From: an uncultured Methanosarcinales archaeon
GTDB taxonomy: Archaea > Nanobdellota > Nanobdellia > Woesearchaeales > GW2011-AR9
Reading direction: 5' to 3'
Length of the DNA: 52,217 nucleotides
Assembly: GCA_964368095.1 (NCBI GenBank)
Contig: CAYIZT010000002.1
Location: forward strand, 1 to 52,217
The position numbers were made by a program, and so were the translations under genes. Within the stretch, counting starts at the first letter, position 1, and the number at the start of each line of letters is the position of its first letter. The notes beneath the pieces were generated by a model that ran no database searches, was not told the origin of the DNA, and saw only the letters and a program-made list of their open reading frames with translations. Shown piece after piece: positions 1-52,217 of this stretch.

Positions 1-471
1 CTTGCCAAAAGAAAAGGATGTAAAGTATGGGCTTGCGATGGCAGTGAACGGAGAACAAGTATTGTCAGAATCTTATCAACAATTTCTGACTTGGATGTAA
101 CTTGCGAAAAATTGTTGCTCGATGAACAGAATGTTCATACCCTGCCTGAAGCAGATGTTACTTTATTTCTCTCTGTCTATCATCAGATCTATATCAATCA
201 AGGAAAGAAAGCTGCAGATAAAATATTGCTGGTTCTTTGGAAAAAAACAAAAAGGACAATGATTTTTGCGATGGCTGATAGCAGAGAACAGGATTATCCT
301 AAATATGTTGAAGGGATGAAAGATTTTGGTCTTGAACAAGACGAGATAATGGAAAATGTAACTGCACTTTTACAGTCTCTGCCTAACAGCAAAGTTACTA
401 TCATCGGGCAATGTGATTATTTCAATGTGACCTCGCCTCGTTATTTTTTCAAGGTTGAAAAGGAATCTTAA
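1..471 (+). CDS. hypothetical protein, 5'-partial (open at window start)
   Basis: Frame 1 has no stop from nt 1 to the stop at 469-471. The track ORF 91..471 is only its 3' part. No motif recognised. Confidence 0.4.
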   Translation, partial: LAKRKGCKVWACDGSERRTSIVRILSTISDLDVTCEKLLLDEQNVHTLPEADVTLFLSVYHQIYINQGKKAADKILLVLWKKTKRTMIFAMADSREQDYPKYVEGMKDFGLEQDEIMENVTALLQSLPNSKVTIIGQCDYFNVTSPRYFFKVEKES

Positions 472-1643
472 TTCACTTTATTTGCGATTTCTTTTAGATT
501 CTCTATAATCCTATTAATATCCTCTGCATTCCAATTCACTAAAATAGGCAGGGCGATAGACCTTCGCAGCAGATCGTTTGAGTTCTTCCAAACCTGACTT
601 AGCTCTTTTCCTTTGTATTCATCGAAATCATGAAATATCTGGGTCCAGGTGCCAGCAAAATGCCAGTCTATCGCATCAGGGACATTTTTGGTGCCCAAAC
701 CTTTCTCTTTCATCATTTTTGCGAACAGTTTAGCTTTATCTTTGTTTTCGACAAAAAAGAATAAAGTGTCACCTGCATCACCTTCTGGGTCAGGAAGCTC
801 ACGGAATTCAATGTTCTTTACCTCTCTTAAAGCATCTTTTATTATTTTTTTATGCTCTCGCTGTTTTCCTAAGATATAATCCATTTTTTTTAGTTGCGCA
901 AGACCTACCGCTCCCTGCATTTCATTCATCTTATAATTGAAACCCCAGATAGTCCTAGTGTCTTCTCCTCGAGGAACGTTAGGGTTTAACTCATGGCCGT
1001 GATCGCAATATTCTCTTGCGCCCCTAAATAATTTTTCATCGTTTGTCACGATGGCTCCGCCTTCTCCGGTGGTGATAATCTTCCCTCCGTCAAAACTGTA
1101 TATTCCCATGTCACCGATTGTTCCTACCGGTTTTCCGTTATACACAGCTCCAAAAGCTTGACAGCTGTCTTCCAGTACTTTGAGATTATGTCTCTTCGCG
1201 ATGAGCATGATTTCATCCATCTTGGCCGCTACACCGCCCATATGGACCGGAATGATTACCTTGGTCTTGCTGGTGATCTTATTCCGTAGATCGACTGGAT
1301 CCATATTAAGAGATCTGTCTATCTCGGTGATGACCGGTATCGCACCTAGTTCCAGAATCGCTTCAACAGTAGCGATGAAAGTGAAAGACTGAGTTATAAC
1401 TTCATCTCCCTGTTTCACTCCCAGTGCAACTAAGGCTGCTTTTAGCCCGGAAGTCCCGCTGGAAGTGCAATAAGTGTATTTTACATTTACTTTTTTTGCG
1501 ATCTCTTTCTCAAAATCATCTACTCTGAAAATATGATTTCTACGAACATCAAAGGCACTTCTGTACAGGACGCCGTTACTTCTCTCAAAAATGTCATTTA
1601 ATGCTTCCTTTTCTTCTTTTCCCAATAATTCCCAGCCAGGCAT
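468..1643 (-). CDS. DegT/DnrJ/EryC1/StrS-family PLP-dependent sugar aminotransferase
   Basis: 391 aa. Family-typical YSFDGGKIITTGEGGAIV block (PLP-lysine region) and overall length. Sits in a sugar-modification cluster. Confidence 0.85.
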   Translation of the reverse strand: MPGWELLGKEEKEALNDIFERSNGVLYRSAFDVRRNHIFRVDDFEKEIAKKVNVKYTYCTSSGTSGLKAALVALGVKQGDEVITQSFTFIATVEAILELGAIPVITEIDRSLNMDPVDLRNKITSKTKVIIPVHMGGVAAKMDEIMLIAKRHNLKVLEDSCQAFGAVYNGKPVGTIGDMGIYSFDGGKIITTGEGGAIVTNDEKLFRGAREYCDHGHELNPNVPRGEDTRTIWGFNYKMNEMQGAVGLAQLKKMDYILGKQREHKKIIKDALREVKNIEFRELPDPEGDAGDTLFFFVENKDKAKLFAKMMKEKGLGTKNVPDAIDWHFAGTWTQIFHDFDEYKGKELSQVWKNSNDLLRRSIALPILVNWNAEDINRIIENLKEIANKVN

Positions 1644-1699
1644 TTTTGTACCTCTTTATTATTTTTTATTATGTTTTTTTATAATTTTTATTTCTGTTT

Positions 1700-2851
1700 T
1701 TAAAACATGCTTTCTAATATTGTATCTACATCTTCCAATTCCATCTTGAGCGGATTCTGATTTATACCACCCATCATATATTTTGAGGTGAATTCTAAAA
1801 TTGCAGGTTTGTGCTCTTTGCTGATCTTGAAATGAGTCAGTTTCTTTGGAACATTCAAGGCACTAGATAATTCTTCCATCTTCCGGATAAATAATTTATT
1901 TTTTTCCTGGTCGGAGATTTCTTGGCCAGGGCAGATACTGTCATACAACTCAGTATAACCAGTAAAACCTTTTTCTACATTAAATTTAACTATCTTATCG
2001 ATGAAAATCCCACCGGCAATCCCATGCGGGACTTTAAAGAGCGAACCTAATGGATAAGATAAACTTGATGAAGGACCACCGCCAGTTTCTAAGGAAATGC
2101 CGGCCAAATAGCTTCCTAAGAGCAGCTTGCCTCTAACTTCGACATTCTGCGGATCGTTAAGCACTTTTAATAAATTCAGATACATCAATTGGAATGATTC
2201 CTTGCCTACCATCCTGGAGAGCGGATTAGAAGTCTTACTGACAAAACTTTCCACTACGTGCACGATAGCATCCATCCCAGATGATACCGTCACTGAAGGA
2301 GGGCATGACAAGGTAAGGTTAGGATCGAGTATGGCGTAGATAGGATAATTTAATCGCGAATTGATCCCTAATTTTCTTTTTTCTGCAGAATCGGTAAATA
2401 CTGCATTGTAAGTCACTTCACTTCCAGTGCCTGCAGTAGTCGGGATGGCAATCACCGGCAAAGGTTTATTCTTCAGGTCCGGGAAGCCGCGATAGGCGAT
2501 CGCTTTTCCTGGATTGGCAAGTAGGACAGCTATACCTTTGGCAAGGTCGAGACTGCTTCCTCCACCAACGCCGATTAAACATTCATATTCTATTCCAGCG
2601 AAATTTTTTTTGAACTCGTCTAAAAAATCGTAATCCGGCTCAGCTACTTCATTAACAAAAGCATCAAAGGTGATGCCTTCAGCTTTTATTTTAGCGAACA
2701 CATTTTGCAGATCAACATTATTAGCCACGCCTTTATCGATTACTGCTGCAACTTTAGTGAATTTTTCTTTTTTGAGAAGTTCAGGCAATTCTTCTATTTT
2801 ACCCGGCCCGAAAATCAGGTTGGTTTTTATCTGGATTTTGAACGGCAACAT
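1700..2851 (-). CDS. iron-containing (group III) alcohol dehydrogenase-family oxidoreductase
   Basis: 383 aa with GVGGGSSLDLAKGIAV, AIPTTAGTGSEVT and DAIVHVVES metal/NAD motifs typical of the Fe-ADH / dehydroquinate-synthase-like fold. Confidence 0.75.
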   Translation of the reverse strand: MLPFKIQIKTNLIFGPGKIEELPELLKKEKFTKVAAVIDKGVANNVDLQNVFAKIKAEGITFDAFVNEVAEPDYDFLDEFKKNFAGIEYECLIGVGGGSSLDLAKGIAVLLANPGKAIAYRGFPDLKNKPLPVIAIPTTAGTGSEVTYNAVFTDSAEKRKLGINSRLNYPIYAILDPNLTLSCPPSVTVSSGMDAIVHVVESFVSKTSNPLSRMVGKESFQLMYLNLLKVLNDPQNVEVRGKLLLGSYLAGISLETGGGPSSSLSYPLGSLFKVPHGIAGGIFIDKIVKFNVEKGFTGYTELYDSICPGQEISDQEKNKLFIRKMEELSSALNVPKKLTHFKISKEHKPAILEFTSKYMMGGINQNPLKMELEDVDTILESMF

Positions 2852-2911
2852 GGTATATTAACACATCGACTTGCTTTTAAAAGTTATGATACTCACTTTC
2901 CTATGCCTTAT

Positions 2912-4708
2912 TCAGGCCTTGTCTTGATTTTTATTCTCGTCTATGACTTTCTGAAAATCATCACAAAAAGGCGCTATCAACTGTAATAAGTCTGGCCGTG
3001 TGTCTAAATATGCGATAATTTCCTGGATAGGAACCAATGGGGCCTGATCTTTAAACTGCCGATATACTGCACGGCAAAGGACTAAGTCTTCAGGATAATC
3101 TACAGATAACCTGATATCAGGCCGATTGAGGTTTTTAGGTATCTCGATGTTTTTAATCTTAAATTGTTGAGGATTTTCCCGGATATACAACGAGCATAAT
3201 TCTGATCTGTGACGGCGTTCTCCCTGAGCATGCGCTTTTTTGACAGTATCAAGCTTGATTATCTCAAAATTAGTGCTGTCAGTAACATTATCGGCAACTG
3301 TCGCATCATTTCCATCTTTAAGATGGGTACTCCAAGCATTTTCTACTGCTTCAAAATAAAGGAAAGGACATTCTGTAGTTACTCTGAAAATATCGGTAGC
3401 ATTTGCTTTATCCCCGCACTGGATCAAGCGCTGCAATACGTCTTCTTCATTACCGCGAATATAAGAAATTCCGTGTTTTTCTGCGTAACTGACAAAGACA
3501 TCATTAACCACTCCTTCAGAGATACCTAAGACAATGCCTTGGATGCAAGAGATTTTTTTCAAAGATAAGATCAATTGGTCAAGGACAGTGATGTTAGAAG
3601 CTAGGTCCAGATTATGCAGAGGTTTGCCGAATAAACGTGCTCCACTATTGCGGCAGGCCAAAGTCGCGACCAATTTTCTCGTGCCAGATCCATCTGCAGC
3701 GCTTACATTCTCCAAGGCTTCTTCTAAAATAGGATCGTTCCGGAAAAGATTCTTATTTATTTTTTTTCCTATCACTAGCTCTTTGCTGTTTATGGTCTTG
3801 TTCTCTTTGAATCTTTCATTGACTCTTTTCAACTCTATCTTATCCTTGGTAAGCATGGTCCCTATAGGTAGATCATCCTTCGCTACCACAACCTTTACTG
3901 CTTTTTTTCGATACGCTTCTTCTAAAGGCGTGAGGGTTAAGCTGGAAATTCCTAAGGCAGGCTCGTACTTGCGGATGATCCTGACAAATTCTTTGAATTT
4001 ACTCGGTGCCAAGGCAGAGATTGAATCTTCCATCTTAAGCAATGGATCAAGAGTCAGATGCTTCTCAATACAACTGATGCCTGTGCTAAGAGCCATCAAT
4101 GGAAGATTTAATGCATCTTCTGAAATGCCGAGAGAATGGTCCATGAAACCAAATTCAAATCCGGGGAATTCTTTTTGCAATGCCGTTATTCGTGAAAGAT
4201 TGTTGTTCTCTAAAGGAGTAGGTTCTGCCTGGAAGCCGAACATGAAACAGATATTTTTCCCAGGCTGAAGAGATTCTCTCTCGATAAAAGCTTTGATGTC
4301 TGGCAGAGGGATCCCACCAACAGAAATGAATACTTTCTTGAATCCTTCCTTCAGCACTGCCTGTACAAGTTCCTTATTATAAAATTCTGTAGTAGAGAGT
4401 TTAATCCCGTCAGCTTTAAGCTCTTTAGCCAGTTCAAGGCCTTTCTCTCCATACACATCAAAATATACTTTTTTTCCGGCTTGATGGATCTTATCGACGG
4501 TCTTCTGCCATACTTCTTTCGGCATCTCCAAAAGCTTGAAAGCATTATAAAAATGGTAATCAGGAGTGGATAATTCGTCCGCATAAACAATCTGGATCTT
4601 AACTGCATCAGCATCAGATTCAATTGCTCCTGAAGCGAGCAGACTGGTCAGTTTTGGATCGCCGTCATATCCTTGAGCGAGTTCAGCGATTATCTCTATC
4701 TTTTCCAT
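2912..4708 (-). CDS. fusion protein: NeuB/SpsE-like nonulosonic-acid synthase (TIM barrel + SAF) plus SpsF-like cytidylyltransferase domain
   Basis: The N-half has IIAELAQGYDG...DADAVKIQ, GFMDHSLG, IEKHLTLD and a SAF-like VVVAKDDLPIGTML segment. The C-half has LACRNSGARLFGKPL (CTP_transf_3-like). Confidence 0.75.
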   Translation of the reverse strand: MEKIEIIAELAQGYDGDPKLTSLLASGAIESDADAVKIQIVYADELSTPDYHFYNAFKLLEMPKEVWQKTVDKIHQAGKKVYFDVYGEKGLELAKELKADGIKLSTTEFYNKELVQAVLKEGFKKVFISVGGIPLPDIKAFIERESLQPGKNICFMFGFQAEPTPLENNNLSRITALQKEFPGFEFGFMDHSLGISEDALNLPLMALSTGISCIEKHLTLDPLLKMEDSISALAPSKFKEFVRIIRKYEPALGISSLTLTPLEEAYRKKAVKVVVAKDDLPIGTMLTKDKIELKRVNERFKENKTINSKELVIGKKINKNLFRNDPILEEALENVSAADGSGTRKLVATLACRNSGARLFGKPLHNLDLASNITVLDQLILSLKKISCIQGIVLGISEGVVNDVFVSYAEKHGISYIRGNEEDVLQRLIQCGDKANATDIFRVTTECPFLYFEAVENAWSTHLKDGNDATVADNVTDSTNFEIIKLDTVKKAHAQGERRHRSELCSLYIRENPQQFKIKNIEIPKNLNRPDIRLSVDYPEDLVLCRAVYRQFKDQAPLVPIQEIIAYLDTRPDLLQLIAPFCDDFQKVIDENKNQDKA

Positions 4709-4768
4709 ATAATCTCCGGTGTGTTTCGATTTTTAAATATTCTGCAAGAAAGGACTTTTTCTGATCAA

Positions 4769-6379
4769 TCAGCTCATCTTGTAGATGAGGTCCCGCAAGC
4801 GTTCATTCTCCTTTCCGTCTACTTTGTAACAGTAGGATTCAACAGTTTCCTGCCGTTTCTTTTTCCAATGCGGCGGATCCAGCAAGGCTTCTGCAGCAGC
4901 TTTGGTCAGATCGTCATGCTTGGTAACTTGGATCCCTCCATTCCAGATGCCGTCATCAGCGTTCGGCACGGTCGGCAGGACGATATCCATGCTTACGACA
5001 GGCTTGCCAAGGATCATGGCTTGCAGCGCTACGGTGGAATAAAGATTTACCACTATATCGCTGTCGTTGATCAAGGTATAAAGAACAGACTGGCCGCGTT
5101 CCTGTGTTACTTTCATGTTCTTCCAGCCTTCTTTCTCGATAATCTTTACATAGTGATCAAAATTACGTTCTGCCGGATGAAGTTTGATGACAATCTCTTT
5201 CTGTAATACGGAAAGCTGCCGTAAGATCGAGGTTATATTTTGGAAATATTCTTCTTTAGACAGCCTATTTCCTTCGATGAGCGAAGTAGTTATCAGTAAA
5301 ATTTTATCAGTTTTTTTCTGTTCTTTCTGCACAAAGGAATAGATCTCTTCAAATGCGATCGGGCCGATAATCTCGATATCCTTGCGGTCAATTCCCCATT
5401 TCATGAGCCGGTCGGCAAACTTTTCTCCAAATACGCCTATAGCTACCTTCATGCCCGGAAATAGCTCTGGATCAGAGGTGGCCAAACCTTCACCATGCTG
5501 AATGATTACGAGGGGGACATCTAATTTTGCCGCAGCGGCGATCATACAACGTTCAAAGAAACCGGTGGTGGCAGTAATTACGATGCATTGGACTGACTGT
5601 TCCTGCAGGGCTCGTTTCGTAGCCAGATAATAAAGGATAGAATGGTACATGAATTCCCGCGAAAAAAAGAAATCAAGAGTTGGCTGCAGATTTTCCCATT
5701 TATTGCCAAATAACCCTTCTTTAGGCAGGGCAGTCCATTTTGAATACATCTCTTTTGATATTTTTTTTGCCTGCTCCTGCTCATCTTTACCCACATAATG
5801 ATAAATGGTATTCTCCATTTTTTTAATCTCTTTGTAGGAATGGCCAGAGATTGGATCTGCGAACAAGGTGAAAGGTTCAACTTGGTCCTCTTCCTTAAGC
5901 AAGTTAAGGATGGAATTGATCCTATAAAGTTCGCCGCTTTTTTTATTTATATGGCTGGTATAGGTAAGAAACAATACTCTCTTCTTTTTAGAATATTTTT
6001 CTGGCTGCTTTTTGGTCTTGTCTACAATCCGTACTTTTATCCTCTCATTATAATGGATGTATCTCTGAAAAGCCAGACGCAGTAATTGGTAATATCCTTT
6101 CTCTAAAGGATTAATTTTTTGTTTTTTTACCAACGCAGGGGTATTGAATTGTTTGGGCAGGACGTGCGAGGTAATCAATCGGCGGTAGAACCACCAGAGA
6201 GGAATCCCATCAAACTGAAATTCTTGACTGAATTTTTTACCATTGGTCTCTTTTTCATTTAGGTCTCCTAGAATGGCATCGACTATATTTACGAACGATT
6301 GAAGGGTTTTTACTGCTTTATCTTTTTGGCTTTCCGGCACAGCCTGACTTTGGCTATTTATAGTGTCATGGTCTTTCAT
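4769..6379 (-). CDS. putative GT-B-fold polysaccharide biosynthesis enzyme (TagF/SpsB- or capsule-synthesis-like)
   Basis: C-terminal Rossmann-like block (ILLITTS...IVIKLHPAE...SDIVVNLYSTVALQAMILGKPVV). The start is moved to the internal ATG at 6379 (MKDHD), which removes the overlap with the upstream gene. Confidence 0.35.
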   Translation of the reverse strand: MKDHDTINSQSQAVPESQKDKAVKTLQSFVNIVDAILGDLNEKETNGKKFSQEFQFDGIPLWWFYRRLITSHVLPKQFNTPALVKKQKINPLEKGYYQLLRLAFQRYIHYNERIKVRIVDKTKKQPEKYSKKKRVLFLTYTSHINKKSGELYRINSILNLLKEEDQVEPFTLFADPISGHSYKEIKKMENTIYHYVGKDEQEQAKKISKEMYSKWTALPKEGLFGNKWENLQPTLDFFFSREFMYHSILYYLATKRALQEQSVQCIVITATTGFFERCMIAAAAKLDVPLVIIQHGEGLATSDPELFPGMKVAIGVFGEKFADRLMKWGIDRKDIEIIGPIAFEEIYSFVQKEQKKTDKILLITTSLIEGNRLSKEEYFQNITSILRQLSVLQKEIVIKLHPAERNFDHYVKIIEKEGWKNMKVTQERGQSVLYTLINDSDIVVNLYSTVALQAMILGKPVVSMDIVLPTVPNADDGIWNGGIQVTKHDDLTKAAAEALLDPPHWKKKRQETVESYCYKVDGKENERLRDLIYKMS

Positions 6380-6383
6380 ATTC

Positions 6384-7652
6384 TTAGACCATCTTTTCAA
6401 TTTTCTGCGCAATAACCTCTACTATGCTATGCTGGTCAGTTTTAATCTTCATCAGATATAACTCCGAGAATCTATCATAAGCTTTAAGCTGCTTCTGCAG
6501 GTCTTCGATGCGGAATTCAGGTCTTCTTTCTGCAAGGACTTCGGGATAGTTCCATAAAAGGATATGTTTTGGCTTTGGGAGAATCATGAAGCAAAACCTG
6601 CAGATCTTTTTGTTCATGTTGGGTGAAGCGAAAAGGTCAATATATCCGCGATCGGTGATGACAACATCATTAAAGATTCTCTTCGGATGGACTTGGACTA
6701 CGTACCGCAGCAAATACTCAACATAATAAACAAAGGGGGCGATATTGTTGAGCAGCGAAGAGTTGAAAATCCGCACTTCTCTGGCGAATTCTTCTTTTTT
6801 GCCTTCGGCGTCTTTCACTTCAAATTTTTTTCCTTCGATTTTATTAGGCTTGAATAATTTTAACAGGAAATTGATAGGGAGCATGCGGAACTGGATCCTG
6901 CCGCTGTAGATATGTGCGGTCTCGATATTCTCCTGCTTAAGTTTTTCTACTAAATTCTTGACCGTAGTAGATTTTCCGCTGCCATTGCATCCGACAATAG
7001 CGACGTAGGGAGAAGGGTTGATAAATTTGTATATCCTTTTCAGGATTTTGTTGGGCTTGCCCCGGAAACATAGAGCTAATTTTTGAGAATTGTTGAACTG
7101 AAGCTGGATTTCTGATAAATGCTTCCGGTCTTCCACGCATTTGGCTATGGCGGCATAATTTTTGAATGCATGCGAACAGAGTAATGATAGTTTAGAATAA
7201 TTTATTTTTTCAGCAGCTAATAGGATAAACTCTTCTTCGTATTTTTGCTTTTGTTTGCGTGAGCCGTATTTGTAGAGCAGTATAAACAATCTTTCTTCTG
7301 GCGACAGGATAGACTCTTCTGCTGGAAGCGAGGAAGCAGGATTTAATTTTTTTCCGATCCTGCCCAATCCTCCGCCGAATCCGCCAATATATCCGCCAAC
7401 ATGAGCGCCTAGGGAGATTATTTCTTCGTTATGAAACGCTTTGTATGAACGGCTTTGCGGAGGCCAACGCCCTTTGCGCCTGAATCCATTTCTTTGCAGG
7501 ATGCTTTCAAATCCGCGGATATCTTTCTTAGCGACAATAATATCGATATCTCCGCGCTTTTTCCAGCGGGAATCAATGAAGCGGTAAGCGATGTTGTGCT
7601 GGGAAAGCTGCTCTGCCAGTCCGTTCACAAAGGCTATATTTTTTGGCTCCAT
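6384..7652 (-). CDS. two-domain protein: nucleotidyltransferase-like N-domain + dTMP-kinase-like P-loop domain
   Basis: The N-terminus has a GDIDIIV pol-beta-NTase-like motif. The C-half has Walker A VGCNGSGKST, YYVEYLLRYV and TDRGYID. It is a paralog of 11588..12244. Confidence 0.45.
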   Translation of the reverse strand: MEPKNIAFVNGLAEQLSQHNIAYRFIDSRWKKRGDIDIIVAKKDIRGFESILQRNGFRRKGRWPPQSRSYKAFHNEEIISLGAHVGGYIGGFGGGLGRIGKKLNPASSLPAEESILSPEERLFILLYKYGSRKQKQKYEEEFILLAAEKINYSKLSLLCSHAFKNYAAIAKCVEDRKHLSEIQLQFNNSQKLALCFRGKPNKILKRIYKFINPSPYVAIVGCNGSGKSTTVKNLVEKLKQENIETAHIYSGRIQFRMLPINFLLKLFKPNKIEGKKFEVKDAEGKKEEFAREVRIFNSSLLNNIAPFVYYVEYLLRYVVQVHPKRIFNDVVITDRGYIDLFASPNMNKKICRFCFMILPKPKHILLWNYPEVLAERRPEFRIEDLQKQLKAYDRFSELYLMKIKTDQHSIVEVIAQKIEKMV

Positions 7653-7737
7653 ATTTTGCTTTTATTTGTCTCTTATCCCCTTTAAAAAGATTGTTAAAGC
7701 ATAAACTTAATAAAAATAAGTCTAGCTTGAAAAGCTA

Positions 7738-8781
7738 ATGAAAATACTCGTAGTCCATGAATTGTTTTTACCGGATTTTGCCGGCGGAGGAGAGAAATTA
7801 GTTTACGAAACTGCCAGAAACCTGCAGAAAGCAGGGCATGAAGTGCGCGTGGTCACTACCGGAGATTCAGCGGTGGCTTATTTTGAATCAATCCCAACTT
7901 TCCGCGTTAAAAGAAACCGTTACTTGTTCAATTTTTCTTTCTGGACCATCGCTAAGCATGCAAAATGGGCGGACCTGATTCAAACCAGCACCTATAATGC
8001 CTGCTTTCCTTCCTGGGCTGTCGCTAAATTATTCCGGAAGCCGATCGCCTGCCTGATCATGAGTTACTGGGGGGAAGAATGGGGCAGGATGCGTCCTGGC
8101 ATCACCGGAACGATTTCGAAGTTATTTGAGAGATTTACCTTACATCGTCATTTTGATGCAAACATTTTCTTGAGTGATTTTTCTAAATCTTTTGCGTTAG
8201 GTTCAGGGATGCCTAATAAAAATATGGTGGTGATAAATCCGGGCGTCGAGACCTCCCTTTACAAGCCCCTGCCTAAGGAAAACATTATTCTGTTCAGCGG
8301 CCGATTTGCCAAACAGAAAGGCGTTTATGATGTTCTTAAAGTTGCTGCCTTGCTGCCGCAATTCAAGTTTGTGATGATGGGCTGGGGAGAAGAAGAGGTA
8401 TGCTTACGTAAAGAAGCTCCAGCAAATGTCACTTTCCTGAACAAGTCTATAAAAGACGGAAAAGAATTTTTTGAACGATATAGCACCGCTTCTGTATTCT
8501 TCCTGCCTTCCTACGGGGAAACTTTCGGTTTTGTGTTAGTGGAAGCTATGGCTGCCGGATGCGCAGTCGTTTCAACTATCCCTTTGGGTTTTAAAGGTGC
8601 ATTAGTAGAGAAAGGAAATGTCCAGCAGATGGCCGCAGAAATTTCTCGATTGATGGAGAACAAAACGTTAAGCAGGACGTATGGTACAGAAAACAGCAGA
8701 TTAGCTCGACAATACACCTGGGAGAATTATACTACTAAGCTTATAGAAGAGTATGAAAGGTTATTGAGAAAAAAAGCATAA
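7738..8781 (+). CDS. glycosyltransferase family 4 (GT-B, retaining)
   Basis: 347 aa. E-x7-E region ETFGFVLVEAMAAGCAVVST. Confidence 0.8.
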   Translation: MKILVVHELFLPDFAGGGEKLVYETARNLQKAGHEVRVVTTGDSAVAYFESIPTFRVKRNRYLFNFSFWTIAKHAKWADLIQTSTYNACFPSWAVAKLFRKPIACLIMSYWGEEWGRMRPGITGTISKLFERFTLHRHFDANIFLSDFSKSFALGSGMPNKNMVVINPGVETSLYKPLPKENIILFSGRFAKQKGVYDVLKVAALLPQFKFVMMGWGEEEVCLRKEAPANVTFLNKSIKDGKEFFERYSTASVFFLPSYGETFGFVLVEAMAAGCAVVSTIPLGFKGALVEKGNVQQMAAEISRLMENKTLSRTYGTENSRLARQYTWENYTTKLIEEYERLLRKKA

Positions 8782-8821
8782 TTCATAACCTTTAAAAAGA
8801 AATTTTTGGTGAGATAAATTT

Positions 8822-9796
8822 ATGGATTGGAGAGATCAGAAAGTATTGGTAACTGGAGCGGCCGGTTTCGTGGGCGGCTGGCTGGCCAAAACTCTGGCCG
8901 ATAAAGGAGCTCAGGTTGTCGTTCTAGTGCGAGATGAGAAAAAGTATTCTGCTTTAGACTTACATGATTTGCGAGAAAAAGTGATTACTATCAAAGGCGA
9001 TGTTGCTGATTATCATTTGATCAAAAGGATTCTGAATGAGCATTCTATCTCTTTTTGCTTTCACTTGGCGGCCCAGGCGATAGTGGGTATCGCTAATCGT
9101 TCTCCTCTGTCCACATTTGAGACTAACATCAAAGGAACTTGGACACTACTGGAGGCAATCCGGGAAGTTAACAATCCTCATTTTCAGGGAATCATCGTAG
9201 CTTCGACGGATAAGGCTTACGGTGTTCATGAGCAGCTTCCGTATACAGAAGAAAGCGAATTGAAAGGATTATATCCGTATGACGCATCTAAGGTTTGCGC
9301 AGATGTACTGGCGCGCTGTTACGCAGTAGCCTACAATATGCCGGTAGCAGTAACCAGAAAAGCGAATGTTTATGGTGGCGGAGATTTAAACCTAAGCAGG
9401 ATCGTTCCTGATGCGATTAGGTGTTTAGTGCAGGGACAGGAATTGTTGATCAGGAGCGATGGGACTCCAGAGCGCGATTATCTTTATATCAAGGATGCGG
9501 TTGCCGGTTATATCATATTAGCAGAAAATATGAATAAGCCGGAAGTGCGCGGCCAGGCATTTAATTTCTCTTCGGGAAAACCAGTCAGCGTACTGCAGTT
9601 AGTCAATGTGATCGCTAAAACGTATGGTGTTGATATCCAACCTAAAATATTGGGGCAGGCTAAAAATGAAATTGATAGGCAATTTCTCGCCAACGGCAAA
9701 GCGAAAGCAGTTTTGGGCTGGGCGCCACAGTATTCTTTAGATGATGGGATGAAAGAGACAGTTGAATGGTATAAGGAACACTTTAAGAAATATTAG
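8822..9796 (+). CDS. NAD-dependent sugar epimerase/dehydratase (extended SDR), possibly CDP-glucose 4,6-dehydratase
   Basis: GAAGFVGGWL Rossmann motif and a YDASK catalytic YxxxK. It is convergent with a glucose-1-phosphate cytidylyltransferase gene. Confidence 0.7.
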   Translation: MDWRDQKVLVTGAAGFVGGWLAKTLADKGAQVVVLVRDEKKYSALDLHDLREKVITIKGDVADYHLIKRILNEHSISFCFHLAAQAIVGIANRSPLSTFETNIKGTWTLLEAIREVNNPHFQGIIVASTDKAYGVHEQLPYTEESELKGLYPYDASKVCADVLARCYAVAYNMPVAVTRKANVYGGGDLNLSRIVPDAIRCLVQGQELLIRSDGTPERDYLYIKDAVAGYIILAENMNKPEVRGQAFNFSSGKPVSVLQLVNVIAKTYGVDIQPKILGQAKNEIDRQFLANGKAKAVLGWAPQYSLDDGMKETVEWYKEHFKKY

Positions 9797-9838
9797 AACA
9801 TCAATTAAAAAATATATTAAGAAATTTTAATCAATTGT

Positions 9839-10546
9839 TCACCAATTCTTCCAAGGCATAGCCCCGGATTCTAGCAGTTGCTTGAATTCAAGCACATCTT
9901 TATTGGTATTCATGGATTTCCAAAATCCCTCAAATTTGAAGGCGATGACCTCTCCCTGTTCAGCCAATTCTGGCAGTACTTTATCTTCAAATTCTCCTAT
10001 ATGAAGATGCTGCAGCACTTGCTTGTTGCAGACGTAAAACCCGCCATTGATCCAGTATTCAGCCAGTCTAGGTTTTTCCCGAAATTTCTTGACATGCTGA
10101 TACTCGTTTAATTCTAACACCCCAAATTGGGAATGCAGGGGCACAGAGGTAAGTGTGACTGTTTTGTTGTTGCGAAGGTGAAAATTTACTAGAGCAGGAA
10201 CATCAACTGCAGAGAGATCATCGCCATAACTAAGCAGGAAATGGTCTCCATCGATCAGTGGTTGTACTTTACTAATCCTTTCAGATTTAGTTGATTCTAA
10301 GCCAGTATCCACAAAATGAATTTTCCATTTATCTTCCTGATTTTCTTTCTGAGAAAAGTAGTCTTTGATCTGTTCACCAAGGTAGCCGAGACAGAGAATA
10401 AACTCATTATACCCGAAAGCGGAAAAGCGTTTCATAAGATGCCAGAGCACGGCTTTATCTCCGATCTTAAGCAATGGCTTGGGAGTTTCTGCCGTAAGAG
10501 AGCCCATCCGTGTACCTTTACCACCGCATAAAATAACCACCTGCAT
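9839..10546 (-). CDS. rfbF: glucose-1-phosphate cytidylyltransferase
   Basis: MQVVILCGGKGTRMG...TPKPLLKIGDKAVLWHLMK...FILCLGYLGEQIKDYF is a close match to the RfbF family pattern. Confidence 0.8.
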   Translation of the reverse strand: MQVVILCGGKGTRMGSLTAETPKPLLKIGDKAVLWHLMKRFSAFGYNEFILCLGYLGEQIKDYFSQKENQEDKWKIHFVDTGLESTKSERISKVQPLIDGDHFLLSYGDDLSAVDVPALVNFHLRNNKTVTLTSVPLHSQFGVLELNEYQHVKKFREKPRLAEYWINGGFYVCNKQVLQHLHIGEFEDKVLPELAEQGEVIAFKFEGFWKSMNTNKDVLEFKQLLESGAMPWKNW

Positions 10547-10581
10547 ATTAAAAATGATTGAAATCGGCTATTTAAAATTTA

Positions 10582-11586
10582 TCAATCAAAGGAATATAAC
10601 TGCAGATGCCTAGCCAACACTTCCCCATTATTGATCTGTTTTTTGAGAGGGCAAACTGTTGGTTTTTGTAGCAGATGAAGGATTTTTTCTGCCAGAAGTC
10701 CTGGTTTTTGTGGGGGGACTAGGGCTTGAGCATCAAAATATTCAGGGATACCTCCTACATTAGTTGAAATATAAGGTGTTTTGGTATGTATCGCCTCTAT
10801 CAAAGAAAGAGGGACGGAAAATGTTTCTCTGGCACTATTAAGAGGATAAAGATAAATCCATGCTTTTGACAACTCTTCCTCAGGAACGACCACCTTTTTT
10901 AGGATGATGTTGCCAGGGTTTACTTTTTTGAGGTATTGATAAACGGGTCTATTTTTAGTGATTCCGCTGTCGGCTATGACTAATCGAAGATTTGGCACCT
11001 CTTTGCGAACCGATTGGAACGCCTTTAAGACTTCATAAATCCCTTTAGACGGATGTAAATGACTCATGAAGAGCAGGGTTGGTACTTTGTTTCTCTTGTT
11101 TTTTACTTTTTTTTGGTTTGGGATTAATGGGGCTATTTTTACGCTTGGAACATGCAGTGATGCTTTTTTTAGTAATATCTGTTGATAATCGGTTTGTATA
11201 GTTATTTTGTTGATTTTCTTATTTATGATGGGTTTCAGAAACGGCCACCAGATCCTTTTCCAAAATAGGTTGAGCGCTCCATCATGAATAGTCAAGTATT
11301 GTGCCTTAGCTTTTGAAAAGAGCAGAAAAGGGATGATCATCGGCGTAGGATGGATGAGGTAATGAACAACATCAGCACGCATCTTTCTGGCAGATCTTAT
11401 TCTCCAGGGCTTAGTGTAAGTGATAGGAATTCCTTCTCTGATTATCTTTTTATTGACAGGTGCAGTCGAGATGATCTCTACTTGATGGCCTTCCTTTAGC
11501 ATGGCTTGAGCTAACCACCAGGCTTGTTTCCGAATTCCTTCTCGGAGCGGAAAATGCAGATCATGCACATAATATATTATTTTCAT
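10582..11586 (-). CDS. glycosyltransferase family 4
   Basis: 334 aa. C-terminal ETFSVPLSLIEAIHTKTPYISTNVGGIPEY (E-x7-E-like). Confidence 0.7.
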   Translation of the reverse strand: MKIIYYVHDLHFPLREGIRKQAWWLAQAMLKEGHQVEIISTAPVNKKIIREGIPITYTKPWRIRSARKMRADVVHYLIHPTPMIIPFLLFSKAKAQYLTIHDGALNLFWKRIWWPFLKPIINKKINKITIQTDYQQILLKKASLHVPSVKIAPLIPNQKKVKNKRNKVPTLLFMSHLHPSKGIYEVLKAFQSVRKEVPNLRLVIADSGITKNRPVYQYLKKVNPGNIILKKVVVPEEELSKAWIYLYPLNSARETFSVPLSLIEAIHTKTPYISTNVGGIPEYFDAQALVPPQKPGLLAEKILHLLQKPTVCPLKKQINNGEVLARHLQLYSFD

Positions 11587-11587
11587 A

Positions 11588-12244
11588 TTAAGCGGTTTGG
11601 GTTATTTTTTCTTTTATTAGACCAAGGATTTCATCAACTGAGCGCTCAAGCTCCTGATCAGTCTTTACTATTTTTAAGCCAATAATTTTTGAAAGCTGCT
11701 GATACCGCCGATAATGTTCCTGCAATAAATCAAGATCCATCTCTGGCTTCCGTAGTTTTGCGGTTTGGATGTCTACATCTAACAAGAAAGTTACATCCGG
11801 TCTAGGCATTATTTTTAACAGGGCAGGAAAAATAAAACTTTGCTCCGCATAGCGATAATGTGCGTACATGTCGTAAAAATAGCGGTCTGCTAAAGTGATT
11901 TTTTGGTTCTTAAATAAAAATGGCAGTTTTAATTGGAAAAGGTATCGGCTGAGGTACTCAACGTAATAGTACATTAACATTATTTCCTGGAAAAGGCTGA
12001 ATTTATGTCCTTTAGACTTATTTTTATAACTATCTTCACTATTCATCTTATCAGCAATCTGATAATTTCTCTTTTTGAGGATGAAAGAAAGCAGTTTAGT
12101 GGTGGGCAGAAATGGTTTCCAGCCGAAATATACTGTTTTTATGTTAAGGTGATGTTCTTTTTCTAATCTTCTTTTGAGCTCAGTGATAACCGTGCTTTTT
12201 CCAGCACCGTCTGTGCCGATGAAGGAGATAATAGCTGATTTCAT
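11588..12244 (-). CDS. dTMP-kinase-like P-loop protein (paralog of the C-domain of 6384..7652)
   Basis: Walker A GTDGAGKST, YYVEYLSRYL, ADRYFYD and a PDVTFLLDV lid region. The start is set at the internal ATG 12244 (MKSAII), which removes the overlap with the upstream GT4. Confidence 0.55.
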   Translation of the reverse strand: MKSAIISFIGTDGAGKSTVITELKRRLEKEHHLNIKTVYFGWKPFLPTTKLLSFILKKRNYQIADKMNSEDSYKNKSKGHKFSLFQEIMLMYYYVEYLSRYLFQLKLPFLFKNQKITLADRYFYDMYAHYRYAEQSFIFPALLKIMPRPDVTFLLDVDIQTAKLRKPEMDLDLLQEHYRRYQQLSKIIGLKIVKTDQELERSVDEILGLIKEKITQTA

Positions 12245-12279
12245 AGGTAAGAATGCCAAATATTGATTTATAAAAGTTG

Positions 12280-13410
12280 TTACTCTTTGATCTTGGTCCT
12301 GTAAATTTCTAAGTATTTGTTGATGGCAGTATGCCAAGTAAATTTTTGCGAAGGCTTATAGCTAAACTTCCTCTTTGCGATCATATCTACTTTTTCTGCA
12401 AGGTCAAGAAGGTCTTTGCTCTTGAAAATCTGGTATTTTGCTGATACTACCTCCGGCAGGGAACCGGCATCGCTGACGATGACTGGCTTGCCTAACGAAC
12501 CTGCTTCTAAAGCATTGTACCCAAATCCTTCTGCCAGCGAAGGTACGATCACACAGTCGGCAGCTTTGATCATGGTCCCAAGCTGCGAGTACGGAAGTGA
12601 TGGTACAATTTTTACAATATCATCATGCTTATGCACCAAATCTCTAAGTTTCCGATAATTTTTTTTGTATTTCTCTTTGGTGCCGAGCATAAGAAGGATA
12701 CTGGCATTCGGAATTTTTTCTTTGATATAAGGAGCCGCTTCAATCAATTGTTCAAACCCTTTAGACGGGCCAGGCCTTCCCCATGAAAAACAGACAAATT
12801 TTTTATCGATACCAAGTTCTTTACGCAATTTTTGCGCTTCAGCTTTGCTGAAATGGCTGGGGTTCCAAAAATTATAATCAAACCCGTTGTAGACGGTGAT
12901 CGCTTTATCTTTTCCGATGTCATTATGCAGCAGATCATTTTTTGTAGCGTTGGAAACGCAGATATATCTGTCAAAAGACAGCAGATAGATCATCCTTTCC
13001 AATAAGTCATGCATGGCTGCTTTTAGTCCAGAGAAACCAGTAACTTCTTTCCATTTTCCAAGCCATATCTCATGTACTGTCAAGAAGACCGGTTTCTTGG
13101 ATAATCTGGCACCTAACCATGCCGGAGGCGCCCCGTTGAATGTAGTAGTCTGGATCACATCTGCTTTCTTGGCCAGCTGAAGAACTTTCGGGATGGAAAG
13201 GAATGAAAACAGATAACGGCTATTGAAGCAGGAAACGCGATGCACCTTCACGCCGTTGATCTCTTCAAATCTTTTTGTTTTGGGCAGTAAGGTTGTAACT
13301 ATGGCTACGCGATGCCCTTCTTTAACAAAACCTTCAGCTAAATTCTTGAACAGCACCTCTGCGCCGCCGTAATGAGGATAATAATTTTCACAGACGATAA
13401 GAATTTTCAT
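12280..13410 (-). CDS. glycosyltransferase family 4
   Basis: 376 aa. EGFGYNALEAGSLGKPVIVSDAGSLPEVV. Confidence 0.8.
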   Translation of the reverse strand: MKILIVCENYYPHYGGAEVLFKNLAEGFVKEGHRVAIVTTLLPKTKRFEEINGVKVHRVSCFNSRYLFSFLSIPKVLQLAKKADVIQTTTFNGAPPAWLGARLSKKPVFLTVHEIWLGKWKEVTGFSGLKAAMHDLLERMIYLLSFDRYICVSNATKNDLLHNDIGKDKAITVYNGFDYNFWNPSHFSKAEAQKLRKELGIDKKFVCFSWGRPGPSKGFEQLIEAAPYIKEKIPNASILLMLGTKEKYKKNYRKLRDLVHKHDDIVKIVPSLPYSQLGTMIKAADCVIVPSLAEGFGYNALEAGSLGKPVIVSDAGSLPEVVSAKYQIFKSKDLLDLAEKVDMIAKRKFSYKPSQKFTWHTAINKYLEIYRTKIKE

Positions 13411-13436
13411 ATTTGGCCTATTGGTTATAAGTGGTT

Positions 13437-13799
13437 CTAAGTTTTATTTTTTTCAGCTTCTTCAATAGCTTCTTTTCTTACGTACTTCTCTAATTTCCTC
13501 TCCAGCTTTTTGACTGTACTGTAGTTGAAAAATCCTAAGCCCAGAAGCATGAAGAATCCCAATACTACGAAGAAGTCCAGGCGCCGATAGAAATTGAGAC
13601 GACCGCTGATGAAATCAAGCGAAGAAGGTTTTATGGCGACCATCACCATAAGCACCCACCCGGCAAACCATATCACTACTTCCTTTTTGCTCAATTCTTT
13701 TCTTTTATATTTGACGAAAGTAAAATACATCATAGACATGCCGAAGATTATGCCTAATAACTGAATCCAAAATGTTGTGCTTAGCGCCATATTTTCCAC
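13437..13799 (-). CDS. small multi-pass membrane protein, DUF2304-like GT2 partner
   Basis: 120 aa with hydrophobic segments and a charged C-tail. It overlaps the 3' end of the GT2 gene, the arrangement typical of DUF2304. Confidence 0.5.
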   Translation of the reverse strand: MENMALSTTFWIQLLGIIFGMSMMYFTFVKYKRKELSKKEVVIWFAGWVLMVMVAIKPSSLDFISGRLNFYRRLDFFVVLGFFMLLGLGFFNYSTVKKLERKLEKYVRKEAIEEAEKNKT

Positions 13800-14446
13800 C
13801 CGATCATTTTTAGTACGATAGTTACTCCATCTAAAACAGTTGTCCCTTTGTACCGGTCTGCATAAATTGTTTCAATAGGGACAGTGATATGTTTTATCTT
13901 TTTTTTGCCGACCATGATAGCCATCTCTGTTTCTACATAATAATCATTTGCTTCCCAGCGGATCTGCGGATATATCTCCGTCCTGAAGCTGCGGTATCCG
14001 CATTGGCTGTCTTCTACTTTCACTCCATACAAGAGTTGCATGGTCTTGGTGATAACCTTGTTCCCTAACTTGAAAATAAAAGGCATGGATGCGGGAGTTT
14101 TCCTGCTGCCAAAAGCAGCATCATGCTGTTCCAGGGCAGATAGGAATGAGGGTATCTCCTTTGGATCGTGCTGGCCGTCAGCATCCAGGGTTACGATCTT
14201 TTTGACTCCCTGCTGCAAGGCGTAATCGCAGCCGGTCTTTAAGGCCGCTCCTTTCCCCAGATTTACTTTATGCCGCAACACCATTGCACCAGATCTTGCC
14301 GCTTCTGCTGCAGTATCGTCCTGCGATCCGTCATCAACCACGATGATATTTTTAGCGAATTTTTGTGTCTTGTTTATGACTTCAAAGATAGTTTTGCCTT
14401 CGTTATATGCGGGAATAATGACTACCTCAATAACCTCGTCAACCAT
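13781..14446 (-). CDS. GT2 polyprenyl/dolichyl-phosphate glycosyltransferase (DPM1/AglD-like)
   Basis: IIPAYNEGKTI, VVDDGSQDDT and LDADGQH motifs. Short soluble GT-A enzyme. Confidence 0.8.
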   Translation of the reverse strand: MVDEVIEVVIIPAYNEGKTIFEVINKTQKFAKNIIVVDDGSQDDTAAEAARSGAMVLRHKVNLGKGAALKTGCDYALQQGVKKIVTLDADGQHDPKEIPSFLSALEQHDAAFGSRKTPASMPFIFKLGNKVITKTMQLLYGVKVEDSQCGYRSFRTEIYPQIRWEANDYYVETEMAIMVGKKKIKHITVPIETIYADRYKGTTVLDGVTIVLKMIGWKIWR

Positions 14447-14549
14447 GTTCTATCTGCGCAGGATGCCCTTATAAAAATTATGAAAGAAGAAGAGTATAGT
14501 TTATATTTTATTTATTCCCTAATAATCTGCTCCTTTTGGGCCGGTATTT

Positions 14550-17375
14550 TTATTCATCTTCTGCAAAGAAAACATTATTTTTCTGCTTACAATTATAATC
14601 TACTTTCCAGGTTACGATCTTCCCGCCATTGATGTTCTTGGACTCATCAAATTTGCTGAAACAGGTTTGGCCGTGTCCATTCAAGAAATAAAGCTTGGTG
14701 AACATGCTGTTAGCCTGCAAAGGGTCTGTAGGAAGCATCACATAATTTTTCCCATTTGGAATTAGCACTATAGAGAATCCGGAAGTTTTACCTAAATCTT
14801 TAAACTTTTTTTCCACTACCTTATCCTGCGTAGGGTAGACCATTGAATTAGGATATATTTCGTTTTGGTCCTGGCTTTCAAATTTGGCTGTGTAATCGTT
14901 CAGGTCGATGGTTATGACAAAATTACCGCCTTGCACCGAACCGACACAACGAAGGGCAGCTTCTGAAACTTTTTCGCATGGCTGCGGTCCACCTATATAT
15001 CCCGGCCAGGGTGAAATCCAGCGGTCAGCTTCCGTAGATGCTATTTCAGCATAGTACTGATCAGCCTGATCTTCAGTTAATCCAAACTCACTAGTCATGA
15101 TAGATGATGCATCTTTCTTTTCCAGATTCTTGACTTTTTTGTACATCACCGCGCGAGTGAAATCCCAGCTGCCAAAATGTCCCCAGACGCCGGCTTTTCC
15201 GATCATGTCTTCTGAAGTGATATAATAATCTTCAGGAGGATTTTCGCAATGAGTATATTTTACCACTGCCTCTGCCTGCTGTTCTGTCAATTCAGCCATT
15301 TTTAACTTTTCTACTGCGTTATTTTTGTCTAATATCAAAATTTCATTCAAAAGCTTGATAGATTTAGGGGTGTCATTTAAGACTTTGTCCAGCTCACTGA
15401 ACGCATTATTTTGCCCGCAGTTTAACATACGTACTATGCCGACGGTCGATTTTTCGTCGTTGGTCAAGAGAGATTTTCCTACCCAATGGGCTCCCCAGGA
15501 GGTCTGTGTTCCTCCATCAAATGTGACTGGCCGTTCAGCGACCGCTTTGAACCAGTGTCCAAAATCCCACCAGGAAGTTATGATAATATTTTCCGGCGTC
15601 TGCTCGTTTATCTTAATGAGTGCGTCGTACCAGCCGTCATTCATGCTGGGGATAGAATTCTTAGCTTGATCGTATCCTGCCTTGGCAGGGCTTATGAGCA
15701 ACAATGAAAGTAATAGGAATACGATGACTTTGGTCATATTCTGGTTAAGTTTAAGTTCTTTGGAGGTCCATCTTGAAGCATAGTACCAGAATAATCCCAG
15801 GCACGTGCCTAATGCGATAGCAAAGATGGGCGTGGCCTGCAGTATGAATCTAACTCCTTTAGTGGTCGCAAACAAAGATGCGGCCAGCCAGATAGCCAAG
15901 AAAAATCCAAGATGTGGCTCTCTTTTTCCGTCAGCGTTCTTTCTCAGCAGCAGAATCATTATGCCGACAATAGCAAGTATAAACAATAATTTTCCGCCAA
16001 GAGTATTGATAACATTCTGCAAAGATACAACATTGAGCTCGGCAACGGTAGTTTTAATGTTCGGCCAAAAGGAATTTACGGCTACTGCTTTAAGATTGAT
16101 AAATTTAAATGGTCCTGATAAAAGTCTCATGAAATCAGTTACGCCGGTAAAGATAATCACAAATAAAGCGACAAGCAAGACGTATGCTCCGAAGACAATG
16201 CCAGATTCTTTTACTTCTTTTGATTTTAATACGCTCTTTGCGTTTTTCCATTGGCTGATAAGCGAGTATCCTATCTGGAAAATTATGGTTGCCAGTAAAA
16301 ATAAGGCGATATACCACCAGCCGGTCCAAGCGAACGCAAACACGCCGGTAGCGAAACCGGCTATGCCTATCCAGCATAACTTCCATTTTAATTCTTTAGC
16401 ATCAAGCACTTCTAAAAATAACCAGGTGATAAGCACGGGAAAGAAGACAGTATATACATCAGTATCAGAACTTTCCCCCGTTGTTCTAGCGACGAAAAAG
16501 GAAGCAACGGCCAGCAGAAATGCAGTGAAAAATCCTCCTGCATTGTTATTTGTCAATTTTCTTCCGATAAAAAATCCAGGTATTACCGTCAACGCAGAAA
16601 ATATCGTGCCTATAAAGAAGAACGTATACATAAGCGGGAAATCACCAAATAAGTTCAAGAACCTATGCCATGCCGCTCCGAACCAATGGTGGAAATTCCA
16701 GTAACTTTCTCTCCCCAGAGGGGCCAGTCTGTAATCATCCCACATTGTTCCTGCTTCGTCTATCCTGGTTCCAGGAAAGCCGTTCTCAAGCACGTATCTG
16801 CTTTGTTGGAAATAAAAATAAGGATCTATGCCTAATAAGTATAAAGTGCCTTCTTTGTCCCGAAATTGATCTTTATATTGCTGAGAAAGAGTTTTGGCCT
16901 GTGCAGCGAGATTTTCCTTATTTTGTTTCTGAAAATTCTGCCATTCTTTATCAACCATGGATTGTTTGTTCTGTTCCGGCAAGTACGGATACTGCTGGCC
17001 TATCTGATCTTTGATCAATCCTTGATAATAATTATTGACAGTATCATCAGCCCATCCGTCAGCCAGAGGCATGCGCTGAGGCATGGTCCGCAGATAGACG
17101 GAAACTATTACTGCAAAAAGTATGCAAGCTAAAGGGATAAGCCATCTGGCATGTTTATTGGCCATGCTTTTTACTTGCTTGAAATCTATGGAAAGAGAAT
17201 CGCCAGATTCTGGTTTGGAATGGCTTACAGGCTGAGCATGGTGTTTTGCTTCAGCGGATTTAGATTTACCCGCAAAAAGCCCAGTAATCTTTTGCTTTAG
17301 CTTAGAAAAATCTATCACTTCCTCATCTGATTTATCGGTATGATTGGTATGTTCTGGTTTTTGCTGTTCTGTCAC
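14550..17375 (-). CDS. aglB: archaeal oligosaccharyltransferase AglB (STT3 family)
   Basis: 941 aa and multi-pass. EL1 GIDPYFYF...WDDYRLAPLGRE, EL5 TVAEL (TIXE-type) and the SWWDFGHWF catalytic motif. Confidence 0.9.
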   Translation of the reverse strand: MTEQQKPEHTNHTDKSDEEVIDFSKLKQKITGLFAGKSKSAEAKHHAQPVSHSKPESGDSLSIDFKQVKSMANKHARWLIPLACILFAVIVSVYLRTMPQRMPLADGWADDTVNNYYQGLIKDQIGQQYPYLPEQNKQSMVDKEWQNFQKQNKENLAAQAKTLSQQYKDQFRDKEGTLYLLGIDPYFYFQQSRYVLENGFPGTRIDEAGTMWDDYRLAPLGRESYWNFHHWFGAAWHRFLNLFGDFPLMYTFFFIGTIFSALTVIPGFFIGRKLTNNNAGGFFTAFLLAVASFFVARTTGESSDTDVYTVFFPVLITWLFLEVLDAKELKWKLCWIGIAGFATGVFAFAWTGWWYIALFLLATIIFQIGYSLISQWKNAKSVLKSKEVKESGIVFGAYVLLVALFVIIFTGVTDFMRLLSGPFKFINLKAVAVNSFWPNIKTTVAELNVVSLQNVINTLGGKLLFILAIVGIMILLLRKNADGKREPHLGFFLAIWLAASLFATTKGVRFILQATPIFAIALGTCLGLFWYYASRWTSKELKLNQNMTKVIVFLLLSLLLISPAKAGYDQAKNSIPSMNDGWYDALIKINEQTPENIIITSWWDFGHWFKAVAERPVTFDGGTQTSWGAHWVGKSLLTNDEKSTVGIVRMLNCGQNNAFSELDKVLNDTPKSIKLLNEILILDKNNAVEKLKMAELTEQQAEAVVKYTHCENPPEDYYITSEDMIGKAGVWGHFGSWDFTRAVMYKKVKNLEKKDASSIMTSEFGLTEDQADQYYAEIASTEADRWISPWPGYIGGPQPCEKVSEAALRCVGSVQGGNFVITIDLNDYTAKFESQDQNEIYPNSMVYPTQDKVVEKKFKDLGKTSGFSIVLIPNGKNYVMLPTDPLQANSMFTKLYFLNGHGQTCFSKFDESKNINGGKIVTWKVDYNCKQKNNVFFAEDE

Positions 17376-17484
17376 GAATAAACCACCTTATGATTCAGGA
17401 ACAGGGGTTGGTTTATAAAATTTATTGTATTCAACTTATTTATTATTTTTTGGTATCTGATCAAACATTCTTTCTGGTCTGATC

Positions 17485-19287
17485 TTAGTTCAAATATAAT
17501 ATATCTTCAGTCGGATGACGATACAGCCCTTCTTTCAGTCTTTTCTGATCCAAGATATGTCCGATGATGCCGATGCTTCTGGAAAGGGCGAACAAGCCGT
17601 TCATATAGCCTATTTCGATAATTTCCCTGATCTCTTCCTCGCTGAATGCTTGTGAAGATTCAAGAGCATCGAGGAACAAGGCAGCCATGCAGCCGTCGAC
17701 GTTGAGGATTAGATTTTCTGCTTTCCGAGAAGTTATTTTTTCTACTTTGATGGCGTAGTCAAGATGCCTGGCGGAAGGGAAATCCTTTCGGGCAAATTCT
17801 TTCAGCATTTCTACTCTCAGATCGGGATTGCGGATGGATTTCACTCTATGCCCTATTCCGGGGATAAGCATGCCTTTCTGTTTCATCTCTTCTACAAAAT
17901 TTTCAGGTGTTTTGTCTTTAGCTATTGCTTCCTTGAAATATCGGCAGGCATCATCTATTGCGCCGCCGAACCGCGGACCGATGGTCAAGAGTCCGCCGCA
18001 TAATGAGGAGATAACATCTTTTCCCGCTCTGGCAGCGACGATGGCATTGTGCGCTCCTGAAACTGCCGGGCCGTGATCTGCAGTGATAAGGATGCATTTT
18101 TCCAGGAATTTGATGAAGTAAGCCGGAAGTTTTTTCTTGAACCAGAGCAAGGCCAGGAGATCTCCGATAGAATAATTCTCTTCAACAATTTTACTTATGG
18201 GCACGGTTCCATAGGTTGGTTCTTCTCCCAGATCAGAAGAGATGGTGGAAGTTATGTTGGTGGGTTTGCGGATAATTCCTTCCTTAATGGCTTCTTGATA
18301 ATCGAGAGGGACATTTCTAGGTGAAAATTCTTGGGTTTTAGGTAATTGTAAACTGTCAAAAGTTTCTTTGATAGTCTCTTCCAGTTTCTCAAAAGATCCT
18401 GGAACAATAATGCCTGCTTCTTTTAATGCTTTATTTTTTGCGGCGGCACTTTCTTCTTCCTTTCCTGCCTTTGCTCCAGCGTGGCCGAACTGTACTTCCC
18501 AGGGAAATATGTCGGCGCAGGTTCCAGGGACGAACATTATCAATGGTTTTGTTAACTGTCCTTCCTGTTTTGCTCTTATTATATCATATTCCTGTGTCCC
18601 GCCCAATTCTCCGAGGGCAACCAGCAAATTAATTTCTGGGTCGGAATCAAAACGTAAGAGATGGTCCAGCAAAGTAGATCCTGGAAATAAATCTCCGCCG
18701 ATAGCTATCCCTTCCTTAACTCCGTCAGTAGTTCTGGCGATGATATTGAACAGTTCATTCATCATGCCTCCAGATTTTGAGACTAAGCCCACACTTCCAG
18801 GACGATAAAGTTTTGCGCGGATGACATTTTCCATCTTTCCGCCGGCGTATCCGGCGATCCTGAACAATCCGGCAGCGATTCCGCCGACGGTGGATGGGCC
18901 AATTATGAGTTTATTTTTTTCTTTGGCCAAAGCGATAAGCTGCTTATTTTCTCCTTCAGGGATACCTTCTGCGACAATAACCAGGCACTTGACCGAATCA
19001 TATCGCAATGCTTCTTTAGAAGAAACATAAGCTGATCGGTGAGAAGCAAAATTGATCAATACTTCTGCTTCTTTATTTTTTTCAATAGCTTCATCAATCG
19101 TATCATAGATAGGAATTAAAATCTCTTTTTGTCCAAAAAAAGCTTTATGAAATCCTTTCCTGCTGGGATGGATGATAGCTGCTACACTTGGAGTTCTTTG
19201 ACAGAGAAAGTCGAAGTCTAACATTTGCTGTATCGGTAATGCCTTTAGGTTGTAAAAAATAGCTGTTGTTTCTTTGGTGAATCTCAT
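17485..19287 (-). CDS. aclA: ATP-citrate lyase, alpha (large) subunit
   Basis: The N-terminus (MLDFDFLC...PSVAAIIHP...EILIPIY...VLINFASHRSAY), the phospho-His loop QFGHAGAKAG and the C-terminal ITADHGPAVSGAHNAIVAARAGKD...LLTIGPRFGGAIDDA all track eukaryotic ACLY and bacterial AclA. Confidence 0.9.
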   Translation of the reverse strand: MRFTKETTAIFYNLKALPIQQMLDFDFLCQRTPSVAAIIHPSRKGFHKAFFGQKEILIPIYDTIDEAIEKNKEAEVLINFASHRSAYVSSKEALRYDSVKCLVIVAEGIPEGENKQLIALAKEKNKLIIGPSTVGGIAAGLFRIAGYAGGKMENVIRAKLYRPGSVGLVSKSGGMMNELFNIIARTTDGVKEGIAIGGDLFPGSTLLDHLLRFDSDPEINLLVALGELGGTQEYDIIRAKQEGQLTKPLIMFVPGTCADIFPWEVQFGHAGAKAGKEEESAAAKNKALKEAGIIVPGSFEKLEETIKETFDSLQLPKTQEFSPRNVPLDYQEAIKEGIIRKPTNITSTISSDLGEEPTYGTVPISKIVEENYSIGDLLALLWFKKKLPAYFIKFLEKCILITADHGPAVSGAHNAIVAARAGKDVISSLCGGLLTIGPRFGGAIDDACRYFKEAIAKDKTPENFVEEMKQKGMLIPGIGHRVKSIRNPDLRVEMLKEFARKDFPSARHLDYAIKVEKITSRKAENLILNVDGCMAALFLDALESSQAFSEEEIREIIEIGYMNGLFALSRSIGIIGHILDQKRLKEGLYRHPTEDILYLN

Positions 19288-20531
19288 TGTAACACCTCTA
19301 CTGCCTTTTTAACTATGCCGGCCAGCGTGGTTTCCGGGCCATGTACAATCATAGGTATTTCCAGATCTTTACCTGTTTGTCTCATCAGCTTCAATCCTTT
19401 TTCATAATTTGGTCCGCCTCTTCTTACAAAAATAGATATTTTTCCCTCTTGTAATTTAGTTTTATATTCTTGTAAAGCCATGATGATCCCGATAAATGTT
19501 TTTTCAACATCAGTAAAATTAGCAATCGCTCCCCCTATAATAAGCACTTTCCCTGCGGGATGACTTTCTTTGGTCATGAGACTTAGGATCGTTTTGGTAT
19601 ATTGATATGTCTCTTCAGCAGTAGGATTTCCGGAGTATTCTCCATAATTTGCGATCTCTTCTTGTTTTCCCAGATCAGCGATAGTATCAAGATAAATGAT
19701 GCTGGCTCCTCCTCCTGAAAGGATGTTCCAGATCCTTCCTTGAGGATTGAGAATAGTCAATTTCAATGAGGCACCGCTTTCTTTGTCCAGGGATGCGATG
19801 TATTCTTCTTCAGGATATGATTTCCTGCCAAAAGGTTTTGGGAAAGGCAAGGTTATGCCGCAGCTGTCTACCTGGGCGACCGTGTCGATGAGGACCATGT
19901 TACCATTTTGGTTGATGACGAAAGGATTGAATTCAAGATAGGAAAAATGATTCTTTCGAAAAACAGTATGTATTCTTTTAATAAAAGCAGTTATAATCTC
20001 TCTGTCTTCTTCAGGAATTTTTATGTTATGAATTTCTTCAAGCATAGAAAAAATTCCTCTTACGCCAAATTCATCACAATCATTAAGAGTTGGGACTGCA
20101 TATGTTACCACATATTTCCAGTTTTCCTCTACATTCATCCCGCCAACAGCTGAAAAAAAGATATTATCAAAATCCCGTTCTGAAGTGATGGAAAGATAAT
20201 ATTCCTTCTGGTGCTTTACATAGGGCTCGATCAAAAAATGAGTAAGTTTGTCAGTAACTTTTCCGATAGTTATCTCTTTGTCCAGATGTTCTTTTAGATA
20301 TTCTTTTACCTGATTAAAATCTGCGTCCAGCAGGACCAAACCTAATTTTCCTCTTTTTCCAAAGAGCTGGTCAGGTTTAATGGCCAATTTTTCTTTTGTA
20401 AGCCAGGTATACTGCTGGGGAAGTGCTTCTAGATTGGTAGAAGAATCTATCAAAATTCCCTTATATTCCTGCTTAAGATCTCCCAGAAGCAGCCTCTTAG
20501 CATCAAATTCGCGGATTTTTACTCTGGCCAT
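19284..20531 (-). CDS. aclB: ATP-citrate lyase, beta (small, ATP-grasp) subunit
   Basis: 415 aa starting MARVKIREFDAKRLL. ATP-grasp/SucC-like. 4-nt overlap with aclA. Confidence 0.85.
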   Translation of the reverse strand: MARVKIREFDAKRLLLGDLKQEYKGILIDSSTNLEALPQQYTWLTKEKLAIKPDQLFGKRGKLGLVLLDADFNQVKEYLKEHLDKEITIGKVTDKLTHFLIEPYVKHQKEYYLSITSERDFDNIFFSAVGGMNVEENWKYVVTYAVPTLNDCDEFGVRGIFSMLEEIHNIKIPEEDREIITAFIKRIHTVFRKNHFSYLEFNPFVINQNGNMVLIDTVAQVDSCGITLPFPKPFGRKSYPEEEYIASLDKESGASLKLTILNPQGRIWNILSGGGASIIYLDTIADLGKQEEIANYGEYSGNPTAEETYQYTKTILSLMTKESHPAGKVLIIGGAIANFTDVEKTFIGIIMALQEYKTKLQEGKISIFVRRGGPNYEKGLKLMRQTGKDLEIPMIVHGPETTLAGIVKKAVEVLQ

Positions 20532-20652
20532 AGGCTATTTTGCCTCAAATCTATTTTAAATAGGTTATGGAATCCTAAGACATGATTAAAAATATTCGTC
20601 TTCGGCGGGGTTATTTGGGAGAGTTTTTGGTTGCAGAAATGTTGTGGCAACA

Positions 20653-20660
20653 TTTTTAAA
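20653..20660 (+). promoter_or_regulatory. TATA-box-like element (TTTTTAAA)
   Basis: Centred about 26 nt upstream of ATG 20682. This spacing recurs at many genes in the window. Confidence 0.45.
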
Positions 20661-20681
20661 TCGCTCACTATCCGTTCCCTC

Positions 20682-21884
20682 ATGGTAAATGGCTCCTTAG
20701 AAGAGAAAGTAACAAAATTTGATAAGAAATTTGTTGATCAGCCTATTAAGCTGCCAAGCAGTCCTTTCTGGGATGTTTTCAAAAAATTTGGTCGAGATGA
20801 GGCTATCGCTATGCTTGTTAATGTCGCTGGAACAGCCGGTTTGGAACATTTTTTTTCCACTCCTTTTACCAATACTTTAAGTTCTAGAACAAAAGAATTG
20901 GCATTGATCGTTGCAGGTCCATTAGTTGAGAAAGCAGGTTTTTTTCCAGGACATTTCAAAGAAGCATTAGATGCTTATAAGGGCGCAACTGCAGAAGAAC
21001 GTGATTCTCTATCAACTTATTTTGCTCAAGCGGTGAAGGGAGGAAGTAAAAGTCTTTTACAAGATATTGTTGTTCATGATCCCGTGTATATGGGCTTAAT
21101 GTATGCTGGCCTGCATACCTATCCCGAAACACCTGCCTGGATTATTGCTACTACTAGTTTTGTGACTGCGGTATTTGCAGTTGCTGGTTTAGAAATAGGA
21201 GTTAATGAATTAAGGTACAAGAGATACAAACGTACTTTAAAGAATGCTGGTTTTGGTGTTGAATCGTATCTCGAATCCAGATTTTTGATTGATGCTGAGA
21301 AAAAACCGGAAGAAGTGATTGCAAGTTTTGTGCAAAAATTTAATCTTCCCAAAGTTAAGCGAGGGCATTATCACGACCGTTATATCGAGAATGTTCTCCC
21401 CCATTATAATAATCGCATTCCCCTGCTTCGTTTGCGCAGGAGAATTATAGAAGATGAAGAGAAGGAAGTAAAAAGCGCGCAAATAGTTTATACCAGGGCA
21501 TCAGAGATTAGCGGTGAAAGGCCGGAACAATTTCGTTATTTTCCCCAACAGAAGGACAAAATTTATTTTTTGTTGGACCAAGAGATGCCAGGAAGCACTG
21601 AAGAGATAAATTATCCGCAAGTAAGAAAGATGTTGAAGTGCGCGCAGAAAGAGGAAGAGAGCCATGTTGATGTGCATTTTAAAAGAACAGTTGCTTCCAA
21701 CCCTTCTTCATTGTTAGTTTCCGCAGATGAGGTTCAACAGGCAAATCCTTTTTATGTATTAGAACTGAAAGTGTATGACAATAAGCAATTGCTCCGGCAA
21801 GCCATGCAGTATGTTATGCGTGAATTCCCAGTACTGCAGACCACCTATAGAAAGCTTGATCTAGTTGGATTACGAGGAGTATAA
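20682..21884 (+). CDS. membrane-associated protein with C-terminal CYTH-like (triphosphate tunnel) domain
   Basis: The N-half has hydrophobic segments. The C-half has HYHDRYIEN, LRLRRR and VLELKV strands resembling CYTH. The start is moved to ATG 20682 (MVNG) behind a TATA box, because the track start is TTG. Confidence 0.35.
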   Translation: MVNGSLEEKVTKFDKKFVDQPIKLPSSPFWDVFKKFGRDEAIAMLVNVAGTAGLEHFFSTPFTNTLSSRTKELALIVAGPLVEKAGFFPGHFKEALDAYKGATAEERDSLSTYFAQAVKGGSKSLLQDIVVHDPVYMGLMYAGLHTYPETPAWIIATTSFVTAVFAVAGLEIGVNELRYKRYKRTLKNAGFGVESYLESRFLIDAEKKPEEVIASFVQKFNLPKVKRGHYHDRYIENVLPHYNNRIPLLRLRRRIIEDEEKEVKSAQIVYTRASEISGERPEQFRYFPQQKDKIYFLLDQEMPGSTEEINYPQVRKMLKCAQKEEESHVDVHFKRTVASNPSSLLVSADEVQQANPFYVLELKVYDNKQLLRQAMQYVMREFPVLQTTYRKLDLVGLRGV

Positions 21885-21966
21885 AATGGTATACTCTCTT
21901 CTCGAGAAAAAAAAGTAAATCAGAAATTTCCTGGGTTTCTAGAATATTTGACGTGATTTTAGAAAA

Positions 21967-21975
21967 CTTTAAAAG
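21967..21975 (+). promoter_or_regulatory. BRE/TATA-like element (CTTTAAAAG)
   Basis: About 28 nt upstream of ATG 21999. Confidence 0.45.
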
Positions 21976-21998
21976 TCAATATCTATCTCCGTGAGAGC

Positions 21999-22445
21999 AT
22001 GACCTCCTGTGACATGTGCGGACGGCAAGTTGCTTTAGTCACTGCTGAAGTAGAAAGGGTAGAGATGAATGTCTGCCAGAACTGCGCGCGCTTCGGCACA
22101 GTCCGTAGAAAAGCTGAAACCATGCGCGTCCCTCAACAGAAAATGCACAAGGAGCAGCCGTTTAGAGTGATTTCCAGTTACGCTTCTGTATTGAGGCAGG
22201 CTCGTGAGAAGCAAGGATTGAGCCAGGAAGATTTTGCCAGGTTGCTGCAAGAAAAGGAGAGTATTGTAGCAAAATGGGAGCAGGGACGGATGCCGCCTTC
22301 AGTAGAAGTGGCGCGGCGATTAGAGAAAATGTTAGGCGTTTCTTTGGTGACGGAAGATGTCGAGCAAATGTTTGAGAATGATAAGAATGTTCGCAAGGAT
22401 GGGTTTACCTTAGGGGATTTTATCAAAGTTAGGAAGAAAGTCTGA
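21999..22445 (+). CDS. mbf1: archaeal MBF1-type transcription factor (N-terminal zinc ribbon + Cro/C1 HTH)
   Basis: CDMCG...CQNCARFG zinc ribbon followed by an HTH (LRQAREKQGLSQEDFARLLQEKESIVAKWEQG). Confidence 0.8.
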   Translation: MTSCDMCGRQVALVTAEVERVEMNVCQNCARFGTVRRKAETMRVPQQKMHKEQPFRVISSYASVLRQAREKQGLSQEDFARLLQEKESIVAKWEQGRMPPSVEVARRLEKMLGVSLVTEDVEQMFENDKNVRKDGFTLGDFIKVRKKV

Positions 22446-22542
22446 TCATCTTTATTTTAATAAAACCTCTATTTATAGAAAATAACATTGATATCCTTTA
22501 AAATTTAATCCTGAAATGTTATTTTCTAATAAGCAAATAACT

Positions 22543-23016
22543 TTAGATTTGCTTTTCGGAGTACCGAAAATTAAAGTTATTTGCTATAAATGACAACATA
22601 TTCTCATACTTTTTTTGGGTCTCTTTCGGAGATTTTGAATAACTCTTTATGATCTTTCTGCAATTCTTCTCTCCGCAAGCACATTCCATGTCCCATTTAG
22701 GAATATCGACCAGAGTGCTGTAATCAAGCGTTATTTCTTCGCCAGCCTTTATTGAACGTAATGCAGCGATGAAATGCGGTTTCTTAAATCTGGCATTTGG
22801 GTCGCAAGAATGATTGACATAGTATCCCATATCCTGTTTGCCCGGTGTGAGCCATCTGTTTTTTCCTAATTGGACGCTGCGATGGTTGGCTTTAGTCCAG
22901 GGAACTACTTTTTCTGCGAAAACAAAGAGAATCTCCTCCTTTCTATGGGATTTAGTACTGAACACGCCCTTGCCGCAGCCAGGTGCCTCCCTGATGATGA
23001 AATTTGTATTGGTCAT
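22543..23016 (-). CDS. SET-domain protein lysine methyltransferase
   Basis: YYVNHSCDPNA, EEITLDYS and a post-SET-like CACGEKNCR. Confidence 0.8.
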   Translation of the reverse strand: MTNTNFIIREAPGCGKGVFSTKSHRKEEILFVFAEKVVPWTKANHRSVQLGKNRWLTPGKQDMGYYVNHSCDPNARFKKPHFIAALRSIKAGEEITLDYSTLVDIPKWDMECACGEKNCRKIIKSYSKSPKETQKKYENMLSFIANNFNFRYSEKQI

Positions 23017-23037
23017 AATTTTTTTGGGTTGTGATGA

Positions 23038-23487
23038 TCAGAATAATTTGATGACTGTAAAATAGGCCACGGCTCCGACAACAATCCCTCCGACAACATC
23101 GATCAAGTAATGTTTCCTAAGATAGATCCGTGAATAGGAAACTAAAGCAGCAACAATAGTGCAGAGGATAGTTAGATATATATCAGCAAAATGGACGCTG
23201 AAAATCAGGGCTAGGAATACGATCCTTGCGCTATGCAAGCTGGGGAAAGAAGAAGCATCGATCTTTTCAAGAAGGCCGGAATAGTCTTTTTTCTTTGGTC
23301 TGGGCTTGAAATAAAACAAGCGGATTACGATTACAATAGCCGCAGTAAGTATTGAACCGGCGATGAGCGGCACCAATAGCGGCGAGGAGATAAATAATAG
23401 TGTAAGTAATAGTGAGGCGGCAAATCCGCCCATGGCGGTGACATCCCTAAAGAAGGTATGTAATTGTTTTTGTATGGTTTTGTTCAT
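23038..23487 (-). CDS. PAP2-family membrane phosphatase (possible polyprenyl-diphosphate phosphatase)
   Basis: The three PAP2 motifs are present: KPRP, FPSLHS and SRIYLRKHYLID. Confidence 0.7.
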   Translation of the reverse strand: MNKTIQKQLHTFFRDVTAMGGFAASLLLTLLFISSPLLVPLIAGSILTAAIVIVIRLFYFKPRPKKKDYSGLLEKIDASSFPSLHSARIVFLALIFSVHFADIYLTILCTIVAALVSYSRIYLRKHYLIDVVGGIVVGAVAYFTVIKLF

Positions 23488-23534
23488 GTGTTTTGAGAAG
23501 AATTAATAGTTAATAAAAACTTCGTTGGTTTTGC

Positions 23535-24320
23535 TTATGTCATTAGCTCAGGAACATATGGTAAGCTCTGCTTAAACAAATTTTTTCTTCTAAATTCTAA
23601 GACAAAATGTACGTCTTTCTCTTTAAAGCCTTCTTTGACTAATTCTGCTGGTGTGAAACCGTTAAAATGATAGGCAAGAATTTGGTCTACATTACTTATT
23701 CCAATTCGGACCAACTCGGTGCGCATAATCTCGAAATCTTTTCCCTGCCAGGAATCAATTTTCGGCACTCTCTCTTGAATGTCTTTCGGTGCATCTAAGA
23801 ATGCTGCAAGTTCTTTTAATTGTGTTTTGAAAATTCCCCGTATTGGTTGAAAGCTTGCATCTAATCCAAAGATGGGGAATTCTCCTAGTTCGTATTCTGT
23901 GCGATTTAATGTCCCATACAATGGCGCTCCATTTTTATGTGAATAATCAAAAAGTATGCTTCTTTGTATTCTTGTAAGTAAATTAGTCATTTGGAGAGTA
24001 TTACCCTTTTCCGGATAAGTCTCTAACATAGGTCTAATATCCACTACGTGCCTATTTCTCTGTGGAAGTTCCAAAAGATCACAGATGCGATAAAATTCTT
24101 TACTGCTACGTTCTTGTTCATTATGTGGTAAATGAACCCCTATTACATTATCGCCGCCAATACTTCTACTAGCTAAATAGCCCGCAGTTGTTGAATCAAG
24201 ACCGGTTGAAAGTCCGATGACTAAACGTGAGAGTCCATCTTTTTCTAAAACTTTCTGCGTGAATTCAATTATTGATTTGGCGGTCAATCCTACATTATAT
24301 TCCAAGATTTTTGGCAACAT
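23535..24320 (-). CDS. nadE: NH3-dependent NAD+ synthetase
   Basis: 261 aa. PP-loop variant GLSTGLDSTT and NadE-like length and architecture. Confidence 0.7.
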   Translation of the reverse strand: MLPKILEYNVGLTAKSIIEFTQKVLEKDGLSRLVIGLSTGLDSTTAGYLASRSIGGDNVIGVHLPHNEQERSSKEFYRICDLLELPQRNRHVVDIRPMLETYPEKGNTLQMTNLLTRIQRSILFDYSHKNGAPLYGTLNRTEYELGEFPIFGLDASFQPIRGIFKTQLKELAAFLDAPKDIQERVPKIDSWQGKDFEIMRTELVRIGISNVDQILAYHFNGFTPAELVKEGFKEKDVHFVLEFRRKNLFKQSLPYVPELMT

Positions 24321-24329
24321 TTTTTTTAA

Positions 24330-25169
24330 TTATCCTCTCAATATTGCATTTAGAGCAAATGTTATGTTTTCTTTTCGCTCAAATATCCTATTTACGCAGT
24401 AAGGCACCCAATCTTCTCCGTAGGCAACATATTTCCAGACCTCATGGCCATTTTCAAGTAATTCTTCTTGAAGTTTGGTTCTTACTCCATAGAGCATCTG
24501 GAAACCAAATAGCTCTCTTTCAATTCCTCTCTTTTCTGTATATTTAATGAACTCATTAATAAGTTTTTGGTCATGAGTAGCTATATATGTTTTTATGCCT
24601 TTGTCCATTAACCTTTTTGCAAGTTTGATAAAATTTACATCAGCATCTTTCTTGGTTTGGTATGTTCCCGCACCATTAAATGCTCCTTTAACCAGGCGTA
24701 CAATCGGAACTACAGCCGTGAGATCTTCTATATCTGCAGCAGTGCGATAAAGATTGGCTTGCAAACAAATAATGGAATCTGTGTGTTTTCTTTTGATTTC
24801 GCTGTACAGTTGAAGCGTCTGGTCAACTGTTTTCGGAGAACGCATATCAATCTCTATTCTTACTTTCTGATGTATTGCTTCTTCTGTAACTGAATCTATG
24901 TCTTCCAGCGGTGTCCGTAGAGAGATGCTCCCTGTTATTTCTTTTTCAGATAAAAATTTCAAAGCTTTAAGGTAATCTCCTGAATCAGCTTCAATGGGAT
25001 AAAGAATTACCCCAAATCCATCCTTCTTCCATCCTTCGACTGCAGGAAGAATCTCTTCAAGGTTCTTTCCTAATACAAATTTCTGCGCAATCTTCTTTAT
25101 CGGGTCTGATGAAGAGAGTATCTTCTTTAATGCGCCATTTTGTACAAGATATCTTCCTACTGAATTCAT
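24330..25169 (-). CDS. proline dehydrogenase-family protein
   Basis: C-terminal YVAYGEDWVPYCVNRIFERKENITF matches the PutA/ProDH signature (YxPYG..W.PY..RR..E). Confidence 0.65.
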   Translation of the reverse strand: MNSVGRYLVQNGALKKILSSSDPIKKIAQKFVLGKNLEEILPAVEGWKKDGFGVILYPIEADSGDYLKALKFLSEKEITGSISLRTPLEDIDSVTEEAIHQKVRIEIDMRSPKTVDQTLQLYSEIKRKHTDSIICLQANLYRTAADIEDLTAVVPIVRLVKGAFNGAGTYQTKKDADVNFIKLAKRLMDKGIKTYIATHDQKLINEFIKYTEKRGIERELFGFQMLYGVRTKLQEELLENGHEVWKYVAYGEDWVPYCVNRIFERKENITFALNAILRG

Positions 25170-25771
25170 TTTTTCTGATTTATTTGGTTGTAGAGAGCAA
25201 TGGTCTGTCTTTCTAATGATTCAAAATCACCATCATTATGGACCGTATAATCTGCACGTTTCATTTTTTCTTCTTGAGACATAGTCTGCTGTTTAATGAC
25301 TGCTATAGCTTCCTGTTCGGAGAGATCAAATCCGTCCCGCTTTCTTGCTCTTTCCATCAGCCTGCGAATCCGTAAATCATCTGAGGTATAGCAAAAAATA
25401 ACTTTTCTACAAAACTTGTCCCATGATTTCTCATAAAGAGGAGCGCATTCAAAAAATACTAAATCTGCGTTTCCCTGAAGGAATTTCTCAACCACCGGAT
25501 CAGTGTATTTATCCGTAATGCCCCATAATTTTTTGCAATCTTCTGGATGTTCTTTCAGATAGCTCTTGAGACAGGTACGATCTACTGAGCCATCAACAAA
25601 AACAGCATCTCCTAAACAGTTGGCTATTTCTGCTTTACATCCCGGATTAGTATAAGCATCGTAAAGGAATGTATCGTGAGATACAACAACGGCATTGAGT
25701 CTTTTTAATACACTCGCAACAGTCGACTTTCCAGAACAGATATTTCCAGTTATCCCAATTAGGTGATTCAT
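25166..25771 (-). CDS. coaE: dephospho-CoA kinase, bacterial/eukaryotic CoaE type
   Basis: IGITGNICSGKSTV P-loop at the extreme N-terminus, about 200 aa. 4-nt overlap with the downstream ProDH gene. Confidence 0.7.
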   Translation of the reverse strand: MNHLIGITGNICSGKSTVASVLKRLNAVVVSHDTFLYDAYTNPGCKAEIANCLGDAVFVDGSVDRTCLKSYLKEHPEDCKKLWGITDKYTDPVVEKFLQGNADLVFFECAPLYEKSWDKFCRKVIFCYTSDDLRIRRLMERARKRDGFDLSEQEAIAVIKQQTMSQEEKMKRADYTVHNDGDFESLERQTIALYNQINQKK

Positions 25772-25893
25772 TGTTTAAAACAGGGAATGCACTTATAAAA
25801 AGGTTATGAAAATGAAATATCTCTCTCCCAGTGTAGTTTTTCTACTCAAAAAATTCAGAATACATTTATATACCTTTTTGCTTTAATCAAAGC

Positions 25894-26226
25894 ATGGTTT
25901 CAGAGCGTGCGCAGTTCATCATCAATGTTTCCCTGGGGTTACTTTCTGCACTTTTACTATTGATGTTATTAGGTGTAAAAATTCCTACTTTAGGCCAGGC
26001 ACAGTATGCATTAGACAAAGAAGAGCCGGTCTGCATGTTGGAGTGGGAAGGAGAAATGACCCCGCTGAATGACCTAGACCGATGCTGCCTGCAAGCAAAA
26101 CAGCAATTTGAATGTAAAGCGGAAAGCAAGGATAATTTAGATTGGCTCTGCGGCACCGGAGAGGGATTGCAGATGCGCTTGAATAACAAAGCGTATAATT
26201 ATTGCAAACAGCAGCCGTATTGGTAG
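25894..26226 (+). CDS. small secreted/anchored cysteine-rich protein
   Basis: N-terminal hydrophobic segment (LGLLSALLLLMLLGV) followed by 7 Cys in about 70 aa. Preferred over the antisense ORF 25887..26189. Confidence 0.45.
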   Translation: MVSERAQFIINVSLGLLSALLLLMLLGVKIPTLGQAQYALDKEEPVCMLEWEGEMTPLNDLDRCCLQAKQQFECKAESKDNLDWLCGTGEGLQMRLNNKAYNYCKQQPYW

Positions 26227-26250
26227 AAGTATTATTGGTAGAAGATTATC

Positions 26251-27339
26251 TTGAAAAAGAAAAAAAGAGTGGATGTCCAGAGAAAAGTGTTCTTTGCATT
26301 AGTAGTCCTGGTTTTATTGTTGTCAGTTTTAAACATAATGAAGACTAAGGGATTGTTGATCCCGCAGCAGAAGCCGGTCGATGTAAAAAACAAAGTGGTC
26401 GATCTAGATCAAATGGCTCTGGAACAAAAGATTGCGCAGATGGTAGTGGTGGTAGGCGCGAATGAGAATTACTGGCCTTGGAGGAATATGCAGCTTGGCG
26501 GGATACATCTATTTGCGCGGCAAACAGAAAACATATTCAACAATACCATCATCGATTTTCAGTACCAGATGCCGATCCCTTTTTTTGTGACCGCTGATTT
26601 GGAAGGCTGTGTAAGTCCTTTCGGATTCATCCGGCAGTTTACGCCAGCATCAGAAATAGATACAGTAGAAAAATCTTTCAATAAAGGTGTCGAGGAAGGA
26701 CAGTTTTTGCACAGGCTAGGGTTTAACTTAAATTTTGCTCCGGTAGTAGACCTAAAAGATGATATTTGGAAATGCCGATCTTTCCCTGGCAATGAAACAA
26801 AGATTTCAGAACTTGCAGAAGCATATCTTACCGGGCTGCAGACACAGCAAGTGCTGGCAACAGCCAAACATTATCCGGGAAAAACTCTCATCGTCAAAGA
26901 CCCGCATAAATATGTAGTGGCGGCTGAGATAGGTAAAAAAGATGTGTATCCATATGGATATTTAGTAGAGAAAGGTGAAGTAAAGGCAATCATGGTGAGC
27001 CATGTCATCACTACCGGGCAGATCGATTCCCAAGGGGAGCCTTCAGTAGTCTCAAAGAAAGTGCTTGACGAACTGCGCCAGAATTTTGACGGATTGATTA
27101 TCTCAGATGAGATACATATGCTGGGATTGAAGAAATTTTATAATTCTATAGATGAGATGTACGTCGCCGTATTCAAAGCAGGCAATGATGTGGTGCTTAA
27201 TTTTGATAATGATCCTAATGAGATCTACCGCATGATCCAGTTAGTTAAAGCAGCTGTTGAACGCGGAGATATCCCTGAAGCGCAGATCGATGCGTCGGTC
27301 ACAAGGATCTTAAAAGCCAAAGGTTTTACGGTTCGCTGA
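26251..27339 (+). CDS. glycoside hydrolase family 3 (NagZ-like beta-N-acetylhexosaminidase), membrane-anchored
   Basis: GGIHLF, KHYPGK and IISDEIHM motifs. N-terminal TM segment. TTG start as given in the track. Confidence 0.7.
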   Translation: MKKKKRVDVQRKVFFALVVLVLLLSVLNIMKTKGLLIPQQKPVDVKNKVVDLDQMALEQKIAQMVVVVGANENYWPWRNMQLGGIHLFARQTENIFNNTIIDFQYQMPIPFFVTADLEGCVSPFGFIRQFTPASEIDTVEKSFNKGVEEGQFLHRLGFNLNFAPVVDLKDDIWKCRSFPGNETKISELAEAYLTGLQTQQVLATAKHYPGKTLIVKDPHKYVVAAEIGKKDVYPYGYLVEKGEVKAIMVSHVITTGQIDSQGEPSVVSKKVLDELRQNFDGLIISDEIHMLGLKKFYNSIDEMYVAVFKAGNDVVLNFDNDPNEIYRMIQLVKAAVERGDIPEAQIDASVTRILKAKGFTVR

Positions 27340-28075
27340 GAAGGAAAGGGTCTTTAGCCAGATTTATTTTCTCTTCTTCATATGCTAAGCATTCTTGAGG
27401 GACCTGGCTGTCCATCTTCATAAATTCCGTGCAGAGGTATTCCATTAGCTGGTCAGCAGTTTGGTGTCCTTCAAACACTTTCTCTTCTATGACCAGGGCA
27501 GGAAATTGAGTGATGTTGTAGTTAGTGAGAAGAGTCTTGATCATTGGTTCTTCTGTAAAACCGGAATCTAAGGAGAAGATGAGCACCTTGTTGTCAAATT
27601 TTTTCTTGAGATAGATAAGAATATCCCCCTGTGTCTCATCACGATTTTCGTCGTAGAAATATAATATCTTCATATTATCCTGCTTACATTTAGCATCTAT
27701 ATCTTTTGCGAGAAGATAGAATTGGATCTCCGTCAAAAAATAATCCTGCAGCTGCAGCTTGAATTCATCTTCGTTGAATAAGGATTTTTTCTCGTAATCG
27801 ATTATGATGGCGACTTTTTTCCCCAATTCATTGATATTATTTTCCAGTATGGTGTGCAGGGTCTTACAGTCAGTCAAGCCAGAAGCGATATAGCTGTGCT
27901 GCAGCTGCAGGCTGCGTAAAGTAACTTTTTCGGTGAGAGCGATCTGCTTGGCGGAGGAAAGGCGCAGGTTTTCGATAAATAAACCAGCTACGATACCTCC
28001 AGAGAAGACTAAAAGAGTCAGCATAAAAGCCAGGATATATTTCTTGATGCTAGTCTTACGTTCCAACCCGCCCAT
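27326..28075 (-). CDS. hypothetical N-terminally anchored protein (possible thioredoxin-like fold)
   Basis: 249 aa with one N-terminal TM segment. No catalytic motif recognised. Confidence 0.5.
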   Translation of the reverse strand: MGGLERKTSIKKYILAFMLTLLVFSGGIVAGLFIENLRLSSAKQIALTEKVTLRSLQLQHSYIASGLTDCKTLHTILENNINELGKKVAIIIDYEKKSLFNEDEFKLQLQDYFLTEIQFYLLAKDIDAKCKQDNMKILYFYDENRDETQGDILIYLKKKFDNKVLIFSLDSGFTEEPMIKTLLTNYNITQFPALVIEEKVFEGHQTADQLMEYLCTEFMKMDSQVPQECLAYEEEKINLAKDPFLLSEP

Positions 28076-28103
28076 GCGGTTGCCTAGAGGGAGTGATTTA
28101 TAT

Positions 28104-28287
28104 GGTTTGCGGTCTAACTGGTTTTGTCCTGAATCTCACTTTGTTCGGGTTAGCATCGACTCACTCTTAGTATCGATTATTTTAGTGCGGTTCCCTCCCG
28201 GAAGGAACGTCCCCATCCGCAATCAAAGCGATGTCAAATCTATCGTTCGTGTATTGATGCTAACCTACATTCAGGACCGAGCAGGCC
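28104..28287 (+). ncRNA. candidate structured ncRNA (long interrupted helix + three inner hairpins); possibly a reduced SRP RNA S-domain
   Basis: Nested helices are GGUUUGC/GCAGGCC (28104-10/28281-87), GUCCUGAAU/AUUCAGGAC (28126-34/28269-77) and GGUUAGCAUC/GAUGCUAACC (28148-57/28256-65). An inner hairpin carries CCCGGAAGGAA with a GGAA loop (28200-03). G-U pairs form only when read on the + strand. GC-rich island in a 211-nt spacer. Confidence 0.45.
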
Positions 28288-29552
28288 TAACTCCAGAAAT
28301 TCTTTTTCTTCCGGACGAACATGATGCTGATGTACATCCAGACTGCAGTGATGAAGAATCCGTAGATGAATAAGTAAGTTACCAGCGACACGAAGGTTCT
28401 TCCGTGGTTAGTGACTTTTTCTTTGATCAATCTATAGGAATAAATCATGATAAAGAAACTGATCCCAAAAAGGGTAGCGGCTACAAAGAGCCTGGAAAAT
28501 GGCCAACTTAAGATGTTCATCTCAAAGCTGAAATGCTTGATCAAGGTGAGAAGATCAAAATTGATATCCTGCAGGTATGAGAATGTCATCATGATCTTTG
28601 CCGCCAGCGCCTGTAAAAAGGTTCCTACCAGTACGATGGCAATTATTCCTGACAACACAATAGTGGGCATCCTAATTATGCCGAAGTCACCATATTTTTT
28701 ATTGAAGATAAGACTCTTGTATTTGATGCTGTTGTCGACAGATCCCTTATACCAGCGGATGCGCTGGCGGAATAATTTCTTCCAGGTAGTAGGTACGATA
28801 GTTTCTACGACTGTGTCAAATGTCTGCACTATTTTATATTGGTGCTTCTGCAGGCGGATGGCGATCTCCAGATCTTCAGTGATGGTAGTTTCATCATAGC
28901 TGCCCAGATCTTTGATCACCTTTGTCTTGTACACGCTAAAAGGTCCAGGGGTAACGTGGATGCAGTCCAGCTTGGCATTAAGGGATTTATAGAACATATT
29001 CACCACATATTCATACCACTGTACTTTCTGCAGGATGCTTTGCGGATCTTTTACTTTTAACAGCGGGCACACTGCAGCGATGTTTTGATCTTGGGCAAAG
29101 AGGAGCAGCATGGCTTTTAAAGCATTAGGAGCGATGAAAGAGTCTGCGTCCAAACAGGCAAAATATTCTCCTTTAGCTACGGATAGGCCTTTATTCATAG
29201 CCTTGCCTTTCCCCTGATTTTCTTGATTTAGCAAAGATATATTTTGAGCCGGATGCTGGGCAATGAATTGTTCTACTATTTGTTTAGTTAGGTCTTTTGA
29301 TCCGTCATTTACAACAATAATTTCTATCCTGTCTTTGGGATAATCAAGATTGACCAGCGACTGTAGAGTGGCGGCGATAGATCTCTCTTCATTATAGGCA
29401 GGAACGATGGTACTAAAGAATGGAAAGGTCTCCAATTCTTTCTTTTTCTGTTCTGGTTCCGGAGAAAATAATACCAACAGCCAGAAGATTGATAGAAATA
29501 AGAGTAAAAAATAAGTTACAAACAACATTGTATCCAGGAAGGTAATTATCAT
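28287..29552 (-). CDS. processive GT2 beta-glycan synthase (cellulose/chitin/PNAG-synthase-like)
   Basis: VPAYNEERSI, VVNDGSKD, CLDADS, TEDLEIA and QRIRW (Q-x-x-RW), with N- and C-terminal TM segments. Confidence 0.8.
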   Translation of the reverse strand: MIITFLDTMLFVTYFLLLFLSIFWLLVLFSPEPEQKKKELETFPFFSTIVPAYNEERSIAATLQSLVNLDYPKDRIEIIVVNDGSKDLTKQIVEQFIAQHPAQNISLLNQENQGKGKAMNKGLSVAKGEYFACLDADSFIAPNALKAMLLLFAQDQNIAAVCPLLKVKDPQSILQKVQWYEYVVNMFYKSLNAKLDCIHVTPGPFSVYKTKVIKDLGSYDETTITEDLEIAIRLQKHQYKIVQTFDTVVETIVPTTWKKLFRQRIRWYKGSVDNSIKYKSLIFNKKYGDFGIIRMPTIVLSGIIAIVLVGTFLQALAAKIMMTFSYLQDINFDLLTLIKHFSFEMNILSWPFSRLFVAATLFGISFFIMIYSYRLIKEKVTNHGRTFVSLVTYLFIYGFFITAVWMYISIMFVRKKKNFWS

Positions 29553-30928
29553 TGCTTTGCCTCTTCAAACGACCATACTTCTGCATCTCCGGTGGAATAA
29601 AGCAATTTAAATCTTTCGTTCTGCAGCAGGAAAAGAAATTCCTGTTGAGCAGGAAGCTGCCGTTTCATCTCTTCTGAAACATAGATGATGGAGACTTTAT
29701 TTTTTTCCAAGAGAGGGAATAACTGGTCGATGTAGAAGGCAGTGAAAATCTCCTGCGATAATTGATAATGGTCTCGGTAATCCTTATGGAGAGCAAAGAC
29801 TGGTTTTCGTTGAGCGAAATAACTGATGTAATAGCTGTTCTCTGGCGCGGATAGTACTATCGCTTCATCATCAGTATTCTGTTCTATCCACCGCAGGGCA
29901 TTTTGATCCACTACCGTGGGCTGGTATGCTGAAAACCTATCAATATAGGCAACAGCGGAAAAAGAGATGCCTAACAAGAGCAAAAGCAATACGGCGTTGC
30001 GGAGAATAGGAAGTTTCCAGTCCTGTTCTAACAAAGCCACAAAACCGGCTGCAGCTGATACTACAATAAACAATGAGAAAAAGAATGTGGTATGAGTATT
30101 AAATAAGTATGCAGCTATAGACACTGCCAGCCCAGGAAGCAATAAATAAAGATTTTTTTTCTGCCAGCTTGCTATAAAACCGGCTACTGCCAATAAGATA
30201 GTAAAAACGCCTACCCCTCCAAGACTTCCCAAATCTGAAACGAGGTCAGCAGCTTTATGCTGCGCTGCGAATGGCCCAAGAAAAAATGTGGCCTTTAACA
30301 AAAGGGCATTCAGTACCATAGTCACAGCTATGCTTATGATAAGAATCTTATGGAAATGCTCTTTGCTTTTGATGCTAAAGAAAAAATATCCAGTTAAGAC
30401 CGTCAATAAAAGAAGACCGCTAAAGATATCAATCATTGAAGCGAGGAGCAAAGGGAGCAATGCCCAATACTTCTTTTTTGTTTCTAAAAGCAGGAGGTTT
30501 GCCCCAAGAAGCGCCAGCAGCAGGAATAAAGAGTAAGAAGACAAAGTAAGTGAAGTGAATATGTATGTCGGAGTCAGGATATAAAATAAGACTATAAAAA
30601 ATATGTTCTCTTCAGAAATGTTTATCCTTCGCGCCAGAAGGTAAAACAAGAGTATGATCCCCAGCGAAAGAAGGGGCGGGATGAGATAAGCAAGAGGGTC
30701 AGGAATAATTCTAAATAGTAAAGTTAAAGGGTGGAAGGGCAGTTCCTGCTGCGCAGAAGAGAGGTAATAATAACTTTCGCCCCCTATCAACAGCGGTTTT
30801 TCTTTTTGGTAATTTGAAAAGATGGGGATGGCCAAAAGGATCACTAGCAGCAGGCAAAGACATACTCTCTGGTAGCGAAGCAGTTTATTGAAGTAATAAT
30901 TACCTTTTGGAGAGTCTTTTTGGTTCAT
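29549..30928 (-). CDS. STT3-like GT-C polytopic membrane protein with degenerate catalytic motifs
   Basis: 459 aa. GESYYYL in place of the EL1 DPYFYF, and ALRWIEQNT..IVLSAPENSYYISYF aligned to the AglB ALIKINEQT..IITSWWDFGHWF. Confidence 0.5.
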   Translation of the reverse strand: MNQKDSPKGNYYFNKLLRYQRVCLCLLLVILLAIPIFSNYQKEKPLLIGGESYYYLSSAQQELPFHPLTLLFRIIPDPLAYLIPPLLSLGIILLFYLLARRINISEENIFFIVLFYILTPTYIFTSLTLSSYSLFLLLALLGANLLLLETKKKYWALLPLLLASMIDIFSGLLLLTVLTGYFFFSIKSKEHFHKILIISIAVTMVLNALLLKATFFLGPFAAQHKAADLVSDLGSLGGVGVFTILLAVAGFIASWQKKNLYLLLPGLAVSIAAYLFNTHTTFFFSLFIVVSAAAGFVALLEQDWKLPILRNAVLLLLLLGISFSAVAYIDRFSAYQPTVVDQNALRWIEQNTDDEAIVLSAPENSYYISYFAQRKPVFALHKDYRDHYQLSQEIFTAFYIDQLFPLLEKNKVSIIYVSEEMKRQLPAQQEFLFLLQNERFKLLYSTGDAEVWSFEEAKQ

Positions 30929-30929
30929 T

Positions 30930-32435
30930 TTATGTTGGCCCTAACTGACATTTCAATTTAAAGATGGTTGTTTCGTTTTGATAGACTATATCAAAGCACC
31001 GTCTGGTGATATAAGGTATTTCTTTTTTAAGCTGATATTTTTCTTTGGCGGAAGGGGTCAGTATAAAATATTCAATATTATATCTGCTGGCTATTTCCAA
31101 CGCTTCGGTCTGGAACTTGGTAGTATAGAGCGAAGTAAGACCTTGGAATCTGGCTTCTACATCATCCACCAACATAAAACGGTCGTCGATGAGATTTTTT
31201 CTTTTCCCGTAATAAGTCACTAAGTGTCCTTCGTCCAAAGTTGCCAGCACGGTCGTGGAAGACGGCGTATTTTTTTGGATCCAGATAAATGTTTCAACTT
31301 CTTCCGTAGATGGTGTGTCCTGCAGCAGAGCCGTGTTAACAGCCGGCAATACTGTCGATAAAAATAATATGGCAATAGTGACTGGAAGGAGATAATTCTG
31401 AAAATGCGAAATTTTAGTCTTTTGGAAATAGCGTTCAATATCCTGATAAAAGACGGCAAATAGAATGGCTAAGACTACACTGAAAAATGCTAATGACTGC
31501 CGGAAGCGGATAAGCCTAAACCAAGTCAGCAGGCTGGTGGCGATAACTAAGCTGATGAGCAGGAATGATCTTTGGTTCTTGAGATGGAAAAGCGAACGAT
31601 AAACCACCGCCGAGCCGGCCAAGAAAGGAATGATGCTGACTAAAACTAATGCTACTCCCAGAGAGAATTTAGGGAAATATTGAGCGACGATATCGGAAGG
31701 AACATTCTGCCAGACAAATGAGATTCCTTCCTGGAACAGTGATTTTTTGAAGAACAAAAATTGTACCCATACATAGAGAAAAACTGAAAAAAGCATCACT
31801 TCAACTTCTTCACGATATATTTTTTTTCCTTCCAGCAGGGAAAGAAGAGTATATATCCCCAGACCAATAAGCATGATTGCTGCCAAAGGGCTGGTCAAAC
31901 AAAGTATGAAAAATATTGCAGCATAAACATAGATGTATTTCATCAGCTTTGGATCATTTTTCTTTGCGCTCTCTTCAATATTGAGATAAAGATAGATAAC
32001 TAGGAAAATGAGCGGCAGGAAAAGGGTGTTAACCACAAATCCGTTGGTGAAATAAAGGATGGGCAGGAATCCGGCGATGAAGGCCGCGACGAATGAGCCA
32101 GTTTCATGTTCGGTTATTTTTTTACTGATGAGATAAGTTATAGGCACCAGAAGCGCAGTAAGCAGGTTTGGAAGGACCTTTGCTATCAATGTTACTGGAA
32201 GGAAGAGGCCGAACAGAGCAGCGAGGTAGTGGAAAAAAGGCAGGAAGGCAAACTCTCTTCCGCTGTAGGAAAGTGGATCTTGATATAAAGGAAGCCCCGT
32301 ATCTAAGATATTTTCCACTTGTCGCAGATGGAAGTATGATTCGTAGGTAAATTCCGGAATCATGAAGGCGAAGATTAACCTGATCAGCAAAACACCTAAA
32401 AAGATCCCTCCTACTACCAACAATGGCTTTTTCAT
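30930..32435 (-). CDS. STT3-like GT-C polytopic membrane protein with degenerate catalytic motifs
   Basis: 501 aa. YESYFHLRQVENILDTGLP..QDPLSYSGRE parallels the AglB DPYFYFQQSRYVLENGFP..DDYRLAPLGRE. NVPSDIVAQ aligns with NIKTTVAEL, and VLATLDEGHLV aligns with ITSWWDFGHWF. Confidence 0.55.
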   Translation of the reverse strand: MKKPLLVVGGIFLGVLLIRLIFAFMIPEFTYESYFHLRQVENILDTGLPLYQDPLSYSGREFAFLPFFHYLAALFGLFLPVTLIAKVLPNLLTALLVPITYLISKKITEHETGSFVAAFIAGFLPILYFTNGFVVNTLFLPLIFLVIYLYLNIEESAKKNDPKLMKYIYVYAAIFFILCLTSPLAAIMLIGLGIYTLLSLLEGKKIYREEVEVMLFSVFLYVWVQFLFFKKSLFQEGISFVWQNVPSDIVAQYFPKFSLGVALVLVSIIPFLAGSAVVYRSLFHLKNQRSFLLISLVIATSLLTWFRLIRFRQSLAFFSVVLAILFAVFYQDIERYFQKTKISHFQNYLLPVTIAILFLSTVLPAVNTALLQDTPSTEEVETFIWIQKNTPSSTTVLATLDEGHLVTYYGKRKNLIDDRFMLVDDVEARFQGLTSLYTTKFQTEALEIASRYNIEYFILTPSAKEKYQLKKEIPYITRRCFDIVYQNETTIFKLKCQLGPT

Positions 32436-32581
32436 ATTGTTTATATAGGGAAGAATTATGGTTTTATAAAGTGTTTGGGCAGAGAAGGGGTTATTCTGTT
32501 GGAAGATGCACGCTGCTACAGTTCTAAGGTAACTTACAAGTACACAAATATTTATTAAGATAAAACTAATCTAATTTTACA

Positions 32582-33460
32582 ATGGGGATATTAAATCACC
32601 TCTTTGGCTCAACCGAATCTGTTGCAAAAGAGATGGAATTAGATGAAGAACAGATCATCAAGGATTGGAAAAAGTACCTTAAAACCATCTCTAAAAAGAA
32701 AGAAGTTATTGAGAAATTAGACTCCACGCAAAAAGCCTTTTTCGAATCTTTAGATGAGTTAAAAAAATTATTAGAATTGGAAATAATAGATATATCTAAT
32801 GAAAGAAAAAAAGAGTCAGAATTAATAGCTGATTTAGACGAAATAGAACATTCTCAAAAGATAAAAAGGGTCCAGAAATTAGAGCAATGCTTAGGATATG
32901 CAGAGACAAAATATGAACATGTTTATGGATTACTAAGTCACCTCTATTCCATCCTGCAAAATCAACTGCACTTAGTGACAGTCATTCAAAAGAAATCAAC
33001 CAATACTGAAAAACTTATTTCTCACCTCCAACTTCAATTGGAACTGGAACTTGAAGTAATAAAACAGATTGAAGGGATAAAAACATTCCACAACTTGCTT
33101 TTGGCCTTGGTTAAGGGAGAGCACACCATTAGAAGCATGGACGATAGAGAAAAAAAGCTTCTCAAAAAAATGCAGAAAGGGTTAAGTAAAATCTTCTCAA
33201 ATGAGATTAACGAAGGTATAACGTATGAATGGGCCATGGGTGTTTTTAATGCCATTGAAGATAAGGTCCATGAAGGGGTTGCCAATGGAATGTTTGATGG
33301 CTATCATCCCGACATAGATTTTGAATTCGTAAATAGGCCGGAGTTTGTTGCTTTGGTAATAGAAACAATTCAAACCCTAAGGAAAAGAAAGGTTTCTGAA
33401 CAGATGATTACTGCTTTTGTTCATTTATTTAGGGAGTGGTATAATCACGAAAGGGATTAG
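32582..33460 (+). CDS. hypothetical protein, predicted coiled-coil rich
   Basis: 292 aa, K/E/L-rich heptad-like N-half. No motif recognised. Confidence 0.5.
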   Translation: MGILNHLFGSTESVAKEMELDEEQIIKDWKKYLKTISKKKEVIEKLDSTQKAFFESLDELKKLLELEIIDISNERKKESELIADLDEIEHSQKIKRVQKLEQCLGYAETKYEHVYGLLSHLYSILQNQLHLVTVIQKKSTNTEKLISHLQLQLELELEVIKQIEGIKTFHNLLLALVKGEHTIRSMDDREKKLLKKMQKGLSKIFSNEINEGITYEWAMGVFNAIEDKVHEGVANGMFDGYHPDIDFEFVNRPEFVALVIETIQTLRKRKVSEQMITAFVHLFREWYNHERD

Positions 33461-33512
33461 GATAATTTTTCGAGAAGTTCTACTCTTCTTAAAACGCCTT
33501 TTTCTTAGAAAT

Positions 33513-33520
33513 CTTTATAT
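33513..33520 (+). promoter_or_regulatory. TATA-box-like element (CTTTATAT)
   Basis: About 28 nt upstream of ATG 33544. Confidence 0.45.
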
Positions 33521-33543
33521 TCTTATTCTTTACGCTGAAGCAG

Positions 33544-34215
33544 ATGGTTAAAATTCCTACTGGAGCTGCATTTTTAGATTTGTTGCTGGATGGCGGCTAT
33601 GATTCTGATATCGTCACTACCTTGTTTGGGCCGTCAGGTGCGGGAAAGACTAACTTCTGCCTGCTGGCAGCAGTACGCATCGCTGAAGCAGGGAAGAAGG
33701 TGATGTTCATAGATTCAGAAGGCGGCATCGCGGTGGAGCGGATAAAACAGATCAGTGCAGATTACGAAAAGGTATTGAATAATATTATTTTCTTTAACCC
33801 GGTCACGTTTGCGGAACAGAACGACATATTTGAAAAAGTTAAAAGCATTATCAGCGAACAGGTAGGATTGATCGTGGTCGATTCTATTTCCATGCTGTAT
33901 CGTCTCGAGCTAGGGCGAAGTGAAGAGGTGTATGAAGTAAATACTGCATTAGGAAGGCAGATTGCCTACTTGGTAGAGATTGCCAGGCGCAAGAAGATTC
34001 CGGTACTGATAACTAACCAGGTCTATGCAGATTTCGACCATCGCGATGAAGTGAAGATGGTTGGCGGAGATCTGCTGAAGTATGGGTCAAAATGCCTGTT
34101 AGAATTAAAACGAGGGGAAGATTTCAGGGAGATCATCCTGCGCAAGCATAGGTCTCTGCCGGAAGGCAGGAGAGTGAAGTTTAGGATCGTGGAGGAGGGA
34201 GTAGAAAAAATTTAA
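33544..34215 (+). CDS. radB: DNA repair and recombination protein RadB (RecA/RadA paralog)
   Basis: 223 aa. Walker A GPSGAGKTN and Walker B LIVVDS. It lacks the RadA N-terminal domain. Confidence 0.75.
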   Translation: MVKIPTGAAFLDLLLDGGYDSDIVTTLFGPSGAGKTNFCLLAAVRIAEAGKKVMFIDSEGGIAVERIKQISADYEKVLNNIIFFNPVTFAEQNDIFEKVKSIISEQVGLIVVDSISMLYRLELGRSEEVYEVNTALGRQIAYLVEIARRKKIPVLITNQVYADFDHRDEVKMVGGDLLKYGSKCLLELKRGEDFREIILRKHRSLPEGRRVKFRIVEEGVEKI

Positions 34216-34553
34216 GAATTTATATCTAAAGGAATCAATTTTGGTTCTATATCTTTTAATAAACTAGGGTTTTCTGCTTTTAGTTCATTAACTAAAAAAT
34301 ACCCTTTTGGCGCAAGTACATACTTTACATCTTTAACGTTTGGATGCGGGTTTGGCCTTAGATAACCTGCTTCATTTAATTTTTTGAGAATTGCGCATTC
34401 TTTATCATTTAATTTGAGATCTTTCTTTAACTCTGAAGTATACCTATTGCTGTGATAAGCAACATCTAACAAAACCGCTACAGCTAGATGGTCTTTCTTA
34501 ATGGTATTTACGTGTATGTGCGAGGGAGAGAAAAAACCATTAGTCTGAATCAT
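34212..34553 (-). CDS. hypothetical small protein, possible winged-helix DNA binder
   Basis: 113 aa. ECAILKKLNEAGYLRP...YVLAPKGYFLV resembles a wHTH recognition helix plus wing. 4-nt overlap with the upstream gene. Confidence 0.4.
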   Translation of the reverse strand: MIQTNGFFSPSHIHVNTIKKDHLAVAVLLDVAYHSNRYTSELKKDLKLNDKECAILKKLNEAGYLRPNPHPNVKDVKYVLAPKGYFLVNELKAENPSLLKDIEPKLIPLDINS

Positions 34554-35218
34554 CTTTTTCCACCTTTTTCTTTGTATGATTTTTTTTCTGTATAAATACT
34601 TTTCTCTTGTGTGGAATGCATCATTTTCTTTTCGATTATAGGGAAAAACTTATTTATGTGATTGAGGGCCCCTTTTTTATAATCCTCGAGACTCTTTATA
34701 CAAGTTTGGTACAAAAAGACTCTTTGATGATGAGTTATAGTTGCTTTTTCTTCGTAGAACAAACCTGCTGCCAGGATTAGTGTATAATCTTTTAATGTGG
34801 TTTCGATAAATTCTGCATGATGGCCCATTCTTTTCCCTTCCTCACGTTTTGGAAAATAAAAGATAGGGATAACAAAGTAATCATGTGTCTGTAAAGAGTT
34901 TATTAAAAATGAGAATTTGAGATCTAATTTTCCATCAAAATTAGCCTTTGTTTGTATATCCTGTACCTTAATGCTGCTACTATATCCCATTTCGATGAGT
35001 GCATTTTTAACCTCTTCCATTTCTGCGATTGAAATAAGATCATAAGGGCCTAATAACAAGGGCACTATTCTTGATTTTACTAACGTTTCATGATCAGTGG
35101 TTTGTTGGTCAAGAAGTTTTTTTGCAAGCTCACGAAAATCATTAATTCCATTACCCATTGTTTTCACTTTGCCGATTTCTCTAAGAAATTTATTTAAAAT
35201 AATTGTTGTTCTTAACAT
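34550..35218 (-). CDS. hypothetical protein
   Basis: 222 aa. Alternating beta/alpha pattern (LLLGPYD...VIPIFYF...GHHAEFIE) vaguely like a Rossmann or nucleoside-deoxyribosyltransferase fold. No firm motif. Confidence 0.4.
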   Translation of the reverse strand: MLRTTIILNKFLREIGKVKTMGNGINDFRELAKKLLDQQTTDHETLVKSRIVPLLLGPYDLISIAEMEEVKNALIEMGYSSSIKVQDIQTKANFDGKLDLKFSFLINSLQTHDYFVIPIFYFPKREEGKRMGHHAEFIETTLKDYTLILAAGLFYEEKATITHHQRVFLYQTCIKSLEDYKKGALNHINKFFPIIEKKMMHSTQEKSIYTEKKSYKEKGGKR

Positions 35219-35395
35219 ACTATATTCCCCTAAAATCTAGCAAAATCTTTATAAATAAACCCCCTACCTAAGAGTATAAAGCCGACGTCCATCTCTGATT
35301 TGATGGACATAGCTGCGTGAGGCAAAAAATATCGCAGACAAGAGAGTTTCTACTTTTCTTGTTCGTGGTCTGGTTGCTTCAGGAGAAAATACACA

Positions 35396-36001
35396 ATGGC
35401 AGAAGAACAAGAGACATTATTATTGGATTCCAATGAGTACTTGAAGTCAGGGATCCATATCGGAACTAAATTCAAAAACAAATACATGGCTAATTTTATT
35501 TACAAGACCAGGCCTGACGGTTTGAGCGTCCTTAATCTAAAGGAAATCGACCGACGCTTACGCTTGGCAGTAAACCTGTTATCAAAGTACGAAGCTAAAG
35601 ATATCTTAGTTGTAAGCAGGCGGGAAAATGGCTGGAAAGGATTGAAGAGACTGCACCAGCTTACCGGTATCAGGGTCATCACCGGCAGATATCCTCCCGG
35701 AATTTTAACTAACACTAATTTGGAGACCTTCTGGGAGCCAAAAATCATCGTTGTCTGCGATCCATGGACGGACAAGAACACAGTCCAAGATGCAGCTAAG
35801 ATGGGGATTCCAGTTATCGGCCTCTGCGACACTAATAATCAGGCTAATGATGTCGATCTAGTAGTTCCCTGTAATAACAAGGGAAAGAAATCAGTAGGCT
35901 TGGTATTTTATGTCATCGCCCGTGAATACATGAGAGCGAAAGGATTGCTCCGCGGCGACGAAGAGATGCCGGCAAAGATGGAAGATTTCATCGAAGAATA
36001 G
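35396..36001 (+). CDS. rps2: 30S ribosomal protein uS2
   Basis: 201 aa. YLKSGIHIGTK...RPDGLSVLNL..ID.RLRLA...DPWTDKNTVQDAAKMGIPVIGLCDTN matches archaeal S2. AGGAG lies 11 nt upstream of the ATG. Confidence 0.9.
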   Translation: MAEEQETLLLDSNEYLKSGIHIGTKFKNKYMANFIYKTRPDGLSVLNLKEIDRRLRLAVNLLSKYEAKDILVVSRRENGWKGLKRLHQLTGIRVITGRYPPGILTNTNLETFWEPKIIVVCDPWTDKNTVQDAAKMGIPVIGLCDTNNQANDVDLVVPCNNKGKKSVGLVFYVIAREYMRAKGLLRGDEEMPAKMEDFIEE

Positions 36002-36088
36002 ATCTCTTAATCTCTATTTTTATTTTTCTTCTTATTTCTCTTCTTCTTATTTTCAAATAACCCCGTTGCGGCTCTGTAGAAAATCTCA

Positions 36089-36272
36089 AAAAAGTCGCCT
36101 TGGCCGTTCATGAAATGCGGAAACTACCTCATTTCAGAACTGAAAACTGATCGTTGTCAGTTTTCATGTTCAGCAAGTGCTTCTTAGTACATATTTTGTT
36201 AGGAAGCACCTACCAACTAGTGCAAGCAAAAGCAGTTCTTGCTTCACATCTTGGCCATGGCGGCGACTTTTT
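36089..36272 (+). ncRNA. candidate structured ncRNA, unclassified family, copy A
   Basis: An 11-bp closing helix AAAAAGUCGCC/GGCGACUUUUU, a 5' UUGGCCG and a 3' CACAUCUUGGCCAUGGCGG block shared with copies B and C. Internal hairpins are GAAAACUGA/UCAGUUUUC and GUGCUUCUUA/UAGGAAGCAC (the latter has a U-G pair only on the + strand). A T5 run lies at the 3' end. Confidence 0.5.
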
Positions 36273-36297
36273 CGACCAATCCCTCCGTTGCATAATC

Positions 36298-36305
36298 TTT
36301 AAAAA
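36298..36305 (+). promoter_or_regulatory. TATA-box-like element (TTTAAAAA)
   Basis: About 30 nt upstream of ATG 36331 and downstream of ncRNA copy A. Confidence 0.45.
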
Positions 36306-36330
36306 CAATTTTTCTTATTTCTATACTATA

Positions 36331-37299
36331 ATGAAGAAGGTAGTGGTTATTGGCGGCGGCACAGGTAACTTTACTGTTCTAAGCGGCCTAAAGAAGTATA
36401 ATATCGATCTTAGCGCGGTCGTCTCCATGGCCGATGACGGAGGCAGCACCGGTATTCTGCGCGATGAATTAGGTGTTCTCCCCCCTGGCGATGTGCGGCA
36501 GTGTTTGGTGGCATTGTCGGATTCCAGCAGATTGATGCGCAGCTTGATGAATTATCGTTTTGAGAACGGCAGTCTGCAGGGGCACAGCTTTGGGAACTTA
36601 TTGCTGTCGGCGTTGGAGAAAGTGACGGGAAGTTTTGACCGTGCTGTGGAAGAGATGGGCAGGATTATGGTGATCAAGGGGAAAGTGATCCCGGTTACCA
36701 CCAACAAAGTCCATCTGAAGATGATCCTGCACAACAATAAATTATTAGATGGTGAACATGAGATAGATGTATCAGCTGAGATCGATAAAGGGTTCCAGAG
36801 TATTTACTTGGAGCCGTTTCCGGAAGCTAATTCTCGGGCGATAGACCAGATCATGACTGCCGATTTAGTGGTCTTAAGTCCGGGAGACCTGTATACCTCG
36901 CTCATCCCAAATTTCCTGGTCGACGGGGTGTCTAAAGCATTGCGCGAGACGGGAGCTAAAAAAGCGTTAGTGGTCAATCTGATGAATAAACGCGGCCAGA
37001 CCACCCAATTTAAAGCCAGTGATTATCTGCGTGAATTAAAACGTTTTGTGGGCAGGGATATTTTTGATTATGTTTTGGTCAACAGCAACAAGGTTCCTGA
37101 AGAGTTGGTCAAACTATATGAACAGGAAGGCGATTTAGTGCAGAACGATCTGAAGAATGATTCCAGAATGATCGCGGTCGACTTGCTGAGCAGCGAGATA
37201 GTCCAGGCACAGAAGGCAGATTCTCTGAAGCGCAGCCTTTTAAGGCATGATTCCCAGAAATTAGCGCAGGAACTGATGAAAATTGTTGATAGTTTTTAG
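36331..37299 (+). CDS. YvcK/CofD-family (UPF0052) protein
   Basis: VVVIGGGTGNFTVLSGLK...VVSMADDGGSTGILRDELGVLPPGDVRQCLVAL is the family signature. The start is set at ATG 36331, because the track's upstream extension runs through ncRNA copy A. Confidence 0.75.
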   Translation: MKKVVVIGGGTGNFTVLSGLKKYNIDLSAVVSMADDGGSTGILRDELGVLPPGDVRQCLVALSDSSRLMRSLMNYRFENGSLQGHSFGNLLLSALEKVTGSFDRAVEEMGRIMVIKGKVIPVTTNKVHLKMILHNNKLLDGEHEIDVSAEIDKGFQSIYLEPFPEANSRAIDQIMTADLVVLSPGDLYTSLIPNFLVDGVSKALRETGAKKALVVNLMNKRGQTTQFKASDYLRELKRFVGRDIFDYVLVNSNKVPEELVKLYEQEGDLVQNDLKNDSRMIAVDLLSSEIVQAQKADSLKRSLLRHDSQKLAQELMKIVDSF

Positions 37300-37330
37300 G
37301 GTTGAGGTAGGCCTTTTTTTCTCCATAATC

Positions 37331-37338
37331 TTTATATT
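37331..37338 (+). promoter_or_regulatory. TATA-box-like element (TTTATATT)
   Basis: About 27 nt upstream of ATG 37361. Confidence 0.45.
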
Positions 37339-37360
37339 GTCCTCTATAAATTAGAGTAAA

Positions 37361-37843
37361 ATGCTACTAGTCTTTGATTTGGACGATACCTTGTACGGCT
37401 GCACCGGGCAGATGAAGGAAGCCACTAAATGGGAGGATGCCAGACGCATCGTTCCGTTCTCTGGCGTGATCGAATTACTTAGTTCTTTCCCTGCGGAGAA
37501 GATACTATTAAGCCGGGAGACCGATGCCGGCCTGCAGGATATTAAGATAGATGCTTTGGGTATCCGTGCTTATTTTAGCAAGATTTACCTTTGCCGGAAG
37601 AATGACGAGAAAAGAGGTCTTCTCGAAATTATTAAGGGGGATTATTCTTCTGAAGATATCTGGGTAGTAGGGGACCGCATAGATTCAGAAATCCAATATG
37701 GGAATGAATTAGGCCTGAAGACGGTGCGTTTGCGGTATGGAAAGTATAAAGATATGGCCCCGCAGCATGAACACCAGCAGGCAAGATACGATATCACTGA
37801 ATTTTCACAATTAAGGCCTATCTTATTTGACCTCTTAAAATGA
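37361..37843 (+). CDS. HAD-superfamily hydrolase
   Basis: N-terminal FDLDDTLY (DxDxT) and a C-terminal GDRIDSE motif IV-like segment. Confidence 0.7.
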   Translation: MLLVFDLDDTLYGCTGQMKEATKWEDARRIVPFSGVIELLSSFPAEKILLSRETDAGLQDIKIDALGIRAYFSKIYLCRKNDEKRGLLEIIKGDYSSEDIWVVGDRIDSEIQYGNELGLKTVRLRYGKYKDMAPQHEHQQARYDITEFSQLRPILFDLLK

Positions 37844-38535
37844 AAGCAGTTATTTTAGCAGCCGGCAAGGGAGTCAGGATGCTTCCCTTGACTTTGGATA
37901 AGCCTAAGCCACTGATAGAAGTTAATGGAAAACCTTTCTTGATATACCTGTTAGAACAGTTACATAATGCTGGTTTTGAAGATAAAGATATAGCTATCGT
38001 GGTCGGTTACAAGGGGGAAAAAATTGAAGAGTTCCTGGACGAACATGGTCTGGCTATAACAGTCATAGTACAACCAGCACTTTTAGGTACTGGCGATGCT
38101 GTATACCATGCTCGGCAATTTGTCGATGAAGAGAATTTCATAGTGATGGGCGGAGATAATCTTTTCTCTGCAGATGATTTACTGCGCATAAAGAAAGAAG
38201 ACGACTTTTGTTACGTCGCAGCATGGGAAGTGGAAGATCCTTCCCGATACGGGGTTTTAGTATGCCAAGGGGAGATGCTTATTGAGATCATAGAAAAACC
38301 AAAAGAATTCGTGGGCAACCTCATCAACGCCGGCTTGTATAAATTAACGCCAGATATCTTTGAAGCGCTGGAACAGATCGAGATTTCCAAACGCGGCGAA
38401 TTGGAGTTGACTGATGCGATCTCTTTACTTGCAGAAGGCAGGAAAGTGAAAGTCATGATGCTGCAGGATTACTGGCTGGATTTAGGGAAGAAGGATGATA
38501 TTGCAAAAATAGAAGAGTTTTTGAGAAAGCTCTGA
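37840..38535 (+). CDS. sugar-1-phosphate nucleotidylyltransferase
   Basis: MKAVILAAGKGVRMLPLT..KPKPL signature. 4-nt overlap with the HAD gene. Confidence 0.8.
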   Translation: MKAVILAAGKGVRMLPLTLDKPKPLIEVNGKPFLIYLLEQLHNAGFEDKDIAIVVGYKGEKIEEFLDEHGLAITVIVQPALLGTGDAVYHARQFVDEENFIVMGGDNLFSADDLLRIKKEDDFCYVAAWEVEDPSRYGVLVCQGEMLIEIIEKPKEFVGNLINAGLYKLTPDIFEALEQIEISKRGELELTDAISLLAEGRKVKVMMLQDYWLDLGKKDDIAKIEEFLRKL

Positions 38536-38596
38536 ACCTAACCCAAATCTATATAAAACCAAACTTCTTTGTCTTCTAAAAAGAGGATGAGCTTAT

Positions 38597-38725
38597 AGAA
38601 AATTCGCCTTGGCCGTGCCCTTCGCCTTTTTCCTGATCCAATACTGATGGAAAAAGTAACTTAATTTGTGGTTTGACAATAATAGTTTAGCTCGGGCACA
38701 TCTTGGCCATGGCGGCGAATTTTCT
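38597..38725 (+). ncRNA. candidate structured ncRNA, unclassified family, copy B
   Basis: A 12-bp closing helix AGAAAAUUCGCC/GGCGAAUUUUCU, UGGCC/GGCCA, GUGCCC/GGGCAC (38615-20/38694-99) and the hairpin CUUUUUCC/GGAAAAAG (38626-33/38649-56), whose loop carries CUGA...UGAUGG. The 19-nt block GAUGGAAAAAGUAACUUAA is identical to copy C. Confidence 0.55.
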
Positions 38726-38812
38726 TGCTGAACAAAAAAAGATGGTAAAGTTCAAAGTTAAGGACACAGAAAAATCAGGAATTTTCTTATCTTTCACATG
38801 GGGGGCTAAAAA

Positions 38813-40291
38813 ATGAAATTCCGTGTGAAAGACATGGATATAGCTACCGGCGGTACACTCATAGCTATTCTCAATGAAAAAGATGCGCATAAGTTGGATC
38901 TTCATTCTGCTGATCGTATATTGCTCAAGCATAACAGCAAAAGTGTTACCTGCATCTTGGATATTTCTGAAAGCAGCAAAGCGGTTTCTGAAGGAAGCAT
39001 AGGTTTGTTTGAAGAAGTGCTGGATCGCCTGAACGTCAAACAAGGCAGCTTGATTGAAGTTAAATTTACCGGAAAGCCGGAATCGGTGAAGCATATCCGT
39101 GATAAATTGCTAGGGAAGGAGCTTAATCCTACGGAATTGTATCACATCACAGATGATATCACTCACGACCGGCTGACTGATATCGAGAAGACTTATTTCG
39201 TGTCTGCCTCTTTTACTAATGGGCTAAGCGTCAAAGAAGTTATCGGGTTGACCAAAGCGATGGTGCATACCGGAAAGATGCTCAAGTTTCCAGGAATCAC
39301 CTTAGACAAGCATTGTATCGGCGGTGTTCCCGGAAACAGGACTACCATGATAGTCGTTCCAATTGTTGCGGCAGCAGGATATATTATTCCAAAAACAAGT
39401 TCACGAGCGATCACTTCTCCGGCAGGGACGGCGGATACTATGGAATGCTTAGCTAAAGTAGAGATGTCGGAAGCAAAAATTAAGCAAGTTGTAAAGAAGA
39501 CAGGAGCCTGCATAGTGCACGGCGGGTCTATCAACCTCGCACCGGCTGATGATAAGATCATAGAAGTGGAACATCCTTTGTCTATCGATGCTGAAGGGCA
39601 GTTGTTGGCATCGGTGATGGCCAAGAAAAAATCAGTAAGCGCCAATTATGTGCTGATCGATATTCCCATGGGCAAGAGCGTGAAAGCACGGAACATGAAA
39701 GAAGCTAATCATCTCAAGAAGATGTTTGAGCTGATAGGCAGAAAGCTTGGTATGCACGTCAGAGTAGTAATCACTGATGGATCTCATCCTATCGGCAACG
39801 GCATAGGTCCGCTCTTGGAAACAGAAGACGTTATGGCAGTATTGCGCAATGATCCGTCAGCGCCGCGAGACTTAAAAGAGAAATCATTGATGCTGGCTGG
39901 GCTGCTGTTAGAATTAGTCTGTGAATGCAAAAAAGGCGATGGATTAAGGAAAGCGACAGAAATCTTGGAAAGCGGCAAGGCGTTGGAGAAGATGAATCGG
40001 ATCATCGATGCACAGGGAAGGCAGAAAAAAACCGAATTAGGAAAACACCATTTTCCGGTGCATAGCAGCAAGTCAGGAAAGATAGTGGAAATAGATAATG
40101 ATATTATCGCAAAAGTCGCAAGGATCGCCGGCGCACCCGATGACAAAGGCGCGGGCATGTATCTTACAAAAAAAATAAATGACTCCGTCAAGAAAGGGGA
40201 TCTATTGTATACCGTGTATGCGGTAAGTGAGTTTAAACTCGGATTGGCGAAAGAATTTTTGCATAAGAATAATGGTTATATGGTGAGATGA
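38813..40291 (+). CDS. AMP phosphorylase (archaeal thymidine-phosphorylase-family enzyme with N-terminal extension)
   Basis: 492 aa. N-terminal MKFRVKDMDIATGG domain, then DKHCIGGVPGNRTT and SRAITSPAGTADTME motifs. GGGGG lies 8 nt upstream of the ATG. Confidence 0.8.
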   Translation: MKFRVKDMDIATGGTLIAILNEKDAHKLDLHSADRILLKHNSKSVTCILDISESSKAVSEGSIGLFEEVLDRLNVKQGSLIEVKFTGKPESVKHIRDKLLGKELNPTELYHITDDITHDRLTDIEKTYFVSASFTNGLSVKEVIGLTKAMVHTGKMLKFPGITLDKHCIGGVPGNRTTMIVVPIVAAAGYIIPKTSSRAITSPAGTADTMECLAKVEMSEAKIKQVVKKTGACIVHGGSINLAPADDKIIEVEHPLSIDAEGQLLASVMAKKKSVSANYVLIDIPMGKSVKARNMKEANHLKKMFELIGRKLGMHVRVVITDGSHPIGNGIGPLLETEDVMAVLRNDPSAPRDLKEKSLMLAGLLLELVCECKKGDGLRKATEILESGKALEKMNRIIDAQGRQKKTELGKHHFPVHSSKSGKIVEIDNDIIAKVARIAGAPDDKGAGMYLTKKINDSVKKGDLLYTVYAVSEFKLGLAKEFLHKNNGYMVR

Positions 40292-40795
40292 ATGGCCAGA
40301 GCACAAAAGAAAGAAGAATCAAATAAAGAAGGATCCTTTCAGGAAAAATTAGATGTGGTGGAAATAATCAAAAGCGAAATCCACAAGGTTGAGGATACAC
40401 TCAAAAAAGTGGATGAGTTCTATCGAAAAGATCTGCGCAAACTTGAACGCTTGTCAGACAAGATCGCTCAGATAGGCGGAAGCTGGGGATTTATCTTCAG
40501 TTTTCTTTTATTCTTAGTGTTCTGGGTGATTGTTAACGCTGTTGTTCTAGTGAATAAGGCTTTTGATCCTTATCCGTTTATTCTCTTGAATCTGTTTCTT
40601 TCTATGATCGCGGCGATCCAAGCACCGGTCATATTGATGAGCACCAATAGGGCAGCACGGCGTGATCAAACGCGGCTTGAGATTGATCTGGAAAAGGATT
40701 TACGTGATCTGCATGTGGACCAGAGTTCCCACGCGATGCTGATTGAGCTGCATCGGGACATGGCTAAGATCAAGAAGAAATTAGGATTGAAGTGA
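40292..40795 (+). CDS. DUF1003-family membrane protein
   Basis: GGSWGFIFSF...FDPYPFILLNLFLSMIAAIQAPVILMSTNR is the family-typical core. Confidence 0.65.
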   Translation: MARAQKKEESNKEGSFQEKLDVVEIIKSEIHKVEDTLKKVDEFYRKDLRKLERLSDKIAQIGGSWGFIFSFLLFLVFWVIVNAVVLVNKAFDPYPFILLNLFLSMIAAIQAPVILMSTNRAARRDQTRLEIDLEKDLRDLHVDQSSHAMLIELHRDMAKIKKKLGLK

Positions 40796-40822
40796 TTATC
40801 GTCTATTTTTGAGTAAATATAA

Positions 40823-40832
40823 CCTTATATAC
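40823..40832 (+). promoter_or_regulatory. TATA-box-like element (CCTTATATAC)
   Basis: About 30 nt upstream of ATG 40858. Confidence 0.4.
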
Positions 40833-40857
40833 CTCCGTTATTTTTCTTTTCTTAAGT

Positions 40858-41526
40858 ATGGCTGGTGAAAAAGAGGCTGAACGGTGTTTAGTTGTGCCCA
40901 GAAAAGAGTTGTTTGGGCATGATGACCAGTATGCGTTTACTGGTTTCAAAAGAAAAGAGGCCTGGGATGTTGATTTGGAGGAAGTCCTGGGCAGGCATTC
41001 TTTTTACGCTCCAAGAAAAACCTCAAACAAAGAAGATGATGTGGAATACCAGGAAGATCTAAAGCAGATCATACCTGGCGTGGTGTTTTTGTATCAGGAT
41101 AAAATTTTTACTTATACAAGATTAAGCGGTTCTGGCGAAGCACGGCTGGTAGGAAGGAATGATCTGATGATTGCCGGGCATATCAATCCTGCCGATCAGG
41201 GTAATCCTGCCAATCAGAAACGAACTTACGAAGAAACTTTTTGGAAGGCTCTCCATCGTGAATTTAATGAAGAAGTAGATTTTGCTGATTCTTATTCTCT
41301 TGTGCATGTAGGTTATGTGAATTGCGATGTGACTCCGGTCGATAAAGTGCATTTTGGATTAGTCTATATCATCGACGGCCGTTCTCCGGATATTTCCGTA
41401 CGGGAGACCGATGCTTTGCAGGGAAGCCTCAAAAGCTGCGAAGAAATAGAGAGATTGGATCCTCCTTTGCGGGAATGGCAGAAATATCTGTACGATGAAT
41501 TTCTGAAAGGGTATCTGAAAAAATAA
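40858..41526 (+). CDS. hypothetical protein, weak Nudix-like signature
   Basis: 222 aa. AGHINP...ETFWKALHREFNEEVD loosely fits the Nudix box Gx5Ex7REuxEExGu. Confidence 0.35.
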   Translation: MAGEKEAERCLVVPRKELFGHDDQYAFTGFKRKEAWDVDLEEVLGRHSFYAPRKTSNKEDDVEYQEDLKQIIPGVVFLYQDKIFTYTRLSGSGEARLVGRNDLMIAGHINPADQGNPANQKRTYEETFWKALHREFNEEVDFADSYSLVHVGYVNCDVTPVDKVHFGLVYIIDGRSPDISVRETDALQGSLKSCEEIERLDPPLREWQKYLYDEFLKGYLKK

Positions 41527-41602
41527 AAATCAAGGTATAATCTAAAAAAATATTAGGGGTCAATATTATGCGCTTCTATTAACAAGAAATTTTTTTAATA
41601 TG

Positions 41603-42028
41603 TTATTTTAATCCGGTGCTACCAAATCCTTTCTCTCCTCTTATGCTATCATCTAATTCTTCCACTTCAAGAATCTCTTTCTGTTCAACTTTCTGGATCA
41701 GCATCTGCGCGATGCGCATGCCTTTCTCGACATTGAATGGCTGATCAGTGAGATTATGTAAAATGACTTTCACTTCCCCGCGATAATTGCAATCGATCAC
41801 TCCGCCCATGCTCTTGATGCCGTGATTGGCGGCCATGCCGGAACGGTCCCAGATCAAGCCGACATGTCCTGTCGGTATGGCCATGGCGATGCCGGTAGAT
41901 ATCAATGCGCGCTGATGCGGTTGAAGAATATTATTTTCATTGGCGTATAAGTCCATAGCCGCATCTCCCTGACGGAGATATTTAGGCAGGATTGCGCCAG
42001 GATGAAGTTTTTTTATTTTAAGAGTCAT
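41603..42028 (-). CDS. dut: dUTP diphosphatase (trimeric dUTPase)
   Basis: GDAAMDLYA, GVIDCNYRGEV, RIAQM and RGEKGFGSTG motifs. The start is set at ATG 42028 (MTLKIKK), which abuts the stop of the upstream gene. Confidence 0.85.
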   Translation of the reverse strand: MTLKIKKLHPGAILPKYLRQGDAAMDLYANENNILQPHQRALISTGIAMAIPTGHVGLIWDRSGMAANHGIKSMGGVIDCNYRGEVKVILHNLTDQPFNVEKGMRIAQMLIQKVEQKEILEVEELDDSIRGEKGFGSTGLK

Positions 42029-42030
42029 TT

Positions 42031-42372
42031 TTAGTATCCAAATCTTTTTTCGTAATCTTTGTGGTTGAACCATTCAAGAATTACATTTAAGATAGTCACT
42101 TCGTTCTCTTTGATGGTGTAAATCAATCTCCATCCATTCGGCAGATCGTATTTCCAAAGATTAGTCAAACCATATTTTTCAACATAAAGCCTGGGCCACA
42201 ACTTCTTTGGGAGCTTAATGCCGCAAGCCGGATTATTTTTCATGTCTCTGATGGCTCGGTCAATAAATTCATAAAGCTGCTTTTCAGGAAACTTTCCTTG
42301 GTTTAGGCTTTCAAATTCCTGTTCTACTTTTTTTTCTCCAAAAGCTACATGAATCGGCTTTTTAGCGTTCAA
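42031..42372 (-). CDS. RelE/ParE-superfamily type II toxin-like protein
   Basis: 113 aa. NLWKYDLPNGWRLIYTIKENEVTILNVILEWFNHKDYEKRFGY is typical of the C-terminal core of archaeal RelE-like toxins. Confidence 0.55.
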   Translation of the reverse strand: MNAKKPIHVAFGEKKVEQEFESLNQGKFPEKQLYEFIDRAIRDMKNNPACGIKLPKKLWPRLYVEKYGLTNLWKYDLPNGWRLIYTIKENEVTILNVILEWFNHKDYEKRFGY

Positions 42373-42635
42373 TGTAACTTAACTCCTTTTGCTAGAATTT
42401 TTTTGATGCCTTCAGGGTCGTAAGTCCATATAACGCATCCTTCCCGGTCAATGATTATCTTTCCTGACTCTTTTAAGTAATCTAAAATAACCTGAAAAGT
42501 CTGGTACATCATTTTCTTTGGTAATCTCTTCCAAAGCTGATATTTACCATATTCCTGAGAATGTTTCTGGATGGTCTTCTCTACCATCAATACTGATTCC
42601 AAGGTCGGACTATGCAAAAGAACTGTCTGTGTCAT
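42369..42635 (-). CDS. putative cognate antitoxin / small wHTH-like protein
   Basis: 88 aa. 4-nt overlap with the toxin-like gene, in the upstream position. Confidence 0.4.
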   Translation of the reverse strand: MTQTVLLHSPTLESVLMVEKTIQKHSQEYGKYQLWKRLPKKMMYQTFQVILDYLKESGKIIIDREGCVIWTYDPEGIKKILAKGVKLH

Positions 42636-42672
42636 GTTATATACAGTTATATAAGTGTATTTTTAAATTTTA

Positions 42673-43410
42673 CTAAAGTTTCCTGCAAAAAGACATGAAA
42701 CCAGTATGTCCTAACATCTGGAATTCCGGGCGCATGATCTGTTCGTTGATGGCCCACTTTCTTTCCAGTAATTCTATCGTCTCCAGAGCTTTGAATGATG
42801 TGCCTTTTAGGGAAGCAAGAAATCTATGCATCTGGATCAGATTGGGCAGATAGATTACCAGAAATCCGCCGTCTTTCAAAGCTTTTTCTGCAGGTTTAAT
42901 GGCCTGCCATGGTTCAGGAAGATCAAGAGTTATCAAATCTAATTCCTTTTCTTTAATGCCTTTGTAGATATCATCCTGCTTAAGGGTCACGTTATCTAAC
43001 CCGGACAGGTCAATGTTCTTTTGCACTACCTTGTGATGTTCTGGATTGATTTCGTAGACGGTAACTTTTTTACAGATGTTAGCAAGTGATAAACATAATG
43101 AGCCTGAACCGCCTCCGGCATCAAGCACTTCAGAATCTTTATTGATACCTGTTTTGGCTATGATCAAACCGATATCTTTCTGCAGCATGATCTGCGGCCC
43201 GCGATTGAACTGTTCCCATAGGTCAGCGAAGTTTGCATCTAATAATAGGAAGTCTTTACCTATGCTGGATTTGATCCTGGTTTTCTTTCCTTTCAGATCT
43301 TTTTTACTTATGATGCCGAAAGAAGTATGGTAATCTTCATTTAGGTCTTTGACTAAGTATTTTTTGCCGGTAGTCTGTTCTAACAGAAATTTTTTTGGAG
43401 TTGAAGCCAT
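42673..43410 (-). CDS. trmI: tRNA (adenine-57/58-N1)-methyltransferase TrmI (GCD14 family)
   Basis: VLDAGGGSGSL SAM motif, the LDLPEPW motif and an N-terminal beta domain. Confidence 0.8.
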   Translation of the reverse strand: MASTPKKFLLEQTTGKKYLVKDLNEDYHTSFGIISKKDLKGKKTRIKSSIGKDFLLLDANFADLWEQFNRGPQIMLQKDIGLIIAKTGINKDSEVLDAGGGSGSLCLSLANICKKVTVYEINPEHHKVVQKNIDLSGLDNVTLKQDDIYKGIKEKELDLITLDLPEPWQAIKPAEKALKDGGFLVIYLPNLIQMHRFLASLKGTSFKALETIELLERKWAINEQIMRPEFQMLGHTGFMSFCRKL

Positions 43411-43452
43411 AAGCTTTTGAAAAAATTGTACTTTAAAAAGTTATTGTAGTAG

Positions 43453-43797
43453 TTATTTAAATCCGTACTCTCGGTAAAAGCTTCGTATATAATCAGAAAG
43501 TTGCGGATCTGTCCGCAGATGAGATCGTGCCCACCACTCAATCTGTCCTTCTGACGATTCCTGGTCTAGAACCATATAGTCGTAAGCATGGAGCCATTCA
43601 TGGGCGATGGTTATATCCTCTATTATTCTCCCTTTTTCTCTTACTATGGGATTTATGCGGCCACAATGATCCCTAGGCATCCACATCCCTAGGTTTATGC
43701 CTTCAGCTAGCAGGTAAAAATCATAGACCATCACGACTCCATCTTCTACCAGTTCATCTACAGAATGCCGATTAAAAGCTTGTAACGGAGAAACCAT
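43453..43797 (-). CDS. hypothetical small protein with HExxH motif
   Basis: 114 aa. AHEWLH (H-E-x-x-H) followed by acidic residues. Confidence 0.4.
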   Translation of the reverse strand: MVSPLQAFNRHSVDELVEDGVVMVYDFYLLAEGINLGMWMPRDHCGRINPIVREKGRIIEDITIAHEWLHAYDYMVLDQESSEGQIEWWARSHLRTDPQLSDYIRSFYREYGFK

Positions 43798-43815
43798 CTT
43801 TTAAAGGTAATCTTA

Positions 43816-43826
43816 AAATATATAAA
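43816..43826 (+). promoter_or_regulatory. TATA-box-like element (AAATATATAAA)
   Basis: About 29 nt upstream of ATG 43850. Confidence 0.45.
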
Positions 43827-43849
43827 CTAGTCCTTAATTTTCTATATAC

Positions 43850-44383
43850 ATGGCTTTTGATAATGAAAAGAAAACATATCTCTCTAAATCAGATAAAAGC
43901 AAGAAAGGCGATCTTGATACAAAAATAATCCCTTTACTTGACAAATTCAACTCTTTGCCTGATTATTACACCACCTCTTCCTGTTCAGGAAGAGTGTACT
44001 TATGGAAAGGGACAGGAAAGAAGTCTGAAACACAATGGCTCAGGGTAAGCCATGATCTAATCGATGAGAATTTTTTTCATTGCAATGAGAAAGAAGTGGT
44101 CTGGCTGCGCTTGGAAGGAATGATCCTTCATGTTGCTTGCCGGGATATAGATGCAGCCATCAGATTGCTTGACCAGGCATGGATATTATACAAGAAGAGC
44201 TGTATCCTTAGCGCTAAAAATAAGATCATGGTCGAGATAAGAGGCAGCGAATGGATGGAAATGCCTTTGTATAAGGACGGAGAGATACTTTTTTCTGGCG
44301 ACTTGAACTGGCTGAAAGAAACGATCAATGTCAAATTAGAAAAGATGTGGAAAGATATGGAACGGTTTAGGAAGAGTTTATGA
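43850..44383 (+). CDS. taw3: tRNA wybutosine-synthesizing protein 3 homolog (Taw3/TYW3 methyltransferase)
   Basis: 177 aa. YYTTSSCSGRV signature plus the family-typical length. Confidence 0.75.
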   Translation: MAFDNEKKTYLSKSDKSKKGDLDTKIIPLLDKFNSLPDYYTTSSCSGRVYLWKGTGKKSETQWLRVSHDLIDENFFHCNEKEVVWLRLEGMILHVACRDIDAAIRLLDQAWILYKKSCILSAKNKIMVEIRGSEWMEMPLYKDGEILFSGDLNWLKETINVKLEKMWKDMERFRKSL

Positions 44384-44728
44384 CTTTACTCTTCTCCATT
44401 CATTCTCAAGCTTTTTTTCCCAATCTCCTGGATTATATATCTCAGCTTTGCTGTTGAAAGGGCAAGCAGTGTAGTTGCCGCTGGCTTCAAACAAGATTGT
44501 TCTGCCTTCTGTTACGGTTAGTTTGTAAGATCCATTTCCCATCGCTGATGAATATACTGCAAATGTAATCTTTCCATAATCACTCTGGTACTCCATCGAT
44601 AGAAAACTAGTTACGGTGGTATGATGTTTTCCTAAAACCCTTCCTCTTCTATCGGTAACGATCAAGCATTGATTTACTAAGTCGTCTAATGCTTTTCCTT
44701 GGATGGTTGGTTCTATTTTTTTAGTCAT
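44378..44728 (-). CDS. hypothetical protein
   Basis: 116 aa. No motif recognised. Its 3' end is convergent with and overlaps taw3 by 6 nt. Confidence 0.45.
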   Translation of the reverse strand: MTKKIEPTIQGKALDDLVNQCLIVTDRRGRVLGKHHTTVTSFLSMEYQSDYGKITFAVYSSAMGNGSYKLTVTEGRTILFEASGNYTACPFNSKAEIYNPGDWEKKLENEWRRVKS

Positions 44729-44795
44729 AATCTCCTCTCACAGTATGTCTATGATATATAAAGTAACAAATTAAAAAAATTAAAAAAGAAAGAGC

Positions 44796-46076
44796 TTATC
44801 TCTTCTTTACCAGCAAGTATGTCGCTGACAAGGCTACCGCAAAGAAGGTAAGTGCTACTAAAACTCCCAGCAATAAGACATAAGTGTCATTTTGCCTGAA
44901 TGTTTTGTTAGCTTGGCTTTCCTGCAGGGCTTTGTAAGCATCGATTTTCTGCTGCAATTCAGCTGCTAATTCTTTATCAGCGTAATACTCGTTAGATGTG
45001 TTTTCTTGGTTTTGGGAAGCTTCATTTGCACATACAACCTGCAGTTCTACTTCTTTTGAATCCATCAAATCATCATCTTCGCTGTAGACAGCCACATCCA
45101 AGGTGTATGTCCCCTGCTTTGCGTCTTCAAGATTAAGAGCGAAAGTCGCTTTGTAATCGTTGTCGGAGCCGGAATAATCATCTAAGTCGATGTTATTTCT
45201 TTGCAGGTTCATGTCAAGTTCGGTATTTTTGACGGTAATCTTAGCGCCTTCCTGCTCATTTTCACCGATGTTCTTGATGTTAACATTAAGTGAGGTCTGA
45301 GTGGCAGCAGTACAGAATACCTGGCTGTCTTCCAATTCTGCATCAAGTATGACAATATCGTCCTTCTCCCGATCAACTTCTACAGTTAGAGTTTCAGTAT
45401 CGGAAAAGTCGTTTCCATCGGCGTCTTCGCCTTCAACTTCGACTTCGATAGTATAATCTTCTTCTTCAAGATCTTCGTTAGAGAGGTCGAATTCTAATGT
45501 TACGTCGTCTTCTTTCCCGCTGGAAATGTCAAATTCATCAGATTCTTCTTCAAGGTCGTCGCCGTCAACGTCAAGTATTCTTGCCGTAACTACGATGTCC
45601 TTAATCTTCTCGTCGTGATCATTGCTGACTTCAACTTTAATTTCGTTCAAGTTTGAAACAGACAACTTGCCGCTGGATTTTCCGTTTACTTTCACGCTAG
45701 TGATGGAAAGTACGCTTTCTGGAGTTACTTCTTCAACAGTTACAGTCCAGATGTTATTGTCAACATATAAATTATTTTCAGTAACGATTACACTGACTTG
45801 GTATTGGCCTACTGCGTAGGCGTTGCCATCAAAAGTAAATGTGGAAGTGTTTCCGCCGACAACAGTATTTCCTACTTTCCATTGATAACCTAAAGTGCTG
45901 TTTTCAGTTTGATTTGTTACAGTAACACTAAACAATTGCGACTGATTATCTAGTACAGTCACGGGGCTACTTGCTGGGCTGTATGTTGCGCTTGGCGCAG
46001 CCAATGCTCCAGCTATGGTAATCAGTAATGCTATCAAAGCAATTACTCCGATAATCATTTTTTTGTTTGCTTTCAT
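44796..46076 (-). CDS. acidic cell-surface protein (signal peptide, beta-sandwich repeats, C-terminal TM anchor)
   Basis: N-terminal MKANKKMIIGVIALIALL signal and a C-terminal LLLGVLVALTFFAVALSATYLLVKKR anchor. D/E-rich. CARDB-like NIKNIGENEQEGAKITVKNTELDMN block. Confidence 0.65.
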   Translation of the reverse strand: MKANKKMIIGVIALIALLITIAGALAAPSATYSPASSPVTVLDNQSQLFSVTVTNQTENSTLGYQWKVGNTVVGGNTSTFTFDGNAYAVGQYQVSVIVTENNLYVDNNIWTVTVEEVTPESVLSITSVKVNGKSSGKLSVSNLNEIKVEVSNDHDEKIKDIVVTARILDVDGDDLEEESDEFDISSGKEDDVTLEFDLSNEDLEEEDYTIEVEVEGEDADGNDFSDTETLTVEVDREKDDIVILDAELEDSQVFCTAATQTSLNVNIKNIGENEQEGAKITVKNTELDMNLQRNNIDLDDYSGSDNDYKATFALNLEDAKQGTYTLDVAVYSEDDDLMDSKEVELQVVCANEASQNQENTSNEYYADKELAAELQQKIDAYKALQESQANKTFRQNDTYVLLLGVLVALTFFAVALSATYLLVKKR

Positions 46077-46121
46077 TTTTTTACCTCGCGTTTGAGTATT
46101 ATCTTATACTTTCAAAATAAT

Positions 46122-47528
46122 TTATGCTCTGAATAGGACTATTAACATCAGCACGATCATGGATGCAGATACAGCGATGGCGATTAGCATCAGTGCGATT
46201 AAATAGTCGTTGGAAGTGTAAGGTGCTTTCTCCACGCTCTTGATTACCTTTCCGATCAAGCTTTCTTTATCTGCAGTTTGTCCGTCAACCTGTTCCTTGT
46301 CTGGAGCAGTGACTGAAGGTTCTGGCTGTTCTTCTGCTTCTTTTACAGGTTCCGCTGCCGTGCATGGTTTAAGATCTAATTGCACTACTTTAGCATCGGT
46401 AAGCGTATCTTCATCAATATATGTCTTGAGATCCAGGAAATACACTTTTACTTTCACTTTTTCTAAAGGGATAATAAAGGTATTCTGCCAGCTGTCATCA
46501 TCTTCAGTATACGCGTCGATGGCGATATTTTCCAATTTTTTGTCAAGTCCTAATTCAGTATTCGACAATTTTACATTTACTTCGCTTTGGTCATCTGAAC
46601 CAAAGTTATGCACTTCTACCAGCAGAGATGCTTCTTTGTCGCAGATAGTGGCTGTTTCAGGAGATAATTGCGCTTTGACAATCCTGATATCATTATCATC
46701 CAGCTGTATCTCTACCGTCAATTCTTTTGTTATTTCATATTGTATGCCTTCGCTATCTTCTGCGACAAGGTTAAATTCTAAAGTGAAAGTATCAGGTTCC
46801 ACCTCTTCGCGGATAGGAAGGGTTAAAATGAATTTTCTTTCTTTTCCAGCTTCGATATCTTCTATGGCGTAAGTATCTTTAAATCCATCAACGAAAAAAT
46901 CGTCACTGGTATCGATAGTGAGTTCTATCTCTTCTAACTTGCCTTTGTCTTGGTAATCCTTATCAAAGAGATTCTGCAGGTCAAAGGTGAAAGTCATTTC
47001 CGTGTAAGGTTTTACTTCATTTTCTAATTTGTAATCATTATCATTGGAGGCGAATTCGTCTTTCTGTGTCTTGCCATCAGAATCTACATATTTTACTTCC
47101 AGTTCAGTAAGATCAAGCATGGAAAAGGTCTCTTGAATTAAGTCTGCGCTGTCTATGATTTGGTTATTAGATTCAATTACGATAGTTCCTATCTTTTCTT
47201 GTCCCGGCGATTGGTCATGGGGAACTTCTATAGTAAGAGTCACTTGAGTACTTTTATTAGCCGCTACTGTGACCGTGCCTTGACTGGTGTATCTTGAAGG
47301 CAACCCGGTCGCTTTTACTATTAATTCTTCTGCGTTTCCGATGTTGTCAACAGTAAATGATTCAGTCGTAACGACAATAAAATCATCATCTTCATCCACA
47401 AACTTGCTGTAATCTGCAGTTAATTTTACGGAATTATCCGTAATGCTTGCTGCAGAAGCAAATAGAGGTAAGAATATCAATAATACCAATAGTACTGCAA
47501 GAGTAGTACCCAATTTAGCTTTATTCAT
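46122..47528 (-). CDS. acidic cell-surface protein, paralog of 44796..46076
   Basis: Same architecture. VEVHNFGSDDQSEVNVKLSNTELGLDKKLENIAIDAYTEDDDSWQNTF aligns with the neighbour's NIKNIGENEQEGAKITVKNTELDMNLQRNNIDLDDYSGSDNDYKATF. Confidence 0.65.
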   Translation of the reverse strand: MNKAKLGTTLAVLLVLLIFLPLFASAASITDNSVKLTADYSKFVDEDDDFIVVTTESFTVDNIGNAEELIVKATGLPSRYTSQGTVTVAANKSTQVTLTIEVPHDQSPGQEKIGTIVIESNNQIIDSADLIQETFSMLDLTELEVKYVDSDGKTQKDEFASNDNDYKLENEVKPYTEMTFTFDLQNLFDKDYQDKGKLEEIELTIDTSDDFFVDGFKDTYAIEDIEAGKERKFILTLPIREEVEPDTFTLEFNLVAEDSEGIQYEITKELTVEIQLDDNDIRIVKAQLSPETATICDKEASLLVEVHNFGSDDQSEVNVKLSNTELGLDKKLENIAIDAYTEDDDSWQNTFIIPLEKVKVKVYFLDLKTYIDEDTLTDAKVVQLDLKPCTAAEPVKEAEEQPEPSVTAPDKEQVDGQTADKESLIGKVIKSVEKAPYTSNDYLIALMLIAIAVSASMIVLMLIVLFRA

Positions 47529-47644
47529 GTTTAAACAAATACTATTTTTAAGTAGTAGTATTTAAAGATTACGGAATTATGTGATTAGAATTCCGAATCC
47601 TCGCCTTCGGCTGCGGTTATGGAAATCTCAAGAAGATTTGGGAA

Positions 47645-48301
47645 CTATTTAACAAGATACAATTCGCGGATCTTTGGGATTACGTTAACTCTTTTGATAA
47701 TCTCTCTTGACTGCGGGCAGTCTCCTAACGCATGCAAACTACTTGTTGCTGCAGCAATAATCATATCAACCTGTCTGTAAGGTGTTTTTTTTGGCCTGTG
47801 ACCAGATTCATCCAGTCCGCAATCTCTATTGTCTTTCCATGATCCGTTTTTATAACTGTTAGCAAAATCTTCAAGTTCTTTAGGTATAGCCATCATATCC
47901 ATTTTTGTTCTACTGAGCTTATAGTCTCTTTCTATGTCTTTGGCAATTTCTCTATCCGGTAGTCTCGCATCCCAGCAATCATGGTTAGAAAGACTATTTA
48001 CCAACGTAATGTCTTTGGATAGATTGACGCCGACCGAATATTCCAAAACAAATCTTTCGAATTCGGATCTTGCATAATTAATGATACTAAAATCTCTCTT
48101 CCTCTCATTATAATCCCAATAAGTTTTTTTACCTTGCTCATCTTCAATCATTTTTCTGAGAAGAGGCCCCATGGATTCTCTGTAAATAACATTAGCATGT
48201 TCTGCATCAGGCAGAAATAAACTATCCATTGCTCTTTCTAGAGCGACATAAGCATAATTCGCTTGAAATTCCAATGTTTCCAGCAAAAGTTTATCTTCCA
48301 T
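47645..48301 (-). CDS. hypothetical protein
   Basis: 218 aa. No motif recognised. Lies 7 nt downstream of the nucleotidyltransferase gene on the same strand. Confidence 0.5.
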   Translation of the reverse strand: MEDKLLLETLEFQANYAYVALERAMDSLFLPDAEHANVIYRESMGPLLRKMIEDEQGKKTYWDYNERKRDFSIINYARSEFERFVLEYSVGVNLSKDITLVNSLSNHDCWDARLPDREIAKDIERDYKLSRTKMDMMAIPKELEDFANSYKNGSWKDNRDCGLDESGHRPKKTPYRQVDMIIAAATSSLHALGDCPQSREIIKRVNVIPKIRELYLVK

Positions 48302-48308
48302 GGGCGGT

Positions 48309-49088
48309 TTATTTTAGCTTTTGTTTAAAAGAGTTTGCATTGAACACGTCATCAATTGTACCGATGTCCATTCTGTGAGATGCCTGAACGACCTTAAAAC
48401 CATTACTTACTAATTCCAAAGGATTTTTGCATTTAAGTAATTCTACTGAAAGATTTTGCATCTCACGAAGCTTATACGGACTAAACAGATATACGGAAGC
48501 ATTCACTAATCCAGAAATTACATTTTGAGGTTTTTCTATAAAACTAGTGAGCTGATTATGTTCATCTACAGTCATAACTCCGTGCTTTGAGGCATCTCTT
48601 TCCTTGTAATAAGCAACTACTGAAGAAAATCCTTCTCTTTCATACGCTTCTACCATGGGAGAAAGATCAAGTAATTGATTTCTTGTATTGTATACTAAAG
48701 TGTCTGAGGCGAACAAAAATAGAGGTTGATTACGATTGATTTTAGCTATTGCTGATAACAAGTCTTGTGTCTGTTCTTTGCGGTCTTCATTTCTAGTAAC
48801 TCCGTTATTGAAGACATTATTCCCTGGTATTCCTACTTCCATAGCCCATTCTAAATATTGATGGTAATATTTTTGATTGGTCTGGACATAAATATTGTTT
48901 AATTGCACTCCAGCTTTACGCAGTTGTTCAAGTTGATGTGTTACTATAGGTTTTTCTGCTATTTGGACTAATCCCTTTGGTTTATCCTTTACCAATTTAG
49001 TAAGCTGTTCCTGATGAGGACCTTGATAACCATTAAGACTCTGTTCTAATCTTGTTCCAAAACCTGCTGCTAAAATTAATGCGTTCAT
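48309..49088 (-). CDS. sugar-phosphate nucleotidyltransferase
   Basis: MNALILAAGFGTRLEQ N-terminal signature, GT-A-like NTP-transferase fold length. Confidence 0.7.
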   Translation of the reverse strand: MNALILAAGFGTRLEQSLNGYQGPHQEQLTKLVKDKPKGLVQIAEKPIVTHQLEQLRKAGVQLNNIYVQTNQKYYHQYLEWAMEVGIPGNNVFNNGVTRNEDRKEQTQDLLSAIAKINRNQPLFLFASDTLVYNTRNQLLDLSPMVEAYEREGFSSVVAYYKERDASKHGVMTVDEHNQLTSFIEKPQNVISGLVNASVYLFSPYKLREMQNLSVELLKCKNPLELVSNGFKVVQASHRMDIGTIDDVFNANSFKQKLK

Positions 49089-49180
49089 TTTTGATTTCTT
49101 TTCATGTTATAATATTTAAATTTAACATAATATTTATAAAGATACTGCAAAATTGCAGTAAGTAAAATCAATTCTGGGGT

Positions 49181-50452
49181 ATGGTGTTGGGGAAAATTAT
49201 GAACAAAACTAAGAACTGGATGATTTTTATTTTTATGGTACTGCCGATCATTTACTTGATATTGGGATATTACTTCCAAACTTCTTTCTTTACTCTTCTG
49301 AGTGTTTATGGTATTTTAGTATTGCTCCATCTATTTTTTCAGATGTTTTTTGCAGCGATAAACAATAAAAAACAACAATATAAAACATCGAAAGATTATT
49401 TTCCTACTATTTCGGTGGTGGTTCCGACTTATAATGAAGGATACCACGATCTTAAAGAATGTCTCTTTAGCATAGGAAAGCAAAATTATCCGAAATTTGA
49501 TGTTTATCTAGTTGATGACGGCACTGAAACTAATCACAGCGAGTTAGTCTACAAAGAATTTAAAAGAACATTCCCTAAGATTCCTATCTTTTATCATCAC
49601 TCTGCAAAAAATCAAGGAAAACGCTTTGCTCAAAAATGGGCGTTTGATAAACTAACTTCTGAATTAGTGGTTACTATTGATAGCGATACAGAACTATTGC
49701 CGACTACTATCTATGAACTTACCAGGCCTTTCTATGATCAGAAAGTTGGAGCTGCCACTGGAAATGTTCGTGGAAAAAACAAGTATAAAAGAATCTTAAC
49801 TCAATTGATAGACCTCCGATATTGGATGGCTTTCAATCAGGAAAGAGCTTCTCAGAGTTTATTTGGAGTTACCATGTGTGTTTGCGGGGTTCTCGGCGCA
49901 TATAGAACCTCTATCTTGAAAAATATTAAAGAAAAATATGTGGCGCAAACTTTTTTAGGCCACATTTGCAATTTTGGTGATGATAGGCATTTAAGCAATT
50001 TGGTATTAAATGAAGGATACAATATCTATTACACACCTAAGGCCAAAGCGTATACAGATGTCCCGGAAACTTTATGGAAATGGTTAAAACAGCAGTTGCG
50101 ATGGAACAAATCATTTTATCGTGAAATATTGTGGAATGTTCCTTCAATAAAGAAACATTCATTGTATCTAGGGATGGAATTGTTTTATCAGGCATTTATC
50201 CCTTTTTTCCTTTTACTAAACCTCATATTGTATACTGTGAAAGGAATAAATGTAGATCTGCGATTCATCCTACTTTATTTCACAATCATGATAAATATCG
50301 CTCTCCTCAGGACGATATACCCATTATATAAGACTAAAGATATAGGATTTGTGATGTTTCCAATCTACGCTTTGCTTCACATTTTCTTACTACTGCCGAT
50401 AAGATTGATAGCACTTGCGACTTTAGGATTCAATGGATGGGGGACAAGATAA
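49181..50452 (+). CDS. HasA/NodC-like processive GT2 synthase (hyaluronan/chitin-oligosaccharide synthase family)
   Basis: VVVPTYNEG, LVDDGT, IDSDT, GDDRHLS and QQLRWNKSFYRE, with flanking TM segments. The alternative start is ATG 49199. Confidence 0.75.
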   Translation: MVLGKIMNKTKNWMIFIFMVLPIIYLILGYYFQTSFFTLLSVYGILVLLHLFFQMFFAAINNKKQQYKTSKDYFPTISVVVPTYNEGYHDLKECLFSIGKQNYPKFDVYLVDDGTETNHSELVYKEFKRTFPKIPIFYHHSAKNQGKRFAQKWAFDKLTSELVVTIDSDTELLPTTIYELTRPFYDQKVGAATGNVRGKNKYKRILTQLIDLRYWMAFNQERASQSLFGVTMCVCGVLGAYRTSILKNIKEKYVAQTFLGHICNFGDDRHLSNLVLNEGYNIYYTPKAKAYTDVPETLWKWLKQQLRWNKSFYREILWNVPSIKKHSLYLGMELFYQAFIPFFLLLNLILYTVKGINVDLRFILLYFTIMINIALLRTIYPLYKTKDIGFVMFPIYALLHIFLLLPIRLIALATLGFNGWGTR

Positions 50453-50487
50453 AAAATATAAAAATTAATAATATAAAAGTTATAATC

Positions 50488-51045
50488 TTACCTTTTATTC
50501 CCCATGTAAAAGAACTTCTCGATGGAGATCTCTTCTGCTTTAAAGTTTCCAGTGCGAGGATGGTTAGTAGCTGAAGGAGGAGCTGATTGTCCCCGTTGGA
50601 TGTCCGGGTTGTTAGCAGGAATCTCTCCTAATCTGGGAGGTGCGGAAGAAACAGAATTTTGCTGCTGCGGGGCACTCATCCTTAGCTGCTTCATCATATC
50701 CAATTCTTTGCGCATGGCCTGCATCTGTTCCTGAAATTCTGTGATCTTCTTTACCAGAAATTGTGAATTCTGCTGAAGAATGTCTTTTATTTTTTCGGGA
50801 GGTAGATCTCCTGCTCCAGCGGCCTGAGGAGTCTGCGGTGACATAGCAAGTGAAGCGGAAGATTCCCTTTGCGGCTCAGTAGCTTGCATGCGGTCTCTGA
50901 TAGAACTATACTCTCCATCTTTGACGCGAAAAATCTTTTCGGCTTGCACTACTGCATCATCGCGGTCTGAAGCCAAGCCTTGGCGCATCAAGTCTAGCGC
51001 AAGTTTGTTTATTTTTTGAATCCGTTCAACATCCATATAAATCAC
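50488..51045 (-). CDS. hypothetical protein with Q/P/S-rich linkers and a coiled-coil segment
   Basis: 185 aa. Helical N-terminus (IQKINKLALDLMRQG), a low-complexity middle and a coiled coil (ITEFQEQMQAMRKELDMMKQ). Confidence 0.5.
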   Translation of the reverse strand: MIYMDVERIQKINKLALDLMRQGLASDRDDAVVQAEKIFRVKDGEYSSIRDRMQATEPQRESSASLAMSPQTPQAAGAGDLPPEKIKDILQQNSQFLVKKITEFQEQMQAMRKELDMMKQLRMSAPQQQNSVSSAPPRLGEIPANNPDIQRGQSAPPSATNHPRTGNFKAEEISIEKFFYMGNKR

Positions 51046-51146
51046 CCTCTCTTTTAAATTAATTTTTAACAGCGGAAAGAAAAGAAAGTGCTTAATAACG
51101 TTTTCTATTCTTTAAAGGATATTCCCTGACTTTTTAAGAAAGAATT

Positions 51147-51290
51147 CTATCCGCAAACCAGCGGAATCTGGAAGGGCAGGACTTTCGCCGTCCCTAAAAA
51201 GACCAAGAGCAAAGCCAAGACTATTCCACCAAGCAAACCATACAAGAAAAACTTGAATTCAATAATCCCTAACTGGCCTCTTTTGTCCAT
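51147..51290 (-). CDS. small membrane protein with possible class III (pilin-like) signal peptide
   Basis: 47 aa from the internal ATG 51290: MDKRGQLGIIEF..LLGGIVLALLLVFLG. TATATAAA (51313-20) is centred about 26 nt upstream. The longer track ORF runs into ncRNA copy C. Confidence 0.4.
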   Translation of the reverse strand: MDKRGQLGIIEFKFFLYGLLGGIVLALLLVFLGTAKVLPFQIPLVCG

Positions 51291-51339
51291 ACTAAGAAAG
51301 AAATATTTTTTGTATATAAATGTTTCTTTTTTTGGGCTT

Positions 51340-51478
51340 GTCCAGAATGGAGGAAAAAGCCACCCTGGCCGGCGCCATCGTCTTTTTCTCGTTGCATCTC
51401 GATGGAAAAAGTAACTTAACTTTGTCTTACGAATGGCGTAGCTCGGCACCATCTTGGCCAGCGGGTGGCTTTCTGGAC
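51340..51478 (+). ncRNA. candidate structured ncRNA, unclassified family, copy C
   Basis: Closing helices GUCCAG/CUGGAC and AAAGCCACCC/GGGUGGCUUU separated by a 10-nt 5' bulge. UGGCC/GGCCA, hairpin CUUUUUC/GAAAAAG (51382-88/51405-11), and the shared blocks GAUGGAAAAAGUAACUUAA, UAGCUCGG and AUCUUGGCCA. A T7 run lies at 51485-91. Confidence 0.55.
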
Positions 51479-51588
51479 AGAACCTTTTTTTGGATTTTTT
51501 AGGATAGTTTGCGGCGGCTTTTTACAGCCATTTTCTACGTCTTACGTTCAGCATAACCTTTATATACCATCAGACTATACTTTATGCG

Positions 51589-52217
51589 ATGTATCAAAAG
51601 AGGTGTAGAGTAGATAGAAGTAGCTTTATTTCTAATCCTATCCCCGGTTCTAAAGGCCAAGTTACAATCTTCATCATCGTGGGAATCCTACTGGTTCTTG
51701 CGGTAACCTTGGTCATCTTTGTACGCAGGGAGATCATCACCTTCAAACCGGAAGAGATCATTCCCACCGAAAAAGGAAAAGTGGAAAATTATATCACTTC
51801 TTGCATGGATCAGGTTGGTAACGATGCGCTAAACAGGGTAGGCCTGCAAGGGGGTTATATAGAATTGCCGTTGGAAGTGACGGATGATAACAACCGGCGT
51901 TTAGATATTTCTCCTAGTTTGGCAGTCCCATACTGGGCTTATGGTTTGCAGACATTCATACCTTCATTATCGCAGATCAAGGAGCAGATAGACACCTATC
52001 TGGAAGAAAATGTTCGCGATTGTTTATTTTCCTTGCAAGCTTTTCAGGAGACCTATGATATCATCGAAAAAAGCGAACTGGCCGCGGATACCGAAATTGT
52101 ACAGAACAAAGTTATTTTTAACCTGCATTGGGATGTAGAGATCCGCAGCAAAAGCGGGGAAATCATCACTGAAGTCATCGATCATGTAGCTGAATCTCCG
52201 GTCAAATTACAGGATGT
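51589..52217 (+). CDS. hypothetical protein, 3'-partial, N-terminal class III (type IV pilin-like) signal peptide
   Basis: Open frame from ATG 51589 to the window end (not in the track because it has no stop). SKGQVTIFIIVGILLVLAV fits [KR]G-Q followed by a hydrophobic helix. Confidence 0.5.
   Translation, partial: MYQKRCRVDRSSFISNPIPGSKGQVTIFIIVGILLVLAVTLVIFVRREIITFKPEEIIPTEKGKVENYITSCMDQVGNDALNRVGLQGGYIELPLEVTDDNNRRLDISPSLAVPYWAYGLQTFIPSLSQIKEQIDTYLEENVRDCLFSLQAFQETYDIIEKSELAADTEIVQNKVIFNLHWDVEIRSKSGEIITEVIDHVAESPVKLQD

Follow-up and report, generated by a model that had tools for sequence, protein, structure and literature searches.

A MITE family with a conserved fold-back core, probably tied to an IS5-like insertion sequence of Nanoarchaeota and Woesearchaeota

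Introduction

Short mobile elements without a transposase of their own are known from several prokaryotic lineages. Sulfolobus SM1–SM4 and the haloarchaeal MITEs are non-autonomous, lie in intergenic DNA of archaea and depend on the transposases of resident insertion sequences (ISs). The bcr1 repeats of the Bacillus cereus group are dispersed, about 150 bp long and flanked by target-site duplications (TSDs), and have a conserved predicted RNA fold with compensatory changes; their expression as RNA has been reported. Within the IS5 family, the IS903 and ISH1 groups generate target duplications of 8–9 bp and have GGC ends, and the Correia elements of Neisseria have TA as their TSD. MITEs are defined as elements of 50–800 bp that have no transposase, have terminal inverted repeats (TIRs) matching those of a resident IS and are flanked by short TSDs; the Neisseria Correia/NEMIS elements are listed as IS1106_IS5-like, and one woesearchaeal genome, with 105 MITEs per Mb, is among the most MITE-dense of archaea (PMC11602168).

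Here we analyse three related elements (A, B and C) in a 52,217-nt stretch of archaeal DNA, referred to throughout as the window. We conclude, with a probability of roughly 0.85, that all three belong to one MITE family, which is tied to an IS5-like IS found in Nanoarchaeota/Woesearchaeota, and, with the same probability, that they are mobile DNA and do not constitute a new RNA gene family. We observed directly that the termini are shared, that TSDs are present, that close relatives have empty sites, that the copies are scattered among housekeeping genes unrelated to one another and that base pairing is strongly kept.

One parallel is with prokaryotic MITEs related to the IS5 family, such as Correia/NEMIS, which are alike in size, in the lack of a transposase, in IS-matched TIRs and a short TSD, in their intergenic and often promoter-proximal position and in folding as long hairpins. 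The present family differs in that it occurs in a DPANN archaeon, has no sequence similarity to them, has TSDs of 6–10 bp, has an interior unrelated to the IS with a junction motif that is more conserved than the TIRs, and shows extensive compensatory turnover of its helices. It resembles the Sulfolobus and haloarchaeal MITEs in being non-autonomous, intergenic and, apparently, reliant on a resident IS. The bcr1 repeats are similar in size, TSD and covarying predicted fold; however, they are bacterial and unrelated in sequence. The presumed mobiliser, an IS5-like IS, is comparable to the IS903 and ISH1 groups (~0.9 kb, a single DDE_Tnp_1 ORF, GGC... ends, 17–18-bp TIRs and a 9-bp TSD). As an analogy of mechanism only, the attC sites of integrons also vary freely in sequence and keep the fold of a single-stranded hairpin in which one strand has extrahelical bases; attC is bacterial, whereas the present family has neither an integrase nor the R/L box consensus and is not a member, and a DDE transposase uses double-stranded ends.

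Three elements with a common architecture

The three elements lie on the + strand, each between ORFs, among archaeal housekeeping genes (RadA/B-like, aS2, CofD/YvcK and AMP phosphorylase); named homologues of the window CofD are from Nanoarchaeota/Woesearchaeota. They have in common an outer helix (P1), a 5' YUGGCCG motif and a 3' CAUCUUGGCCA(UG)GCGG motif, and each contains one of the only three occurrences of CATCTTGGCCA in the 52-kb window. The architecture described in the earlier note is present as it was drawn: the closing helices (GUCGCC/GGCGAC, UUCGCC/GGCGAA and GCCACCC/GGGUGGC) differ in sequence and keep their complementarity, UGGCC can pair with GGCCA in A, B and C, and copy A has two additional hairpins, both of which we confirmed. 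The elements were also correctly placed, but their bounds had been drawn too narrowly; the units in Table 1 were delimited by TSDs and empty sites.

Table 1. Features of the three window copies and complete units in related sequences. Coordinates without a prefix are window positions; CM, covariance model.
Feature	Location	Strand	Observations
Copy A, 215-bp MITE, expanded subtype common to L131	36070–36284	+	CM 53 bits; RNA fold z −7.8
Copy A left TSD, CCGTTGC	36063–36069	.	7-mer repeated at 36285–36291; single in L144/L146 and L177
Copy A left TIR, GGCTCTGTAGAAAATCTC	36070–36087	+	17/17 identity to the IS left end in L150 and L153
Copy A 5' junction motif, TTGGCCG (P2 5' strand)	36100–36106	+	Invariant in alignment of relatives
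Copy A 3' junction motif, CATCTTGGCCATGGCGG (AUCUU bulge, P2 3' strand, UGGC bulge)	36247–36263	+	
Copy A right TSD, CCGTTGC	36285–36291	.	Matches left TSD
Copy B left TSD, AAAAAGAG	38578–38585	.	Uninterrupted in L142 and L143; element absent in L162 and L177
Copy B, 148-bp MITE, decayed TIRs	38586–38733	+	CM 139 bits; empty sites in relatives
Copy B right TSD, AAAAAAAG	38734–38741	.	7/8 match to left TSD
Copy C left direct repeat, CTTTTTTTGG	51326–51335	.	Identical 10-mer at 51484–51493
Copy C, 148-bp MITE, diverged subfamily	51336–51483	+	CM 118 bits; L133 copy
Copy C right direct repeat, CTTTTTTTGG	51484–51493	.	
Complete TSD-TIR-core-TIR-TSD unit (L160a)	L160 6953–7103		TSD TCAACAATAG twice, 10 bp
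Complete TSD-TIR-core-TIR-TSD unit	L136/L139		TSD TTCTTGAGG twice, 9 bp
Complete TSD-TIR-core-TIR-TSD unit	L134		TSD ATACAG twice, 6 bp

Relatives and sub-families

Scanning metagenome contigs for the exact pattern yielded eight true homologues (L130, L131, L133, L134, L135 = L073, L136, L139 and L141) and four further matches that are chance coding sequence. Homologues are present at the Hainich H51/H52 sites. The same kind of scan gave mostly chance matches in GC-rich genomes among genome contigs, where L073 was the only true one, and chance matches only among viral contigs, mostly coding for 'MAKM' protein starts. A covariance model trained on an alignment of eight B-type copies recovers A and L131, both of which lie outside the training set, together with a C-type copy in L133 and more distant copies in L147 and L160 (two in the latter). 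With filters off, the model finds no window copy beyond A, B and C; weak matches on both strands at 23819–23891 (11.9 and 8.1 bits) suggest an unrelated palindromic hairpin. Element translations, searched as proteins for mis-called ORFs, had no match.

A core group (L134, L136, L133B, L160a and L141) is 71–85% identical in pairwise comparisons across different genomes, and copies B and C are 64–74% identical to it. Copy A and L131 are 73% identical, and there are several outlier copies besides. Copy C and its counterpart in L133 (1117–1282) have common diverged ends (TGTCCAGAA; GCTTGTCCAGAA / TTCTGGACAGAAC in copy C), with one two-base CC/GG insertion in both arms. In other genomes the copies neighbour genes for IMPDH, tRNA-splicing endonuclease/aIF5B, RFC, iPGM, ABC1 kinase and a tRNA; no synteny is conserved among copies, and the flanks are unrelated housekeeping genes.

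Terminal repeats and a probable partner insertion sequence

Just outside the span first assigned to the elements, several homologues have a 17–18-nt terminal sequence, GGCTYTGTAGAAARTCTC, that recurs inverted at the far end; an IS5-like IS of ~0.9 kb has identical ends. The copy at L141 772–1670 is 899 bp long, is bounded by inverted GGCTCTGTAGAAAGTC / GGCTTAGTAGAAAGTC, holds a DDE_Tnp_1 transposase and lies 18 nt from a MITE copy. Across L141 and L149–L158 the TIRs of the IS are GGCTCTGTAGAAARTCT / GGYTTAGTAGAAARTCT; independent copies among L149–L158 have the left end GGCTCTGTAGAAAATCTTA and the right end GGYTTAGTAGAAARTCT (both ends confirmed in L141, L149–L154 and L158; right end only in the part of L157 covered), and the copy in L153 has a 9-bp target duplication. 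The transposase is a single DDE_Tnp_1 ORF of 265–270 aa (Pfam DDE_Tnp_1, 5e-16). Its best NCBIfam match is the IS5 family model NF033579, at 127–133 bits against a cut-off of 140, and the partner IS therefore represents a distant or unclassified IS5-like lineage. With few exceptions, the 439 homologues of the transposase (E ≤ 1e-10) lie on contigs of ~1 kb, as expected because multicopy repeats break assemblies; the partner IS is abundant in the same Nanoarchaeota/Woesearchaeota populations. A tblastn search with the transposase gave no match in the window.

Aligned to the IS by blastn, the small elements match in the terminal 17 nt only (100% identity for copy A and L131), and their interiors are unrelated to it. 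Units range from 148 to 215 bp, and the copies have no conserved reading frame in common. L134, L136/L139, L133B and L160a have a TIR at either end; TIRs are poor or unrecognisable in copy B, L130, L135, L147 and L160b. The window copies are unequal in this respect. Copy A has the left TIR only, a motif also found at the ends of L131, L133, L134, L136, L141 and L160, and its right TIR is degenerate, yet its TSD is perfect; C has a diverged pair of 9–13 nt, and the TIRs of B are degenerate. With TIRs decayed or diverged, B and C have probably lost their mobility, and A keeps one intact TIR.

Target-site duplications and empty sites

TSDs of 6–10 bp flank the copies. Those in the window measure 7 bp for A, 8 bp for B (7/8 matching) and 8–10 bp for C, for which the boundary between TSD and TIR is ambiguous by 1–2 nt. 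Syntenic loci for the A and B sites were located through homologues of CofD that are 73–93% identical to the window protein, and closely related genomes among them (CofD 87–93% identical) have empty, uninterrupted sites at the exact positions of A and B. Eight related lineages (L142, L143, L144–146, L147/148, L159, L160/161, L162–166 and L177–179) have no element at the A site, and no syntenic relative that we fetched has an element in the S2–CofD spacer. Where the window duplicates CCGTTGC around A, L144/L146 and L177 read through a single ...CGTT(G/C)C.... The B site is empty in four relatives (L142, L143, L162 and L177), and at both sites the flanks align across the junction; in L142 and L143, AAAAAGAG runs uninterrupted into ATGGT(A/T)AA.

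The S2–CofD spacer varies in other ways. Relatives have an ORF of 161–182 aa without a Pfam match (L142 9431–9949, L143 9404–9952, L162 9466–9951 and L177 7375–7890), which is 276 aa in L159, is absent from the window (36002–36062) and L160, and survives as a 3' remnant only in L144/L146. The spacer is a hotspot of gene gain and loss.

The earlier note argued that covariation marks an RNA, given that repeats recognised by a transposase would stay identical between copies, and named identical termini with TSDs as the sign of a mobile element. The covariation itself holds up (see below); such termini and duplications are both present, so that the inference of an RNA gene rather than transposon repeats fails. 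Chromosomal small non-coding RNA genes with incidental IS-like termini, as proposed there, are a very improbable reading, largely refuted by the empty sites beside neighbour proteins of 87–93% identity and by the TSD-TIR-core-TIR-TSD units, and disfavoured by the lack of synteny, internal TATA and strand asymmetry. In its favour are the covariation of the helices, the GC-rich character of the elements within AT-rich spacers and the T-runs that follow P1.

Insertions upstream of AMP phosphorylase

Copy B is inserted between a TATA box (about 38549) and the start of a small upstream ORF (uORF) and AMP phosphorylase, and must therefore be transcribed as part of the 5' leader. L160 has a different family member (L160b, 12590–12735; 6438–6580 in L161) at the exact insertion point of B. 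The two members are ~54% identical, their flanks are about 90% identical, and in both the T-run is shortened to 4. This shared site could have been hit twice independently, or an old single insertion could since have been converted from other copies.

The uORF itself (38742–38816) has 24 codons (MVKFKVKDTEKSGIFLSFTWGAKK, then a stop) and ends in a stop that overlaps the AMP phosphorylase ATG at 38813. Its N terminus mimics that of AMP phosphorylase (MKFRVKD). It is kept in L142 and L160, and its start recurs in L143; L177 and L162, in which AMP phosphorylase starts with MVKFR or with TTG, lack it. The uORF may encode a leader peptide coupled to the enzyme in translation, or it may be a duplicated start.

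A conserved fold without strand asymmetry

The predicted RNA folds of A, B and C are more stable than those of dinucleotide shuffles (z = −7.8, −4.2 and −4.3, respectively). The minus strands fold with comparable quality (z = −5.3 and −4.4), and the equality of the two strands holds with RNA or DNA parameters. The consensus fold of the eight B-type copies (MAFFT/RNAalifold) has 32 pairs, arranged as P1, P2, P3, a hairpin P4 and a 2-bp stem, with compensatory changes in 16 of the 32. Over 14 copies, including those from related metagenomes, 93.3% of cells are paired, compared with 74.5% in shuffles and at most 55% in slid-partner controls, and 25/32 pairs have changed on both sides; none of 500 shuffles reached the observed measures. 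The fold is thus truly conserved. P2 and the motifs that flank it (5' YTGGCCG; 3' CATCTTGGCCA(TG)GCGG) hardly vary, and the unpaired AUCUU, UGGC, UAACUU and CUUACGAA are invariant while the helices turn over. This inner junction is the most conserved part of the element, above the TIRs, and has no counterpart in the IS.

Among 433 paired cells, 391 are Watson–Crick, 13 are G·U, 9 are A·C and 20 are other mismatches. G·U is not clearly commoner than A·C, and neither strand is marked as RNA. Equal folding of the strands and the lack of a clear wobble signature fit a fold, or a homogenising process, at the level of DNA; RNA is also compatible with them.

The earlier note could assign the elements to no RNA family, and Rfam 15 gave no match for the whole window at gathering thresholds, and noise or nothing for A, B and C in E-value mode. 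No TATA-like motif (TTTAWAW) lies inside any copy on either strand. A kink-turn or L7Ae-binding RNA (pull-downs with L7Ae had been suggested) does not fit on inspection: there is no unpaired G/A opposite the AUCUU bulge, no GA/AG step beside either bulge and no 3-nt bulge adjoined by tandem sheared G·A pairs. ARAGORN reported no tRNA or tmRNA; it also missed an archaeal tRNA with an intron at L073/L135 2369–2468, so its count of zero for the window is not proof of absence. By reading of the sequences, the elements fit neither a split, permuted or intron-bearing tRNA nor 5S rRNA, SRP RNA, RNase P, an H/ACA or C/D sRNA or a bulge–helix–bulge motif: they have no T-loop and no boxes, and their bulges are confined to one strand. 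A coding remnant on the minus strand (MAKMVPS...) was rejected because stops differ among copies and conservation is out of frame. The conserved single-stranded stretch as an antisense to the transposase mRNA has an 11-nt match only (E about 0.1), which is missing from other IS copies. Restriction sites as cargo (GGCC, TGGCCA and CCATGG) were rejected, as the window shows no avoidance of them. CTAG, by comparison, occurs there at about half the expected frequency (58 observed compared with 108 expected under a maximal-order Markov model).

Proposed mechanism and its difficulties

A complete unit measures ~150 bp (215 bp in the A subtype) and has, listed inwards, an 8–10-bp TSD, a 17–18-bp TIR (GGCTYTGTAGAAARTCTC) and the A-rich/T-rich P1. 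Inside P1, the invariant junction forms the 5-bp P2 with AUCUU and UGGC bulges on one strand, followed by helix P3 and the internal hairpin P4. The most likely agent of mobility is the IS5-like DDE transposase (270 aa): it would bind the TIRs and mobilise the element in trans, as we infer from the matching ends, and movement would be by cut-and-paste, duplicating the target. The fold-back core may persist because only copies that keep it go on spreading or being tolerated. For example, the two ends could be joined, or a factor bound, by a hairpin that forms while the DNA is single-stranded or, possibly, by one in a read-through transcript.

Several observations count against the MITE reading: conservation is stronger in the inner motif, which has no equivalent in the IS, than in the TIRs, and TIRs are poor in some copies and degenerate at the right end of A. 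The many double substitutions that maintain pairing are not predicted by plain neutral decay of a selfish element. At all seven independent sites between tandem genes, the element runs in the direction of the genes (two-sided binomial P about 0.016, scored over the window and the L130–L160 copies, a small sample), a bias not expected from simple DDE cut-and-paste. A further six copies occupy divergent promoter spacers, and convergent spacers have none. The MITE reading does not account for the conservation of the inner motif above the TIRs, the co-orientation or the presence of two members at one site.

These difficulties leave some room for a MITE whose core functions as an RNA module and is dispersed through transposition, a reading that we consider unlikely. 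Read-through or promoter-proximal transcripts would fold as P1–P4, and the bulges would bind a host protein or serve as a terminator, a stabiliser or a 5'-UTR element; selection on the RNA would keep both fold and orientation. The compensatory changes, the invariance of unpaired motifs amid helix turnover, the orientation bias, the obligatory place of copy B in a 5' leader and the shortened T-run of copy B and L160b all accord with such a module. However, the strands fold equally and carry no strand signal, the element has no promoter of its own, no Rfam relative and no kink-turn, close relatives have the same genes without it, and the orientation sample is small. The stronger proposition, in which a MITE serves DPANN archaea as the vehicle by which a conserved RNA hairpin, either protein-binding or regulatory, is transposed to positions upstream of genes, is in our view quite unlikely. 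If true, it would explain the invariant bulges, the compensatory helix turnover and the strict co-orientation, and would mean that archaea with reduced genomes have a cis-regulatory or small RNA that is mobile.

Covariation could also be a by-product at the DNA level without a selected function, produced by template switching in the quasi-palindrome or by gene conversion between arms or dispersed copies; we judge this distinctly improbable. Changes run almost entirely from one Watson–Crick pair to another with few G·U intermediates, the fold is symmetric between strands, and the low identity of copy B and L160b within well-conserved flanks suggests conversion between copies. Such correction does not account for the orientation bias or for the invariance of specific bulges and single-stranded stretches against variable paired positions, and arms of 5–12 bp placed ~80 nt apart are short substrates for it.

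Implications

A mobile fold-back element can show covariation too, and strong covariation alone is no proof of an RNA gene. For annotation of Nanoarchaeota/Woesearchaeota genomes, the GC-rich hairpin islands and their spurious ORFs should be masked as MITEs rather than called as RNA genes. Insertions land in promoter regions, and copy B parts a TATA box from its gene. For the genome biology of DPANN archaea, the MITE reading links a very abundant IS5-like IS to its probable non-autonomous partner.
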